Positions 1 through 64,000 are shown, numbered from the stretch's first letter. The stretch: 64,000 bases of DNA from Prevotella sp. (GCA_017467535.1 JAFUST010000104.1:5131-69130), one strand, 5' to 3'. Numbers and translations: made by a program. Notes: generated from the sequence alone by a model not told the origin.

Positions 1-17
1 ATCTTTTTCTTTGCCAT
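1..17 (-). CDS. 5' end of a gene running off the window (MAKKK...)
   Basis: ATG at 17-15, 6 nt after the stop of the YhcH-like gene; only 5 full codons visible. Confidence 0.45.
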
Positions 18-23
18 AGCGAA

Positions 24-470
24 TTATGCTTTAACCTTGAAAATAGCCTTCTTGATCTCAGGAGCCATCGAGATGCAGGGAGCGTGGCCGTCCTGCGGGA
101 AGAAGATGGCGAACATACCCGGCTGGCAGTCGATGAAACTCTCGGCCATCAGGTCGGGATACTTCGTGATGTCCTTCTCGGCGTTGTATTCCACCTCGGG
201 CAGACGGCACAGCGGTGTGTAGCCGTAGGTCTCAGGGGCGTCGATGGGTATCTGGATGTCAATCATCCTGATGTGCGTCTCCAGCACGGCCTCGTCAGGA
301 GCCTTGCCCTTGGCCGTAGTGATATTGACAAAGAGGTCTTTGTCCTTGATGGGATACTTTCCCGCCTCCATCGAGGCCAGGTCATTGTGCTTGAGGAATT
401 CCACTACGTCGGCAAACAGGGGGTTCACGCCCACATACTTGCTCAGGTTGTCCAGTGTGTCGATAATCAT
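24..470 (-). CDS. YhcH/YjgK/YiaL (NanQ-like, DUF386) family protein, cytoplasmic
   Basis: 148 aa; MIIDTL start, E-x-H...IDIQ, YNAEKDI and FAIFFPQDGHAP motifs typical of the family. Confidence 0.85.
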   Translation of the reverse strand: MIIDTLDNLSKYVGVNPLFADVVEFLKHNDLASMEAGKYPIKDKDLFVNITTAKGKAPDEAVLETHIRMIDIQIPIDAPETYGYTPLCRLPEVEYNAEKDITKYPDLMAESFIDCQPGMFAIFFPQDGHAPCISMAPEIKKAIFKVKA

Positions 471-492
471 AATAGTATTGTTTTTAAGTTAC

Positions 493-1614
493 TTATTTGT
501 TTGCTTTACGATAGCCGTTGTCATAGGTGCCCTGCGCCACCACGTTGCCGTTGCGGTCTTTCTCCACGAACTCGCCGTGGCGCTTGCCCTCGCTGTAGTT
601 GCCCTCGAAGCGCAGGCCGTCCTTGTTCTCCTCGATGGCCGAGCCGTGGCGCACGCCGTTCTTGAACTGGGCCTTAAACTTCGAGCCGTCGGCCAGGTGG
701 CCAATGCACTCGCCGTCAGGATGGCCGTTCTTGAACTGACCCTCCACCACGTCGCCTGCCTTCGTGGTCAGTTTGCCGCGGCCGTTGGGCTGGTCAGCCT
801 TCCACTGGCCCTGATAGGTGTTTCCGTTGGCCCATACCAGCGTGCCCTGACCCTCCTTGAAGCCGTCCTTGAACTGGCCGTTGTACCTGTCGCCGTTGGC
901 ATACTTGAAGATGCCCGTGCCCGAGCGGCGGCCGTTGAAGTAGTCACCCTCGTAGATGTCGCCGTTCTGGAAGCGGTAGATGCCCTTGCCGTGCTGCATG
1001 TCAGCCTGCCACTGACCCACGTAGACATCGCCGTCGGCATACCGGTAGATGCCCTTGCCGTTGCGCAGGTTGGCCCGCCACTCGCCGTCGTAGGTTGTGC
1101 CGTCGCCCCAGTCAAAGAAGCCGCGGCCGTCCTTCTTGTCATCACGCCACTCGCCGTCGTAGTAGGCGCCTTCGGCAAAGACGTACTTGCCTCTTCCGTT
1201 GCGCTTGTCCTCGCGCCAGTTGCCGGTGTAGGTGTCGCCGTTGAAGTAGTACATCACGCCCTGTCCCTGCTGGTAGTCCTTGAACCAGAGGCCCACGTAC
1301 TTGTTGTTGTTCTGGAAGTAGTAGGTGCCCTGACCGTGCTGATGGTCCTGCAGCCACTGGCCCTCGTAGCGCTCACCGTCCACGAAGGTATAGACGCCAT
1401 AGCCCTCGCGCTTGCCCTTGCTGTACTGGCCCTCATAGGTGTTTCCGTTCGTCCAGAGCGTCTTGCCCTTGCCGTGCGGCTTTCCTGCCGCCATCTCTCC
1501 GTTGTATTGTCCGCCGTCCTTGGTGACGCACGAGCCCAGGGTGATCTTCTGGGCCTCAGCCGTGGGGGGTATCATCGTCAGGCAGGCGAACAGCAGTATA
1601 TCTCGTATTTTCAT
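493..1614 (-). CDS. Secreted MORN-repeat protein
   Basis: Many 23-aa Y-x-G-x-W-x-x-x-x-x-x-G-x-G repeats; signal peptide ending AEA-Q; start placed at ATG 1614, downstream of the promoter element at 1642-1649. Confidence 0.9.
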   Translation of the reverse strand: MKIRDILLFACLTMIPPTAEAQKITLGSCVTKDGGQYNGEMAAGKPHGKGKTLWTNGNTYEGQYSKGKREGYGVYTFVDGERYEGQWLQDHQHGQGTYYFQNNNKYVGLWFKDYQQGQGVMYYFNGDTYTGNWREDKRNGRGKYVFAEGAYYDGEWRDDKKDGRGFFDWGDGTTYDGEWRANLRNGKGIYRYADGDVYVGQWQADMQHGKGIYRFQNGDIYEGDYFNGRRSGTGIFKYANGDRYNGQFKDGFKEGQGTLVWANGNTYQGQWKADQPNGRGKLTTKAGDVVEGQFKNGHPDGECIGHLADGSKFKAQFKNGVRHGSAIEENKDGLRFEGNYSEGKRHGEFVEKDRNGNVVAQGTYDNGYRKANK

Positions 1615-1641
1615 TATTTCAGTATTCGTCCAATGAGACAA

Positions 1642-1649
1642 CAAAGGTA
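1642..1649 (-). promoter_or_regulatory. Bacteroidota -7 promoter element (TACCTTTG) for the MORN gene
   Basis: Matches TAnnTTTG, about 28 nt upstream of the ATG. Confidence 0.65.
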
Positions 1650-1732
1650 ATGAAAAAATCGCAGATGCACAAGTATTTGGTGTTAAAATATAAGAAATAT
1701 TCCATTATTTAATATTTCACTAACAGACAATG

Positions 1733-1920
1733 AGGCGCGTCGCCGCAGCAGCGCGGCAGCGCGTCATTTCGATTTCGCCATTTGCACTTTGTAGGGGCAT
1801 CTTAAAATTTATATTTATATTATTATATATAATAATATAAATATAATATATATTCTCCCTCTTGCCGCACTTTTCAGTTTTCCAAATGACGCGCCGACGC
1901 GCTGCTGCGCTGCTGCGCCT
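1733..1920. repeat. Dyad-symmetric element: 37-bp GC-rich inverted arms of 8-bp units around an AT-only palindromic core
   Basis: Arms 1733-1769 and 1884-1920 match 31/37 as inverted repeats; 1802-1854 is A/T only and holds a perfect 38-bp palindrome at 1809-1846. Confidence 0.9.
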
Positions 1921-1984
1921 TGTTAACATTTGAAATAATATTCAGATAAAACGGGAAACATTGTTTTGCATCACTTTTTCTTCG

Positions 1985-1992
1985 TACCTTTG
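1985..1992 (+). promoter_or_regulatory. Bacteroidota -7 promoter element (TACCTTTG) with no credible downstream CDS
   Basis: TTCGTACCTTTGC context like other promoters here; TTTG boxes upstream. Confidence 0.55.
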
Positions 1993-2049
1993 CCAATGCA
2001 TTTGAGACGCAACGGCCAGCAACAGCCGAAGAGACGGTTCCTTATGGGG

Positions 2050-2137
2050 GTAAGGAAGCATCCGGACGGAGGCTGCAAAGCATCGGAACGAGGCGTGCAA
2101 ACCATTGGAACAAGGCATAGGAAGCATCCAGAAGCCC
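2050..2137. repeat. Degenerate 11/22-bp periodic repeat array
   Basis: gtaaggaagca/tccggacggag/gctgcaaagca/tcggaacgagg/cgtgcaaacca/ttggaacaagg/cataggaagca/tccagaagccc. Confidence 0.7.
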
Positions 2138-2139
2138 CA

Positions 2140-3141
2140 CTACTCTGCTGAGAAGCAGACCACAAGTGGCAAATGGTCGCTGAAGCCGGGAGGCTGATAG
2201 CGATAGCCCTGGAAGGTGCGACGGGGCTTGCGGCCACCATACCGATCGTCATTCTCCAGCAGGAAGGGAGCGTCGTGAATGTAGACGCTGTCCACGCGAG
2301 CAGCCAAACGCGGCGAGGTCAGCACATGGTCGATGGAACGCCACTCGCCTCGGAAGCGATAGGTGCCGCGAGCACCGCCGTGACGGCCACGTGCATCGGC
2401 CGTGACATTGGCCAGCCCCTGTCGATAGAGATACTGCAGCGAGGGGCTGTCGGCATAGTCGTTGAAGTCGCCTGCCACCACCACACGTGCCTGAAAGCCA
2501 AGCGTCTGCATGTGCTCCACCAGCACATGGGCCACCTGAAGTCGGCGGAGCCTTGTCTGCCGTTCGCCGCCAAAGCGGCTGGGGGCATGAACGACATAGA
2601 AATGGAGCGTGTCAACAGAGCCGATGACACCTTTTATATATAATATGTCGCGCGTGGGTCGCTGGTCGGCAGTCAGGGGAACGGCTATGCTCTCATAGCA
2701 CAGCGGAGTGAAGCGACGAGGCAGATAGAGCAGTGCCACATCGAGACCTCGCACGTCAGGCGACGAGGTCATCAGGTACTGATAGCCCGCCCTGCTGAGC
2801 AGCGAACGGCGGGTCAGTGTCCGCAGCACCGAATCGTTCTCCACTTCTACCAGTGCCACCAAGTCAGGCAACGAGTCGCTCGCTGAGAGTATCTCCTGCC
2901 CTATGGCGTTCACCTTTTGCCAGTATCGGCCGCGAGTCCAGTGGCGCGTGCCGTCAGGCAGATATTCCTGGTCTTGCTTCAGCGAATCGTGGCGCGCATC
3001 AAAGAGGTTCTCGCAGTTCAGTTCAACAAGGGTGAAGGACTGCGCTTTTATGAGTGATGAGTGAAAAATGGAAAGTGAAGAGTGAATAGTGAAGAGTGAA
3101 GAATTTGCTGACGCACTCCACAGCAGGACACAGGTCAGCAT
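2140..3141 (-). CDS. Endonuclease/exonuclease/phosphatase family protein, probably secreted
   Basis: N-x-ENLFD, EVEN, GDFND, IDH and GFSDHLP motifs; start ATG 3141 or GTG 3186. Confidence 0.9.
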   Translation of the reverse strand: MLTCVLLWSASANSSLFTIHSSLSIFHSSLIKAQSFTLVELNCENLFDARHDSLKQDQEYLPDGTRHWTRGRYWQKVNAIGQEILSASDSLPDLVALVEVENDSVLRTLTRRSLLSRAGYQYLMTSSPDVRGLDVALLYLPRRFTPLCYESIAVPLTADQRPTRDILYIKGVIGSVDTLHFYVVHAPSRFGGERQTRLRRLQVAHVLVEHMQTLGFQARVVVAGDFNDYADSPSLQYLYRQGLANVTADARGRHGGARGTYRFRGEWRSIDHVLTSPRLAARVDSVYIHDAPFLLENDDRYGGRKPRRTFQGYRYQPPGFSDHLPLVVCFSAE

Positions 3142-3224
3142 AAGTCGCCTCACCCCTACAGCGGTAGCAAATTCTTCACTCTTCACTCTTCACTTATCAC
3201 TCTTCACTCATCACTTATCACTTA
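3050..3224. repeat. Inverted heptamer-repeat element (units AGAGTGA/TAAGTGA/TGAGTGA ending in AGAATTTGCT)
   Basis: gtgaagagtgaagaatttgct (~3090-3110) is inverted against agcaaattcttcactcttcac (~3166-3186); seven 7-mers at 3176-3224. Confidence 0.9.
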
Positions 3225-4781
3225 CTTCGTGACTCTCTCCAGCCACTTCACCATACCGAGCATGACGCCCATAGAGATGAAGCACACAGCCAGGAAGACT
3301 GTCCAACAGATCCAGATGGGCCACTTGTTATACATCAGCGGGCCAATCCAGAGCAGCAGGTTGCCCACGGCCGTTGCACCCAGCCACAAGCCCTGACAGA
3401 GACCCTGCAGGTGCTTGGGGGCCACCTTCGACACGAACGAAAGACCCAGTGGCGAGATGAAGAGTTCGGCTACGGTCATGAAGAAATAGTAGACGATGAG
3501 CACCCAGGGGCCGGCCTTCATCGTGGCCTTGGCTGCATCGCCAAGCGACTTGAACTCCTCGGCCGAGGGATAGCCCTGCAAGTAGGAGTAGACGGCGATG
3601 AAGAGATAGGCGATGCCCGCAATGCCCATACCATAGGCAATCTTCATGGGCGTAGAGATCTCCTTGCCGCGACGGATGAGCATGCTGAACAGCCACATGA
3701 TGATGGGCGTGAGCACGATGACGAAGAAGGGGTTGACGGCCTGCCAGATCTCAGGAGCGATGGAGTCGGTCACCACGAAGTCGCGGGCAAAGAGCGACAT
3801 CGATGTGCCGTTCTGATGGAACGAGAACCAGAAGAACACGGCAATGCCCAGCACGGCGAAGAGCGCGTACATGCGCTGCTTGATCTCCTTGGCCATCGAC
3901 AGCCGCTCCTCCTCGGTGTAGTTCTCCACGGCCTTGGCCTCTTTCTTGCCCGGCGTGGGGAATATCTTGCGCGAGTACATAAAGATGACCAGCGAGATGA
4001 GCATGGCCACCACCGATGCCACGAAGGAATAGTGGATGCCCGTGTTGAACACATCGAGATACTGTGTGCAGAACTGGCTCAGGTCAGCCGTCGAGCCACC
4101 CACCTTCTCCACCAGTTCGGTCAGATTGTTCATGGCGTCGCCGGCCATCTGAGCGCCGTCGCTCAAGTACTGATGGCAGAGGGCGGGCAGTCCTGCATCA
4201 TAGCGCAGGCCGTTCTGCTTGAGCCACCACTCGCGCAGGAAGGGAGCCACGAAGGGGGCGATGAGTCCGCCCACGTTGATGAACACATAGAAGATCTGGA
4301 AACCTGAGTCGCGCTGTCCGCGTGCTATGCGCAGGGCTTCCTCACCCTTCTTGGCGGCCTCGGCCTCGAAGTTGTCGTACATCTGACCTACGATGGCCTG
4401 CAGGTTGCCCTTGAAGAGGCCGTTGCCGAAGGCAATGAGAAACAGGGCCACGCACGTAAGCGGCAGCAGCCACGAGATGTTGTCGGCCGTCGAGAGGATG
4501 GGCACGCTGAGGATGACGTAGCCCGTGGCCATGATGACCAGGCCCGACATGATGGTACCCTTGTAATTCTGCGTGCGGTCAGCAATGATACCGCCCACGA
4601 GGCTCAGGATGTAGATGCCTGCGTAGAAGAAGGAGTAGATCAACGTGCCGTTCTCGTCGGAAAGGCCGAACTTAGAGCAGAGGAAGAGCACCAGCACGGC
4701 ATTCATGATGTAGTAGCCGAAGCGCTCGCCCATGTTGCTGAGGGCTGCAAGGAGAAGCCCCTTGGGATGATTTTTGAACAT
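3222..4781 (-). CDS. POT/PTR family proton-dependent oligopeptide MFS transporter
   Basis: HPKGL...ERFGYY, GNGLFKGN, FYVFINVG and ELFISPLGLS motifs; multiple TM segments. Confidence 0.93.
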   Translation of the reverse strand: MFKNHPKGLLLAALSNMGERFGYYIMNAVLVLFLCSKFGLSDENGTLIYSFFYAGIYILSLVGGIIADRTQNYKGTIMSGLVIMATGYVILSVPILSTADNISWLLPLTCVALFLIAFGNGLFKGNLQAIVGQMYDNFEAEAAKKGEEALRIARGQRDSGFQIFYVFINVGGLIAPFVAPFLREWWLKQNGLRYDAGLPALCHQYLSDGAQMAGDAMNNLTELVEKVGGSTADLSQFCTQYLDVFNTGIHYSFVASVVAMLISLVIFMYSRKIFPTPGKKEAKAVENYTEEERLSMAKEIKQRMYALFAVLGIAVFFWFSFHQNGTSMSLFARDFVVTDSIAPEIWQAVNPFFVIVLTPIIMWLFSMLIRRGKEISTPMKIAYGMGIAGIAYLFIAVYSYLQGYPSAEEFKSLGDAAKATMKAGPWVLIVYYFFMTVAELFISPLGLSFVSKVAPKHLQGLCQGLWLGATAVGNLLLWIGPLMYNKWPIWICWTVFLAVCFISMGVMLGMVKWLERVTK

Positions 4782-4786
4782 AGTTT

Positions 4787-5527
4787 TTATTTGATTTTAG
4801 AGTTTTTGGTTCTGCTGATATCGAAGAGATAGGTCAACTTGACCGTGATGTTCATGAAATTGGAGCGTGCAAAATAGTCGCGCTTCGAGTTGCCGTAGAT
4901 GTCGCCCAGGCCGTAGTAGTAGCGGCCCTCGAGCATGAAGTGACCCGCCTTGGGATGAGAGAACTCCAAGCCCAGCCCTGCGGTGATGCCGAAGTCGAAA
5001 CGGTTCTCTACGGCCATCGTGTCCTGGGCAGTCACGCCCAGCGTGCGCTCCGTGCGGTCATAGTTCTTCTGGGTGCTCTCGCTCAGAAAGAGCCCCACCT
5101 GCGGCCCTGCCTGGACGAAGAACTGCACGCCACGACGCTCGCGCCCCCACCCCAGACGGGCAAAGACAGGCATCTGCACGTAGGTCATGTCGCGCTGGTA
5201 AGCCTCGGCCACGCCGGTCACGGAGTTGACGATGGGCTGGTCGTCGGCATCCAGTATCTTCTCCTTCCAGCCTATCTGCGCGTAGTTCAGTTCGCCCACG
5301 ATGGCACAGATGCTGTTGAAATACTTCTCCGACGTGTAGCGCACGGTGATGCCTCCCGTCAGCCCGCCGTGCTGCGACTGGTTAACCTCAGGCGTGAAGC
5401 CTATCTGGCTGAGCATATAGCCGCCGCTGAAGCCTACAGCCAGTTCGCTGCGATGCTCGCCCACCTGCGCCACAGCGGCGATGGGCAGGACGGAGAGCAG
5501 GAGGATGAATGGCAAGATGCGTCGCAT
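4787..5527 (-). CDS. Outer-membrane beta-barrel protein (PorT/OMP_b-brl_2-like)
   Basis: Signal peptide from MRRILPF; alternating beta strands, YVQMP and EGRYYYGLGDI motifs. Confidence 0.75.
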   Translation of the reverse strand: MRRILPFILLLSVLPIAAVAQVGEHRSELAVGFSGGYMLSQIGFTPEVNQSQHGGLTGGITVRYTSEKYFNSICAIVGELNYAQIGWKEKILDADDQPIVNSVTGVAEAYQRDMTYVQMPVFARLGWGRERRGVQFFVQAGPQVGLFLSESTQKNYDRTERTLGVTAQDTMAVENRFDFGITAGLGLEFSHPKAGHFMLEGRYYYGLGDIYGNSKRDYFARSNFMNITVKLTYLFDISRTKNSKIK

Positions 5528-5531
5528 GGCC

Positions 5532-6854
5532 TTAGTAGTTGACGGTCTCAATGGTGTGGTCGGGCTTGTAGTGTACGAACATATAGGAGCGGTTCTGCAG
5601 GCCGCCGTTGCCGATGCGCTCAAACTTCAGCGGATTCTGCACCGGCTGGTAGCCGAAGCGCCCTGCAGCGCCGTCGAAGGTCTTGCCATACTTGTGCAGG
5701 CCACGCAGGAAGAACAAGGCGTGATCGAAGCCAGCCAGCGCAAAGCGGGGCAGCGAAGGCATCATGTCCTGATGGAAATGGGCCTGATAGCGGTGCTGCA
5801 GGATGAGCGACTGGGGCGTCTGCAGGTTGGTGTAGAAATAAGAGGGGATGTAGGTGTCGTACTTATGGAAGTTCTCCTGCTGGTGGCCCACATACATGAG
5901 CCACTCGGTATAGCCGAACATGGAGATCATCACATCGGGGTTGGCCTGACGGATGGCGTTCAGACGGCTGAGCGTCTGCAGCAGTTCTGGCGAGCGGGCC
6001 GTGTTGAGCACCACCAGGTTGGGGCTGTTCTTCAGGAAGGCAGCGGCAAAGTTGGCATCGCTCGACTTCAGGCTGGTCAGGCTGTACTGGCGGTCCTTCA
6101 CCTCCAGTTGTCGGCGGAGCATGGCCGTAAACGCGCCCTTCGTGCTGGTGGAGTCGGCACAATCTACGATGACAAAATGGTAGTCGCCGAACCAGTCGGC
6201 ACAGCGGCGGGCCGTGACCTCCGTCAGTTCGTCGGGCGTCTGATAGATCTGGAAGATGTGGCGGTTGACGTACAGTTCGGGCGCGTGGATAGAGAAAGGT
6301 ACGACCAGCAGGATGTCGTTGCTCTCGGCAAACGCCGAAAGGGCCGACATATACTTGGAGTAGAGCGGCCCGATGATCAGGTCGCACTTCTTGGCGTTAG
6401 GGTCCTTCAGAATGGTCTGCGCGTTGCCGTCCTCAGGCAGGTTCCAGGCATAGACGTCCACGGAGACGCCCTCCTTCTTCAGCGTGTCGCAGGCCATCAG
6501 TACGCCGCGGTAGTACTCCACCATGCGCTTGCCGTCGTTGTTCACGCTGTGCAGGGGCAGCATCACGCCCAGTTGGATACGCGTCCCCACGGGCTGCTTG
6601 GAGCCGGCATTCGTGGAAGGGCCACTCGTAATGACAGGAATACGGATGACATCGCCCTTCTTCAACTGATAGTCAGGACTCTCCATACCGGGATTGGCCT
6701 GACGCAGTTGCTCCTCGGTGATACCGTAACTATGGGCAATGCCATAGACGGTCTCTTTCTTCTTGACTTTGTGCGGTACGGTGACCTGCTGGGCCATTAC
6801 ACTTGTCCCCACGAAGAGGAACAATACCCAAAAATATCTTAATATTTTTCCCAT
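5532..6854 (-). CDS. LysM domain plus periplasmic-binding-protein-like domain protein
   Basis: HKVKKKETVYGIA...ANP LysM repeat; GVMLP...EYYRG...DLIIGP PBP type 1-like region; signal peptide. Confidence 0.85.
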   Translation of the reverse strand: MGKILRYFWVLFLFVGTSVMAQQVTVPHKVKKKETVYGIAHSYGITEEQLRQANPGMESPDYQLKKGDVIRIPVITSGPSTNAGSKQPVGTRIQLGVMLPLHSVNNDGKRMVEYYRGVLMACDTLKKEGVSVDVYAWNLPEDGNAQTILKDPNAKKCDLIIGPLYSKYMSALSAFAESNDILLVVPFSIHAPELYVNRHIFQIYQTPDELTEVTARRCADWFGDYHFVIVDCADSTSTKGAFTAMLRRQLEVKDRQYSLTSLKSSDANFAAAFLKNSPNLVVLNTARSPELLQTLSRLNAIRQANPDVMISMFGYTEWLMYVGHQQENFHKYDTYIPSYFYTNLQTPQSLILQHRYQAHFHQDMMPSLPRFALAGFDHALFFLRGLHKYGKTFDGAAGRFGYQPVQNPLKFERIGNGGLQNRSYMFVHYKPDHTIETVNY

Positions 6855-6881
6855 AATCGCGTTTTTTTCGGTTTTCGCCTA

Positions 6882-6910
6882 CAAAAGTACAAAAAATGTT
6901 TGTATCTTTG
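6882..6910. promoter_or_regulatory. Back-to-back -7 promoter elements (TACTTTTG on minus 6882-6889; TATCTTTG on plus 6903-6910)
   Basis: Both match TAnnTTTG and each points to one of the divergent genes. Confidence 0.65.
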
Positions 6911-6929
6911 CACTTCAAACCACAAGAAA

Positions 6930-7637
6930 ATGAAAAAGAAAGTAATATTTCTGCTCTCGATGGCCTGTTTCATGCCCTTAGCAGGCCTCTCGCAAAAGGT
7001 AAATCCGCTGGCCTACTACTACGACAGCAAGGAGATGACAACCGTCGAGACAACCAGCATCGAAGATGGCGAGGCCCCGCTGGACGTCACCTTCCGGGCC
7101 AACCCAGAGGATATGGGTGACTATACGCCCTCCTACGAGTGGCACTTCCGCCGACAGAACCAGAACCAGGGCTACGTGGAACTCTTCGTGCGCTATGAGG
7201 AGGAGACACAGTACACCTTTGCCGAGTCAGGCACGTACAACATCGTGCTGAAGACGATACTGGACAACAACGGGGCCGAACTGGACTCCGTGACGCTCAC
7301 CGTCACCATTCCTGAGAGCCGGCTGGAGTTTCCCAACGCCTTTTCGCCCAATGGCGACGGCATCAACGACATCTACCAGGCCAAGGAGGGCTACCGCAGC
7401 ATCGTGAAGTTCCACGCCTACATACTGAACCGCTGGGGCCAGAAACTCTACGAATGGACCGACCCTGCCAGCGGATGGGACGGCACCTATAAGGGCAAGG
7501 ACGTGAAGGACGGCACCTATTTTGTACTGGTGAAGGCCACTGGGGCCGACGGCAGGGAATACAACATCCGCAAGGACGTGAACCTGCTGAGGAAATACAC
7601 ACAAGGTGGAACGACTACAGGCGGTGGCAATGAGTAA
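6930..7637 (+). CDS. PKD-like domain protein with gliding-motility-associated (T9SS type B, CHU_C) C-terminal domain
   Basis: PNAFSPNGDGIND...NRWGQ...GWDG...GTYF motif; signal peptide from ATG 6930. Confidence 0.9.
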   Translation: MKKKVIFLLSMACFMPLAGLSQKVNPLAYYYDSKEMTTVETTSIEDGEAPLDVTFRANPEDMGDYTPSYEWHFRRQNQNQGYVELFVRYEEETQYTFAESGTYNIVLKTILDNNGAELDSVTLTVTIPESRLEFPNAFSPNGDGINDIYQAKEGYRSIVKFHAYILNRWGQKLYEWTDPASGWDGTYKGKDVKDGTYFVLVKATGADGREYNIRKDVNLLRKYTQGGTTTGGGNE

Positions 7638-10548
7638 GGAAGAAGAGAAGATATGCGTCTATGGTGCCCGCGTGCATAACCTGAAGAACATCGATGTGGT
7701 CATCCCCCGTCAGTCGCTCACGGTCATCACGGGCCTGAGCGGCAGCGGCAAGTCGAGCCTGGCCTTCGACACTATTTTTGCCGAGGGGCAACGTCGCTAC
7801 ATAGAGACCTTCTCGGCCTATGCCCGCAACTTTCTGGGTGGCATGGAGCGCCCCGATGTAGACAAGATTACTGGTCTTTCACCAGTCATCAGCATCGAGC
7901 AGAAGACCACCAACAAGAACCCTCGCTCCACCGTAGGCACCACCACCGAGGTCTACGACTACCTGCGACTGCTCTTTGCACGGGCCGGCAAGGCCTACAG
8001 TTACGCCACGGGCGAACCGATGGTGAAATACACCGAGGAGCGCGTGCTGGAGATGATAGAGCACGACTATGCCGGACAGCCCATCTACATCCTGGCGCCA
8101 CTGGTCAGGAGCCGCAAGGGCCACTACCGCGAACTCTTCGAGGCCATGCGCCGCAAGGGCTACCTGACGATGCGCATTGACGGCCAGTTGACGGAGATCA
8201 CACGCGGCATGAAGGTGGACCGCTATAAGAACCACAACATCGAGGTGGTCATCGACAAGGTGGCCTTGCCCCCTAAGTTAGGGGGCGACAGGGGTCTGAA
8301 CAAGGCTTCTTCAGACCCCCAACCCCCTCGCTCGGCTTCGCCGCTTGGCTCGTCCAAGAACTTAGGGGGCTCTGACCGTCTGAAGAAGTCGGTACAGATA
8401 GCCATGAAGGAGGGCGATGGCCTCATCATGATTCTCAACAAGGACAGCGGTGCCCTGAAGCACTTCTCCAAGAGACTGATGTGCCCCACCACCGGCATCT
8501 CCTACAGCGACCCTGCCCCCAACAACTTCTCTTTCAACTCGCCACAAGGTGCCTGTCCGCGATGCAAGGGCCTGGGCATCATCAACGAGATTGACCTGCA
8601 GAAGGTGATGCCCCAGCGCAAACTGAGCATCTACGATGGCGGAATCATTCCTTTAGGGAAACACAAGAACCAACTGATATTCTGGCAGATAGATGCCATA
8701 CTAAAGAAGTATGGTCTCGACATAAAGACCCCCATAGAGCAGATTCCCGACGAGGCGATGACCGAACTGCTGTACGGCTCACTGGAGAACGTACGTATCG
8801 ACAAGGACATCGTCCACACCTCCAGCGACTACTTCGTAGCCTTCGATGGCATCATTAAGTATCTACGCGATTCTGTTGACGGCGATGAGTCGTCGGCCGC
8901 CCAGAAGTGGAGCGACCAGTTCATGGCCGAATGCGAATGTCCTGAGTGCCACGGCCAGCGTCTGAACCGCGAGGCCCTGTCGTACAAGATATGGGACAAG
9001 AACATCGCCCAGTTGGCCTCTATGGACCTGGTCACCCTGCGCCAGTGGCTCGACGAGGTGGAACAGCACCTGGACAACCAGCAGAGTCAGATAGCGGCAG
9101 AGATACTGAAAGAGATACGCACCCGACTGGACTTCCTGCTTGAGGTAGGACTCGACTACCTGGCACTCAACCGTCCGTCAGCCTCGCTCTCCGGCGGCGA
9201 GAGCCAGCGCATCCGACTGGCCACCCAAATCGGTTCGCAACTGGTCAACGTGCTCTACATCCTCGACGAGCCGAGTATCGGCCTGCACCAGCGTGACAAC
9301 GAGCGACTCATCAAGTCGCTGAAGGAACTGCGCGACCTGGGCAACACGGTCATCGTCGTAGAGCACGACAAAGACATGATGCTGGCTGCCGACCACATCA
9401 TCGACATCGGTCCACGCGCCGGACGGAAGGGCGGTGAGGTGGTCTTCATGGGCACGCCGAAAGAGATGCTCGACACCCACACCCTGACGGCAGACTATCT
9501 GAATGGAGCCCAGGCCATCGAGATTCCCAAGGAACGGCGCGAGGGCAACGGCCACAGCATCGTCATACGTGGGGCTAAGGGCAATAATCTGAAGGGGGTA
9601 GACGCCACGTTCCCACTGGGCAAACTCATCGTGGTGACGGGCGTCAGCGGCAGCGGCAAGTCCACGCTGATCAACGAGACGCTGCAGCCCATCCTTTCGC
9701 AGCACTTCTACCGCTCGCTGAAGCGTCCTATGCCCTACGACTCGGTTGAAGGGCTCGAGTATATCGACAAGGTGGTCAACGTGGACCAGTCGCCCCTGGG
9801 CCGCACGCCACGTTCCAACCCTGCCACTTATACTGGCGTATTCTCCGACATCCGCTCGCTGTTCGTCAACCTGCCAGAAGCCAAGATCCGCGGCTACAAG
9901 CCTGGACGCTTCTCATTCAACGTGAAGGGCGGCCGTTGTGAGGCGTGTGGCGGCAATGGCTATAAGACCATCGAGATGAACTTCCTGCCGGACATTCAGG
10001 TGCCCTGCGAGGAGTGCCACGGGCGGCGCTACAACCGTGAGACGCTGGAGGTGCGCTACAAGGGCAAGTCGATCGCCGACGTGCTCGACATGACCATCAA
10101 CCAGGCCGTCGAGTTCTTCGAGAACATACCTGACATCCTCCGCAAGATCAAGACCATTCAGGACGTGGGCCTGGGCTACATCAAACTGGGACAGCCCTCC
10201 ACCACCCTATCAGGCGGCGAGAGCCAGCGCGTGAAACTGGCTGCCGAACTGTCGAAGCGCGACACGGGAAAGACGCTCTACATCCTGGACGAGCCAACCA
10301 CTGGCCTGCACTTCGAGGACATCCGCATCCTGATGCAGGTGCTGCAGAAACTGGTGGACCGAGGCAACACGGTGGTGGTCATCGAGCACAATCTGGACGT
10401 CATCAAACTGGCCGACCACATCATCGACATGGGTCCAGAGGGCGGTCAGCGTGGCGGCACCATCCTCAGCGAGGGCACACCCGAAGCCATCGCCAAGAGC
10501 AAGAAGGGCTATACGCCGCGTTTCCTCAAGGCGGAACTGAAACAATAA
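7630..10548 (+). CDS. uvrA: Excinuclease ABC subunit A, with a repeat-derived in-frame insertion
   Basis: GARVHNLKNI, two Walker A motifs (GLSGSGKS, GVSGSGKS), two LSGGE signatures, zinc-finger CxxC motifs. Confidence 0.98.
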   Translation: MSKEEEKICVYGARVHNLKNIDVVIPRQSLTVITGLSGSGKSSLAFDTIFAEGQRRYIETFSAYARNFLGGMERPDVDKITGLSPVISIEQKTTNKNPRSTVGTTTEVYDYLRLLFARAGKAYSYATGEPMVKYTEERVLEMIEHDYAGQPIYILAPLVRSRKGHYRELFEAMRRKGYLTMRIDGQLTEITRGMKVDRYKNHNIEVVIDKVALPPKLGGDRGLNKASSDPQPPRSASPLGSSKNLGGSDRLKKSVQIAMKEGDGLIMILNKDSGALKHFSKRLMCPTTGISYSDPAPNNFSFNSPQGACPRCKGLGIINEIDLQKVMPQRKLSIYDGGIIPLGKHKNQLIFWQIDAILKKYGLDIKTPIEQIPDEAMTELLYGSLENVRIDKDIVHTSSDYFVAFDGIIKYLRDSVDGDESSAAQKWSDQFMAECECPECHGQRLNREALSYKIWDKNIAQLASMDLVTLRQWLDEVEQHLDNQQSQIAAEILKEIRTRLDFLLEVGLDYLALNRPSASLSGGESQRIRLATQIGSQLVNVLYILDEPSIGLHQRDNERLIKSLKELRDLGNTVIVVEHDKDMMLAADHIIDIGPRAGRKGGEVVFMGTPKEMLDTHTLTADYLNGAQAIEIPKERREGNGHSIVIRGAKGNNLKGVDATFPLGKLIVVTGVSGSGKSTLINETLQPILSQHFYRSLKRPMPYDSVEGLEYIDKVVNVDQSPLGRTPRSNPATYTGVFSDIRSLFVNLPEAKIRGYKPGRFSFNVKGGRCEACGGNGYKTIEMNFLPDIQVPCEECHGRRYNRETLEVRYKGKSIADVLDMTINQAVEFFENIPDILRKIKTIQDVGLGYIKLGQPSTTLSGGESQRVKLAAELSKRDTGKTLYILDEPTTGLHFEDIRILMQVLQKLVDRGNTVVVIEHNLDVIKLADHIIDMGPEGGQRGGTILSEGTPEAIAKSKKGYTPRFLKAELKQ
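8268..8370 (+). repeat. Palindromic REP/MITE-like element in frame inside uvrA (copy 1)
   Basis: 12-bp terminal IR GCCCCCTAAGTT/AACTTAGGGGGC; internal IR GGGGTCTGAA/TTCAGACCCC; near-identical arms at 39354-39453. Confidence 0.92.
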
Positions 10549-10563
10549 CCACACACAAAGACT

Positions 10564-12333
10564 ATGTTGCGAACACTCTACAACCAAATAGGCCAATACA
10601 AGGGAGCCGCCCTGGCCACGCCGCTGCTGACCGCCCTCGAAGTGGTGATGGACGTCATGATACCCTACGTGACGGCCTCGCTCATCGACCTGGGCATCAA
10701 CGCCGGCGATATGCAGGCCATTTACAAATACGGCGCGCTGATGGTACTCATGGCCTGTCTGTCGCTCCTCTTCGGCATCCTGGCCGGACGGGTGTCGGCC
10801 TATGCCTCCACGGGCTTTGCCGCCAACCTGAGACTGGCCATGTATCGCAACATCCAGACCTTCTCGTTCCAGGACATCGACAAATACAGCACCTCTGGAC
10901 TAGTGACCCGCATGACCACCGACGTCAACAGCCTGCAGAATGCCTTCCAGCAGATTCTGCGCGTGACGGTACGCGCTCCCTTCCGCCTGCTACTCAGCAT
11001 CGTGATGTGCCTGGTCATCGACCCTCGGCTGTCGCTCATTTTCATCGTGGCCATGCTGGTGCTCTCCGTCTCCCTATACCTTATTATATCGCGCGTATCG
11101 CGACTGTTCCAACAGGTGTTTGAGCGCTACGACCAACTGAACCAGAGTGTACAGGAAAACGTCAGCGCCATCCGCGTGGTGAAGGCCTTTGTGCGTGAGG
11201 ACTATGAGAACCAGAAGTTCGCCCGCGCCGCCGAAGGGCTGTACAGGCTCTACTCGAAGGCAGAGAGCCTGATGGCACTGAACCATCCCGTGATGAACAT
11301 GGTCATCTACGGCTGCATCATCGCCCTCTCGTGGTGGGGTGCCCATTTCATCGTAGAGGGGTCGCTGACCACTGGTGAACTGACCTCGCTGTTCACCTAC
11401 GTGATGTCTATCCTGCAGGCACTGATGATGCTCTCGATGATCTTCGTCATGCTCACCCAGAGCGCGGCAGCAGCCAAGCGCGTGAGTGCCGTTATCGAGC
11501 AGGAAGCCAGCATCACCAACCCCGATCATCCCCTCACCCAGGTGGAAGATGGCAGCATAGAGTTCCGTGAGGTGCGTTTCGACTATCACACGGAGGAGCA
11601 GCAAGGCCACAAGCGTTCGGCACTCTACAATGCCTCATTCAGCATTCGCAGCGGAGAGACCATCGGCGTCATCGGCGGTACGGGCTCTGGCAAGTCGACG
11701 CTGGTTAATCTCATCAGCCGTCTCTACGACTCCACCAAGGGCGAGGTGCTGGTGGGAGGCCACAACGTGAAGGACTACGACCTGACGACGCTGCGCAACG
11801 CTGTGTCGGTGGTGCTCCAACAGAATATGCTCTTCAGCGGCACCATTCTCGACAACCTGCGCTGGGGAAAGACCGACGCCACCCTCGACGAATGCCGCAG
11901 GGCCTGTCGACTGGCTCAGGCCGATGAGTTCATCAGCGAGATGCCCCAAGGTTACGACACCCGCATCGAACAGGGTGGCACCAACGTGTCGGGCGGACAG
12001 AAGCAGCGCCTCTGCATAGCGCGTGCCCTGCTCAAACAGCCGCAGATACTGGTCCTTGACGATTCCACATCGGCCTGCGACACCCGCACCGACGCCCTCA
12101 TACAGAAAGCCTTCCGCGAGGAACTGCCCCAGATGACGAAACTCATCATCGCACAGCGCATTTCCAGCGTGAGAGACTGTGACCGCATCCTCGTGATGGA
12201 CAACGGCATGATAACCGGATTCGACTCCCACGACCGTCTGCTGGAGAGCAACCCGCTCTACCGTGAGATCTACGACATCCAGATACAGGACGCTGGCGAC
12301 TTCGACAAGCCAGAGAAAGGAGGTGAGCAATGA
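10564..12333 (+). CDS. ABC exporter, fused TMD-NBD, subunit 1 of a heterodimer
   Basis: TM domain, GGTGSGKS, NVSGGQKQR, degenerate Walker B LDDS. Confidence 0.93.
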   Translation: MLRTLYNQIGQYKGAALATPLLTALEVVMDVMIPYVTASLIDLGINAGDMQAIYKYGALMVLMACLSLLFGILAGRVSAYASTGFAANLRLAMYRNIQTFSFQDIDKYSTSGLVTRMTTDVNSLQNAFQQILRVTVRAPFRLLLSIVMCLVIDPRLSLIFIVAMLVLSVSLYLIISRVSRLFQQVFERYDQLNQSVQENVSAIRVVKAFVREDYENQKFARAAEGLYRLYSKAESLMALNHPVMNMVIYGCIIALSWWGAHFIVEGSLTTGELTSLFTYVMSILQALMMLSMIFVMLTQSAAAAKRVSAVIEQEASITNPDHPLTQVEDGSIEFREVRFDYHTEEQQGHKRSALYNASFSIRSGETIGVIGGTGSGKSTLVNLISRLYDSTKGEVLVGGHNVKDYDLTTLRNAVSVVLQQNMLFSGTILDNLRWGKTDATLDECRRACRLAQADEFISEMPQGYDTRIEQGGTNVSGGQKQRLCIARALLKQPQILVLDDSTSACDTRTDALIQKAFREELPQMTKLIIAQRISSVRDCDRILVMDNGMITGFDSHDRLLESNPLYREIYDIQIQDAGDFDKPEKGGEQ

Positions 12334-14207
12334 GACAACCTTCATTCAGCAGGGGGCCACAGGGCAATCCCGGACAGAACGCCGGTTTCCAGCGGGCATC
12401 GAAGCAACAGCGACAGGTGCTGCTTCGGCTCTTCGGCTTCGTGATGCGGCACTATAAGTTCAGCATCATCACCGTTCTGCTCTGCATCGTGGTCACCAGC
12501 ATCACGTCGCTCTTCTCCACCCTCTTCACCCGCACCCTCATCGATGACTACATCGTGCCCCTGACGCAGACCGCCAACCCTGAGTACGCCTCGTTGTTGC
12601 AGACGCTCTTCAAGTTGGGCCTCATCCTGCTGCTGGGCGTCATCGCATCCTACACCTACAACCGACTGATGATTCGCGTGTCGCAAGGCACCATGCTGCG
12701 CCTGCGCAAGCAGATCTTCGAGCGGATGGAGCAACTGCCCATATCCTACTTCGATCAGCATTCACATGGCGAACTGATGTCGGTCTATACCAATGATGTA
12801 GACTCGCTGCGACAGATGATCTCCACAGCGATGGCGCAGGTCTTTTCGTCGGTCATCACCATCGTGGCCACCTTCACGTCGATGATTGTATTGAGCGTGC
12901 CACTCACCGTCGTTAGCATCCTCATCGCCCTCACCATGATGGTTGTCACGACCAAATTGGGCAAGTGGTCGCGCGGCTATTTCCGCACCCAGCAGGAGTC
13001 GCTGGCCAGCGTCAACGGCTTCGTGGAAGAGATGATGACGGGCCAGAAGGTAGTCAAGGTGTTCAGCCACGAGCAGCAGGTCATCAGCCGCTTTGAGACC
13101 ATCAACGAGCAACTGCGTGCCTCAGCCTACAATGCCAACAAGATAGCCAACATCGTGATGCCCGTCAACGGCAACCTAGGCAATCTGGGCTACGTGCTCA
13201 TCGCCGTCGTCGGTGCGGCCCTCGCCCTAGGCGAATTCTCAATTGTCAACTATCAATTATCCATTTCGTTAGGAACGATCGTTGCCTTCCTTCAACTGAA
13301 CAAGAGTTTCACTCAGCCCATCAGTCACGTGTCCCAACAGATCAACTCCGTGCTGAACGCCTCGGTAGGTGCCGAGCGTGTCTTCGCCCTGGGCGATGCC
13401 GAGCCGGAAGTAGACGAAGGCCACGTGGAACTGAAGAATGGACGATGGGCTATGGCCGATGGCCAAACCAAAGACGTAATGGGCGATGTGGACTTCCGCG
13501 ATGTAGACTTCGGCTATACGGCAGAGAAACAGGTGCTCTTCGACATCGATATCAACACCAACCCTGGCCAGAAGATAGCCTTCGTGGGGGGAACGGGTGC
13601 TGGCAAGACCACCATCATCAACCTGATCAACCGCTTCTACGACATCCAGCAGGGACAGATTCTCTACGACGGCATCCCCATCACCGACATCCGCAAGCAA
13701 TCGCTCCGCCGCAGCATGACCATCGTGCTACAGGAGACTCACCTCTTTACTGGTACCGTTCTCGACAACATCCGCTACGGACTGCTCGAAGCCTCTGACG
13801 AAGACTGCATCCGTGCCGCGCAACTGGTAGGTGCCCATGACTTTATCCGTCGTCTGTCCAACGGCTATCAGACTATGCTTCAGGGCGACGGAGGCAATCT
13901 CTCCCAAGGCGAGCGCCAACTTCTGGCCATCGCCCGTGCTGCCGTGGCCAACCCGCCTGTGCTGATTCTAGATGAAGCCACGAGCAGTATCGACACACGC
14001 ACAGAACAACTGGTGCAACGGGGCATGGACACGCTGATGCAGGGACGCACCACCTTCGTCATCGCCCACCGCCTCTCCACCGTTCGCAATGCCGACCAGA
14101 TCATCGTGCTCGATCATGGGCGAATAGCCGAGCACGGCACTCACGAGGAACTGCTGGCCCTGCGCGGACAGTACTATCGACTCTATACAGGAAACGCTAT
14201 TGACTAA
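12330..14207 (+). CDS. ABC exporter, fused TMD-NBD, subunit 2 of a heterodimer
   Basis: GGTGAGKT, LSQGERQ, LDEATSSID, IAHRLST; ATGA overlap with the previous gene. Confidence 0.93.
   Translation: MRQPSFSRGPQGNPGQNAGFQRASKQQRQVLLRLFGFVMRHYKFSIITVLLCIVVTSITSLFSTLFTRTLIDDYIVPLTQTANPEYASLLQTLFKLGLILLLGVIASYTYNRLMIRVSQGTMLRLRKQIFERMEQLPISYFDQHSHGELMSVYTNDVDSLRQMISTAMAQVFSSVITIVATFTSMIVLSVPLTVVSILIALTMMVVTTKLGKWSRGYFRTQQESLASVNGFVEEMMTGQKVVKVFSHEQQVISRFETINEQLRASAYNANKIANIVMPVNGNLGNLGYVLIAVVGAALALGEFSIVNYQLSISLGTIVAFLQLNKSFTQPISHVSQQINSVLNASVGAERVFALGDAEPEVDEGHVELKNGRWAMADGQTKDVMGDVDFRDVDFGYTAEKQVLFDIDINTNPGQKIAFVGGTGAGKTTIINLINRFYDIQQGQILYDGIPITDIRKQSLRRSMTIVLQETHLFTGTVLDNIRYGLLEASDEDCIRAAQLVGAHDFIRRLSNGYQTMLQGDGGNLSQGERQLLAIARAAVANPPVLILDEATSSIDTRTEQLVQRGMDTLMQGRTTFVIAHRLSTVRNADQIIVLDHGRIAEHGTHEELLALRGQYYRLYTGNAID
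13236..13265 (+). repeat. Heptamer tandem repeat inside the ABC transporter CDS
   Basis: TTCTCAA TTGTCAA CTATCAA TTATCCA, an AT-rich patch encoding FSIVNYQLSI. Confidence 0.7.
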
Positions 14208-14225
14208 ATAAACAAATCTAACGCG

Positions 14226-15680
14226 ATGCATACTATTGACCTCATTATCTTTCTGGCCTTCACGGGAGGTATCGTCCTGATGGGAGCCTCGTTCTTCCGC
14301 AAAAAGACATCGGCCGACGAGTTCACGGCGGCCAGTCGCAGCCTGCCGGCCTGGGTGGTGGGCATGTCCATTTTCTCCACCTATGTCAGCAGCATCAGTT
14401 ATCTGGGCTATCCTGGCAGGGCCTACGCCTCCGACTGGAATGCGTTTGTCTTCAGCCTGTCCATACCCATCGCCTCCTACATTGCCGCCCGCTGGTTTGT
14501 GCCCTTCTATCGCAAGCAGAACAGCGTCTCGGCCTACGCCTTCCTGGAGGAGCGCTTCGGACGCTGGGCCCGCTGGTACGCCTCGGCCTGCTACCTGCTC
14601 ACTCAGATAGCCCGCATCGGCAGCATCATGTTCCTGCTGGCTCTGCCCATGAATGTGCTGCTGGGCTGGGATATCCATTGGATTATTGTCCTGACGAGCA
14701 TCGCCATCATCTTCTACTCGATGCTGGGAGGCGTGCGCGGCGTCATCTGGGCCGATGCCATACAGGGCTTCATCATGATAGGCGGCGCGCTGGCCTGTCT
14801 GGCCGTGCTGCTGTTCTCTATGCCCGAAGGGCCTTCGCAGGCCTTCACGATGGCTTGGGAGGACGGCAAGTTCTCGCTGGGCTCACTCGACATCACTTCG
14901 CTGGGCGAATCCACCTTCTGGGTGTGTCTCATCTATGGCATCTTCATCAATCTGCAGAACTACGGCATCGACCAGAACTACGTGCAGCGCTACCATGCGG
15001 CCAAGACCGACCGCGCCGCTCGCAACTCAGCCCTCTTTGGCGGCTGGCTCTCCATCCCCGTCTCTGCCGTTTTCTTCCTCATCGGAACAGCCCTTTATAC
15101 CTATTATAAGGCCTATCCCGGTCTGCTGCCTGAAGACATGACCAAGGGCGACTACGTATTCCCCTACTTCATCGTCCACCAGTTGCCAGTCGGCATCACG
15201 GGCCTGCTCATTGCCAGCATCTTTGCCGCAGGCATGAGCACCGTGTCCACCAGCATCACCTCGGCGGCTACTGTCATCCTGACCGACTACTGGAAACCGC
15301 TTGTCAAGCACAGCAGCGAAGAGGGCCATATCATCGTGCTGCGCCTGTCGAGCATCATCGTCGGCCTGCTGGGCATCGTCATCTCGTTGGCGTTGGTCAG
15401 CGTGGACGGCATTCTCGACGCCTGGTGGAAACTCTCCTCCATCTTCAGCGGCGGCATGCTGGGCCTGTTCCTTCTGGGCTTCATCTCCCGTCGGGTGCAG
15501 AATGTGGATGCTGTCATCGGCGTCATCTGTGGCTTCGTCGTCATTGCCTGGATCTCAGCAGCCGAGTTACTCGAACTGCCACCTTCCGGCATCCATGAGT
15601 ATCTGGCCATCGTATTTGGCACAATGACCATCTTCCTGGTGGGCTTTCTGCTGGCTAAATTCATCCATCGGAAGAAATAA
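14226..15680 (+). CDS. Sodium:solute symporter (SSS family; SiaT-like subgroup possible)
   Basis: SSISYLGYPG, YAFLEERFG, GVIWAD, DQNYVQRY and AAGMST motifs. Confidence 0.88.
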   Translation: MHTIDLIIFLAFTGGIVLMGASFFRKKTSADEFTAASRSLPAWVVGMSIFSTYVSSISYLGYPGRAYASDWNAFVFSLSIPIASYIAARWFVPFYRKQNSVSAYAFLEERFGRWARWYASACYLLTQIARIGSIMFLLALPMNVLLGWDIHWIIVLTSIAIIFYSMLGGVRGVIWADAIQGFIMIGGALACLAVLLFSMPEGPSQAFTMAWEDGKFSLGSLDITSLGESTFWVCLIYGIFINLQNYGIDQNYVQRYHAAKTDRAARNSALFGGWLSIPVSAVFFLIGTALYTYYKAYPGLLPEDMTKGDYVFPYFIVHQLPVGITGLLIASIFAAGMSTVSTSITSAATVILTDYWKPLVKHSSEEGHIIVLRLSSIIVGLLGIVISLALVSVDGILDAWWKLSSIFSGGMLGLFLLGFISRRVQNVDAVIGVICGFVVIAWISAAELLELPPSGIHEYLAIVFGTMTIFLVGFLLAKFIHRKK

Positions 15681-15691
15681 TTGGCAAATCC

Positions 15692-15723
15692 TTTGCCCAC
15701 ATCCAAAGATTTATGTATCTTTG
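15692..15723 (+). promoter_or_regulatory. Bacteroidota promoter for mutAB (TTTG-N20-TATCTTTG)
   Basis: TTTG 15692-15695 and TATCTTTG 15716-15723. Confidence 0.7.
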
Positions 15724-15776
15724 CAGGCTAGAATCAATAACAAACTTATATAATATTACAAATTCTAAATTTAACT

Positions 15777-17636
15777 ATGTCAAACAACAAAGAGAAACTC
15801 TTCACCGAGTTTACCGCGCCTACCACTCAGGAGTGGCTGGACAAGATTGAGGTAGACTTGAAGGGCGCCGACTTCCAGAAGCGCCTTGTGTGGAGAACAA
15901 ACGAAGGTTTTAACGTACAGCCTTTCTATCGCCGTGAAGACCTGGCCGAACTGAAGGCTGTCGATTCATTGCCTGGCGAGTTCCCGTTCGTTCGTGGCAA
16001 CAAGAAGGACAACAACCTGTGGTTCGTGCGTCAAGAAATCGTGGCCGACGATGCCAAGGCAGCCAACGCCAAAGCCCTCGACATCCTGAACAAGGGTATC
16101 GACTCCATCGGTTTCCGCATTGCCGGCAGCAATGTCAGTCCCGAGTTCGTCGCTACCCTGCTGGACGGCATCCTGCCCCAGTATGTGGAACTGAACTTCA
16201 AGACCTGCCAGCGCCATTGCGTAGAACTGGCAGAGATTCTGGTCGACTACTTCAAACAGAAGAACTACCCGCTGGCCGATCTGAAGGGTTCTATCAACTT
16301 CGACCCCATCAGCAAGGTGCTTGTTAAGGGTAAGGACGTCACGCCTGTGCTCCAGTTTGCCAAGCCCCTCATCGAGGCCCTCAAGGAACTGCCCTTCTAT
16401 CGCTGCATCAACGTCAACACCTCTGAACTGAACAATGCCGGTGCCTACATCTATCAGGAATTGGGCTATGCTCTCGCCTGGGGTGCCGAGTATCTGAACC
16501 TGTTGACCGAGGCTGGCGTCGAGGCTACCGAAGCCGCCAAGCGTATCAAGTTCAACATGGGCGTCTCTGAGAACTACTTCATGGAGATTGCCAAGTTCCG
16601 CGCAGCCCGCATGCTCTGGGCCCAGATTGTGAAGCAGTACGAGCCCAAGTGCGACTGCGCCTGCCAGATGCACGTCTGCGCCATCACGTCAGAGTATAAC
16701 CAGACGCTGTTCGACTCCTATGTCAACCTGCTGCGCTCTCAGACCGAGACCATGTCGGCAGCCATTGCCAACGTAGACTCGATCATCGTCACCCCGTTCG
16801 ACAAGCCCTACGAGCAGCCCACCGAGTTTGCTGAGCGTATTGCCCGCAACCAGCAGTTGCTGCTGAAGGAAGAGGCCCACTTCGACAAGTTGGTCGACGT
16901 GGCCGGTGGTTCCTACACCATCGAGCATCTGACCGATGCCATCGCCAAGGAAGGTTGGAAACTCTTCCTCGCCGTCGAGGAGGCTGGCGGCTTCCTAGCC
17001 GAGTCTCTGAAGGGCAACATCACCAATGCCGTCAACGAGTCGAACACCAAGCGTCATGCCGATGCCGCCAAGCGCAAGGAGTTCATCCTGGGCACCAACC
17101 AGTTCCCCAATTTCACCGAGACCAGCGACGGCAAGCAGCCCCTCAGTTCCGTCTGCTGCTGTAGCACAGCAACAAACGAACCGGCAGACCTGCCCCGCCT
17201 GAACAAGGAGCGCCTGGCCAGCGAATTCGAGACGCTGCGCCTCTCTACAGAGAAGGCCCCGAAGCAGCCCATCGCCTTCATGCTGACCATCGGCAACCTG
17301 GCCATGCGTCAAGCTCGCGCCCAGTTCTCTTGCAACTTCCTGGCTGCTGCCGGCTACAAGGTGATGGACAATCTCGGCTTCAAGACCGTCGAGGAAGGTG
17401 TCGACGCTGCCCTGCAGGCCAAGGCCGACATCGTGGTCATCTGCTCCAGCGACGACGAGTATGCTGAGTATGCCATCCCCGCTTTCCAGTACCTCAACGG
17501 CCGCGCCATGTTCGTTGTGGCAGGTGCTCCCGCCTGCTCAGAAGACCTGAAGGCCGCTGGCATCGAGAACTTTATCCACGTCAAGTCTAACCAACTCGGT
17601 ACGCTCAAGGAGTACAACGCTAAACTCGGAATCTAA
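15777..17636 (+). CDS. mutA: Methylmalonyl-CoA mutase small subunit
   Basis: DLKGADF...[33 protein letters not shown] motifs; lacks DxHxxG. Confidence 0.93.
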
Positions 17637-17638
17637 TT

Positions 17639-19807
17639 ATGGCACGTAAGAATTTTAAAGATATAGATATCTATGCTGGCATTCAGCAGAAGAATGGCCA
17701 GCAATGGCAGCAGGAGAATGGCATTACTGCCAACTGGCGTACGCCCGAGCAGATTGACATTCAGCCTGTATATACGAAAGAGGATCTGGAGGGTATGGAG
17801 CAGCTCGACTTCACAGCCGGTATCCCGCCCTATCTGCGCGGTCCGTACTCGATGATGTATCCCTTCCGCCCGTGGACCATCCGCCAGTATGCCGGTTTCT
17901 CTACGGCTGAGGAGTCAAACGCTTTCTATCGTCGCAACCTGGCATCGGGACAGAAGGGCCTCTCCGTGGCCTTCGACCTGCCGACACACCGCGGCTATGA
18001 CCCCGACAACGCCCGTGTGGTGGGCGACGTGGGTAAGGCTGGCGTGAGCATCTGCAACGAGGAGAACATGAAGGTGCTCTTCTCGGGTATCCCCCTCAAC
18101 AAGATGTCGGTCTCGATGACCATGAACGGTGCCGTGCTGCCCATCCTGGCCTTCTACATCGTGGCCGGTCTAGAGCAGGGCGCACAACTGGAGGAGATGG
18201 CCGGAACGATTCAGAACGACATCCTGAAGGAGTTCATGGTGCGCAACACGTATATCTACCCGCCTGCCTTCTCGATGAAGATCATCGCCGACATCTTCGA
18301 GTACACCTCGCAGAAGATGCCGAAGTTCAACTCGATCTCCATCTCGGGCTACCACATGCAGGAGGCTGGTGCCACGGCCGACATCGAATTGGCCTACACG
18401 CTGGCCGACGGTATGGACTATCTGCGCACGGGCGTCAACGCCGGCATCGACGTGGATGCCTTCGCGCCGCGCCTGTCGTTCTTCTGGGCCATCGGCATGA
18501 ACCACTTCATGGAGATTGCCAAGATGCGCGCCGGCCGTCTGCTCTGGGCCAAGATCGTGAAGTCGTTCGGCGCCAAGAACCCCAAGTCGCTGGCCCTGCG
18601 TACGCACTCGCAGACCTCTGGCTGGAGTCTCACCGAGCAGGATCCCTTCAATAACGTAGGTCGTACCTGTATTGAGGCAATGGCTGCCGTTCTGGGTCAC
18701 ACCCAGTCGCTCCACACCAATGCCCTGGACGAGGCCATCGCCTTGCCGACTGATTTCTCCGCTCGTATTGCCCGCAACACACAGATATATATCCAGAACG
18801 AGACGAAGGTCTGCAAGCAGATCGACCCATGGGCTGGTTCTTACTATGTGGAGACCTTGACCAACGAGTTGGTGCACAAGGCTTGGGAACATATCCAGGA
18901 GATTGAGAAACTGGGCGGTATGGCCAAGGCCATCGAGACGGGTCTGCCCAAGATGCGCATCGAGGAGGCTGCTGCCCGCACGCAGGCTCGCATCGACTCA
19001 GGCGTGCAGACCATCGTGGGTACCAACAAGTACCGTCTGGAGCACGAGGATCCTATCGACATCCTCGAGGTGGACAATACCGCCGTACGCAAGCAGCAGG
19101 AGGAGAGCCTAAAGCAGGTGCGCGCCTCGCGCGACGAAGCCGCCTGCCAGGCAGCCCTGAAGGCTATTACCGAGTGCGTGCGCGACTTCAACGAGGGCCG
19201 CAAGAGCGAGAACAACCTGCTGGATCTGGCCGTCAAGGCTGCCAGCCTGCGTTGTACGCTGGGCGAGATTAGTGATGCCTGCGAGGAGATCGTGGGCCGT
19301 TATAAAGCAGTCATCAGAACCATTTCAGGCGTGTATTCATCAGAAAGCAAGAACGACGCAGACTTTGAGAAAGCCTGCGAGTTGACCGAGAAATTTGCAA
19401 AGCGTGAGGGCCGCCGGCCCCGTATCTTCGTGGCCAAGATGGGTCAAGACGGTCACGACCGTGGTGCCAAGGTGGTGGCCACCGGCTATGCCGACTGCGG
19501 CTTCGACGTGGACATGGGCCCGCTCTTCCAGACGCCCGCCGAGGCTGCCCGCGAGGCCGTGGAGAACGACGTTCACATCGTGGGAGCCTCGTCGCTGGCC
19601 GCAGGTCACAAGACGCTCATCCCGCAACTCATTGAGGAACTGAAGAAACTGGGCCGCGAGGACATCATGGTCATTGCCGGCGGTGTGATTCCCGCCCAGG
19701 ACTACGACTTCCTCTATAAGGCTGGCGTTGCCGCCATCTTCGGCCCCGGTACGAGCGTGGCCAAGGCTGCCTGCGAGATGATGAACATCCTGCTCGACGA
19801 GGAGTAG
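17639..19807 (+). CDS. mutB: Methylmalonyl-CoA mutase large (B12-binding) subunit
   Basis: [24 protein letters not shown] and [10 protein letters not shown] motifs. Confidence 0.96.
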
Positions 19808-19832
19808 GCAAACGATCTCTTCCACAGAAACG

Positions 19833-19866
19833 AACCCCGGAGGTCTACCAAGAGACTTCCGGGGTT
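19833..19866. terminator. Likely bidirectional intrinsic terminator
   Basis: aaccccggaggtct...agacttccggggtt hairpin between convergent mutB and yggS. Confidence 0.75.
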
Positions 19867-19891
19867 TTCAGTTCCTGTTGTGGCTGATTTC

Positions 19892-20563
19892 CTAATAGAC
19901 GCGTGGTCCGAAGATCATCGTGCCGATTCGGACCATCGTCGAACGATGGCGGACGGCTATGGGGTAGTCATCGCTCATGCCCCACGAACGCTCGCAGAAC
20001 TGGGGGCTGTCGGCAAAATAGGCAGCCTTCACCTCGTCGAAGAAGTCAGCCGCCTGCTGAAATTCACCGGCTATCTGCGCCTCATCGTCAGTATTGCTGG
20101 CCATCATCATCAGGCCGCAGATCTGCACGTGCTCCATCTGCCGCCACTCGCCGTCGGCGAGCAGTGAGCGACAGTCGTCGAGCGTGAGGCCATACTTGGT
20201 GGCCTCCTCGGCTATGTGCAGTTCCAACAGCACGCGCACCACTCGGCCGCACTTGGCCGCCTGCTTCTCTATCTCGCGCAGGAGCCGGAGCGAGTCCACG
20301 GCCTCTATCATCGAGATGTAGGGGGCGATGTACTTCACCTTGTTCGTCTGCAGATGGCCTATGAAGTGCCACTCTATGTCCTGCGGCAGGGCCCCGACCT
20401 TGCGGGCCAGTTCCTGCTCGTGGCTCTCGCCGAAGACGCGCTGGCCCTCCTCGTAGGCGGCCATGATGTAGTCCTCGGGGTGATACTTGCTGATGGCCAC
20501 CAGCCGCACGCCCTGGGGCAGCGACTGCAGCACCTGACACAGTTTCTCTTTGACGGGATACAT
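19892..20563 (-). CDS. yggS: YggS family pyridoxal phosphate homeostasis protein
   Basis: LVAISK, WHFIGHLQTNKVK, GMSDDY and VRIGTMIFG motifs. Confidence 0.95.
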   Translation of the reverse strand: MYPVKEKLCQVLQSLPQGVRLVAISKYHPEDYIMAAYEEGQRVFGESHEQELARKVGALPQDIEWHFIGHLQTNKVKYIAPYISMIEAVDSLRLLREIEKQAAKCGRVVRVLLELHIAEEATKYGLTLDDCRSLLADGEWRQMEHVQICGLMMMASNTDDEAQIAGEFQQAADFFDEVKAAYFADSPQFCERSWGMSDDYPIAVRHRSTMVRIGTMIFGPRVY

Positions 20564-20571
20564 AGGGCTCT

Positions 20572-21060
20572 CTACTGCTGCTCGAACTCCGGTTTGTCGT
20601 CGGCCTTCTTGGTCGGGGCGGTATGCTCGAATACGTCCATCAGGGTGGTCTCGGCCACGCTGGCTATCACGTAGTCGATCATCGTGGCGCCCATCACCTC
20701 GTCGATGTTCTTCACGGCACCATTGAACGAGCCGGCCTGTATCAGGTAGTTGACGGTAGACTTCTTCTCCTTCTCGGTCTTCTCGTCGATGGTGATGAAC
20801 TGCAGTTTGGCCTTATACCAGCGGTCGGCCATCTCCAGGTCGCTGAAGAATATCTCGCCGTAGGGGGCCTTCTTGATGTCTGTCACATTAAACTCACCGC
20901 TGATATAACTCGACATTTCCTCGATGATGCGCTCCTCGGCCTCGCTGAAACTGAGGGCGTCGACGACATAGGCCTCGGTGACCTTCTTCTGCATGCCGTC
21001 TTCCATTGTCTTCTCGTAGCGAATCTTGCATTCAAACCACGTTGCTGTTCTGCTTCTCAT
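20572..21060 (-). CDS. DUF4494 family protein
   Basis: WFECKIRYEK...YVVDALSFSEAE, recognised as the Bacteroidota family usually found next to yggS. Confidence 0.8.
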   Translation of the reverse strand: MRSRTATWFECKIRYEKTMEDGMQKKVTEAYVVDALSFSEAEERIIEEMSSYISGEFNVTDIKKAPYGEIFFSDLEMADRWYKAKLQFITIDEKTEKEKKSTVNYLIQAGSFNGAVKNIDEVMGATMIDYVIASVAETTLMDVFEHTAPTKKADDKPEFEQQ

Positions 21061-21085
21061 TATCTGTATCTTTTTGTTGATTTGT

Positions 21086-22327
21086 TCATTGTTCTTCTTC
21101 CTCGGTAGGCCGTATGTAGCCCTTGCGGCTCACCTGGGCCTGCTTGTCCTTGGTGATCTTCTCCACGATCTCCTGACCTATGCGGCCCGCCTCTTCCTCC
21201 GTCAGGCCTGCCTCCTCGCCCATCTCGCTCTGCAGTTTGATGAGTTCCTGCGCCATCGAATGGCTGCCGGCGCGGTAGTTCTTCTCCGAACCGCTCAGGC
21301 GGTCGTTGTCGTAGATGTCGGAGAGTATGCGGTCGGCCTCCTGGGCATAGCGCTTGCGGAATATCTCCTCGGCCTTCTGCTGATACATGCGGTCCAGATC
21401 AGAGGTGTCAGACGCGTCGTCCTCCATCAGGAGCCCCGTCTCCGGGTCGAAGTAACTGCTGCCGAATGGATCGTCTTCGCTCTTCGGGGCAGGCTCGACG
21501 AACTCGACCACGTTTTGCTCAGGCATGAAGTCCACATAGATCCACACGCCCAGCAGGGCCAGCACGACGGCAGCAGCCAGAACGATGACCGAGCGACGCG
21601 TGTTGCGCTTGTTCTCCAGGGCACTCTTCATCGCGGCCAGCGACTGGTAGCGGTCGGCAGGGTTCTCGGCCGTGGCCTTCTTCACCATAGCCTTGTACTC
21701 GTAGGTGATCTCGCCCTGAGTGAACAGATGCTCGATGAGGCGACCCAGGGCATAGACGTCGCTTCGCTCGTCCACCGACTCGCGGGCCAGCACCTCGGGG
21801 GCCACAAACTTCTGGTATTCAGCCGTATAGAGTTCGTCCAAGTCGACCATTCCCTGATAGAACGAGCCGTGGGTGAGCAGCATGGGCGTGTTGCTGGACT
21901 TGCGCAGGAAGACGCTCTGAGGTGCCAGGCACAACTGATAGATGCCCTCAGCATGCAGCACGTCGAGATACTCCACCAGCGAGGTGAACACCTCGTCGAT
22001 GAAGCCCTTCTGGGCCACGATGGCGGGATTGCTTTTCAGCAGGCTTTCCAGAGTCAGGAAACTGCCGGCTTCCAGTTCTATCTCGTAGACGCCATTGCTG
22101 TCACCGTGCAGCAGGCCATGCAGTTGCTGTTTCTCCATGCGCTTGGCCGACCACTCCACATCGCTCTTCAGGGCCTCGCAGAACACGATGCTGTCGATGA
22201 GCGACGGATTGAGGTCTACCACGTGGTGGTACTTGCCGTCCACCTGTTTCCTGTGCAACTCGCCTATGAGCGTCGTCTCACGATGCATCGAACCCTCGCG
22301 AGCATTGATCATTTCTTCGAAATTCAT
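21086..22327 (-). CDS. Membrane-anchored Hanks-type protein-kinase-fold protein with degenerate catalytic motifs (pseudokinase)
   Basis: Keeps APE, SDVYALG and P-x-x-RY; catalytic loop reads QLCLAPQS and DFG reads THG; one TM helix; start ATG 22327 after the promoter element at 22352-22359. Confidence 0.75.
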   Translation of the reverse strand: MNFEEMINAREGSMHRETTLIGELHRKQVDGKYHHVVDLNPSLIDSIVFCEALKSDVEWSAKRMEKQQLHGLLHGDSNGVYEIELEAGSFLTLESLLKSNPAIVAQKGFIDEVFTSLVEYLDVLHAEGIYQLCLAPQSVFLRKSSNTPMLLTHGSFYQGMVDLDELYTAEYQKFVAPEVLARESVDERSDVYALGRLIEHLFTQGEITYEYKAMVKKATAENPADRYQSLAAMKSALENKRNTRRSVIVLAAAVVLALLGVWIYVDFMPEQNVVEFVEPAPKSEDDPFGSSYFDPETGLLMEDDASDTSDLDRMYQQKAEEIFRKRYAQEADRILSDIYDNDRLSGSEKNYRAGSHSMAQELIKLQSEMGEEAGLTEEEAGRIGQEIVEKITKDKQAQVSRKGYIRPTEEEEQ

Positions 22328-22351
22328 TGCCTTCGTCTGATTTTGGTCGGG

Positions 22352-22562
22352 CAAAAGTACACAATAAATCCGACATGGGCAAGTATTTTGGCATAAAAAA
22401 GCAGAAAAAGCACTTCGAGCCGCAGGACTTAGGACCGTCCAAACCTGGGGTTTGCTTCGTCCAAAGTCCCAGTTTGCTTCGTCCAAAGTCCCAGTTTGCT
22501 TCGTCCAAAAAGCAAAAAAATGACTTTTTGTTTTGTATTGTTCTCACTTATTCGTACCTTTG
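22352..22562. promoter_or_regulatory. Divergent promoters (TACTTTTG minus 22352-22359; TACCTTTG plus 22555-22562)
   Basis: TAnnTTTG matches oriented toward each divergent gene. Confidence 0.65.
22428..22509. repeat. 22-bp tandem repeat GTTTGCTTCGTCCAAAGTCCCA
   Basis: Exact copies 22450-22471 and 22472-22493, a 16-bp partial 22494-22509, and one degenerate unit before. Confidence 0.9.
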
Positions 22563-22593
22563 CACCCAAATTGACAAATCGTAAACAAACAAG

Positions 22594-23796
22594 ATGCCAG
22601 AAATATCAGTACGTGGCCTGGAGATGCCCGAGAGCCCTATCAGGAAGTTGGCTCCGCTGGCTGCTGCCGCCAAGAAGCGCGGAACCCACGTTTACCACCT
22701 GAACATCGGTCAGCCCGACCTGCCCACGCCGCAGGTGGGACTGGACGCGCTGAAACAGATTGACCGCCAGATCCTGGAGTACTCACCATCGCAGGGCTAC
22801 CTGAGTTACCGCGAGAAACTGGTGGGCTACTACGCGAAGTACAATATCAACGTGACGGCCGACGACATCATCATCACCAGCGGCGGCTCCGAGGCGGTGC
22901 TCTTTGCCTTCCTCTCATGCCTGAACCCCGGCGACGAGATCATCGTGCCCGAACCGGCCTATGCCAACTATATGGCCTTTGCCATCTCGGCCGGTGCTAA
23001 GATACGCACCATTGCCACCACGATAGAAGAAGGCTTCTCGCTGCCCAAGGTGGAGAAGTTTGAGGAACTGATCAACGAGCGCACCCGCGCCATCATGATC
23101 TGCAACCCCAACAACCCCACGGGCTATCTCTACACCCGCCGCGAGATGAACCAGATTCGCGACCTGGTGAAGAAATACGACCTCTACCTCTTCTCTGACG
23201 AGGTCTACCGCGAATACATCTACACGGGCTCACCCTACATTTCGGCCTGCCATCTGGAGGGCATCGAGCAGAACGTGATACTGATCGACTCGGTCTCGAA
23301 GCGCTACTCCGAGTGCGGCATCCGCGTAGGTGCGCTCATCACCAAGAATAAAGAGGTACGCGCGGCCGTGATGAAGTTCTGTCAGGCCCGTCTCTCCCCT
23401 CCCCTAATCGGTCAGATTGTGGCCGAGGCTTCACTCGACGCACCCGAGGAATACTATCGCGACGTTTACGACGAGTACGTAGAGCGGCGCAAGTGCCTCA
23501 TCGACTGGCTGAACCGCATTCCTGGTGTCTACTCGCCCATACCGATGGGCGCTTTCTACACGGTGGCCAAGTTGCCCGTGGACGATAGTGAGAAGTTCTG
23601 CCGCTGGTGTCTCTCGGAGTTTGAGTACGAGGGCCAGACGGTCATGATGGCGCCTGCCGCAGGCTTCTACACCACACCGGGTGCCGGCATCAATCAGGTG
23701 CGCATAGCCTATGTGTTGAAGAAGGAAGACCTGGTAAAGGCCCTTGTGGTGCTGCAGAAGGCGCTGGAGGCCTATCCGGGTAGGACCGAGGAGTAA
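22594..23796 (+). CDS. Class I/II PLP-dependent aminotransferase (aspartate aminotransferase-like)
   Basis: LNIGQPD, CNPNNPTG, SDEVY and SVSKRYSECGIRVG motifs. Confidence 0.92.
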   Translation: MPEISVRGLEMPESPIRKLAPLAAAAKKRGTHVYHLNIGQPDLPTPQVGLDALKQIDRQILEYSPSQGYLSYREKLVGYYAKYNINVTADDIIITSGGSEAVLFAFLSCLNPGDEIIVPEPAYANYMAFAISAGAKIRTIATTIEEGFSLPKVEKFEELINERTRAIMICNPNNPTGYLYTRREMNQIRDLVKKYDLYLFSDEVYREYIYTGSPYISACHLEGIEQNVILIDSVSKRYSECGIRVGALITKNKEVRAAVMKFCQARLSPPLIGQIVAEASLDAPEEYYRDVYDEYVERRKCLIDWLNRIPGVYSPIPMGAFYTVAKLPVDDSEKFCRWCLSEFEYEGQTVMMAPAAGFYTTPGAGINQVRIAYVLKKEDLVKALVVLQKALEAYPGRTEE

Positions 23797-23826
23797 TGAC
23801 GATCGAGAATCGATAAGCGAGAAGTG

Positions 23827-25068
23827 ATGTTTCTCCCCCTATTCATAGCACGCAGAATCTTCAGTGACAAGGGCGACCGCCGCAAGGTGAGCCGCCCTGC
23901 TATTCGCATTGCCACCATTGGCGTGGCCATCGGACTGGCTGTGATGATAGTGACCGTCAGCGTCGTGCTGGGATTCAAGCACACCATACGCGACAAGGTG
24001 GTAGGATTCGGCAGCCACATTCAGGTGCAGAACGTGCAGGCTGCCTACAATCCCGTGGTCTCCATCTGCATCGATTCGACGGCCCTGCCCACTATGGAGG
24101 GCATCCCCGGGGTAAACCACGCCCAGCGATTCTGCTGGGCTCAGGGCATACTGAAGACCGACGACGACTTTCTGGGGGTGATGCTCAAGGGCGTGGGACC
24201 GGAGTATGACACCCGCTTCCTCGAAGCCTGCTTGCTGGAAGGCGAGTTGCCCCAGTTCTCCGACTCCGTCACGCAGTATCCGCTCGTGGTGTCGAAATCG
24301 ATGGCCGACAAGTTGAGGATTCACGCCGGCGACCGGCTCTTTGCCTACTTCATCGACGATGACGTGCGCGTGCGCAAGTTCAACGTCTGCGCCATCTACC
24401 AGACCAACATGAAGCGCTTCGATGACCTGATCTGCCTGACCGACCTCTACGTCACCCGAAAACTGAACGGCTACTCCAGCGACGAATGCTCGGGGCTGGA
24501 ACTGCTGGTGGATGACTTTGACCGCCTGGACGAGACCAAGCGCAACGTGTCCGCCGAACTGCGCAAGCGGCCCGACATGGCAGGCAACTTCATGGCCCCG
24601 CAGACCATCATGGAGTCCTATCCGCAGGTGTTCTCGTGGCTGGAACTGCTCGACATCAACGTGTGGATCATCCTGGCCCTGATGATAGCCGTGGCAGGCT
24701 TCACCATGATTAGTGGACTCCTTATTATTATATTGGAGCGCACGCAGATGATCGGCATACTGAAGGCCCTGGGTGCCCGCAACGCCATGATTGGCAAGAC
24801 CTTTCTGTGGTTCGGAGCCTTCATCATCAGCCGCGGCCTGCTGCTGGGCAACGTGCTCGGCATAGGCATCGTCATCCTGCAGCAGCAGACGGGACTGGTG
24901 ACGCTCGACCCACAGACCTATTACGTCAGCGAGGCCCCCATGGAACTAAGCCTGCCCCTCATCGTGCTGCTCAATGTGTGCACCCTGCTCATTTCCGTAC
25001 TCGTATTGGTCCTGCCGAGCCTGCTGGTCATGTTCATCCAGCCCGCCCAATCTATGCGATATGACTGA
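23827..25068 (+). CDS. LolC/E-like ABC permease (MacB/FtsX family)
   Basis: GVAIGLAVMI TM1, large periplasmic domain, ERTQMIGILKALGA, LDPQTYY. Confidence 0.88.
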   Translation: MFLPLFIARRIFSDKGDRRKVSRPAIRIATIGVAIGLAVMIVTVSVVLGFKHTIRDKVVGFGSHIQVQNVQAAYNPVVSICIDSTALPTMEGIPGVNHAQRFCWAQGILKTDDDFLGVMLKGVGPEYDTRFLEACLLEGELPQFSDSVTQYPLVVSKSMADKLRIHAGDRLFAYFIDDDVRVRKFNVCAIYQTNMKRFDDLICLTDLYVTRKLNGYSSDECSGLELLVDDFDRLDETKRNVSAELRKRPDMAGNFMAPQTIMESYPQVFSWLELLDINVWIILALMIAVAGFTMISGLLIIILERTQMIGILKALGARNAMIGKTFLWFGAFIISRGLLLGNVLGIGIVILQQQTGLVTLDPQTYYVSEAPMELSLPLIVLLNVCTLLISVLVLVLPSLLVMFIQPAQSMRYD

Positions 25069-25125
25069 AAAAATGTCCTATTAGTACTTATTAACTAAGG
25101 CAACGATAAAAAACTGCACAAAAAA

Positions 25126-25157
25126 TTTGGGAATGTGCAGGAAACAATGTACCTTTG
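25126..25157 (+). promoter_or_regulatory. Bacteroidota promoter (TTTG-N20-TACCTTTG)
   Basis: TTTG 25126-25129 and TACCTTTG 25150-25157. Confidence 0.7.
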
Positions 25158-25180
25158 CACAAAATTTCGACAATTGTGCA

Positions 25181-26842
25181 ATGAACTTAGGCTCAAGTTT
25201 TAATAAATACATTGAGGATGCCATCATAAAGAACTGGGACGCAGACGCCCTGACCGACTTCCAAGGCCAGACGCTGCAATTTCACGATGTGGCTCGCAAG
25301 ATAGAGAAACTCCACATCGCGTACCTCAACTGCGGCATCCAAAAGGGCGACAAGATAGCCATCTGCGGGCGCAACTCCGCCCATTGGGCCGTGGCCTTCC
25401 TGGCTACGCTCACCTATGGGGCCGTCGCCGTACCTATCCTGCATGAGTTCAACGCCGAGCAAATACACAACATCGTCAATCACTCCGAAGCCCGGCTTCT
25501 CTTCGTGGGCGACTATATAGCCAAGGAGATTGATCCAGAGGCCATGCCCCGACTGGAGGGCATACTCAACCTGCCCGACTTCTCGCTGATGATTTCCCGC
25601 TCGGAACAACTCACCTACGCCCGCGAACACCTGAACATGATGTTCGGCAGCAAGTATCCCATGGCCTTCCGCAAGGAGCACGTGCACTATCACCAAGACT
25701 CGCCTGAGGAACTGGCCCTGATCAACTACACCAGCGGCACCACGGGCTTCTCCAAGGGGGTCATGCTGCCCTATCGTGCACTTTGGGGCAACCTCGATTT
25801 CTGTCTGCGCCGGCTGGGCAACCACGTGAAGTCGGGCACGCCCATGCTCGAGATACTGCCCATGGCCCACATGTACGGCCTGGCCATCGAGTTCATCTTC
25901 GGCTTCTGCAACGGTTGCCACCTGTTCTTTCTCAACCGTCTGCCCTCGCCCTCGCTCATCGCCCAGGCCTTCACCGAGATCAAGCCCTCGCTGGTGGTAG
26001 CCGTGCCGCTCATCATCGAGAAAATCATCCGCAAGAAAGTATTCCCCATCATACAGAGCAACCGCATGAAACTGTTGCTGGCCATGCCCGTGGTATCGAA
26101 GAAAGTGAAGGAGCGCATCTGCCAGCAGGTCTATGAGGCCTTCGGCGGACAGGCCTACCAGATCATCGTGGGCGGCGCCCCCCTGTCGAAAGAGGTGGAG
26201 CAGTTCTTGGTGAGCATCGGCTTCCCCATCACCGTGGGCTATGGCACCACCGAGTGTGCCCCGCTCATCAGTTACTCTGACTGGACAGAGTTCGCCCCAT
26301 CGTCCTGCGGTAGACCACTGGACAGCATGGAAGTGCGAATCCTGAGCAACGACCCCGAGAACGTGGCCGGCGAGATTGTCACCCGCGGCGTCAACCTGAT
26401 GCTGGGCTACTACAAGAACGACGAGGCCACACAACTGGCTATCGACGAGGAGGGCTGGTATCACACGGGCGACCTGGCCACCATGGATGCTGAAGGCAAC
26501 ATCTACATCCGCGGACGCATCAAGAATATGCTCCTCGGTGCAAACGGACAGAATGTCTATCCAGAGGAAATAGAGGACAAACTGAACTCCATGCCCATGG
26601 TCAGCGAGAGCCTGGTCATACAGGACGGAGACAAACTGGTGGCACTCGTCTATCCTGACAAGGACGAGGTGAACGGCTTCGGTCAGGAGGAACTGGCGGC
26701 CGTCATGGAGCAGAACCGCCAGAACCTGAACGCCGCACTGCCCCACTTCAGCAACATCAGCCGCATAGAACTGCGCGACGAGGAATTCAAGAAGACACCC
26801 AAGAAAAGCATCAAGAGATATTTATACCAAGCAAAAATCTAA
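25181..26842 (+). CDS. Long-chain fatty acid-CoA ligase (AMP-binding), paralog 1
   Basis: YTSGTTGFSKG, GYGTTE, WYHTGDL and GQNVYPEEIE motifs. Confidence 0.92.
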   Translation: MNLGSSFNKYIEDAIIKNWDADALTDFQGQTLQFHDVARKIEKLHIAYLNCGIQKGDKIAICGRNSAHWAVAFLATLTYGAVAVPILHEFNAEQIHNIVNHSEARLLFVGDYIAKEIDPEAMPRLEGILNLPDFSLMISRSEQLTYAREHLNMMFGSKYPMAFRKEHVHYHQDSPEELALINYTSGTTGFSKGVMLPYRALWGNLDFCLRRLGNHVKSGTPMLEILPMAHMYGLAIEFIFGFCNGCHLFFLNRLPSPSLIAQAFTEIKPSLVVAVPLIIEKIIRKKVFPIIQSNRMKLLLAMPVVSKKVKERICQQVYEAFGGQAYQIIVGGAPLSKEVEQFLVSIGFPITVGYGTTECAPLISYSDWTEFAPSSCGRPLDSMEVRILSNDPENVAGEIVTRGVNLMLGYYKNDEATQLAIDEEGWYHTGDLATMDAEGNIYIRGRIKNMLLGANGQNVYPEEIEDKLNSMPMVSESLVIQDGDKLVALVYPDKDEVNGFGQEELAAVMEQNRQNLNAALPHFSNISRIELRDEEFKKTPKKSIKRYLYQAKI

Positions 26843-26845
26843 GAA

Positions 26846-28507
26846 ATGGAAAAAATACCAAGTTTCAACGAACTCATCCAGAAAAGCATCATAGAGCACT
26901 GGGACAAAGACGCGCTGACCGACTACAAGGGACAGACGCTGCAATATCACGACGTCGCCAGAAAGATTGAGAAGGTGCACATCCTCTTCGAGAACTCCGG
27001 CATACAGAAAGGCGACAAGATTGCCCTCTGCGGACGCAACTCCAGCCAATGGGCCGTGGCCTTCATCGCCACGCTGACCTACGGAGCCATCGCCGTGCCC
27101 ATCCTGCACGAGTTCATGCCGGAGCAGATTCATAACATCGTGAACCACTCCGACGCCAAACTTCTCTTTGCCGGCGACCATGTGGCAGGCACCATCAACC
27201 CCGACGAGATGCCCCACCTGGAGGGCATCATCCGCAGTACTGACTACTCGCTCATCCTCTCTCGCTCGGAGAAACTGACCTATGCCCGCGAGAACCTGAA
27301 CGCCCTCTACGGACAGAAGTTCCCGAAGTATTTCCGACAGGAGCACATCAACTACTACATCGAGCAGAGCCCTGACGAACTGGCCCTGATCAACTATACC
27401 AGCGGCACCACAGGCTTCTCTAAGGGTGTGATGATTCCCTATCGCGCCCTCTGGTCGAACTACGACTTCGCCTGTAACGTGCTCGGAACCACCATCAAGG
27501 CCGGCGACAACATCATCTCCATCCTGCCTATGGCCCACATGTACGGCATGGCCTTCGAGTTCATCTTCGAGTTCCTGCACGGCTGTCATGTGTACTACCT
27601 GAACCGCACGCCGTCGCCGGCCATCATCGCCCAGGCCTTTGCCGAGGTGAAGCCGCGCATCATCATCGCCGTGCCCCTGGTCATCGAGAAGATTATCCGC
27701 AAGAAGGTGTTCCCCAAGATACAGAACAACCGCATGCGCCTGCTGCTGCAGATGCCCATCATATCAGCCAAGGTGCGCGAGATGATTTGCCAGGAGGTGG
27801 TGAAGGCCTTCGGCGGTCAGATCTACGAGGTCATCATCGGCGGCGCAGCCTTCAACCAGGAGGTGGAGCAGTTCCTGCATCGCATCTCGTTCCCCTATAC
27901 CGTCGGTTATGGCGCCACTGAGTGTGCTCCCATCATCTGCTATTCTGACTGGCGCAGTTTCGTACCGGGTTCGTGCGGACGTGCCGTCCTGCACATGCAG
28001 GTCAAGATCGACTCGCCCGATCCGGAGAACATCCCCGGCGAGATTCTCACCCGCGGTCTCAACGTGATGCTGGGCTACTACAAGAACGAGGAGGCTACCC
28101 GCGAGACCATCGACAAGGACGGCTGGTACCACACTGGCGATCTGGGCACGATGGACGGCGACGGCAACGTCTTCATCAACGGCCGCTCAAAGAACATGCT
28201 GCTGGGCCCCAACGGACAGAACATCTACCCCGAGGAGATTGAGGACAAACTGAACTCGATGACGATGGTCAACGAGAGCATCGTGGTGCAGCGCGACACC
28301 AAACTGGTGGCGCTCGTGCATCCCGACATCGACGAGGCCAAGACCCTCAACTTCACCGACGAAGACCTGGCCGGCATCATGGAGCAGAACCGCAACACGC
28401 TGAACCAGATGCTGCCCGCCTACGAGAAAATCAGCGAGGTGGAGATACACATGGACGAATTTGAGAAGACGCCAAAGAAGAGCATCAAGCGCTACCTATA
28501 TAAATAA
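26846..28507 (+). CDS. Long-chain fatty acid-CoA ligase (AMP-binding), paralog 2
   Basis: Same motifs; colinear tandem paralog. Confidence 0.92.
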   Translation: MEKIPSFNELIQKSIIEHWDKDALTDYKGQTLQYHDVARKIEKVHILFENSGIQKGDKIALCGRNSSQWAVAFIATLTYGAIAVPILHEFMPEQIHNIVNHSDAKLLFAGDHVAGTINPDEMPHLEGIIRSTDYSLILSRSEKLTYARENLNALYGQKFPKYFRQEHINYYIEQSPDELALINYTSGTTGFSKGVMIPYRALWSNYDFACNVLGTTIKAGDNIISILPMAHMYGMAFEFIFEFLHGCHVYYLNRTPSPAIIAQAFAEVKPRIIIAVPLVIEKIIRKKVFPKIQNNRMRLLLQMPIISAKVREMICQEVVKAFGGQIYEVIIGGAAFNQEVEQFLHRISFPYTVGYGATECAPIICYSDWRSFVPGSCGRAVLHMQVKIDSPDPENIPGEILTRGLNVMLGYYKNEEATRETIDKDGWYHTGDLGTMDGDGNVFINGRSKNMLLGPNGQNIYPEEIEDKLNSMTMVNESIVVQRDTKLVALVHPDIDEAKTLNFTDEDLAGIMEQNRNTLNQMLPAYEKISEVEIHMDEFEKTPKKSIKRYLYK

Positions 28508-28616
28508 AGTACGCGCGAGTTTCGCTGAAACAATAGGGCTGTTTGCTGAAAAGATTTGCCAGATTCACCAAGAATGGCGACCTTTGCAGCAAACAGTTTT
28601 ATATGTATATACGCTT

Positions 28617-29024
28617 ATGAAGAAGTTGCTAACATTAACCATTGCACTGGCAGGACTCACCACGGCAGGGGCCTACGACTACCCCTACCTCACCTTCCAG
28701 TCGGCCGACGGCTCTACGACGTCTGTTTCGGTGGAGTCGCTGACCATCACCATCAACGATGGCCAACTCGTCGTCCGCAACGCCGATGGCAGTCAGACTT
28801 TCACGGTGGCACAACTCAGCAAGATGTTCTTTTCCGAGACGGCAGAGGCCACCGGCATCAGCACCGCCAAGACGGACGGCACCTCCGAGGAGGTGGAGGT
28901 CTACACCGTCGGCGGCATCGCCATCGGCAAGTTTGCCAGCATGGCGCAAGCCAAACAGACCCTCAAGCCCGGCCTATACGTGGTCAGGAGCGGAAACAAA
29001 ACGACTAAAATCAACATCAGATGA
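28617..29024 (+). CDS. Small secreted protein with T9SS type A-like C-terminal domain
   Basis: Signal peptide; TGI...VYTVGG...LKPGLYVV...KTTKINIR. Confidence 0.75.
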   Translation: MKKLLTLTIALAGLTTAGAYDYPYLTFQSADGSTTSVSVESLTITINDGQLVVRNADGSQTFTVAQLSKMFFSETAEATGISTAKTDGTSEEVEVYTVGGIAIGKFASMAQAKQTLKPGLYVVRSGNKTTKINIR

Positions 29025-30895
29025 AAAGGATATACACTCTCATTGCAGCCCTTGTGCTGACGATAGCAGCACAGGCACAGACCATGAACGTGGTAGTGGG
29101 CGATGTCACCTATCAGTTCCCGGCCAATCAGACTGGCGACATGACCTACTCCGACGGGACATCGCTCACCATCATGGGCAAGACATTCAGCACCGGCGAC
29201 ATCAGCAAGATTTACATCGATGAGAACCTCGTGGCCAGCAACTGCGTCAGCATCGCCTACAACGGCACCTCGGCCACCGTCACCGTGGCCGGCAACGTGG
29301 CTCGCTACGTGACGCCAACCGTCAGCGGTGCCCATGTCACCATCATCCAGGACAGCAGTCTCGACGACACGACCGGCGAGATAGAGTACACGCTGTCGGG
29401 CACGTCGACCGACGGCGAGTTTGCCATGTCGGGCAGTTACAAGGCCACCGTCAACCTGAACGGCCTCACGCTGACCAACCCGAGCGGCGCAGCCCTCAAC
29501 ATCGTGAACGGCAAGCGCATCGCCATCAGCGTGAAGAGCGGCACGGTCAACACCCTGACCGACGGCAGCAACGGCGACCAGAAGGCCTGCCTCTACGTGA
29601 AAGGCCACACCGAGTTCAAGGGCAAGGGCACGCTCAATGTCTATGGCAACACGGCTCACGGCATCAAGAGCGGTGAGTACGTCTCCATCAAAAACTGCAC
29701 CATCAACGTGCTCAAGGCGGTGAAGGACGGCATCAACTGCAACGAGTATTTCCTCATGGAGAGCGGCACGCTGAAAGTCAGCGGCACTGGCGACGACGGC
29801 ATACAGGCCGATCTGGACGGCACCACCTCGACGGGCGAACTGACCAACCACGACGGTGAGGACAGCGGCAACGTCTACATCGTGGACGGCACCGTGACCG
29901 TGAGCGTCACCGCAACCGCCACCAAGGGCATCAAGGCTGCCGGCGACATGACCATCAGCGGTGGCACGGTCAACGTGACCACCAGCGGCAGCGGTACCTA
30001 CGACAGCACCGAGGCCGATGCCAAGGGCTGCGCCGGACTGAAGAGCGACGGCAACATGACCATCAGCGGCGGCACCATCACGCTGAAGAGCACCGGCAGC
30101 GGCGGCAAGTGCATCAAGGCCGACGGTAAACTGACCATCAGCAACGGCACCATCACGGCCACGTCCACCGGCTCCAACTATACGTACAGCAGCCGCTACT
30201 CGGCATCGGCCAAGGCCATCAAGTGCGACGGTGCGCTGCTCATCTCCGGCGGCAACATCACGGCCTCGGCTTCGGCCCATGAAGCCATCGAGAGCAAGAG
30301 CACCATCGACATCACAGGCGGCATCATCTATGCCACCAGCAAGGACGATGCCATCAACTCGGCCAGCACGTTCACCATCAGCGGGGGCTACGTGATGGGC
30401 TACTCCACTGGTAACGACGCACTGGACGCCAACGGCAACTTCTACATCAAGGGAGGCGTGGTCTATGCCATCGGTGCCTCGCAGCCCGAACTGGGCATCG
30501 ACGCCAACACTGAGGGCGGCTATAAACTCTACGTGTCTGGAGGCACCATCATCGCCATCGGCGGCCTGGAGTCAGGTGCCAGCCTCACCCAGTCGTGCTA
30601 CTCCACCTCTTCGTGGAACAGGAACACCAACTATGCGATGACCGTCGGCGGCCAGACGGTCTGCTTCAAAACGCCCTCCAGCGGCGGCACCACGCTCGTG
30701 GTCTCGGGCTCTTCGCAGCCCACGCTCAAGTCGGGCGTGACGGTCTCTGGCGGCACTCAGTACTTCGATGGCATGCTGACCCTGGGAGCCACGGCCAGCG
30801 GCGGCTCATCGGTGACGCTCTCCTCTTACAGCAGTGGCAACAGCGGTCCCGGCGGAGGTGGTCCCGGTGGTGGCGGAGGAGGCCACGGATGGTAA
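29021..30895 (+). CDS. DUF4353 / Cthe_2159-like beta-helix carbohydrate-binding protein
   Basis: LNGLTLTN, NTLTDG, DGI/DAI/DALDANG...I-x-GG repeats; signal peptide; Gly-rich tail. Confidence 0.85.
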   Translation: MKRIYTLIAALVLTIAAQAQTMNVVVGDVTYQFPANQTGDMTYSDGTSLTIMGKTFSTGDISKIYIDENLVASNCVSIAYNGTSATVTVAGNVARYVTPTVSGAHVTIIQDSSLDDTTGEIEYTLSGTSTDGEFAMSGSYKATVNLNGLTLTNPSGAALNIVNGKRIAISVKSGTVNTLTDGSNGDQKACLYVKGHTEFKGKGTLNVYGNTAHGIKSGEYVSIKNCTINVLKAVKDGINCNEYFLMESGTLKVSGTGDDGIQADLDGTTSTGELTNHDGEDSGNVYIVDGTVTVSVTATATKGIKAAGDMTISGGTVNVTTSGSGTYDSTEADAKGCAGLKSDGNMTISGGTITLKSTGSGGKCIKADGKLTISNGTITATSTGSNYTYSSRYSASAKAIKCDGALLISGGNITASASAHEAIESKSTIDITGGIIYATSKDDAINSASTFTISGGYVMGYSTGNDALDANGNFYIKGGVVYAIGASQPELGIDANTEGGYKLYVSGGTIIAIGGLESGASLTQSCYSTSSWNRNTNYAMTVGGQTVCFKTPSSGGTTLVVSGSSQPTLKSGVTVSGGTQYFDGMLTLGATASGGSSVTLSSYSSGNSGPGGGGPGGGGGGHGW

Positions 30896-30914
30896 ACCGG
30901 ACAAACAAAAAGCA

Positions 30915-30957
30915 AGAATCGCATAGGGGAACACGCCACTCCCTTATGCGATTCTTC
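30915..30957. terminator. Hairpin between convergent genes (probable terminator)
   Basis: aagaatcgcatagggga...tcccttatgcgattctt. Confidence 0.7.
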
Positions 30958-30978
30958 TTGTCATATACAAAAAACAGC

Positions 30979-31584
30979 CTACGAGTTCATCAGCACGGCC
31001 GTGCGGACGCGACTGAGCGTCTCGGGCGTCATCTGCAGGTAACTGGCTATATAGACCAGGGGCGCGCGAAGCACCAGTTGGGGCGAACTCTTCACCAACT
31101 TCTGATAGCGGTCGAGGGCACTCTCGAAGCGCAGCATGTCGGCCCGCTGCTGGCTGATGATGAGCGACTCCTCGAGAATCTTGCGGTAGAGCATCTGTAT
31201 GTTGACGCTCTTCATCGACACGGCCTCCAAATCGTGCATGGGTATGGCGTAGAGCACGGTGGGCTCCAGGGCCTGTATCATCTGCATGGAGGGTGTCTCG
31301 CGGAAGAGGCTCTCGATGCTCATGCAGATCATGTTTTCCGTAGCCATATACTCGGTCAGTTCCTTCTTGTTCTTGAAGTAGTACTGACGCACCAAGCCTT
31401 TCACAATCCAGAAGATGTGCTTGCACACGTCGCCCTCGTTGAGGATCTTCTCACCTTTGGCAAACTTCATGGGCACCAGAATGCTCTCCAGCATGTCCAG
31501 TTCCTCGTGGGTCATCGTACTGTATCGACGGGCCAGTTCACGGGCCACATCACGTGGGGTTAAACTCAGGTTGGTCGTTGTCAT
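30979..31584 (-). CDS. Crp/Fnr family transcriptional regulator
   Basis: cNMP-binding region (GDVCKHIFWIVKGLVRQYY) and IASYLQMTPETLSRVR HTH. Confidence 0.9.
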   Translation of the reverse strand: MTTTNLSLTPRDVARELARRYSTMTHEELDMLESILVPMKFAKGEKILNEGDVCKHIFWIVKGLVRQYYFKNKKELTEYMATENMICMSIESLFRETPSMQMIQALEPTVLYAIPMHDLEAVSMKSVNIQMLYRKILEESLIISQQRADMLRFESALDRYQKLVKSSPQLVLRAPLVYIASYLQMTPETLSRVRTAVLMNS

Positions 31585-31666
31585 TGTTCGTTTGTTTTGA
31601 ATATTGGTTTGTTAGGCTTAGTAGATTCTGTTTTCTGAATGTCTTAGGAGAGAGGGAGAGAAGGAA

Positions 31667-33448
31667 TCAGTCGAGTTTCAGGACGGCCAGGAAGGCCTTC
31701 TGCGGCACCTCCACGTTGCCTATCTGTTTCATGCGCTTCTTGCCGCGCTTCTGCTTCTCCAGCAGTTTGCGCTTTCTGCTGACGTCGCCGCCATAGCACT
31801 TGGCCAGCACATCCTTTCTGACCTGCTTCACGGTCTCGCGGGCAATGATCTTCGCACCGATGGCGGCCTGGATGGCGATGTCGAACTGCTGGCGCGGGAT
31901 GAGTTCCTTCAGTTTCTCGCACATACGGCGTCCGAAGGTGACGGCGTTGTCCTGATGGGTCAGGGTGGACAGGGCATCCACGGGTTCGCCGTTGAGCAGG
32001 ATGTCCAGTTTGACCAGTTTCGAGGGACGGAACGAGTCGATATGGTAGTCGAACGAAGCGTAGCCCTTCGAGATGCTCTTCAGTTTGTCGTAGAAGTCAA
32101 TCACTATCTCGCCCAGGGGCAGCATGAAGCGCAGTTCCACGCGGTTGCCGCTGACGTACTGCTGGTCGATCAGTTCGCCGCGCTTGTCGAGGCAGAGGGT
32201 CATGATGGGGCCGATGAAGTCGGCGGCGGTGATGATGGATGCGCGTATGTAGGGCTCCTCGATATGGTCTATCAGCGTCTGGTCGGGCAGCCCCGAGGGA
32301 TTGTGCACCTCCTTCACTTCGCCCTGCTTGGTATAGCACATATACGACACGTTGGGCACGGTGGTGATGACGTCCATATCGAACTCGCGGTCCAGCCGCT
32401 CCTGCACGATCTCCATGTGCAGCAGGCCGAGGAAGCCACAGCGGAAACCGAAGCCCAGGGCCACGGAGGACTCGGGCTGGAAGGTCAGCGAGGCGTCGTT
32501 CAGTTGGAGTTTCTCCAGCGAGGCACGCAGGTTCTCGTAGTCCGTCGGATCGATGGGATAGACGCCGGCAAAGACCATGGGTTTCACCTCCTGGAATCCC
32601 TCGATGGCCGCGTCGCAGGGGCGGGCCACGTGGGTGATGGTGTCGCCCACCTTGACCTCCTTCGAGTTCTTGATGCCGCTGATGATATAGCCCACGTCGC
32701 CCGTACGCAGTTCCCGACGGGGTATCATGTCCATCTTCAGCACGCCCACCTCGTCGGCATCATACTCCATGCCCGTGTTGAAGAACTTCACCTTGTCGCC
32801 CTTGCGGATGACGCCGTTGACGATCTTGAAGTAGGCGATGATGCCTCGGAACGAGTTGAACACGGAGTCGAAGATCAGGGCCTGCAGGGGAGCCTGCTCG
32901 TCGCCCACGGGATGGGGTATGCGGTCCACGACGGCATTCAGTATCTCCTCCACGCCCTCGCCGGTCTTGCCGCTGGCCCGGATGATGTCCTGCGGGTCAC
33001 AGCCGATGAGGTCTACTATCTCGTCCTCCACCTCGTCGGGCATGGCGCTGGGCGTGTCGATCTTGTTGATCACGGGTATGATCTCCAGGTTGTTGTCGAT
33101 GGCCATATAGAGGTTGGAGATGGTCTGCGCCTGCACGCCTTGCGTGGCGTCGACCACGAGCAGGGCGCCTTCGCAAGCAGCAATAGAACGGCTCACCTCA
33201 TAAGAGAAATCGACATGTCCCGGCGTGTCGATGAGGTTCAGGATATACTTCTGTCCGTCGCGCTCATACTCCATCTGTATGGCGTGGCTCTTGATGGTGA
33301 TACCGCGCTCGCGCTCCAGATCCATGTCGTCGAGCATCTGTCCCTCAGTCACTTGTATGGTTTTGGTGTATTCAAGCAGCCGGTCGGCAAGTGTCGACTT
33401 GCCGTGGTCTATATGTGCGATGATGCAGAAATTCCTGATATTCTTCAT
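31667..33448 (-). CDS. lepA: Translation elongation factor 4
   Basis: [51 protein letters not shown]. Confidence 0.98.
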
Positions 33449-33472
33449 TGACGTGTTATTGCCTTTGGCCTG

Positions 33473-33529
33473 CAAAGATACAAAAAAAAAAGGAAACACT
33501 CGCTATTTTATGTTTTTTTTGTATCTTTG
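33473..33529. promoter_or_regulatory. lepA -7 element (minus) within a perfect 17-bp inverted repeat
   Basis: CAAAGATACAAAAAAAA 33473-33489 and TTTTTTTTGTATCTTTG 33513-33529. Confidence 0.6.
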
Positions 33530-33588
33530 ACAATAATATTGCCGAAGATACCGGCAAGGCGTCGCTTCTCCTTCCGTAACTATACAGC

Positions 33589-36500
33589 CTACGGCTGCCC
33601 GTTCTTGTAGATGAGCACATGGCCGTCGGGCGTGATGCCTTCTGCCGAAATGCTCACACGGCGGGTGGTGGCCCCATTGTAGAACTCCACCGTAGCGTGG
33701 CCGTTGGCGTCGGTCTTCACGTAGGGATTCCAGTAGAGTGTGCGGCGGGTATCGGCAATGGGGGGCAATTCGGTGTAGCCTGGCGGATTGTAGGCATCAA
33801 CGCTGTAGCCGTCAAAATATGTGTTGCGCACGCCCTTCTCTGCCTTCGACGGAGTGGCATCGCTATAGACATAGATGGTCACAGGGTGGCGATTCTCGAG
33901 GGCTCCCCACCTGACATACTGCTTCCACACGCTGTCATCCTCGGAGATAAAGACCGATTTGATGTAGGCCAGGTCGTCTGGCATATCCATCAAACTAATT
34001 TGGTCAGTAAGCCAGTAAACACTTGATTCGGTGTCTCGGCTTGAAGAAAGCATGGTGACAGCGTAGAAGTCGTTGTTGAGCACCCACACAACAGGCCTGT
34101 GCTTATAGGACCAACCACCCTGGGTAAACCACGTGAAATGAGGTTGCTTCGTATAGTCTCCGTAAGGAATATTCTTGATGTCCTGAATTTTCATATCAGG
34201 CACGGTGTCCTCCAGAAAAATATTGTAGTTGTCGCCACTGAAGAACTCATTGCGCTCCTGCAGCCACTCGAAGAAGTTGGGGATCTTACGGCTGCCGTCG
34301 GCATATTTCTCAAGTTCCTCCTGCATGTCGTAACGCAGGTTGGCAGTGCGGGCACCGATGGTCTCGTCTTCCCAGAAATTGCGGAGGTCACGTCCCTTGA
34401 CCTCCACCTCCTGCAACAGGTGATTGCGTAACTCAATGGGCAGGAGTTCATCGAAGTTGTCGGCAGCAGCCACACCGAGGGCTGGTTGCCCGATGGCTCT
34501 GTACTGCTGCTCTGCGGGATAGAGGAGGCGTGGCTGCAATTGAGGCTGGCGTTCGATATTGAAGAAAAAGTCGCGAGGCTTGCCGCCGACGGTAGCCTTA
34601 AGTCGTGTGCGCCACGACCCCACACAATCGGGCATTCTAAACACGAAGTGCCCAGTACTGTCTGTCACCGTCTGGCCGCTCAGGACATCACCCAACGAGT
34701 TGTAGAGTATTGCCCTGAGGTCGACACTGTCAACACGTGTTTTTTGTCGCCAGTAGCCGCGTAATTGTCCGAAAAGATAGAGACCGTCTTCTATGGGCTG
34801 CTGCTTGTCGAGAGTTTTGGCGGTCATCATGGTCTGGGGATGATAGCGGTGCCAGCCCTGCACCATCATCAGCAGGTCGACGGCCTGTCGGTGCTTGCGG
34901 TCGTCAGCCTCAAGGTAGTACTCCGGATGGGCAATATACCCGCGCAATTCCGATGACAGCAGCAACCAAGTATCGGCCTGCTCTAAGGGGCCGTTCTTGT
35001 CGGTGTCGTAATCGCGAATGGCCATTGAGAAGATGCTTTTAGGACGCGTAGTGGCTACGAGGCTGGTTTTCTGGCTGGGGCGCAGTTGCTGTCCGGCGGC
35101 ACTAAACTGGATGCTGTCGATGCGCTGCTTCGGATAGACAAAGAAGAGACGGCTGGCTACCACCGTGCCATCGTTATCGAAGAGCACCATGTGGTTGACA
35201 CCGTCGTCCATGTCGGCCCGGTCGAATGCTATCGCATCCTGTAATCCGGTGATGGGCACTGGCGTGAAGTGGGTGACATTACCACGACCCATGACGGCCA
35301 ATCCAAACGACTTGCCATAGAGATTTGGGGTGGCTGATACCTTGACGCGTATCACATTATCGGTCAGGGTGTTAACTGTAAGCACCGCTCCAGACGATAC
35401 TGCCTTTGGCAGTACGAAACTGTACTCACGGCCGTCGCCACGGCTCACCGCCAAGGTGGCGGGCTCGAACGTTGGGGTCAAAGAGAAGCGTCCCCGGCCC
35501 TCGTACAGCGTCTTGACGGTGTCAATAGGCTGCCCATTCTGCAGCAAGCGTGCCGTGACATCGACCGCCCTACCCTGCTCGTCGGTAACCTCGAAGGCCA
35601 CACGGCAAGGAACCTGCTCTACCAACTGTCCTCCCTCGGGATAGAGGCCCACCTTCAAGCCACCCTTGGCGGAAGGCTGTTTCTCTACCTGTTCACGGTA
35701 GTTGGGTAACCGGCGGCGGTAGTCGGTCTTGTCGATAACGGCCTTAGCGTAGTCGCCATCGCGGGCGGGTTTCTTGAATATTGGTATCACACGTGAAAAG
35801 GCTGTCGCCCCGTCCCAGTTGGTCATGTAGCGCGTGTAAGCCCTCACCTCGTAGAACCCGCTCTGAATGAGTTTCTCAAGTTGAAACGAACTGGCGGCCT
35901 CTCCGTTGACAATAGGGAGTTTCAGCGTCTGAACGACCTCGCCATCGGGTGACACCAGATCGACATAGAGCACACGGCTCAAGGTTGTTTTCTTCTGGTT
36001 GTCGGCACGCATGACATAGGCCTTGAACCAGATGGTCTCTCCCATGAAATAGGCGGTATTGTCCATGTGAACATAGACCTTCTCCTGCGGAAACTTGGCA
36101 TTGAACTGGTCGATTCTGTCAGCCCATCGCACGAGATTATTTTTGGTGGCGGTCTGCCCCTGGTCAAGTTCGCTTTCTATCTGCGTGCGCTTTACCGTTT
36201 CGTGTTGGTCCCAGAACTGGCGGTTGAAAGTGACCTTGTCAATTTGTGTGCGCAGGTCGACGATGCTGCCCAGCGACCGCGTGCCCTCGATGGGCTGCTG
36301 GCCGACATTGAAGAGTAGCGCATGGAACTGGTAGTCGTGGGCTTCATGCCAGATGGTAAGATGTGTCGCGTAACTCACGTCGAATACCGCTGACTGTACT
36401 TCGCAGAAACCACGAGTCGATGTGTAATGTATGGTGAAGAGATTATTGGACACTATGCGCTGCACGTGGCGGCTTAACATATCGAAAGTGATCTCGAGGT

Positions 36501-37308
36501 TCTTCACCGAACCTACAGCCTTGCGTAGCATGAGCGTCTCAATGTCGACAAAAAGGGTACAGGAAACGATGGGCCGTCTGATGTTGGCCTTTGGCTTGAA
36601 ACTCAACAGGTAGCAATCGCCTTCGATGTCGATTTTCACGTCGTAGTAGTCGGCATAATTCTCGTGGAGGGGCAACAGCCGTGCCCAGGACGGCCCGTAG
36701 TCGCCACTCTCGGGCAACATACCCAACTGCGAGAGGTAGAAGAAGTTACCGGGATAGGAGCCTGAGCCTTTAACCGACGTGTAGCGGCCTGTAAGCAAAT
36801 CCATGTCGCGCAGCATCATGGCCGACTTAGCCGTAAAAAACGCCTCCGTGAGGCTACAGGGGGCATCATCGACGGCCAGCGTCTGGCGGTAGAAGAAGTT
36901 GGCCCACTCCTTCTTGTGCTCTTTCAATTGTCGGCGAGCAGCCTTGATGATACGCTCAAGGCGTTCCCCTTCGGGCATGACCACCACCTCATTCAAGGTT
37001 CTACCTACGGGCTTAAGTTTCACGGTGGGGCCTATGTCAGCAGCCTTGACCTGGGTTTTGCGGTAGCCCACATACGAAATGGTGAGCACGGCATCGGGCA
37101 AGCACTCGATTTTGAACGCGCCGTTCTCATTGCAAATGGTGCCCCCACCCTGACTGTTATGCACGGTGGCATAGGGCAACGTCTGGCGGGTATCTGCATC
37201 AATGACGGTGCCTTCGAGGGTGATTGTCTGTGACTGAACTATGATAGTCATCAAACAGGCAGAAAGAAGAGAAACAAGGCGTTGTGCAAATGGGTTAAAC
37301 ATCGTCAT
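33589..37308 (-). CDS. Large exported protein: carboxypeptidase-regulatory-like domain, MG2/macroglobulin-like region and DTRRTLYWNP C-terminal domain
   Basis: GTVIDADT...LPYATV...SYVGY...LNEVVV; PQEKVYVHMD...GETIWFKAYV; YPEGGQLV; LLLSSELRG; RRTLYWNP. Confidence 0.75.
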   Translation of the reverse strand: MTMFNPFAQRLVSLLSACLMTIIVQSQTITLEGTVIDADTRQTLPYATVHNSQGGGTICNENGAFKIECLPDAVLTISYVGYRKTQVKAADIGPTVKLKPVGRTLNEVVVMPEGERLERIIKAARRQLKEHKKEWANFFYRQTLAVDDAPCSLTEAFFTAKSAMMLRDMDLLTGRYTSVKGSGSYPGNFFYLSQLGMLPESGDYGPSWARLLPLHENYADYYDVKIDIEGDCYLLSFKPKANIRRPIVSCTLFVDIETLMLRKAVGSVKNLEITFDMLSRHVQRIVSNNLFTIHYTSTRGFCEVQSAVFDVSYATHLTIWHEAHDYQFHALLFNVGQQPIEGTRSLGSIVDLRTQIDKVTFNRQFWDQHETVKRTQIESELDQGQTATKNNLVRWADRIDQFNAKFPQEKVYVHMDNTAYFMGETIWFKAYVMRADNQKKTTLSRVLYVDLVSPDGEVVQTLKLPIVNGEAASSFQLEKLIQSGFYEVRAYTRYMTNWDGATAFSRVIPIFKKPARDGDYAKAVIDKTDYRRRLPNYREQVEKQPSAKGGLKVGLYPEGGQLVEQVPCRVAFEVTDEQGRAVDVTARLLQNGQPIDTVKTLYEGRGRFSLTPTFEPATLAVSRGDGREYSFVLPKAVSSGAVLTVNTLTDNVIRVKVSATPNLYGKSFGLAVMGRGNVTHFTPVPITGLQDAIAFDRADMDDGVNHMVLFDNDGTVVASRLFFVYPKQRIDSIQFSAAGQQLRPSQKTSLVATTRPKSIFSMAIRDYDTDKNGPLEQADTWLLLSSELRGYIAHPEYYLEADDRKHRQAVDLLMMVQGWHRYHPQTMMTAKTLDKQQPIEDGLYLFGQLRGYWRQKTRVDSVDLRAILYNSLGDVLSGQTVTDSTGHFVFRMPDCVGSWRTRLKATVGGKPRDFFFNIERQPQLQPRLLYPAEQQYRAIGQPALGVAAADNFDELLPIELRNHLLQEVEVKGRDLRNFWEDETIGARTANLRYDMQEELEKYADGSRKIPNFFEWLQERNEFFSGDNYNIFLEDTVPDMKIQDIKNIPYGDYTKQPHFTWFTQGGWSYKHRPVVWVLNNDFYAVTMLSSSRDTESSVYWLTDQISLMDMPDDLAYIKSVFISEDDSVWKQYVRWGALENRHPVTIYVYSDATPSKAEKGVRNTYFDGYSVDAYNPPGYTELPPIADTRRTLYWNPYVKTDANGHATVEFYNGATTRRVSISAEGITPDGHVLIYKNGQP

Positions 37309-37322
37309 CGCTTTTTTTTATG

Positions 37323-37423
37323 CAAAGATAGGCTTTTTCCCCTAATGGCACAAAGAAATTCAAGAAAAAGATGCTGTAGCAACCTAAAAGATTTTGCACT
37401 TTTACCGTTTTTTCGTACCTTTG
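37323..37423. promoter_or_regulatory. Divergent promoters (TATCTTTG minus 37323-37330; TACCTTTG plus 37416-37423)
   Basis: TAnnTTTG matches toward each divergent gene. Confidence 0.65.
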
Positions 37424-37454
37424 CCAACGAATAAGAACTATACATTATTTAATT

Positions 37455-37847
37455 ATGAGGAAAACACTCTTATTGTTGGCTGCCGCCGTGATGCTCACCG
37501 CCTGCCAGGAGTCGCTCGAGGAGCGTGCCGCCCGCGAGGCTCGCGAGGTGACGGAGACGAAGTGCCCCATGCCTATCGGCAACAACATGATGCTGGACAG
37601 CATCGTGTTCGACATCCCCACCCTCACGCAGTCGCAGTACTTCCGCTTTACGGGCCTGAACGACAATGACAGCGTGGTCTTTGCCCTGCGCGACGCCAAG
37701 GCCGTGCTGGTGAATGAACTGAAGAGCACGACGACCTACCGGGCGCTGATGGAGCGTGGCGTGAGTTTCCGCTACGTCTACCGCTCGAGCAGGAATCCCG
37801 AGAAGGTCTATCTGGAAACGACGCTCACGCCCGAGGACTACCAGTAG
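37455..37847 (+). CDS. Hypothetical lipoprotein
   Basis: Lipobox LTAC after a hydrophobic stretch; host-like codon usage. Confidence 0.75.
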   Translation: MRKTLLLLAAAVMLTACQESLEERAAREAREVTETKCPMPIGNNMMLDSIVFDIPTLTQSQYFRFTGLNDNDSVVFALRDAKAVLVNELKSTTTYRALMERGVSFRYVYRSSRNPEKVYLETTLTPEDYQ

Positions 37848-38321
37848 TTACTGCACGATCTTGAAGCGCACGCGGAACGAGCGCTCGTGCTCATCCCAGT
37901 TGGTGCCCAGCATCTCGAAGCGGCCTATCTGCGAGGTGGAGCGCACGTGGCGGCCAATGCAGGGACAGACGTCGTAGTCGCCAATGCGCACCAGGCGAAT
38001 GGCCTCGCTGGCATCCTGCGGCAGGCGGTCGAGGGTAACGCCCTCGGGCAGGCTGTCGCGGGTGACAAACTCGAACGTGACGGGCAGATCCTCGTCTATC
38101 AGCAGGTTCATCCTGCGCTCTATCTCCTTCTCCTCCTGGCGGCTGGGCTTACGGTCCAGGTGGAAACTCATCTTGCTCTTCTTGCGCTCCACGTGGGCGT
38201 TGTAACTGCGCTCGCAGCCAAAGAGCCGCTGCATGGTCTGGTTGAGCAGATGCTCGGCCGTGTGGGCCGGTGGAAACTCATCCTTGTTGTGGTCGTTCAG
38301 CACGATCTCGTCCATGTTCAT
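37848..38321 (-). CDS. AlaX-like free-standing aminoacyl-tRNA editing domain (tRNA_SAD)
   Basis: HTAEH (HxxxH) and CIGRH (CxGxH) zinc ligands; IRLVRIGDYD. Confidence 0.85.
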   Translation of the reverse strand: MNMDEIVLNDHNKDEFPPAHTAEHLLNQTMQRLFGCERSYNAHVERKKSKMSFHLDRKPSRQEEKEIERRMNLLIDEDLPVTFEFVTRDSLPEGVTLDRLPQDASEAIRLVRIGDYDVCPCIGRHVRSTSQIGRFEMLGTNWDEHERSFRVRFKIVQ

Positions 38322-38336
38322 CCTGCAGCAGTCTTT

Positions 38337-38939
38337 TCATTCCACATAGTCCATCTTCACCACGATGACGCGCAGGTGCTGGTCCTTCTTGCGGGTCTGC
38401 ACCTTGGCGATGTGCCAGTCGGTGGGGAAGAAGATGACGAAGCGGCCGGCCTTCACGTCGAAGAAGTTGGTTTTCTCCTTCACATAGTTGTAGCGCACCA
38501 CGTCCTTCTTCTCGTCATAGGGCTTGCTGATGGTGCTCGAGGCGTGGTCGAGCAGGGCGAAGCCCTCGGTTCCGCTCACCACCAGTTGGAAGTCAATCTT
38601 CCGCCGGTGGCTCTCCGTGTTGCGTTTCTCCAGGGGCCCGTTCTCCGAGTCCTCCACGCTGGCCACGAGGGTCGAGTTGGGGATGGGGTGCCTTCCGGCT
38701 GTGATGGCCTGCAGGTCGGTCGTGCGGAGCCACTGGAAGAGGGTCTGCCACTGGGCCGTGTTCTTCTGGTACTGCTCCATGAAGGTCTGGGCGTCCAGCG
38801 TCTTGTGGGGCTTGGCGGCCGTAAAACCGTTGCGCCACTCGCCCCGTTTCAGCCATTGGCGGGCCTCAGGGGTGGTCTGTGCGCCCATACCGGCCACGAG
38901 GGCCAGCATGAGCAGCAGCGAAAATAGTCTCTTAGTCAT
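38337..38939 (-). CDS. YhcH/YjgK/YiaL family protein with signal peptide
   Basis: ESHRRKIDFQ, YDEKKDV and FVIFFPTDWH motifs; N-terminal signal peptide. Confidence 0.8.
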   Translation of the reverse strand: MTKRLFSLLLMLALVAGMGAQTTPEARQWLKRGEWRNGFTAAKPHKTLDAQTFMEQYQKNTAQWQTLFQWLRTTDLQAITAGRHPIPNSTLVASVEDSENGPLEKRNTESHRRKIDFQLVVSGTEGFALLDHASSTISKPYDEKKDVVRYNYVKEKTNFFDVKAGRFVIFFPTDWHIAKVQTRKKDQHLRVIVVKMDYVE

Positions 38940-39002
38940 AGGCGTTCTTTGTAAGCGTATATCTGATAGTAGTTTGTAGTTCGTCTGTACCCCGTGGGCG
39001 GC

Positions 39003-40727
39003 TCAGCGCAGTTTGTAGACCACGGCTCCGCGGGCCTCCAGCGAGACCTCCACGGGCGTGCCCTTGATGAGCACCAGGCTCCGCTCCTCTCCACTGAGCA
39101 GGTCTTCGGCGCGGTAGGCCCGCTCCTGCATCTCCAGGTAGTCGTAGGCGTGGTCGGGGATGCAGAGTTGCATGGTCAGGGGCTGGTCGTCGAAGTTGGC
39201 CACCACGAGCATCACGTCCTTGCCGGCCTTGCGCAGGAAGGCGTACTGGCGGGCATACTGGCGGTTGGCATACATCACGTCGAACATCTGGCCCTGGCTG
39301 ACGCACTTTTCCGTGCGGGCTATGTTAAGCACGCGGCTGTAGACCTCTTGCAAGCCCCCTAAGTTAGGGGGTTGGGGGTCTGAACAAGCGTCCTGACCCT
39401 TGTCCTCGTTCTTGCCCTCGTTCAGACCCCTGTCGCCCCCTAACTTAGGGGGCAAAGTAAGCGTAGGGGGCATAGAGAGCGACCAGTAGTCGAAGATGGT
39501 GGTGCGGCCGTCGCGACCGCTGAAGCCCTCGGCGTCCATGCCACGCTCGCCCCACTCCTGTCCGAAGTAGAGCATGAAGGGGCCCTTCTGCATGAGTGCG
39601 CTGACCACCAGTCCGGGCACGCCTTTCTCGCCTGAGCCGGCAAAGAAGTCGCTGGCCAGTCGCTGCTCGTCGTGGTTCTCCAGGAAGTAGAGCATGTGGT
39701 CGCGTATGTCATCGGTCTGCTGCCAGGCCTGGGTGATGGCCTCCGAGGTACGGCGGTGGCAGATGACGTCGCGCATGGCGTCGTACATGCCCACCTTGTC
39801 GTACAGGTAGTCGAAGCCCGAGGCGATGTAGCGGCGATACTCGGCGGGGTTGTACACCTCGCCGATGAAGCGCACCTCAGGGTAGGCCTCGCGCACGCGG
39901 GCCGTGGCCCATGCCCAGAACTCGGCTGGCACCATCTCGGCCATGTCGCAGCGGAAGGCGTCCACGCCCTTCTGGGCCCAGAAGAGCAGTATGTGGAGCA
40001 TCTTGGTCCACGTGTCGGGCGTGGGCTGGAAGTGGCCCACGTGGCCGGCATAGTAGTCGACGCCGTAGTTCAACTTGACGGTCTCATACCAGTCGTTCCG
40101 TCCGGGCGCGTTGTGGAAACAGTCGTTGCCCGTGGCCTTGGCGGGCGTCTCCGTATATGGCTCACGCTCACCATGATAGAGGTCGAAGTATGGCGTAAAG
40201 GTTTGGCCGGGACAGTAGTAGAAGTTGTTCTTCTGCGGGTCGAATCCCACCTCGGGGTTGTCGTCCTCGCCCAGGTCGCGCACGCCCTCGGGTCGGGCCA
40301 CCGAGTGGTACTGACGGGCCACGTGGTTGGGCACGAAGTCGATGACCACCTTCAGGCCGGCACGATGGGTGCGGCTGACGAGGCGCTCGAACTCCTGCAT
40401 GCGCTGCTCCACGTCTTCGGCCAGGTCGGGGTCCACGTCGTAGTAGTCCACGATGGCGTAGGGCGATCCGGCGCGTCCCTTCACCACGGCGGGGTGCTGG
40501 CGTGGCAGGCCGTAGCGGGTGTAGTCGGTGGTGGTGGCGTGGCGGATGATGCCTGTGTACCACACGTGGCTGACGCCCATCTGGCGTATCTGGCGGAGCA
40601 CCTTGGGAGTGAAGTGGTTCAGTTTGCCGCAGCCGTTGTCCTCGATGCTGCCGTTGGGGATACGCGCCGTACAGTTGTTACCGTACAGGCGCGTGAAAAT
40701 CTGGTAGATGACAATCTTGTCGCTCAT
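39003..40727 (-). CDS. GH13 alpha-amylase family protein, with a repeat-derived in-frame insertion
   Basis: IDFVPNH, DAFRCDMA, FIGEVY and FLENHD conserved regions. Confidence 0.92.
   Translation of the reverse strand: MSDKIVIYQIFTRLYGNNCTARIPNGSIEDNGCGKLNHFTPKVLRQIRQMGVSHVWYTGIIRHATTTDYTRYGLPRQHPAVVKGRAGSPYAIVDYYDVDPDLAEDVEQRMQEFERLVSRTHRAGLKVVIDFVPNHVARQYHSVARPEGVRDLGEDDNPEVGFDPQKNNFYYCPGQTFTPYFDLYHGEREPYTETPAKATGNDCFHNAPGRNDWYETVKLNYGVDYYAGHVGHFQPTPDTWTKMLHILLFWAQKGVDAFRCDMAEMVPAEFWAWATARVREAYPEVRFIGEVYNPAEYRRYIASGFDYLYDKVGMYDAMRDVICHRRTSEAITQAWQQTDDIRDHMLYFLENHDEQRLASDFFAGSGEKGVPGLVVSALMQKGPFMLYFGQEWGERGMDAEGFSGRDGRTTIFDYWSLSMPPTLTLPPKLGGDRGLNEGKNEDKGQDACSDPQPPNLGGLQEVYSRVLNIARTEKCVSQGQMFDVMYANRQYARQYAFLRKAGKDVMLVVANFDDQPLTMQLCIPDHAYDYLEMQERAYRAEDLLSGEERSLVLIKGTPVEVSLEARGAVVYKLR
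39354..39453 (-). repeat. Palindromic REP/MITE-like element in frame inside the GH13 gene (copy 2)
   Basis: Same arms as 8268-8370, longer central loop, no 30-bp nested insert. Confidence 0.92.
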
Positions 40728-40742
40728 CGCCTGTCCCCCGCA

Positions 40743-41630
40743 TTATTCAATCCCGTGGGCGCTGACCTCGCGGTTGATCTTGGCAATCATGCCCTGCAGG
40801 GCCTTGCCGGGGCCGCACTCGGTGAAGTCGTCGGCACCGTCCTGGATCATCGACTGCACGCACTGGGTCCAGCGCACGCTGGAGGTGAGTTGGGCTATCA
40901 GGTTCTGCTTGATCTCCTGGGGGTCGGTGTGGGGACGGCCATCCACGTTCTGATAGACGGGGCAGCGGGGGGTGCTGAACTCGGTCTGCTCGATGGCGGC
41001 CTGCAGTTCGTCCTTGGCGGGCTGCATCAGGGGGCTGTGGAATGCGCCGCCCACCTTCAGCGGCAGGGCGCGCTTGGCTCCGGCAGCCTTCAGGGCCTCG
41101 CAGGCCTCGCCCACGGCCTCCACGTTGCCCGAGATGACCAGTTGGCCGGGGTTGTTGTAGTTGGCGCAGACCACCACGTGGCCCTCGCGGTTGATGCCGG
41201 CGCAGATCTGCTCCACCTGCTCGTCGGGCAGTCCGATGATGGCAGCCATCGTGGAGGGCTGTGCCTCGCAGGCCTTCTGCATGGCCATGGCGCGGGCGTA
41301 GACCAGGCGCAGGCCGTCCTCAAAGGTCAGGGCTCCGGCGGCCACGAGGGCTGAGAACTCTCCCAGCGAGTGTCCGGCCGTCATGGCGGGCTGGAAGGCC
41401 TCGCCCATGCAGAGGGCCGAGATGACGGAGTGGAGGAAGACGGCCGGCTGCGTGACCTTGGTCTGACGCAGGTCCTCGTCGGTTCCTTCGAACATGATAT
41501 CTGTGATTCTGTAGCCCAGAATCTGGTTAGCCTTCTCGAAAAGTTCCTTGGCCGTGGGGTTCTGGTCATAGAGGTCGCGACCCATGCCCACAAACTGTGC
41601 TCCCTGTCCGGGGAATACAAATGCTTTCAT
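40743..41630 (-). CDS. fabD: Malonyl CoA-ACP transacylase
   Basis: FPGQGAQ, TQPA, GHSLGE and GAFHS motifs. Confidence 0.96.
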   Translation of the reverse strand: MKAFVFPGQGAQFVGMGRDLYDQNPTAKELFEKANQILGYRITDIMFEGTDEDLRQTKVTQPAVFLHSVISALCMGEAFQPAMTAGHSLGEFSALVAAGALTFEDGLRLVYARAMAMQKACEAQPSTMAAIIGLPDEQVEQICAGINREGHVVVCANYNNPGQLVISGNVEAVGEACEALKAAGAKRALPLKVGGAFHSPLMQPAKDELQAAIEQTEFSTPRCPVYQNVDGRPHTDPQEIKQNLIAQLTSSVRWTQCVQSMIQDGADDFTECGPGKALQGMIAKINREVSAHGIE

Positions 41631-41676
41631 TTCCTTTTTCTATTTTTTTATGATGAATAAATCGTTGTTCGTGGTG

Positions 41677-41684
41677 CAAAGGTA
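41677..41684 (-). promoter_or_regulatory. -7 promoter element (TACCTTTG) for fabD
   Basis: TAnnTTTG match upstream of fabD. Confidence 0.65.
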
Positions 41685-41706
41685 ATCATTTTTTGCGACA
41701 TACACA

Positions 41707-41745
41707 AAAGATAGGCGAAAAAAGTACACCTTTCCGCCTATCTTT
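41707..41745 (-). terminator. Hairpin closing the accessory operon
   Basis: aaagataggcg...cgcctatcttt just past the 41765 stop. Confidence 0.7.
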
Positions 41746-41764
41746 CTGATGTTCGACGTACCGC

Positions 41765-43138
41765 TCAACGACACTTTTTGTAACTGTCATCCGTCACTGT
41801 CACGATATACTTCCGACGTTTCCACTGGGCCAGCACGTTTCTCAGCCTCCGCTCGTCCACATCGCGCCCCTGTTTCTCGTAGGTCTGCTTCAGGGCCTCG
41901 AAGGTGAAGATGCCCTCTGCATCGCACTCCACAGCCGTGAGGATAGACCTGGGGCCGGGGTGGCTGTCCAGCAGCACATCGGTGGCCTTCCTGATGTCCT
42001 CGGCAAAGAGGAAGTACTTCAGGAAGAGGTCTGTCTGCATAGACCAGCGGCAGTAGGCCTCTATTTCCTTCTCCCACACCATGCCGTTGGCGGCATAGAT
42101 CAGGCAAGCCTTGCGGAAGGCGGCCACCAGCGCACGGTGGCTCAGCGAGTCGAGTATGCGGTCTTGCGTCAGCGTGGTGAACTCGTCTATCTCGGCCTTC
42201 AGTTTCCTGGCCATCCGCTGTGCCTCCTGGCAGACGATGATGCCAGTGGCCTGCTTCAGGTGTTCGATAAACGGGCGGATGCTCTCATCGTACTGCCGGT
42301 CATAGTCGCCGTAGACGGGTATGGGCGAGCCTATCTCCACCTCGGGGATGCCGCCCATGGTGATGCGCGACAGCGGGCCCTCGCCGTGAATGTAGCGGAA
42401 GTACTTCTTCAACTTGGGCTCCGTGGTGTCGGCCACCCAGTTCAGCCGCAGACAGCCGTCGGCATTCACGCTCTGCGCCCCCACGCGATCCTGGCCGAAG
42501 TCGTTGCCCTCGTCGTCGGCCGTCTTGAGCACGCTGAACGAGTTGGCCTTGCCCTTGGCACCTTCCACCTTGTCCCAGTCCTCAAACTCGTTCATCTTCA
42601 GGAAAAGGAATCCTCCCCGGCAGTCCTCCATAGCCTGATTTAGGCGGGGACGCGTGATATCCGGAAACAGCCAGTGTATCTCCAAATCGTTAGGACGCTC
42701 GGGCTTATCCCTGTCCTGACGGGCGCGGTTGTAGGCCTCGTTGTATTCCTTCAGCCGCCGGCGGTTGCGCTTGTCGGATGCCTTGATGTCGGCCAGTATG
42801 TGTTTGATGGGCAGCGTGATGCACTCCTTTCCCCCACCCTCGTGGGCCACCAGCAGACAGTTCATGCGCAGTTCGCGGGTGCGGTTGTCAATGTAGACGA
42901 ACGACAGACCCTGCGCATAGATGGAGAAGGCCACGGGCACTGCCTGCGCCACCGTGCCCTTCAGCAGGTCGGGCGTCTGGCTGATGGCGGCCTCTATCAC
43001 CCTGGGTAGCCGCACGGGCAAGGGCGGCTGTTGGTGGCCGGCGAACACCTCAGCCCACGACTGTGCCTTGTTCTTGGTTTGACGACTCCTGTTGACGATT
43101 CTCTTGCTGCTGTTGTTGTCTTGCTTTGATTTTGCCAT
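41765..43138 (-). CDS. DUF3987/VirE-associated NTPase-like protein with C-terminal winged-helix-like segment
   Basis: Degenerate Walker A LVAHEGGGKE, LRLNW, GPLSR; ends RNVLAQWKRRKYI; start ATG 43138 or 43162. Confidence 0.6.
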   Translation of the reverse strand: MAKSKQDNNSSKRIVNRSRQTKNKAQSWAEVFAGHQQPPLPVRLPRVIEAAISQTPDLLKGTVAQAVPVAFSIYAQGLSFVYIDNRTRELRMNCLLVAHEGGGKECITLPIKHILADIKASDKRNRRRLKEYNEAYNRARQDRDKPERPNDLEIHWLFPDITRPRLNQAMEDCRGGFLFLKMNEFEDWDKVEGAKGKANSFSVLKTADDEGNDFGQDRVGAQSVNADGCLRLNWVADTTEPKLKKYFRYIHGEGPLSRITMGGIPEVEIGSPIPVYGDYDRQYDESIRPFIEHLKQATGIIVCQEAQRMARKLKAEIDEFTTLTQDRILDSLSHRALVAAFRKACLIYAANGMVWEKEIEAYCRWSMQTDLFLKYFLFAEDIRKATDVLLDSHPGPRSILTAVECDAEGIFTFEALKQTYEKQGRDVDERRLRNVLAQWKRRKYIVTVTDDSYKKCR

Positions 43139-43167
43139 AACTCTAAAAAACTTTTTGTACATTAAAA

Positions 43168-43599
43168 CTAAAAAAATCTCCTCAGTTCCACTCCCGCCTG
43201 CCGGGCCATGCTGTAGAAGGTGGCGATGGTGGTGCGCCCGTCATTCTGCCGCAGGCACTCCTGCCACTTCCGTTCGCATTGGGCCCGCCTGTACTTTGCG
43301 CTGTTGCTGCACAGCAGGTGATAGAGGTGGCCGCCGTCGGGGCCCAGCCCGTTGGCCAGGCTGAAGCCCAGTCGCACATAGTCATCATACGACTCGGCAA
43401 TGTTGGCCCCCAGATGCATCAGTTCGCGCGTCACGGCCGTGGCCCGGGCCAGTTCCTCCTCGTGGGAGGAACCGCCCTGAGCCGGGGCTCCAGCAGTCAG
43501 CCGGGGTCTTTCGGGCCGCCCGTGCCTCTCTTCTTCCGGCTTGATCCAAGCCAGCGGGTTGAAGTTTGCCGGTGTCTTGTCCATACTGCTATCTGTCAT
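43168..43599 (-). CDS. PriCT-2 (primase C-terminal 2) domain protein
   Basis: NIAESYDDYVRLGFSLA...G...YH...SAKY...KW...TIATFYSMARQAG. Confidence 0.8.
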   Translation of the reverse strand: MTDSSMDKTPANFNPLAWIKPEEERHGRPERPRLTAGAPAQGGSSHEEELARATAVTRELMHLGANIAESYDDYVRLGFSLANGLGPDGGHLYHLLCSNSAKYRRAQCERKWQECLRQNDGRTTIATFYSMARQAGVELRRFF

Positions 43600-44153
43600 T
43601 TGTCAGTTGTCAGATTGACATACACCTCGGGATCATGGCACAGATAGCACGCCCTCGACACGTTCCTCACCGAGGCATCGGCCTGGCGCGTGCTCAGCCC
43701 ATAGGTCTGCATCAGATAGTTGCGCACGCCGTCGAACCACTGGCCGTAGCCGCACAGGCTCAGGTCTATCTCCAGGAACCACTTCAGACCCATGCCAAGG
43801 GGCGAGCGGAATGCCATCAGCGTGCGGAAGTTCTGGTCGGCTATCAGCCTCGACTTCAGTCCCGTCACGTCCTCCAGATGGTCCAAGTCCATGCAGAGCA
43901 CGCCTGAATAGCGCTGCAGCGAGGCATCGTTGCAATAGGAAAACACGCCAGCGGGCGTCACATAGGGAAACTGCCAGCCCTTGTAGCGGCGGGCCTCGGC
44001 CTCGTCATTGATCAGGCGCAGGTGGGCTGTCTGAGGCTTCAGCCACGTGCTCTTCACGGCCTGGGCCACCTGGGCCAGCGTCACCGTCTGCTGCGGCACC
44101 TTGTTAGTTATAGGTGCGCGGAAAAACGACATCTCGAATCCGTTCTCCATCAT
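43596..44153 (-). CDS. BT4734/BF3469 family (VirE N-terminal domain) protein
   Basis: PYVTPAGVF, SGVLCMDLDH, FRSPLGMGLKW, RACYLCHDP. Confidence 0.85.
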   Translation of the reverse strand: MMENGFEMSFFRAPITNKVPQQTVTLAQVAQAVKSTWLKPQTAHLRLINDEAEARRYKGWQFPYVTPAGVFSYCNDASLQRYSGVLCMDLDHLEDVTGLKSRLIADQNFRTLMAFRSPLGMGLKWFLEIDLSLCGYGQWFDGVRNYLMQTYGLSTRQADASVRNVSRACYLCHDPEVYVNLTTDK

Positions 44154-44554
44154 CTTGCTGCCTCCTCCGTTTTCATCAACAGTTCCCTTAGCAACGCGCT
44201 CATCTGCCCGTGGCCCATCAGACAGGTCATCAGTTCCACGGTCTCGCAGACAAAGGCCCGCTGCCAGTCGATGCCCTCGCTGCGGAAGGCCTTCAGCGTC
44301 AGTTGGACAGCCTTGTCCTTCGTTCCTGACAGTCGCCCGTGGGCTGCCTTGCTGATGAGGGTCGACTGCGAGCGACTCCTTGCCGGACGCTCTGACACGT
44401 TCAGGGTGCCGTCTGGCATCGCCTGAACCTTGCAGGTGGCGCAGAACGGCTCCATCACCGGCACAGTTTCATCGGCAACAAACTCTACGAAATGCAAACC
44501 TCTCTCGTCCTGATAATAGGTTGTCAGGCCAACCATACTCATTGCTTGTAACAT
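44150..44554 (-). CDS. Hypothetical protein
   Basis: 134 aa ORF, ATGA-coupled to the BT4734-like gene. Confidence 0.65.
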   Translation of the reverse strand: MLQAMSMVGLTTYYQDERGLHFVEFVADETVPVMEPFCATCKVQAMPDGTLNVSERPARSRSQSTLISKAAHGRLSGTKDKAVQLTLKAFRSEGIDWQRAFVCETVELMTCLMGHGQMSALLRELLMKTEEAAR

Positions 44555-44601
44555 TTTTTTTCTTTCGCCCTCATGTGAGAGGACTCAAGAATGGCGCCTA
44601 T

Positions 44602-44648
44602 GGTCGGCATTAATGCCAATTAACGCCGACCGGCCATTAACGCCGACC
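44602..44648. repeat. 12-bp direct/inverted repeat cluster TTAA(C/T)GCCGACC
   Basis: Inverted copy 44602-44613; exact direct copies 44620-44631 and 44637-44648. Confidence 0.8.
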
Positions 44649-44750
44649 GCCAAATGGCACCAAAAGAAATCCGCAAGCACCTGTCAGACAAGTACTTGCA
44701 GAAAATACCAAAAATCTGAAAAAAATGATTCTACCGACTTTCAGTCCGAC

Positions 44751-45872
44751 TCAAACGCGGATGTCTGTATTCAGGCCGTTGGCCAGCGCATCGGCCGTGT
44801 CTTTCCGTTCGTCGTGTTCCTGCTGAAAGTCCAGATAGTCCTGCAGAACCTCGCCGAAGTCCGTCTCAGGGTCGAGTATTCTTGCGATTTTGTCCAGCGT
44901 CACGTTGCTCCCATGCAACTTTGCTCCCTTGCTGAACTGAGAGGTCTCAAGGTCTACCGTTTCATAACCGCCAACTGTCTTATTGTCAACGCACTCCTTG
45001 TGCCTTACCCTCACTTGGAAATGGGCACAGACAATCTGCCATTTCGTGAACCCATCGGGAATAGTGAGAAACTTCTCAATCTGCAGAACCAGGTATTTCA
45101 GGAGCACAATTTCCTGTATCCATATCACCTTCGCCGGTGTGGTCGTATTCTGGAACAAATCGATAAAATCCTTCTGATTCGTGCCCATGTCGATGTAGCG
45201 CCCCTTGAGGCTATTGTAGAAAGCCTGCAAGCGCTGTCCTCGGTCGGAGCGTTGCGGCTGGTAGTCGAAAGTCTGGACAATGCTCTTCACGTCCTTTGCC
45301 TTGCGGCCGCTTTTTGCCTTTGGAACCAGCGGATGGGAATCTGTCAGAGCCGCCATGATGAGATCTGTCAGAAGAACCTCGCTCACAGTATACTGATTGA
45401 TCCACTCAGACAACCCCTCGGCACACTGGTCCAGGCTATGGAAGAACGCTTGCTCTTCATCCTGGTCTACCATTGTGCACTTCTCCTCAACAGCCGTTGT
45501 GAGCAGGTCGTAAAGCGTGTCACAATAGCGCGAGCAGCAGTGATGCCCCAATGTCTCGCGAACAATATAGAATACGGCCGTGGCCACCAGCATGCGGTCT
45601 TTTTCCGAGGCATCGCTCTGCCACTGCCGCCTGATGTTGATAATCAGGTTTGTCCATAGGCTGCTGACAAACACCTGAGTGGGCTGTTCTTCTGACAGCA
45701 CACTGTCCATCACCTCGGCAACCACACAGAACACATCCTCTGCCTCCACCATCAGGCCGTCCATCAAGGCCATGCGTGGCGTAAAAGCCTCGCTGCAGGC
45801 CAACATCAGCGGGTGGTCATGCAATTTGCTTCTTAGCCTTTGCGTCTGGCTTGGCAGTAACGGTTTCCTCAT
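44751..45872 (-). CDS. Hypothetical protein (~370 aa)
   Basis: Long ORF overlapping the upstream gene end; no family recognised; start uncertain. Confidence 0.65.
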   Translation of the reverse strand: MRKPLLPSQTQRLRSKLHDHPLMLACSEAFTPRMALMDGLMVEAEDVFCVVAEVMDSVLSEEQPTQVFVSSLWTNLIINIRRQWQSDASEKDRMLVATAVFYIVRETLGHHCCSRYCDTLYDLLTTAVEEKCTMVDQDEEQAFFHSLDQCAEGLSEWINQYTVSEVLLTDLIMAALTDSHPLVPKAKSGRKAKDVKSIVQTFDYQPQRSDRGQRLQAFYNSLKGRYIDMGTNQKDFIDLFQNTTTPAKVIWIQEIVLLKYLVLQIEKFLTIPDGFTKWQIVCAHFQVRVRHKECVDNKTVGGYETVDLETSQFSKGAKLHGSNVTLDKIARILDPETDFGEVLQDYLDFQQEHDERKDTADALANGLNTDIRV

Positions 45873-46839
45873 CACTGAAGTCTTTTGTCAGTTCAACGGC
45901 CTGATCCAACCAGTACTCAATGTCGTACTCGTCCATCAGATTCTTCGATTTCATCTGGAACTTGGCCAGATAGTCCTCCGAGTCCATCGGCAACTCAGCC
46001 CTCACGCCTTTGCCGCAGGTGTACGAAATATTATCGTCAAAGGTCAGTCTAAGGCCAAAATTCTTGCCTACCATATCACTGGTGATAAGCGTCACTATGT
46101 TCTCAATGTCGTGTTTGCGCCGGTCGATGATGCGGTCGCCAATAGGGTCATTGATGGTCACTTCACCACTCTTGCCGCCCCACAACTCTTTCAAGAGCCG
46201 CTTCAGGTAGGGTGAACGCTTGACAATGGCTTCTGCCTGCGGACTGATCTTTCCCGTGTCGAAGTAGATGGTCATCTTCTTCACGCTACGCTTGTGTGTC
46301 TTGATGCGCTGCCTCGAATAGTCCCAGAACTCCAGTGTCTGCATCTTCGACTTCACCTCAACAGCCAGCCCGGCCGACAGACTCTCCAGGTTCAGGTTGA
46401 TGCTCTCCTGCAGCAGATTGCGCACCACGTCCGTGCTTCGCCAGGCATCTCTGTCCACTTGGATCGCTATCATGTTACGGCCCGGTCGGAAGTCAAGCAG
46501 GATATAGCAGTTGGGGAACGACGGCTGTTCTCTCTTTTCAATACGAGCCACCTGGTCAGGTCGCGGACGGGATTTCTCGTAATACGGTACCTTTTTCTCG
46601 TTCTCAAGTCTGAGCAGCACCACGTGGTCATCGTGTGCCAATACGGTGCAAGGATAGCGGTCAGCCCCATCGCGCCCGTTTTTCTGCACTCTGAATTCTG
46701 CCGTTGTCTCCCCGAAAAGCCGCTCCAACACCGTTTGAGCATCTTTCAGTCCGACGGCCCCATCCTGCTCCCCTATAGTCCAGTCCCTCTCCATGGCCAC
46801 CAGTTTCGGCTCATAGTTGTAAATCGCATATTTGTCCAT
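45817..46839 (-). CDS. Hypothetical protein (340 aa)
   Basis: Long ORF with an ATG after an A-rich leader; no family confidently recognised. Confidence 0.75.
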   Translation of the reverse strand: MDKYAIYNYEPKLVAMERDWTIGEQDGAVGLKDAQTVLERLFGETTAEFRVQKNGRDGADRYPCTVLAHDDHVVLLRLENEKKVPYYEKSRPRPDQVARIEKREQPSFPNCYILLDFRPGRNMIAIQVDRDAWRSTDVVRNLLQESINLNLESLSAGLAVEVKSKMQTLEFWDYSRQRIKTHKRSVKKMTIYFDTGKISPQAEAIVKRSPYLKRLLKELWGGKSGEVTINDPIGDRIIDRRKHDIENIVTLITSDMVGKNFGLRLTFDDNISYTCGKGVRAELPMDSEDYLAKFQMKSKNLMDEYDIEYWLDQAVELTKDFSDEETVTAKPDAKAKKQIA

Positions 46840-46851
46840 TCAGATTGTTTT

Positions 46852-46894
46852 TGGGAATATCAGTAATTTTTATAGTCATTAACTGATATTCCCA
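46852..46894. promoter_or_regulatory. Perfect 13-bp inverted repeat just upstream of the 340-aa gene
   Basis: TGGGAATATCAGT-N17-ACTGATATTCCCA. Confidence 0.6.
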
Positions 46895-47010
46895 GGAAGC
46901 AAACTTGAGGCCAAAAATGCTCAATATCGCCAGTACTGACACAATGGCAGAGGGGGCGCCGCCCAAGATAATATGCCTATGCCATTATCCTCCCCTGACA
47001 TTTTTTCGGC

Positions 47011-47224
47011 TGACAGGGATGACAGGTGACGGATGACAGTTAGAAAACATAAGGGTGAGAGAGACGGTGCTGGGAGTAGTAATGTATATATGTGAATATA
47101 TATTTATATATAATTGTATATTTATATAAATAATATACATTAATCTAAAAAGGGGGAATCCACTCCGGAGGCTATCTGAGGGTGACGTGGTGCCTTGTTT
47201 CCAACTGTCATCTGTAATTGTCAC
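47011..47224. repeat. Origin-like element: TGACAG-type repeat arms in inverted orientation around an AT-rich palindromic core
   Basis: Left arm tgacagggatgacaggtgacggatgacagtt; right arm aactgtcatctgtaattgtcac; AT core ~47080-47150 with palindrome TATTTATATAAATA 47119-47132. Confidence 0.8.
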
Positions 47225-47241
47225 TACCGAATGGCGGCGAT

Positions 47242-47303
47242 GGGTTTGCACGCTCCAAACCCTGGGTTTGCTCCGTGCGGACTGCCGCTTTGAACGGTGC
47301 AAA
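47242..47303. repeat. Degenerate 22-bp periodic repeat
   Basis: gggtttgcacgctccaaaccct/gggtttgctccgtgcggactgc/cgctttgaacggtgcaaa. Confidence 0.65.
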
Positions 47304-47329
47304 ATAAGCGAAAAAAAGATGCGAAAATA

Positions 47330-47361
47330 TTTGCATAATTCAGATATTTTCCGTACCTTTG
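47330..47361 (+). promoter_or_regulatory. Bacteroidota promoter for the HU-like gene (TTTG-N20-TACCTTTG)
   Basis: TTTG 47330-47333 and TACCTTTG 47354-47361. Confidence 0.75.
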
Positions 47362-47449
47362 TAGTGTCAATGAAAGACAAGCGGGAATGGCGGCCCGAAG
47401 CAGTCCGCCAACGGATTATCTAATACCACAAAAAACACAACAAAAGCGT

Positions 47450-47911
47450 ATGGCAACTAACAAAATCGCTATGGAGTATGACCTCGTGCGCAACAACAAC
47501 GCCGAGTCGACCGCCTACGGCAAATGGTACGCCCAGCCCGTACTGCGCGGTTCACTGAACCTGAAGGGCTTCGCCCAGCACATCCACGACCACAACGGCA
47601 CCTATCGCACCAGCGTCATCAAGGGCTGTCTGGAGGAGATGGTGGAGTGCATGGTGGAGATGATCAGCCAGGGTGTGGGCGTGAAACTCGACGGCCTGGG
47701 CACCTTCTACCCCACCATGGAGAGCAAGGGCGTGGCCAAGCCGGAGGACTTCAACGTGGCGGAGCACCTGCTGGGCATCCACATCCGCTTCCTGCCCGAG
47801 GGCTCGAAGGACGAGGAACTCACCTCGAAGAAGTTCAAGGACCGCTGCACCCTGAAGCGCCGCTTCCCCGAGCCCGAGAAGCCCGAGCCGGAGCCCGAAC
47901 CCGAACCCTGA
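47450..47911 (+). CDS. Bacteroidales HU-like (histone-like) DNA-binding protein with PE-rich tail
   Basis: GKWYA...G-x-GVKLDGLGTFYP...IRFLP; tail PEPEKPEPEPEPEP. Confidence 0.8.
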   Translation: MATNKIAMEYDLVRNNNAESTAYGKWYAQPVLRGSLNLKGFAQHIHDHNGTYRTSVIKGCLEEMVECMVEMISQGVGVKLDGLGTFYPTMESKGVAKPEDFNVAEHLLGIHIRFLPEGSKDEELTSKKFKDRCTLKRRFPEPEKPEPEPEPEP

Positions 47912-47913
47912 CG

Positions 47914-47990
47914 GGAGTGATGAGTGATGAGTGATAAGTGGGACGCGAAACCGCTCATCACTTTTCACTCATCACTTATCACTTCTTCAC
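47914..47990. repeat. Inverted heptamer-repeat hairpin between convergent genes
   Basis: GAGTGAT/AAGTG units, a short spacer, then CTCATCA/CTTATCA/CTTTTCA units; same unit family as 3050-3224. Confidence 0.85.
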
Positions 47991-48889
47991 TCCAACAGCA
48001 GTCCTGTGGCGACCAGGAGGCCGTAGACGAAGATGTTGCGGGCCGTCTCGCCCAGACAGGCGTTGAGCGCCCTGCCCTGCCAGATGCGCTTCATCTTCAG
48101 GAAGGTGAGCACGTGGAGCACCAGATAGGCGAACGGCAGGCCGAAGGCCCACCAGCGGCCGCCCACGGCGAAGACCGACCCCATCAGGCAGGCCGCGATG
48201 CCCACGCCCAGATAGCAGCCCAGGGCGGCACGGGGGCCCACCAGCACCACCAGGGTGCGCTTGCCGGCCAGCCGGTCAGTGTCGCGGTCGCGGAAGTTGT
48301 TGACCAGCAGCAGGCCGTCTATCACCAGCCCGCAGGCCAGCGAGGCCACGATGACCTCGGGCGTGAAGGTGTGCAACTGCACGTAGTAGGTGATGGAGAC
48401 GGGCACCAGGCCGAAGAAGACCAGCACGAGCACGTCGCCCAGGCCCATATAAGAGAGGTGGGTGGTGTAGAGGAAGCAGAACACCACGCAGAGCAGGCCC
48501 ACGAGCACCATCTCGAGCCCGCCGAACCACACGAGCGGCAGGCCCACGACGCAGGCCAGACAGGTGGTCAGGGCGATGGCGTGCTTCATCCGCTCGATGC
48601 TCACCCAGCCCTGGGCGCAGGCCCGCTCGGGCCCCAGACGGGTCTCGCGGTCGTCGGTGCCCTTGGCATAGTCTACGAAGTCGTTCACGAAGTTGGCGTC
48701 AATCTGCATGATGAACGCAAACAGCAGGCATAGCACGGCGGCCAGCCAGGAGAACGGGGCGCCCACGTAGAGTTTGGCGTCGACCCAGGCCAGCGCCAGT
48801 CCTATCATCACGGGCACGGCTGCCCCGGTCAGCGTCTTGGGGCGGGCGGCCAGCAGCCAGGCCTTCAGAGAGTCTTTCTTCACTTCCAT
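47987..48889 (-). CDS. menA: 1,4-dihydroxy-2-naphthoate octaprenyltransferase
   Basis: WLLAARPKTL, NDFVDYAKGTD, NNFRDRDTD...GKRTL. Confidence 0.93.
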   Translation of the reverse strand: MEVKKDSLKAWLLAARPKTLTGAAVPVMIGLALAWVDAKLYVGAPFSWLAAVLCLLFAFIMQIDANFVNDFVDYAKGTDDRETRLGPERACAQGWVSIERMKHAIALTTCLACVVGLPLVWFGGLEMVLVGLLCVVFCFLYTTHLSYMGLGDVLVLVFFGLVPVSITYYVQLHTFTPEVIVASLACGLVIDGLLLVNNFRDRDTDRLAGKRTLVVLVGPRAALGCYLGVGIAACLMGSVFAVGGRWWAFGLPFAYLVLHVLTFLKMKRIWQGRALNACLGETARNIFVYGLLVATGLLLE

Positions 48890-48915
48890 TTGTCACTTTT
48901 TCCTTAAAACGCTTG

Positions 48916-48943
48916 CAAAAGTAAATAATTTCCCGTATATTTG
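48916..48943. promoter_or_regulatory. Back-to-back -7 elements (TACTTTTG minus 48916-48923; TATATTTG plus 48936-48943)
   Basis: TAnnTTTG matches toward menA and the HD gene. Confidence 0.65.
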
Positions 48944-48965
48944 CAAGCCAAAGCCCGAAAAAGTT

Positions 48966-49607
48966 ATGCTCAAGAACACCGCAAGCCTCGACCTGGTTGA
49001 GTTCGTAGAGACTCAGATCCTGCCCCAGTATGCCAACTTCGACCGTGCCCACAACCTGGAGCACGTGACGCGCGTCATACGCCGCTCGCTGGAGTTGGCC
49101 CAACGCACGGGGGCCGACATCAACATGGTCTACGCCATAGCCGCCTACCACGACATAGGCATGCAGGGGCCGCGTGCCGTACACCACATCACGGGGGGAA
49201 GGATTCTGGCCGCCGACGCCCGGCTGAAGCGCTGGTTCTCGGCCGAGCAGATCAAGATCATGAAGGAGGCCGTGGAGGATCATCGCGCCTCGGCAGCCCA
49301 CGCGCCCCGCAGCCTCTACGGCAAGATCATAGCCGAGGCCGACCGCGACATTGTGCCCGAGGTGGTCTTCAGGCGCACGGTGCAGTACGGGCTAGCCAAC
49401 TATCCGGAACTGGACCGCGAGCACCACTGGCTGCGCTTCCGCGAGCACATGAACGAGAAATACTCTGCCCACGGCTACATACGCCTCTGGATACCCGGCT
49501 CGCCCAACGAGGAACGGCTGAAGGAACTGCGCAGCATCATAGCCGACGCAGCGCGGCTGAGGGAGCAGTTTGACCGCTTCTACGACGCTGAGACCCAGAA
49601 CCAGTAG
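48966..49607 (+). CDS. HD domain metal-dependent phosphohydrolase
   Basis: AHNLEHV...AAYHDIG...HH...EDHRAS...EADR. Confidence 0.88.
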   Translation: MLKNTASLDLVEFVETQILPQYANFDRAHNLEHVTRVIRRSLELAQRTGADINMVYAIAAYHDIGMQGPRAVHHITGGRILAADARLKRWFSAEQIKIMKEAVEDHRASAAHAPRSLYGKIIAEADRDIVPEVVFRRTVQYGLANYPELDREHHWLRFREHMNEKYSAHGYIRLWIPGSPNEERLKELRSIIADAARLREQFDRFYDAETQNQ

Positions 49608-49741
49608 CCGGCGCACAGGGCGGCCAGGGCCACGAGGAAGACGAGGGTCTTCAGCAGGCAGCCCGCCACCTTTTTTATCACCCAGGCGGCCAGGATGATC
49701 AACGCCAGGGCCGCCACGTAGTAAATCCAGTTGTCCATCAT
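49580..49741 (-). CDS. Small two-TM membrane protein (53 aa; not in ORF track)
   Basis: MMDNWIYYVAALALIILAAWVIKKVAGCLLKTLVFLVALAALCAGYWFWVSAS; starts 3 nt after the RluA stop; GC3-rich codons. Confidence 0.75.
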   Translation of the reverse strand: MMDNWIYYVAALALIILAAWVIKKVAGCLLKTLVFLVALAALCAGYWFWVSAS

Positions 49742-49744
49742 ATC

Positions 49745-50644
49745 CTATCTCTTGAATATCTGCCTGAACGCGGTGGGTATGGGGGTCTCAAACTCCATGG
49801 GCTCGCCCGTCACGGGGTGGGTGAAGCAGAGCAGCCACGCGTGCAGGCAGAGCCGGTGCAGGGGGTCGTCGCCGTTGCCGTACTTCGTGTCGCCACACAC
49901 GGGGTGCCCCATGTCGGCCGAGTGGACGCGGATCTGGTTCTTGCGGCCTGTCTCCAACTTATACTCTACCAGCGAGTGCTCCGTCGTGCGGTCCAGCACG
50001 TGGAAGTGGGTGACGGCCAGTTTGCCCCCGTTGTCCACGGGCGAGGAATAGGTGACGTAGGCCTTGTTGTCCTTCAGCCAGTTGCGTATCGTGCCCTTGT
50101 CCTGCTCCATCTCGCCGCTGACCACGGCCACGTAGCGGCGGTCGTAGACTATCTGGTGCCAGTTGTGCTCCAGCACCTGCTCCGTCTCGATGTCCTTGGC
50201 ATAGACCATCAGCCCGCTGGTGTCACGATCCAGCCGGTGCACCACGTGGGCCGTGCACTTCTGGCGGCTCTTCTTGAAGTAGTCGTCCAGCACGCTCTTC
50301 ACGTTGAGCGACGAGTGGCCCGCCGCCATCGACAGGATGCCCACGGCCTTCTCCACCACGACGAGCCAGCGGTCTTCGTAGACGATGCGCACGTAGCGGC
50401 TCTTGAAACTCTGCTGGTTGCGCTTCGTCTTCGAGACGGCCACCTTCATGCCCCGCTCCAGGGGGAAGTCGAACTGGCTGACGGTCTTGCCGTTCACCCT
50501 GATGCCCCGTCCCTGGAGCGTCGCCTTGATCTTCGTGCGGCTCTCCTTCACGTTGGCCAGCAGCCACTCCAGCAGCGGCTGCGGCTCCTCCACGGTATAG
50601 TGATCATAGTCACCCTCGCGGTTGTATCCTGTGTTCATTCTCAT
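49745..50644 (-). CDS. RluA family RNA pseudouridine synthase with S4-like N-terminus
   Basis: VHRLDRDTSG, TGRKNQIRVH, GDTKYG, LCLHA. Confidence 0.93.
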   Translation of the reverse strand: MRMNTGYNREGDYDHYTVEEPQPLLEWLLANVKESRTKIKATLQGRGIRVNGKTVSQFDFPLERGMKVAVSKTKRNQQSFKSRYVRIVYEDRWLVVVEKAVGILSMAAGHSSLNVKSVLDDYFKKSRQKCTAHVVHRLDRDTSGLMVYAKDIETEQVLEHNWHQIVYDRRYVAVVSGEMEQDKGTIRNWLKDNKAYVTYSSPVDNGGKLAVTHFHVLDRTTEHSLVEYKLETGRKNQIRVHSADMGHPVCGDTKYGNGDDPLHRLCLHAWLLCFTHPVTGEPMEFETPIPTAFRQIFKR

Positions 50645-51204
50645 AGTTCACAAACGGTATATATATAGTTTCTGTCCAATCGCTCCACGGTGGTAAACGC
50701 CTCGGGCGGCACGCCTTCCAGCACGCTCTTCATCCCGTCGTTGATGCCCTGGCCCGTCAGTTTCAGCAGGCTCTCCTTCATCGTCCACAGCCGGGTGAAC
50801 TCCACCTCCGGCCGCGCAGCCTGGTGGATGCGCGCCAGTTCGGCCTCGCTCATCGCATAGCGCGCCACGCTCTCACGATAGCGCCCCGTGCCCTCCACGT
50901 CGATGCCCACGGGCCTCCGGCTCAGCACGCAGGCCGCCGCCTGGCGGCAATGGCTCAGGCTGAAGTGCAGTTCGGGGTGACCTGCAATGTAGGGCTTGCC
51001 GTGAGGGCCATATTCGAAGACGGGATTCTCCGTGATGCCCTCCTGCTCGCGCAGGGCCCGCTTCAGCAGCAGATAGGCCGCCACGCAGAGCCGCCGCCCC
51101 TGCTCGTGCCTGATGCGCAGGGCCTGCTCGCGTCGCTGACTGCTGACGAGCCTCAGCCCTTCAGTCAAGTCGAGTTGGTCTGTCTGATCGTCAATATACA
51201 CCAT
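50641..51204 (-). CDS. Sfp-type 4'-phosphopantetheinyl transferase
   Basis: GKP...FSLSH...VGIDVE...WTMKESLLK; start ATG 51204. Confidence 0.9.
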   Translation of the reverse strand: MVYIDDQTDQLDLTEGLRLVSSQRREQALRIRHEQGRRLCVAAYLLLKRALREQEGITENPVFEYGPHGKPYIAGHPELHFSLSHCRQAAACVLSRRPVGIDVEGTGRYRESVARYAMSEAELARIHQAARPEVEFTRLWTMKESLLKLTGQGINDGMKSVLEGVPPEAFTTVERLDRNYIYTVCEL

Positions 51205-51308
51205 AGATGCATGAACATTTTGCACTTTGATGTGCGCACACACTATTAATAATTGTTAAGCAGCGGGCGTTTGCCACTCACTTTTGATGTAAAATAAAAA
51301 AAAACTCT

Positions 51309-51316
51309 TACTTTTG
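51309..51316 (+). promoter_or_regulatory. -7 promoter element (TACTTTTG) for the ECF sigma gene
   Basis: TAnnTTTG match with upstream TTTG. Confidence 0.6.
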
Positions 51317-51407
51317 CAGTCGATAAGTTCATAATAATAACTCAAAACAAAAAGATTTATTGCCTATAAGGAGAAATTTACTTCATCAAAAAGACTAAAA
51401 ACAGAGT

Positions 51408-52007
51408 ATGAAGAAATTTGAAGGTGTGACCGACGAGGAGTTGGCACTTCTTTACGTCAAAGGCGACAATCGTGCATTCGATGAGTTATTATCACGCACG
51501 CAGGGTAAACTGTTCACCTACATCATGTTCGTGGTTCGCGACCACGACATGGCCGACGACATCTTCCAGGAGACGTTCGTCAAGGTAATCATGAAGTTGA
51601 AGCAGGGCCAGTATACCGATTCGGGCAAGTTCCAGTTCTGGCTGACGCGCATAGCCCACAACTGCATCATGGACTGGTACAGACAACAGCAGTCGCGCCA
51701 CATCGTGGAGCCCAACGCCGAGAACGACCTGCAGAAACTGAACGGCGACGCTCCAGCCGACCTGTGCCGCGAGACGGAACTGGTGAACGAGCAGGTGCTC
51801 TTCGACGTGAAGCGACTGATGGAGGCCCTGCCTGCACCCCAGCGCGAGGTGGTCTTCATGCGCTACTTCCAGGAACTGTCGTTCAAGGAGATAGCCGAAC
51901 TGACGGGCGTGAGCATCAACACGGCCCTGGGGCGTATGCGCTACGCACTGATCAACATGCGCCGCATAGCCAAGGAAAACCGGGTGGAACTGGCATTGGT
52001 GGGCTGA
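51408..52007 (+). CDS. ECF-type RNA polymerase sigma-70 factor
   Basis: DIFQETFVK, WLTRIAHN, LSFKEIAELTGVSINTALGRMRYA. Confidence 0.92.
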   Translation: MKKFEGVTDEELALLYVKGDNRAFDELLSRTQGKLFTYIMFVVRDHDMADDIFQETFVKVIMKLKQGQYTDSGKFQFWLTRIAHNCIMDWYRQQQSRHIVEPNAENDLQKLNGDAPADLCRETELVNEQVLFDVKRLMEALPAPQREVVFMRYFQELSFKEIAELTGVSINTALGRMRYALINMRRIAKENRVELALVG

Positions 52008-52012
52008 CGGCC

Positions 52013-52660
52013 CTACAATGCCTTCAACTCGCGGATAATCTGTTCGGGGTCTTGGGCCTTGAACACGTAACTGCCACTTACCAGCACATCTACGCCAGCG
52101 GCCACCAGCCGTGGAGCCGTCTCGGCCTGCACGCCCCCATCCACCTCGATGAGGGTCTTGCTGCCTGCCTGGTCTATCATCTGGCGCAGACGCTTCACCT
52201 TGCCGATGGTGTTCTCGATGAAGGCCTGGCCGCCGAAGCCCGGGTTGACACTCATGAGCAGCACCATGTCCACATCGCCGATGATGTCCTCCAGCACACA
52301 GACGGGCGTGCTGGGATTCAGCGTCACGCCAGCCTTCATGCCGGCATCGTGAATCTCCTGAACCGTACGGTGCAGATGAAGCGTGGCCTCCTGGTGCACG
52401 TTCATCATCATGGCCCCCAGACGGGCCGTCTGCCGGATGTAGCGCTCCGGCCGCTCAAACATGTAGTGCACGTCGAGTGGCTTCCGGCAGACGCTGGCCA
52501 CGGCCTCCAGCACAGGGAAGCCAAAGGAAATGTTGGGAACAAACGAACCATCCATCACATCCAGGTGAAGCCAGTCAGCCTCTGAGCGGTTGATCATCTG
52601 GATGTCCCGGTCGAGATGCAGGAAGTCGGCCGCCAATAGTGAAGGTGATACAAGTGTCAT
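52013..52660 (-). CDS. rpe: Ribulose-phosphate 3-epimerase
   Basis: HLDVMDG...FVPN, MSVNPGFGGQ, EVDGG. Confidence 0.96.
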   Translation of the reverse strand: MTLVSPSLLAADFLHLDRDIQMINRSEADWLHLDVMDGSFVPNISFGFPVLEAVASVCRKPLDVHYMFERPERYIRQTARLGAMMMNVHQEATLHLHRTVQEIHDAGMKAGVTLNPSTPVCVLEDIIGDVDMVLLMSVNPGFGGQAFIENTIGKVKRLRQMIDQAGSKTLIEVDGGVQAETAPRLVAAGVDVLVSGSYVFKAQDPEQIIRELKAL

Positions 52661-52684
52661 TTCTTCTTTCTCCTTACTCTTTTT

Positions 52685-52801
52685 TTAATTCAGGCCATAA
52701 TTGGTCTGACGGGGTGTTGCCTGATAGGTATGGGCAAACTGTTTGATGAAGTTGAGTGTCTTCTCACTCGGGTTCATTTCCTCATAGGTAAATATTTGCA
52801 T
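52685..52801 (-). CDS. Small protein (38 aa; not in ORF track)
   Basis: MQIFTYEEMNPSEKTLNFIKQFAHTYQATPRQTNYGLN; fills the fmt-rpe gap on the same strand. Confidence 0.6.
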   Translation of the reverse strand: MQIFTYEEMNPSEKTLNFIKQFAHTYQATPRQTNYGLN

Positions 52802-52854
52802 AGGCTATTGCGATTTAGTTTACACTATTAGTAACGCAACACCCAGGGGAAATA

Positions 52855-53844
52855 TTATACTTGTCGCACAGAATATTTTCCAATGTCCTTCATTCCGTTC
52901 AGGAAAGCCTGCGCATCCATGCGTTTCTTGCCGGCCAGTTGCAGTTCGTCCACCTGCAGCAAACCGTCGGCACAAGAGACCAGCAGATGCCGTCCCCTGA
53001 CGACGAGGCTGCCCGCCCCACCCTGCGCTGCCTCCTGCGTCTTGGTGGTGCGGAACACCTTGAGCACGGTCTCGCGCCCGTTCTCGTCGACGAGCGTCGT
53101 CCAGGCACCCGGATAGGGCGACAGGCCGCGCACGAAGTCGTAGACGCGCTTGGCCGGCTGCGTCCAGTCTATCTGGCAGGTCTCCTTGAAAATCTTGGGG
53201 GCAGGTTTCAACTGAAGAGTGACACTTGACGGATGACAGTTGTCCTGCGAGACGGTCTCGGGATGGCCGCCGGAGGCGATGATCTTCCCCAGCGTGCTCA
53301 GGCAGATCCGGGCTCCCAGATGCATCAGTCCGTCGTAGACGTATTCCACGTCGGCCTCGTCGGGAATGGCGAAGGGCATCTGCTCGATGATGCGGCCCGT
53401 GTCTATATCGTGGTCGAGGAAGAAGGTGGTCACGCCCGTCTCCGTCTCGCCGTTGATGACGGCCCAGTTGATGGGCGCCGCCCCGCGATACTGCGGCAGC
53501 AAGGCCGCATGGACATTGAACGTGCCGTATTCAGGCATGGCCCACACCACCTCGGGCAGCATGCGGAAGGCCACCACCACCTGGAGGTTGGCCCGATAGG
53601 CGCGCAGTTGCTCCACGAAGGCCGGGTCTTTCATCTTCTCTGGCTGAAGCACCGGCAGCCCCTGCTCCAATGCATACTGCTTGACGGCCGAGGGCTGCAG
53701 CACGGAGCCGTGACGGCCCACGGGCTTGTCGGGCTGGGTGACCACGGCCACCACACGATACTGATTCTCCACCAGAGCCTTCAGCGTCTCCACCGCAAAC
53801 TCGGGCGTTCCCATAAACACGATGCGCAAATCTTCCTTATTCAT
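52855..53844 (-). CDS. fmt: Methionyl-tRNA formyltransferase
   Basis: IVFMGTPEFA, VVTQPD, NVHAALLPQYRGAAPINWA. Confidence 0.96.
   Translation of the reverse strand: MNKEDLRIVFMGTPEFAVETLKALVENQYRVVAVVTQPDKPVGRHGSVLQPSAVKQYALEQGLPVLQPEKMKDPAFVEQLRAYRANLQVVVAFRMLPEVVWAMPEYGTFNVHAALLPQYRGAAPINWAVINGETETGVTTFFLDHDIDTGRIIEQMPFAIPDEADVEYVYDGLMHLGARICLSTLGKIIASGGHPETVSQDNCHPSSVTLQLKPAPKIFKETCQIDWTQPAKRVYDFVRGLSPYPGAWTTLVDENGRETVLKVFRTTKTQEAAQGGAGSLVVRGRHLLVSCADGLLQVDELQLAGKKRMDAQAFLNGMKDIGKYSVRQV
53213..53241. repeat. Heptamer repeat inside fmt
   Basis: TGAAGAG TGACACT TGACGGA TGACAGT on plus; encodes NCHPSSVTLQ on the coding strand. Confidence 0.6.
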
Positions 53845-53860
53845 CTTCAATCTTCAATTT

Positions 53861-55669
53861 TCAATCCTTACTCATGTCCGCCACCATCTTGCGATACTGC
53901 GTGTACATGCGCTGACGCGAGATGTAGCCCCTCAAGTGGCGGTCTTTGTCGACCACGGGCAGATAGTCGGCATGAGTCCGCTCAAATGTCTTCACTACAT
54001 CGGTCATCTGGAGCGAGTCGCCAAGCGTGGCCTCCGGCTCCTGCATGAGTTGGGTGGCCGTGAAGTGGTGATAGAGTTCGATGCGAAACACCACATGGCG
54101 TATTTTCGTGATGTCAATCTCTCCCAGAAGCACGCCCCCGGCATCGAGCACAGGAATGATGCTGCTGCGCGAACGGCTGATCTTGCGCACAATCTCGCCC
54201 AGTTCGGTATCGGGCTCCACGGGCAGATAGTCGCGGTCGATGACGCTGTCGAGTTGCATCAACGTGAGCACGGCATGATCGGTATGATGGGTGATGAGTT
54301 GTCCTTCCTTTGCCAGGCGCGAGCCATAGATGCTGTGCGGTTCGAAGAGGATGATGGTCAGATAGGAGGAAACCGATACTATCATCAGCGGCAGGAACAG
54401 GTCGTAGCCACCCGTCAGTTCGGCTATCAGGAAGATGCCCGTCAGCGGCGCATGCATCACGCCCGACATCACGCCGGCCATGCCCATCAGGGCGAAGTTC
54501 TTCTCGGGCACGTGGACGCCCACCTGATACTGGTTCCACAACCGCGAGAACAGGAAGCCGCTGAAGCAGCCGATGAACAACGAGGGGGCAAACGTACCGC
54601 CACAACCGCCTCCGCCGTTGGTGGCTGAGGTGGCAAAGACCTTGGTGAGCAGCACCAGCGCCACATAGGGTATGAGCATCTGCGCCTGACCGGAGAAGAG
54701 CGAGTTGTCCAGTATCCTGTTCGTGGTAGCCTCGTCGCCGCTGAGCAAGGCGTTGATGGAGTTGTAGCCTTCGCCGAAGAGCGACGGGAAGAAGAAGATA
54801 AGCACACTCAGCAGCGAACCGCCCATGACGAGCCTCACGTAGGGCTTGTCCTTGAAGCGGGCGAAGATGTCCTCGCAGAAACCCATCGTACGGATAAAGT
54901 AGAGGCTGACCAACCCGCAGAAGATGCCCAGCAGCACGCAGGCAGGCACACGCTCTACCGTCCACTGGTCCTGCAACTCGAAGGTGAACAACACAGCATC
55001 ACCACTAAAAATATAGGTGAAGCAGGTGGCCGTCACACACGAGACGAGGATGGGCAGCAGCGAGGCCATCGTCAGGTCGATCATCAGCACCTCGAGCGTG
55101 AAGACGAGACCGGCAATGGGCGCCTTGAAGATGCCGGCAATGGCACCGGCAGCACCACAGCCGATGAGCAGCATCAGCGTGCGGCTGTTCAGTTTGAAGA
55201 GTTTGCCCAGATTCGAGCCTATGGCCGAACCCGTCAGCACGATAGGTGCCTCGGCACCCACAGAACCGCCAAAGCCGATGGTGATGGCCGAGGCTATGAC
55301 GGAGGACCAGGTGTTGTGCGACTTCAGCCGCGAGCGCTTCTGGCTGATGGCATAGAGGATGCGCGTGATGCCGTGGGAGATGTTGTCCTTGACCACATAG
55401 CGCACGAAGAGCGAGGTGAGATAGATGCCCACCACGGGGTAGACCAGGTAGAGCCAGTTATAGGTGGAGGCATCAAACGAACTGGTGAGCAGGGCGACAA
55501 TCTGGTTGATGATCCAGTGCAGCACGAAGGCGGCCACGGCGGAGAAAAGGCCCACAAAGAAAGCCAGTATCAGCACGAACATACGTTCGCTGATATGCGT
55601 CTCGCGCCATTCGTTCAGACGCGAGAACCATGATGCCGTTGCCGTAGAGTCGATGGTTGCCTCAGCCAT
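53861..55669 (-). CDS. ClC chloride channel/antiporter with C-terminal CBS domains
   Basis: GGSVGAEAP, GIFKAPIAG, GGTFAPSL, HAPLTG. Confidence 0.92.
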   Translation of the reverse strand: MAEATIDSTATASWFSRLNEWRETHISERMFVLILAFFVGLFSAVAAFVLHWIINQIVALLTSSFDASTYNWLYLVYPVVGIYLTSLFVRYVVKDNISHGITRILYAISQKRSRLKSHNTWSSVIASAITIGFGGSVGAEAPIVLTGSAIGSNLGKLFKLNSRTLMLLIGCGAAGAIAGIFKAPIAGLVFTLEVLMIDLTMASLLPILVSCVTATCFTYIFSGDAVLFTFELQDQWTVERVPACVLLGIFCGLVSLYFIRTMGFCEDIFARFKDKPYVRLVMGGSLLSVLIFFFPSLFGEGYNSINALLSGDEATTNRILDNSLFSGQAQMLIPYVALVLLTKVFATSATNGGGGCGGTFAPSLFIGCFSGFLFSRLWNQYQVGVHVPEKNFALMGMAGVMSGVMHAPLTGIFLIAELTGGYDLFLPLMIVSVSSYLTIILFEPHSIYGSRLAKEGQLITHHTDHAVLTLMQLDSVIDRDYLPVEPDTELGEIVRKISRSRSSIIPVLDAGGVLLGEIDITKIRHVVFRIELYHHFTATQLMQEPEATLGDSLQMTDVVKTFERTHADYLPVVDKDRHLRGYISRQRMYTQYRKMVADMSKD

Positions 55670-55680
55670 TCCGCCATCCC

Positions 55681-56121
55681 CTACGATTTCAGCAGTTTCT
55701 CGAAGAAGTCGTCCAGATCCTTGTCGAGACCTTCCATCAACTCAGAGTCGATAATGACCGTATCGTCGTCCACCACGTGGAGTTCGGCCACCGTCTCATG
55801 GTCGTCGTCCTCCAGCACGAAGGCGTATGGCTTCAGTATCGAGAGATTATCCAGCAGGTCTTTCTGGGCGTCGATACACTTCCTCAGGACAGAAGTGATG
55901 CCCTCATAGAAGTCATCGTCCTTGTTGTCTATCCACTCTTCCACTACGCAGCGCGTCAGTTCCACGTCATCATCGTTGAAGACAACCAACTCGCCCGTCT
56001 CTTGTGTCACCCTGATGTGGACATCGGTCAACATGGCTGCCTCTTGGTCGGCAGGAAACTTGTCGGCCACCTTCTTGAGTGCCCGCCCGATTTGCTGTAG
56101 TGTTTGCTCCGTTGCTTTCAT
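55681..56121 (-). CDS. Acidic hypothetical protein
   Basis: MKATEQ start; ends LDKDLDDFFEKLL; co-oriented with clc and fmt. Confidence 0.75.
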   Translation of the reverse strand: MKATEQTLQQIGRALKKVADKFPADQEAAMLTDVHIRVTQETGELVVFNDDDVELTRCVVEEWIDNKDDDFYEGITSVLRKCIDAQKDLLDNLSILKPYAFVLEDDDHETVAELHVVDDDTVIIDSELMEGLDKDLDDFFEKLLKS

Positions 56122-56142
56122 AATGCTTACCCTATTTTTCTG

Positions 56143-56244
56143 CAAAAGTATCAAAAAAGATTCGTATCTGCAAGAGAATATGAATATTTTTCTAAAATAA
56201 TTTGCAATTCTTGTCCCATTATTCGCAAATTATTCGTACCTTTG
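56143..56244. promoter_or_regulatory. Divergent promoters (TACTTTTG minus 56143-56150; TACCTTTG plus 56237-56244)
   Basis: TAnnTTTG matches toward each divergent operon. Confidence 0.7.
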
Positions 56245-56252
56245 CACATGAA

Positions 56253-56663
56253 ATGGACAACTCAATACGCCACGAGGGCAAAGTTGAATCGATAGAAGGT
56301 AGGCACATTCGGGTGAAGATTGTGCAGAATTCTGCGTGTTCAGCCTGCAAGGTGGCCTCACATTGCAACGCATCTGAGTCGAAAGAAAAGGTGATTGACG
56401 TATTTGGGGCACCCTCGCGAAACCTGCGGGTGGGCGACGAGGTGGTGGTGTCCACTTCGGGCAAGACGGCAGGGCGGGCCCTGGTGCTGGGCTTCGGCCT
56501 TCCATTAGTGCTGATGATGGCCGTACTGGTGCTGATGCTGGCCATCGGACAAAACGAGGGGATAGCCGCCCTGTCGGCTGTAGCGGTGCTTGTGCCCTAC
56601 TACTTCGTGATATGGCTCGTGCGCGACCGCATCGCCAGCACCGTTTCGTTCACCATTGAGTGA
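56253..56663 (+). CDS. rseC: SoxR-reducing system RseC family protein
   Basis: HEG-x-V...SACSAC...C, two TM helices, first gene of the rnf operon. Confidence 0.85.
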   Translation: MDNSIRHEGKVESIEGRHIRVKIVQNSACSACKVASHCNASESKEKVIDVFGAPSRNLRVGDEVVVSTSGKTAGRALVLGFGLPLVLMMAVLVLMLAIGQNEGIAALSAVAVLVPYYFVIWLVRDRIASTVSFTIE

Positions 56664-56718
56664 GCCTGATGAATAAGCAAACTATCAACAAACATTTAAA
56701 AACAAATACTAATTTATT

Positions 56719-57600
56719 ATGGATTTTATCTTGACTGCAGTAATTGTGCTTGGAGGCATCGGACTCATAGCAGCCATCGTGCTGTTTGTCTGCTCCAAGA
56801 AATTTGCCGTCTATGAAGACCCACGCATTGGCCAGGTGAGCGAGTTGCTGCCGGGAGCCAACTGCGGCGGTTGCGGTTTTGCGGGTTGCGGCGGCATGGC
56901 CGATGCACTCGTGAAAGGTGCTGACCTTGGGAGCATCGACGGGCTCAACTGTCCTGTCGGTGGCAGCGAGGTGATGGGTCAGGTGGCCGACCTGCTGGGT
57001 ATGGCCATCGCCAACGGCGACCCGATGGTGGCCGTAGTGAGATGTAATGGCTCGTGCGACCTCCGTCCGAAGGTCAACGAGTATAGTGGCTTGCGCACTT
57101 GTGCTGCGATGAATGCCTGCGGTGCCGGTGAGACGGCCTGCGGCTTCGGCTGCCTGGGCTGTGGCGACTGCGTGGAGGCTTGTCAGTTTGATGCCATCCA
57201 CATCAATCCCGAGACGGGCCTGCCCGAGGTAGACGACGACAAGTGTACGGCCTGCGGCGCCTGTACGAAGGCTTGTCCGCGCCACATCATCGAACTGCGC
57301 AAGAAGGGCCCCAAGAACCGTCGCGTCTTCGTGTCGTGTGTCAACAAGGACAAGGGAGCCGTGGCCATGAAGGCCTGCAAGGCTGCCTGCATCGGCTGTG
57401 GCAAGTGCGTCAAGGAGTGCAAGTTCGAGGCCATCACGGTGGAGAACAACGTCTCCTACATCGACTTCAACAAGTGCCGCCTGTGCAAGAAGTGCGTCGA
57501 GGTTTGCCCCACGAAGGCTATCCACGCCGTCAACTTCCCTGCCCCCAAGCCTGCTCCATCAACACCAACCACAGAAGAAAGAAAGGAGGAAACCGCATGA
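56719..57600 (+). CDS. rnfB: Rnf complex subunit B
   Basis: LPGANCGGCGFAGC and several CxxCxxCxxxC clusters. Confidence 0.93.
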   Translation: MDFILTAVIVLGGIGLIAAIVLFVCSKKFAVYEDPRIGQVSELLPGANCGGCGFAGCGGMADALVKGADLGSIDGLNCPVGGSEVMGQVADLLGMAIANGDPMVAVVRCNGSCDLRPKVNEYSGLRTCAAMNACGAGETACGFGCLGCGDCVEACQFDAIHINPETGLPEVDDDKCTACGACTKACPRHIIELRKKGPKNRRVFVSCVNKDKGAVAMKACKAACIGCGKCVKECKFEAITVENNVSYIDFNKCRLCKKCVEVCPTKAIHAVNFPAPKPAPSTPTTEERKEETA

Positions 57601-58970
57601 ACATCAGAACATTTCGCATAGGTGGTATTCACCCCGAGGAGAACAAACTGACTCACGAAGTGGCCACCCAGGTGGCTCCGCTGCCCAAGCAGGCCATCTT
57701 CCCCCTGTCGCAGCACATTGGCGCTCCGGCCAAGCCTGTCGTCCAGAAAGGCGACAAGGTGAAAGTGGGCACCCTGCTGGCCGAGGCCGGCGGCTTTGTC
57801 TCCGCCCCCATCTACTCATCGGTCAGCGGCACCGTCTTCAAGATCGATTCCGCCATCGATGCCACCGGCTATCGCAAGCCCTCTATTATAATTAATGTGG
57901 AAGGCGACGAATGGGCAGAGACCATCGACCGTTCCGACAAGTTGGAGAAGGTGGCCGACCATCCCGAACTGACGCCCGAGGAAATCGTAGAGCGCATCAA
58001 GGTGGCTGGTGTCACCGGTATGGGCGGCGCTGGATTCCCCACGTTCATCAAACTCTGCCCGCCCCCCACGGCCAAGGCCGAGTGTGTGATTATCAACGCT
58101 GTGGAGTGTGAGCCCTACATCACGGCCGACTATCGCCTGATGATGGAGAAAGCCGACGAGATCCTGGTGGGACTGGAGTTGCTGATGAAGGCCGCCAAGG
58201 TGACGCGCGGCTATATCGGAATCGAGACCAACAAGCCCGCAGCCATCGACCTGCTCACCCAGAAGAGTGCCGAGGTGTTCGGCTCGTCAGCCTATCAGGT
58301 GGAGGTGGTTCCCCTGAAGCAGCGCTACCCGCAGGGCGGTGAGAAGCAGTTGGTCGATGCCGTCATCCGCCGTCAGGTGCCTGCTCCCCCCGCCATCCCC
58401 GTCAATGTTGGAGCAATCGTTCAGAACGTAGGTACTGCCTACGCTGTGTATGAGGCAGTTATGAAGCGAAAGCCCCTCTTCGAGCGCTACACCACGGTGA
58501 CCGGCAAGCGTCTGGCCAAGCCCGGCAACTTCCTGGTGCGCATGGGTACCCCGATGCAGGATCTCATCGACCTCTGCGGCGGTATGCCCGAGGGCGACAA
58601 CAAGTTGCTGGCCGGCGGCCCGATGATGGGCAAGGCCCTCACTTCCGCCGAGGTGCCCGTCTGCAAGGGAACCAACTCGGTGACCATTCTCTCCGGCGAC
58701 GACGCCGTGCGCAAGGAGCCCCAGCCGTGCATCCGCTGCGCCAAGTGCGTGGGTGCCTGTCCTATGGGTCTTGAGCCCTACCTGCTGGCCAAGTTGTCGG
58801 CCTTCAAGGAGTGGGAGCGTGCCGAGAAGGAAGATGTGGTCAGTTGCATCGAGTGCGGCTCGTGCCAGTTCACGTGTCCGGCCCATCGTCCGCTGCTCGA
58901 CAACATCCGTCAGGGCAAGTCCACCGTCATGGGCATCATCCGTGCCCGTGCCGCAGCCGCTAAGAAATGA
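57597..58970 (+). CDS. rnfC: Rnf complex subunit C
   Basis: QHIGAPA, GMGGAGFPT, ECEPYITAD, YPQGGE, GGPMMG, two 4Fe-4S motifs; ATGA overlap with rnfB. Confidence 0.95.
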   Translation: MNIRTFRIGGIHPEENKLTHEVATQVAPLPKQAIFPLSQHIGAPAKPVVQKGDKVKVGTLLAEAGGFVSAPIYSSVSGTVFKIDSAIDATGYRKPSIIINVEGDEWAETIDRSDKLEKVADHPELTPEEIVERIKVAGVTGMGGAGFPTFIKLCPPPTAKAECVIINAVECEPYITADYRLMMEKADEILVGLELLMKAAKVTRGYIGIETNKPAAIDLLTQKSAEVFGSSAYQVEVVPLKQRYPQGGEKQLVDAVIRRQVPAPPAIPVNVGAIVQNVGTAYAVYEAVMKRKPLFERYTTVTGKRLAKPGNFLVRMGTPMQDLIDLCGGMPEGDNKLLAGGPMMGKALTSAEVPVCKGTNSVTILSGDDAVRKEPQPCIRCAKCVGACPMGLEPYLLAKLSAFKEWERAEKEDVVSCIECGSCQFTCPAHRPLLDNIRQGKSTVMGIIRARAAAAKK

Positions 58971-59010
58971 AGAAAAAACGTAAACATGTAAAAACAGAAA
59001 ACATAATACA

Positions 59011-60048
59011 ATGGGAAACTTAATTGTATCATTATCACCACATGCCCACGGAACCGACTCGGTGGAGCGCAACATGTACGGCGTCATCATCGCCCTGCTG
59101 CCCGCGCTGCTCGCCTCGTTCTGGTTCTTCGGCATCGGCTCGGCCATCGTCTGTCTGACCAGCGTGGTGGCCTGTGTGTGTTTCGAGTGGGCCATCAACC
59201 GATTCATCCTCGGTAACCAACAGAATACCGTGCTCGACGGCTCGGCAGCCCTCACGGGCCTGCTGCTGGGCATGAACCTGCCGTCGAACCTTCCCCTCTG
59301 GATCATCATCATCGGTGCCCTCTTCGCCATCGGCGTGGGCAAGATGTCGTTTGGCGGTCTGGGACAGAACATCTTCAACCCCGCCCTCGTAGGCCGTTGC
59401 GTGCTGCTGGTGGCTTTCCCCGCACAGATGACCACATGGCCCAAGGCCGGCAACCTGCTCACCTACCCCATCTCGTCCGATCCCGTCGACGGACTGACCG
59501 GAGCCACGCCGCTCTCGCTGATGAAGCAGGCCATCACGTCCGACGAGCCTCAGAAGTATCTTGACCAACTGCCCTCGTCGCTCGACCTGCTGCTGGGCAA
59601 CCACGTGGGTGCCGCTGGTGCCCTGGGGGCCGGCACCATTGGTGAGGTCTGCGCCCTGGCACTGCTCGTTGGTCTGTGCTTCATGCTGTGGCGCAAGATC
59701 ATCACCTGGCACACCCCTGTCAGCATCATCGGCACCGTCTTCGTCGTCAGCGGCCTGATGCATCTCATCGACCCTGCCCACTATGCCACACCCGTGCAGG
59801 TCATCCTGTCGGGCGGCCTCATGCTCGGCGCCATCTTCATGGCCACTGACTATGTCACCTCGCCAATGACGGGCAAGGGCCAGATCATCTATGGCATCTG
59901 CATCGGCCTGCTCACCATCGTTATCCGCAACTGGGGTGCCTATCCCGAGGGCATGTCGTTTGCCATTCTGATCATGAACGCCTTTACGCCGCTCATCAAC
60001 AACTATGTGAAACCCAAGCGCTTCGGCGAAGTGCCCGCAAAACAATAA
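59011..60048 (+). CDS. rnfD: Rnf complex subunit D
   Basis: FGGLGQNIFNPA, TGATPL (FMN site), FMATDYVTSP. Confidence 0.95.
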   Translation: MGNLIVSLSPHAHGTDSVERNMYGVIIALLPALLASFWFFGIGSAIVCLTSVVACVCFEWAINRFILGNQQNTVLDGSAALTGLLLGMNLPSNLPLWIIIIGALFAIGVGKMSFGGLGQNIFNPALVGRCVLLVAFPAQMTTWPKAGNLLTYPISSDPVDGLTGATPLSLMKQAITSDEPQKYLDQLPSSLDLLLGNHVGAAGALGAGTIGEVCALALLVGLCFMLWRKIITWHTPVSIIGTVFVVSGLMHLIDPAHYATPVQVILSGGLMLGAIFMATDYVTSPMTGKGQIIYGICIGLLTIVIRNWGAYPEGMSFAILIMNAFTPLINNYVKPKRFGEVPAKQ

Positions 60049-60061
60049 GGAGGACTGAGAT

Positions 60062-60784
60062 ATGAAAAAACTACAATCATCTTTATTAAATATGGTGCTG
60101 GTGCTCACGGGCGTGGCTGTCATCATGGGCTGCATCTTGGCCGCCGTGAACAACGTGACCAGCGACCCCATCGCCCAGCAGGAGAAGAAAGCGCTGCAGG
60201 AGGGCATTCAGAAAGTGATGGGCGGACAGACCGTTCAAGCCGGCGAACAGCCCGACACCATCATCAGCATGACCGACAAGAAGGGCAAGACCTTCTACTA
60301 TTCCATCTATAATGTCAAAGACTCCGTGGGCAATCCCATCGGTGCTGCCGTTCAGGATACCGTCAACGGTTTCGGTGGCGACCTCGTGGTGCTTGTAGGC
60401 TTCGACGAGGCTGGCATCATCAAGGGCTACACCCTGCTGAAGCACGCCGAGACGCCGGGTCTGGGCGCCAAGGCCGACGAGTGGTTCAAGAACGAGGACA
60501 AGCCCAAGGCCTGCATCCTGGGCCGCGACGCTTCCGACTCGCTCTATGTGACCAAGGACAACGGCAACGTGGAGGCCATCACCGCCTCGACCATCACCAG
60601 CCGTGCCTTCCTGCTGGCTGTCAACAAGGCCTACGAGGCCTATCGCCTGTCGGCAGGTGCCGCTGCCCCCAACTGTGGCGAGGCCGCCGGCAACTGCTGC
60701 GGCAAGAGCGAGACCTGCGACAAGCCCTGCTGTCAGGAAGAAGGTAACAACGAAGTAGAACCTAAAAACGAGACAGAACAATGA
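60062..60784 (+). CDS. rnfG: Rnf complex subunit G with Cys-rich tail
   Basis: ETPGLG and ITASTITS FMN-binding motif. Confidence 0.92.
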   Translation: MKKLQSSLLNMVLVLTGVAVIMGCILAAVNNVTSDPIAQQEKKALQEGIQKVMGGQTVQAGEQPDTIISMTDKKGKTFYYSIYNVKDSVGNPIGAAVQDTVNGFGGDLVVLVGFDEAGIIKGYTLLKHAETPGLGAKADEWFKNEDKPKACILGRDASDSLYVTKDNGNVEAITASTITSRAFLLAVNKAYEAYRLSAGAAAPNCGEAAGNCCGKSETCDKPCCQEEGNNEVEPKNETEQ

Positions 60785-61362
60785 ACTATCTGAATATCAT
60801 CAAAAACGGCATCGTCAAGGACAACCCCACCTTTGTCCTGATGCTCGGCATGTGTCCTACGCTGGCCACCACCACCTCAGCCCTCAACGGTCTGTCGATG
60901 GGTCTGGCCACGATGGCCGTGCTCATCTGCACCAACGTGGTCATCTCCTGCATGAAGAGCATCACCCCCGACAAGGTGCGCATCCCCGTCTTCATCGTGG
61001 TCATCGCCGCCTTCGTCACCATCCTGCAGATGGTCATCAAGGCCTATCTGCCCGACGTCGACAAGTCGCTGGGCCTCTTCATCCCCCTCATCGTGGTGAA
61101 CTGTATCATCCTGGGCCGCGCTGAGGCCTTTGCAGCCAAGAACTCCCCCCTCGCCTCGCTCTTCGACGGCATCGGCATCGGCCTCGGTTTCACGATGGCC
61201 CTGACGCTGCTGGGCATCGTGCGCGAGGTGCTCGGTTCCGGCTCCATCTTCGGTTTGGCCTTCATCCCCGAGGACTACAACATCCTGCTCTTCGTGCTGG
61301 CTCCCGGTGCCTTCATCACCCTGGGCTATCTCATCGCTATCGTCAACAAACTAAAGAAGTAA
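60781..61362 (+). CDS. rnfE: Rnf complex subunit E
   Basis: LGMCPTLA and FIPLIVVNCIILGRAEAFA. Confidence 0.95.
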   Translation: MNYLNIIKNGIVKDNPTFVLMLGMCPTLATTTSALNGLSMGLATMAVLICTNVVISCMKSITPDKVRIPVFIVVIAAFVTILQMVIKAYLPDVDKSLGLFIPLIVVNCIILGRAEAFAAKNSPLASLFDGIGIGLGFTMALTLLGIVREVLGSGSIFGLAFIPEDYNILLFVLAPGAFITLGYLIAIVNKLKK

Positions 61363-61369
61363 AGACCGT

Positions 61370-61972
61370 ATGGAATACCTATTGATATTTATCAGCGCCA
61401 TCTTCGTCAACAACATCGTGCTGGCGCAGTTCCTGGGCATCTGCCCCTTCCTCGGTGTCTCCAAGAAGATTGACACGTCGCTCGGCATGTCGGCCGCCGT
61501 CGCCTTCGTGATGGTGCTCGCCACGCTGGTCACCTGGCTGGTGCAGATCTACGTGCTCAACGTGTTCCACCTCGAGTACCTGCAGACCATCGTCTTCATC
61601 CTGGTCATTGCCTCGCTCGTGCAGATGGTGGAGATCATCCTGAAGAAAGTCTCACCCGCCCTCTATCAGGCACTGGGCATCTTCCTGCCGCTGATCACCA
61701 CCAACTGCGCCGTGCTCGGCGTGGCCATCCTGGTCATCCAGAAGGAGATGAACCTCGGCCAGTCCATCATGTACGCCTTCTCCACCGCCTTGGGCTTCGG
61801 CCTCGCCCTGACCGTCTTTGCCGGCATCCGCGAGCAGTTGGCCCTCACCAATGTGCCCAAGGGCATGCGCGGCATGGCCATCGTGCTGGTGTCGGCCGGT
61901 CTGCTCAGCCTCGCCTTCATGGGCTTCTCTGGCGTCGACGGCGGCCTGCGCAAGGTCTTTGGTCTCGACTAA
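61370..61972 (+). CDS. rnfA: Rnf complex subunit A
   Basis: FLGICPFLGVS and FLPLITTNCAVLG. Confidence 0.95.
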   Translation: MEYLLIFISAIFVNNIVLAQFLGICPFLGVSKKIDTSLGMSAAVAFVMVLATLVTWLVQIYVLNVFHLEYLQTIVFILVIASLVQMVEIILKKVSPALYQALGIFLPLITTNCAVLGVAILVIQKEMNLGQSIMYAFSTALGFGLALTVFAGIREQLALTNVPKGMRGMAIVLVSAGLLSLAFMGFSGVDGGLRKVFGLD

Positions 61973-61998
61973 TCCATCCCGCATATTTTGTTTCGGGC

Positions 61999-62036
61999 AA
62001 AGGGCTATCAGGATGCTGTTCCTGGTAGCCCTTTTT
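61999..62036 (+). terminator. Intrinsic terminator of the rnf operon
   Basis: aaagggctatcagga...tcctggtagcccttttt. Confidence 0.8.
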
Positions 62037-62251
62037 GTGCAGCCTCGTCTGCCGACCTGCTAATTTTTATTTAAATTAAGTGATTAAACGAATGTAAATT
62101 TTGTCAGGCCGCTCGCAAACGGACTTTAAAGGGTGGCCGTGAAATGTTAAATTGCAACAAAAAGAGCGGACAAATTGTCAGTTTCCGACATTTTGACTAT
62201 ATATTTGCACCAACGGTTTTCAGCAACAAAAGAATCATTAACAAAACGAAC

Positions 62252-63763
62252 ATGAATATGAAAAAGATTGCAAATTATCTGGTTCCGACTCTCAGTCTGG
62301 CCGCCATTGTTTTCTCGGTAGCAGCCCTCAACCAAACACATGCCGCTACAAGTAACACCCCATCGGTAACAACGATGACAGAGATGGCATCGATGCCCGC
62401 CGCACAGCCGGTCGATCTGACCTATGCTGCCGAAAAGGCCTTGCCATCGGTGGTCTACATCCGTTCGGTCATCAACTCTAAGATTCAGACCGTCGAGGTG
62501 CAGAGCGATCCGTTCGAGGATTTCTTCAGCGACCCGTTCGGCGGATTCTTCGGACGTGGACAGCGCGGCCAGGGCAACACTCGCAAGCGCCAGGTGCAGA
62601 CCCCCAAGCGCGATGCAGCAGGCTCGGGCGTGATCATCTCTGCCGATGGCTACATCGTGACCAACAACCACGTGGTCGACGGGGCTGACGAACTGACCGT
62701 GAGTCTGTCGGACAACAAGGAGTATTCGGCCCGCGTGATCGGTGCCGACAAGACCACCGACCTGGCCCTCATCAAGATTGACGGCCGCAACCTGCCCGCC
62801 ATCAGCATCGCCAACAGCGACAACGTGAAGGTAGGCGAATGGGTTCTGGCCATCGGCAACCCGCTCGGCCTGAACAACACGGTGACCGCCGGCATCATCT
62901 CAGCCAAGGCCCGCACGCTGGGTGCCAATGGTGTGGAGAGTTTCATCCAGACCGATGCTGCCATCAACCAGGGCAACTCGGGTGGCGCACTCGTCAACAC
63001 TAACGGCGAACTCATCGGCATCAACGCCATGCTCTACTCGCAGACGGGTTCCAACATCGGCTACGGCTTTGCGATCCCCACCACGATGATGAACAAGGTG
63101 GTAGACGACCTGAAGCAGTACGGCACCGTGCAGCGCGCCCTGATCGGTATCAGCGGACGCGACGTGAAGGCCCAGGTGGATCAGGAGAAAGAGGAAGGCA
63201 AGGAAGCCACTGACTACGGCACGATGGAGGGCATCTATGTGGCTGAAGTCGTGGAGAGCAGCGCTGCCGCCGAGGCCGGTATCGAGAAGGGCGACGTGAT
63301 CATCGAGGTGGACGGTCAGAAGGTGACCAAGTTCGGCGATCTCTCGGGCATCATTGCCCAGAAGCGTCCTGGCGACAAGGTGACCATCACCTATCTGCAC
63401 AACAAGCACAAGCACACCAAGCAGGTGACGCTGCGCAACGAACAGGGCACCACCCGGGTGGTGAAGAATGCCGATCTGGACGTGCTGGGAGCCGACTTCC
63501 GCGAGGTGACACAGCAGCAGAAGGAGCAACTGGAGATTCAGTATGGCCTGGAGGTCATCAAGGTGACTGGCGGCAAGATGAAGGAGGCCGGCGTGCCCAA
63601 GGGCTTCATCATCCGTCAGGTGAACGACGAGCCGATGAAGACTGTGGAGGACCTGCAGGAAGCAGTCAAGACTGCCTCCACTTCGAAGGAGCCCGTGCTC
63701 ATCATCAAGGGCGTGTTCCCCACCGGCAAGCGCGGCTACTATGTGGTGCAGTTGGACAACTAA
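62252..63763 (+). CDS. degP: HtrA/DegP (Do/DeqQ) serine protease with PDZ domains
   Basis: GSGVII, TNNHVV, DLAL, QTDAAINQGNSGG; promoter element TATATTTG at 62200-62207. Confidence 0.92.
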   Translation: MNMKKIANYLVPTLSLAAIVFSVAALNQTHAATSNTPSVTTMTEMASMPAAQPVDLTYAAEKALPSVVYIRSVINSKIQTVEVQSDPFEDFFSDPFGGFFGRGQRGQGNTRKRQVQTPKRDAAGSGVIISADGYIVTNNHVVDGADELTVSLSDNKEYSARVIGADKTTDLALIKIDGRNLPAISIANSDNVKVGEWVLAIGNPLGLNNTVTAGIISAKARTLGANGVESFIQTDAAINQGNSGGALVNTNGELIGINAMLYSQTGSNIGYGFAIPTTMMNKVVDDLKQYGTVQRALIGISGRDVKAQVDQEKEEGKEATDYGTMEGIYVAEVVESSAAAEAGIEKGDVIIEVDGQKVTKFGDLSGIIAQKRPGDKVTITYLHNKHKHTKQVTLRNEQGTTRVVKNADLDVLGADFREVTQQQKEQLEIQYGLEVIKVTGGKMKEAGVPKGFIIRQVNDEPMKTVEDLQEAVKTASTSKEPVLIIKGVFPTGKRGYYVVQLDN

Positions 63764-63789
63764 GAATCCCATCTGAGATAACAGGAATT

Positions 63790-63827
63790 GGGGGAAATCG
63801 GGAATCAATGCAGCCCGGTTTCCCCCA
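63790..63827 (+). terminator. Hairpin downstream of degP
   Basis: gggggaaatcggg...cccggtttccccc. Confidence 0.5.
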
Positions 63828-63914
63828 TTCTCTGAGAAAAATAACAACTTTATTTGGCTGTTTCATTTTTTATCCGTACCTTTGCCGCCAATTAGGCTTT
63901 AAACTGGTACCAAG

Positions 63915-64000
63915 ATGAGACAACTGAAAATCACGAAATCTATCACCTCCCGGGAGAACGAGTCTCTCGAGAAATATCTTCAGGAGATCAGCCGAGAGGA
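63915..64000 (+). CDS. rpoD: RpoD/SigA-family sigma factor, 5' end (truncated by window)
   Basis: MRQLKITKSITSRENESLEKYLQEI, the Bacteroidota primary sigma N-terminus; promoter element TACCTTTG 63877-63884. Confidence 0.85.
   Translation, partial: MRQLKITKSITSRENESLEKYLQEISRE

Follow-up and report, generated by a model that had tools for sequence, protein, structure and literature searches.

Palindromic elements read in frame in two Prevotella genes share their arms with cassettes encoding a DUF559 nuclease

A palindromic element of about 100 bp lies in frame within two unrelated enzyme genes, uvrA and a GH13 amylase, of a Prevotella sp. assembly (GCA_017467535.1 JAFUST010000104.1:5131-69130; this whole stretch of 64,000 nucleotides is referred to below as the window). 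We asked what this element is and how it came to lie inside protein-coding genes. A first-pass annotation of the window had proposed a family resembling REPINs and MITEs which adds loops to proteins. We found that both inserts belong to a real, multi-copy family which is mobile in origin, that its arms are the ends of a cassette carrying a DUF559 nuclease gene, and that most copies lie at gene junctions and not inside proteins. The annotation had neither of the last two points, the DUF559 link being missed because it lies outside the window. Our preferred reading, to which we give a probability of roughly 0.6, is that the inserts are short, gene-less derivatives of the DUF559 cassette which were probably moved by its cognate nuclease.

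Two in-frame copies and their empty alleles

Both copies were confirmed (Table 1). The two share frame and orientation, each host reading frame stays open, and the host motifs are kept: UvrA retains both Walker A motifs, both LSGGE motifs, both DEP-x-x-GLH motifs and the zinc-finger cysteines, while the GH13 protein retains FRCDMAE, IGEVY and LENHDE. The left arms of the two copies are identical at 39 of 40 nt, and few inverted pairs in the window are longer than this match. Predicted folding was strong for the uvrA copy as DNA (z = -5.7) and for the GH13 copy as RNA (z = -7.8), with none of 200 shuffles equally good in either case. The description of the ends as small palindromes needs one correction, as a nested 30-bp insert splits the terminal palindrome on the right of the uvrA copy. 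This 30-mer recurs at other loci, in the same position within the arm, and is missing from two 98%-identical UvrA proteins (P0004 and P0005) which have the element, the window UvrA having both. The uvrA copy gave seven weak matches in Rfam, all well under the gathering score, and a structured-RNA family was rejected on these scores.

Table 1 Positions of the two elements, their parts and their host genes in the window.
Feature	Coordinates	Strand	Remarks
uvrA short two-armed element	8268..8370	+	103 bp; codes for about residues 213-247 of the 972-aa UvrA
uvrA copy, 5' arm (D type)	8268..8301	+	terminal palindrome, GACA spacer, inner stem GGGGTCTGAAC
uvrA copy, inner loop	8302..8309	+	8 nt; the DUF559 gene occupies the same position in full-length relatives
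uvrA copy, 3' arm (S type)	8310..8370	+	terminal palindrome interrupted
Nested hairpin insert in the right palindrome of the uvrA copy	8329..8358	+	30 bp, 10 codons
Host gene uvrA	7630..10548	+	972 aa; all checked motifs intact
GH13 short two-armed element	39354..39453	-	100 bp; residues 425-458, right behind TTIFDYW
GH13 copy, 5' arm (D type)	39420..39453	-	identical to the uvrA 5' arm
GH13 copy, 3' arm (S type)	39354..39385	-	
Host gene, GH13 alpha-amylase family	39003..40727	-	574 aa; catalytic motifs intact; single copy in the assembly

A second uvrA gene, on contig C20 of the same assembly, is 44% identical to that of the window. Two gut-metagenome runs (X1 and X2) contain long near-identical pieces, with 0-1 differences.

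Both copies are 3n+1 long, and it had been suggested that a 2-nt duplication restores the frame. This was not borne out by the flanks of the 34 two-armed copies in the genome, of which five had a 2-nt direct match (shuffled mean 5.2) and two a 3-nt match (shuffled mean 2.9). The TT reported beside both copies is found on both sides only at the amylase copy, as the 3' neighbour of the uvrA copy is TC. All four protein-internal copies in this genome are 3n+1 long from outer G to outer C (100, 76, 103 and 100 bp). Each terminal palindrome has a single stop-free frame out of three, and the length follows from this and is no evidence of duplication.

Empty alleles were found among orthologues of both proteins, in close relatives which are 97% identical for UvrA and 94% identical for GH13. 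The UvrA relative (P0006, in the UvrA 90% cluster; 923 of 947 residues identical) has a 14-aa loop without the element, and a contig from run X6 supplies the DNA of this same loop. In that contig 37 bases stand in place of 112 in the window, and the left flank of the site also differs, so that the uvrA event was not a clean insertion. The insert had been placed around the UvrB-binding region, and this is correct: it lies within the UvrB-interaction domain, in a loop which is short and variable and is a short connection in solved UvrA. The same loop is 8-27 aa long in 30 more distant genomes, where by eye two (L061 and L067) contain pieces of the element family and about five contain pieces of other palindrome families.

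Among 122 GH13 proteins the corresponding segment is 12 aa long in 114, 15-17 aa in five and 47 aa in three, and the 47-aa form is found only in the window's own cluster. The nearest empty forms are 94% identical and differ in the residues which flank the element to its left and right. A DNA-level empty site was also sought for GH13, and the best matches in the genus were 80% identical and too distant. An AlphaFold model of the protein was set aside owing to its mean pLDDT of 52, with values below 50 in the insert region and in much of the core. The C-terminal part of the protein has no solved relative by sequence and the loop can therefore not be placed on a structure.

A third comparison was available at the ilvD-ilvB junction, where a full cassette replaces the final codons of ilvD with its stop, the intervening spacer and the opening codons of ilvB, and the new ilvB start overlaps the stop codon of the nuclease gene. 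Host DNA was replaced on balance at all three sites with empty comparators, which bears out the caveat in the first-pass annotation that host residues may have been lost. It should be noted that these comparators are sister lineages (94-97% identical proteins or more distant), and that a precise insertion followed by later deletion is conceivable. Taken by themselves, the two window copies are ordinary tolerated loop insertions.

Copies across the genome and the genus

The genome which holds the window (G000) is a 2.39 Mb assembly, 79% complete. A BLAST search found 43 loci in it, both arms being present at 34. Solo palindromes were found at three places in G000 and in the uvrA loop of L061. 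The exact arm pattern occurred in 48 of 400 genomes of the genus and in none of 300 other genomes sampled across the order, and there were no arm matches in viral contigs. The family is thus, as had been proposed, a multi-copy palindromic family which adds loops to proteins, and it is restricted to the genus.

Four of the 34 two-armed copies in G000 are inside proteins, namely uvrA, GH13, an ABC-F-type ATPase on C53 and a 997-aa ORF on C8; there is also a single arm within a protein on C74. The remaining 30 lie at gene junctions, for which the counts are approximate because the genes were placed with our own codon-score gene caller: 29 lie between co-directional genes (background 67-76%), and in 25 the upstream stop codon ends -10 to +14 nt from the element start, the stop being supplied by the arm itself in 14. 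Insertion is therefore polar and co-oriented with host transcription. In 13 of the 30 junction copies the right arm shares its reading frame with the gene downstream, which is not significant (p = 0.17). In about eight of these 13, judged by eye, there is no Met nearby except within the element, and the arm would therefore form an N-terminal extension of the downstream protein.

The protein-internal copies differ from the junction copies in their arms. The D arm, which is the rarer type, is present in 4/4 internal copies of G000 vs 3/30 junction copies (p = 0.0008), and the interiors of these internal copies are GC-richer or very short. Seven more protein-internal copies, chosen for having the D arm and not for their orientation, were found in other genomes (L010-L016). 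Their hosts include alanyl-tRNA synthetase, a TonB-dependent receptor, a LytTR regulator, an ABC ATPase, and VapE-like and DUF3987 proteins, and one of the seven has no Pfam match at the threshold used. The D arm stands at the 5' end in all four G000 copies and in all seven of the others. The arms are also free of stops when read in reverse; the D arm is nonetheless 5' in all internal copies. A profile search with the insert peptide returned 22 proteins only. This figure is not a census, because the profile is short and several of the matches look like chimeric or spurious ORFs.

Variation within the arms also bears on how they are maintained. Compensated pairs, each of which may be one inherited event, were found within single arms at pair 8/12 (6/57 and 4/88) and at pair 2/18 (1/57 and 8/88), and in all four two-armed copies with a compensated pair the change was in one arm only. 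Because compensation is confined to single arms and does not link one arm to the other, each terminal palindrome appears to be kept as a hairpin of its own.

A DUF559 nuclease gene between the same arms

In long copies from two genus genomes the same arms enclose a gene for a 128-aa DUF559 protein; the gene of L003 is intact, whereas those of L002 and L005 are broken. When metagenome contigs were scanned for arms 400-430 nt apart, the only interior lengths covered, 17 matches were obtained, of which 12 contain a DUF559 ORF (two being the same site), four are compound repeats without DUF559 and one is a chance match. A search of the 400 genus genomes with the L003 protein gave the same picture, as each of its best 14 matches is bordered on one side or both by the family arms or a close variant. 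Arms and ORF together take up the whole cassette, which has a length of about 450-500 bp. The protein matches DUF559 in Pfam with E = 8e-33, and its sole solved relative by sequence is 3hrl (E = 3e-18).

Arm and enzyme were found to track each other. In a maximum-likelihood tree of 56 DUF559 proteins (64 rows, from which eight duplicates and fragments were dropped), all 26 arm-flanked proteins fall on one side of a 98/97 branch, three of them having variant arms which were assigned to the family by eye. The other 30 never have the family arms, and most have other hairpin arms. As one arm-flanked protein served as the seed for the tree sample and 12 of its rows were fetched by their arms, the sample is biased toward arm-flanked sequences. 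By hand comparison, a nuclease of this clade is present in 11 of the 16 genomes with at least ten arm matches, 4 of the 32 with fewer and 1 of the 352 with none; the related genomes in this count and in the tree are not independent. No clade nuclease was found in the 79%-complete G000 or in five of the 16 arm-rich genomes, which include one assembled as a single contig and 99% complete (G229). G000 does contain three DUF559 genes which fall outside the clade, and each of them has arms of a different family; the arms of these three families lie inside proteins in 3/6, 7/11 and 15/39 cases.

The FRxQHG and ExDGxxH motifs are invariant in 25/25 clade nucleases and the Asp of DFYCP is kept in 24/25. 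Values of dN/dS were 0.06-0.30 (median 0.086; six unsaturated pairs of 300), and these codon comparisons indicate that the arm-flanked clade is under purifying selection.

Full cassettes occupy many unrelated sites. Their junction anatomy is like that of the short copies, with a stop at the left arm, and 20 of the 22 which could be scored are co-oriented with both neighbours, several being the same site in related genomes; five of the 27 cassettes were unscorable as an arm was unmatched or cut off. In the L052 cassette the reading frame continues through both arms into a host gene, and its nuclease is the one which has lost the conserved Asp. At the era-der junction L026 has a full cassette and L005 an internally deleted form at the same site, so that at this one site the full cassette has decayed to the short one.

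What may move the short copies

On the reading which we favour, the predicted clade nuclease would recognise the hairpin of its own arms and nick at or near them, much as HUH enzymes nick at REPs. A released or primed copy would be patched into the break by host repair, which would overwrite tens of host bases in the process, and the same nuclease would mobilise both the full and the short forms. Selection would then keep only the harmless copies, in tolerant loops or at junctions between co-transcribed genes. In tolerant loops, as in uvrA and GH13, the one stop-free frame would be read as a Pro/Gly-rich linker; at junctions the left arm may give the upstream gene its stop and the inner spacer can give the downstream gene its start. 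That the cognate nuclease is active, recognises the arms and drives insertion is what we infer.

Two other readings keep the DUF559 cassette and assign the movement differently. It is possible, though in our view unlikely, that only the full cassette moves and that the short copies are immobile remnants left in place after deletion of the nuclease gene. This would account for the shared era-der site, for the existence of solo palindromes and for the junction anatomy which full and short copies have in common. The inner loops are mostly AT-rich and nearly all unique, with one identical pair among 34 copies, and this fits decay in place as well as mobility. Remnants in place would not be expected to share an interior, however, and the identical pair is found in two short copies at unrelated genes (C4:23840 and C42:22580), while the C8 and GH13 copies have their inner-end sequence in common. 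The four internal copies also speak against it through their unusual interiors and the D arm which all of them carry; this shared arm, combined with distinct interiors, suggests a sub-lineage which copied itself. Less probable again is that the nuclease is a passenger, or is of benefit to the host, and that the arms were spread by host recombination or gene conversion and kept as hairpins in operon mRNAs. The strong predicted hairpins, the placement between co-transcribed genes and the persistence of arms in genomes without the nuclease all agree with this, and the arm variants which change one arm at a time, together with the nested 30-mer at one position, look like exchange between arms. It gives no account of the pairing of each arm family with a nuclease clade of its own, of the many unrelated sites at which cassettes are found, or of the entry into new sites without prior homology.

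The reading offered by the first-pass annotation, a classical REPIN in which REP doublets are moved in trans by a RAYT or other HUH transposase (IS200-type TnpA), is very improbable and already largely refuted. The inverted doublets of short palindromes, their number and their mostly extragenic placement stood up, and Y1_Tnp genes occur in G000 and in 9 of 10 arm-rich genomes. The mobiliser did not: none of the 14 Y1_Tnp loci in G000 and the 10 arm-rich genomes has an arm within about 1.5 kb (some end at contig edges), and the sole Y1_Tnp match in G000, a 428-aa protein with no arm nearby, was rejected as a parent. The gene between the arms is DUF559, with TnpA in 0/17 long copies (400-430-nt interiors only), and by eye the outer flanks of the 34 copies lack a GTAG/CGTC tag. 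The family behaves like a REPIN or MITE, but lacks the tag and the RAYT partner of the one and the target-site duplication of the other.

We compared the family to known systems. GTAG/CGTC REP dimers, as described by Di Nocera et al. 2013 (PMC3733652), sometimes lie within ORFs, where they add 20-30 aa, and uvrA is among their targets; a RAYT/TIRYT enzyme gene is flanked by the same repeats, and endonucleases are mentioned there in connection with IS elements. Both families are short inverted palindrome dimers, mostly extragenic, with a small enzyme gene bearing the same repeats. The Prevotella family differs in its outer flanks, which are TAA/TTA-rich in place of the tag (34 copies, by eye), in its flanked gene, a PD-(D/E)XK nuclease and not a tyrosine (HUH) transposase, and in replacing stop and start regions. 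Rickettsia palindromic elements are palindromic repeats of about 100-150 bp found in frame in unrelated proteins (PMC10969869), as in our four G000 hosts and seven others. From that paper no mobilising gene is known for them, whereas the Prevotella family has a nuclease cassette, is protein-internal in only 4/34 two-armed copies and has a variable peptide middle. MITEs, as outlined in the same paper, are likewise non-autonomous, with terminal inverted repeats, no enzyme gene in the short form and an internal-deletion relation to a longer element with the same ends; the Prevotella elements have no target-site duplication, their ends are ragged by a few bases, and the longer form encodes DUF559 and no DDE or HUH transposase (400-430-nt interiors scanned without bias). 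DUF559 has been grouped with Vsr, 3hrl, 3r3p and the homing endonuclease I-Bth0305I (PMC3424549), a Vsr-like EDxHD enzyme in which the Vsr fold drives the mobility of its own intron or gene (PMC3239194). As far as these accounts go, the Prevotella nuclease shares the Vsr-like group and the conserved Asp and His, but consists of the catalytic domain only (about 120-130 aa, no N-terminal DNA-binding region), and its cassette is bounded by hairpin arms and not by an intron or intein. It also occupies many unrelated sites instead of one allele, which argues against homing to one fixed empty allele.

In-frame palindromes, including those in uvrA, are therefore already in print (PMC3733652, PMC10969869), and the two window copies are a new instance of a known phenomenon. 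The link to DUF559 is apparently new: in mainly open-access literature we found no description of a mobile family in which hairpin arms enclose a DUF559 gene, and the supplementary ORF lists of PMC3733652 may bear on this. We put forward only tentatively, and at slightly less than even odds, that the family represents a new class of element, in which a bare Vsr-like nuclease would act as mobiliser with hairpin ends of its own. Such a class would be marked by co-directional, overwriting insertion, by the donation of stops, starts and Pro/Gly linkers, by non-autonomous derivatives which remodel the loops and termini of proteins genus-wide, and by rival arm-enzyme families which reuse sites.

The 128-aa nuclease and the 32-bp arm, which track each other across the clade, form a testable pair. 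If the enzyme does move the element, this would give a role to a PD-(D/E)XK nuclease of unknown function and would open to study a route of mobility without DDE, HUH or serine/tyrosine recombinases. It would also identify a source of the recurrent Pro/Gly loops, odd N-termini and false start annotations of Prevotella proteins.

Nested 30-bp hairpin

Within the hairpin arms of the repeat family, a 30-bp hairpin, equivalent to 10 codons, recurs at a single position in the arm palindrome (in the window, its genome G000 and locus L006). The copy on contig C10 is free of arms and lies within a folK-like ORF. Two UvrA alleles which are 98% identical to that of the window lack the hairpin, and it is therefore a later arrival. 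It is either a second tiny mobile repeat or the product of arm-to-arm exchange.

Coordinates of repeats and genes in the window and other loci (G000, genome of the window)
Feature	Location	Remark
30-bp hairpin	window 8329-8358	uvrA element, arm palindrome
30-bp hairpin	G000 C103:151
30-bp hairpin	G000 C28:6732
30-bp hairpin	G000 C38:38035
30-bp hairpin	G000 C10:5866
30-bp hairpin	L006
Full cassette	L052:129-1325
DUF559 gene	G000 C81:24224-24538
DUF559 gene	G000 C88:14620-14937
DUF559 gene	G000 C4:10854-11165
428-aa protein (L001)	G000 C108:19012-20313	Weak N-terminal Y1_Tnp match; internal (EVHG)x5 repeat
Heptamer-type tandem repeats	window 3050-3223, 47916-47984, 53836-53866	TCACTTA/TCACTCA-like
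Inverted repeat, 40 bp	window 1733-1920	Flanks AT-rich core
22-bp tandem repeat	window 22436-22509	Related copy at 47252-47281

The heptamer-type repeats, arranged as inverted pairs, form a second short repeat family in the window.

DUF559 genes and their arms

The full cassette in locus L052 is open in frame across both arms into a putative HAD-like hydrolase (named from our reading of the sequence), and a conserved Asp of its nuclease is replaced by Gly. Each of the three DUF559 genes in G000 has a different set of hairpin arms (35-50 bp), and these arm families were also found within many proteins. The C81 gene shares one frame with a guanylate-kinase-like gene, giving a 412-aa ORF. No arms were found near the gene on C108 with the weak Y1_Tnp match, whose product ends in an unassigned C-terminal region.

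Possible reuse of insertion sites

By eye, remnants of several distinct palindrome families, differing by genome, were seen both in the uvrA loop (L061-L090) and at the ilvD-ilvB junction (L133-L162), which suggests that the same tolerant sites are reused repeatedly.
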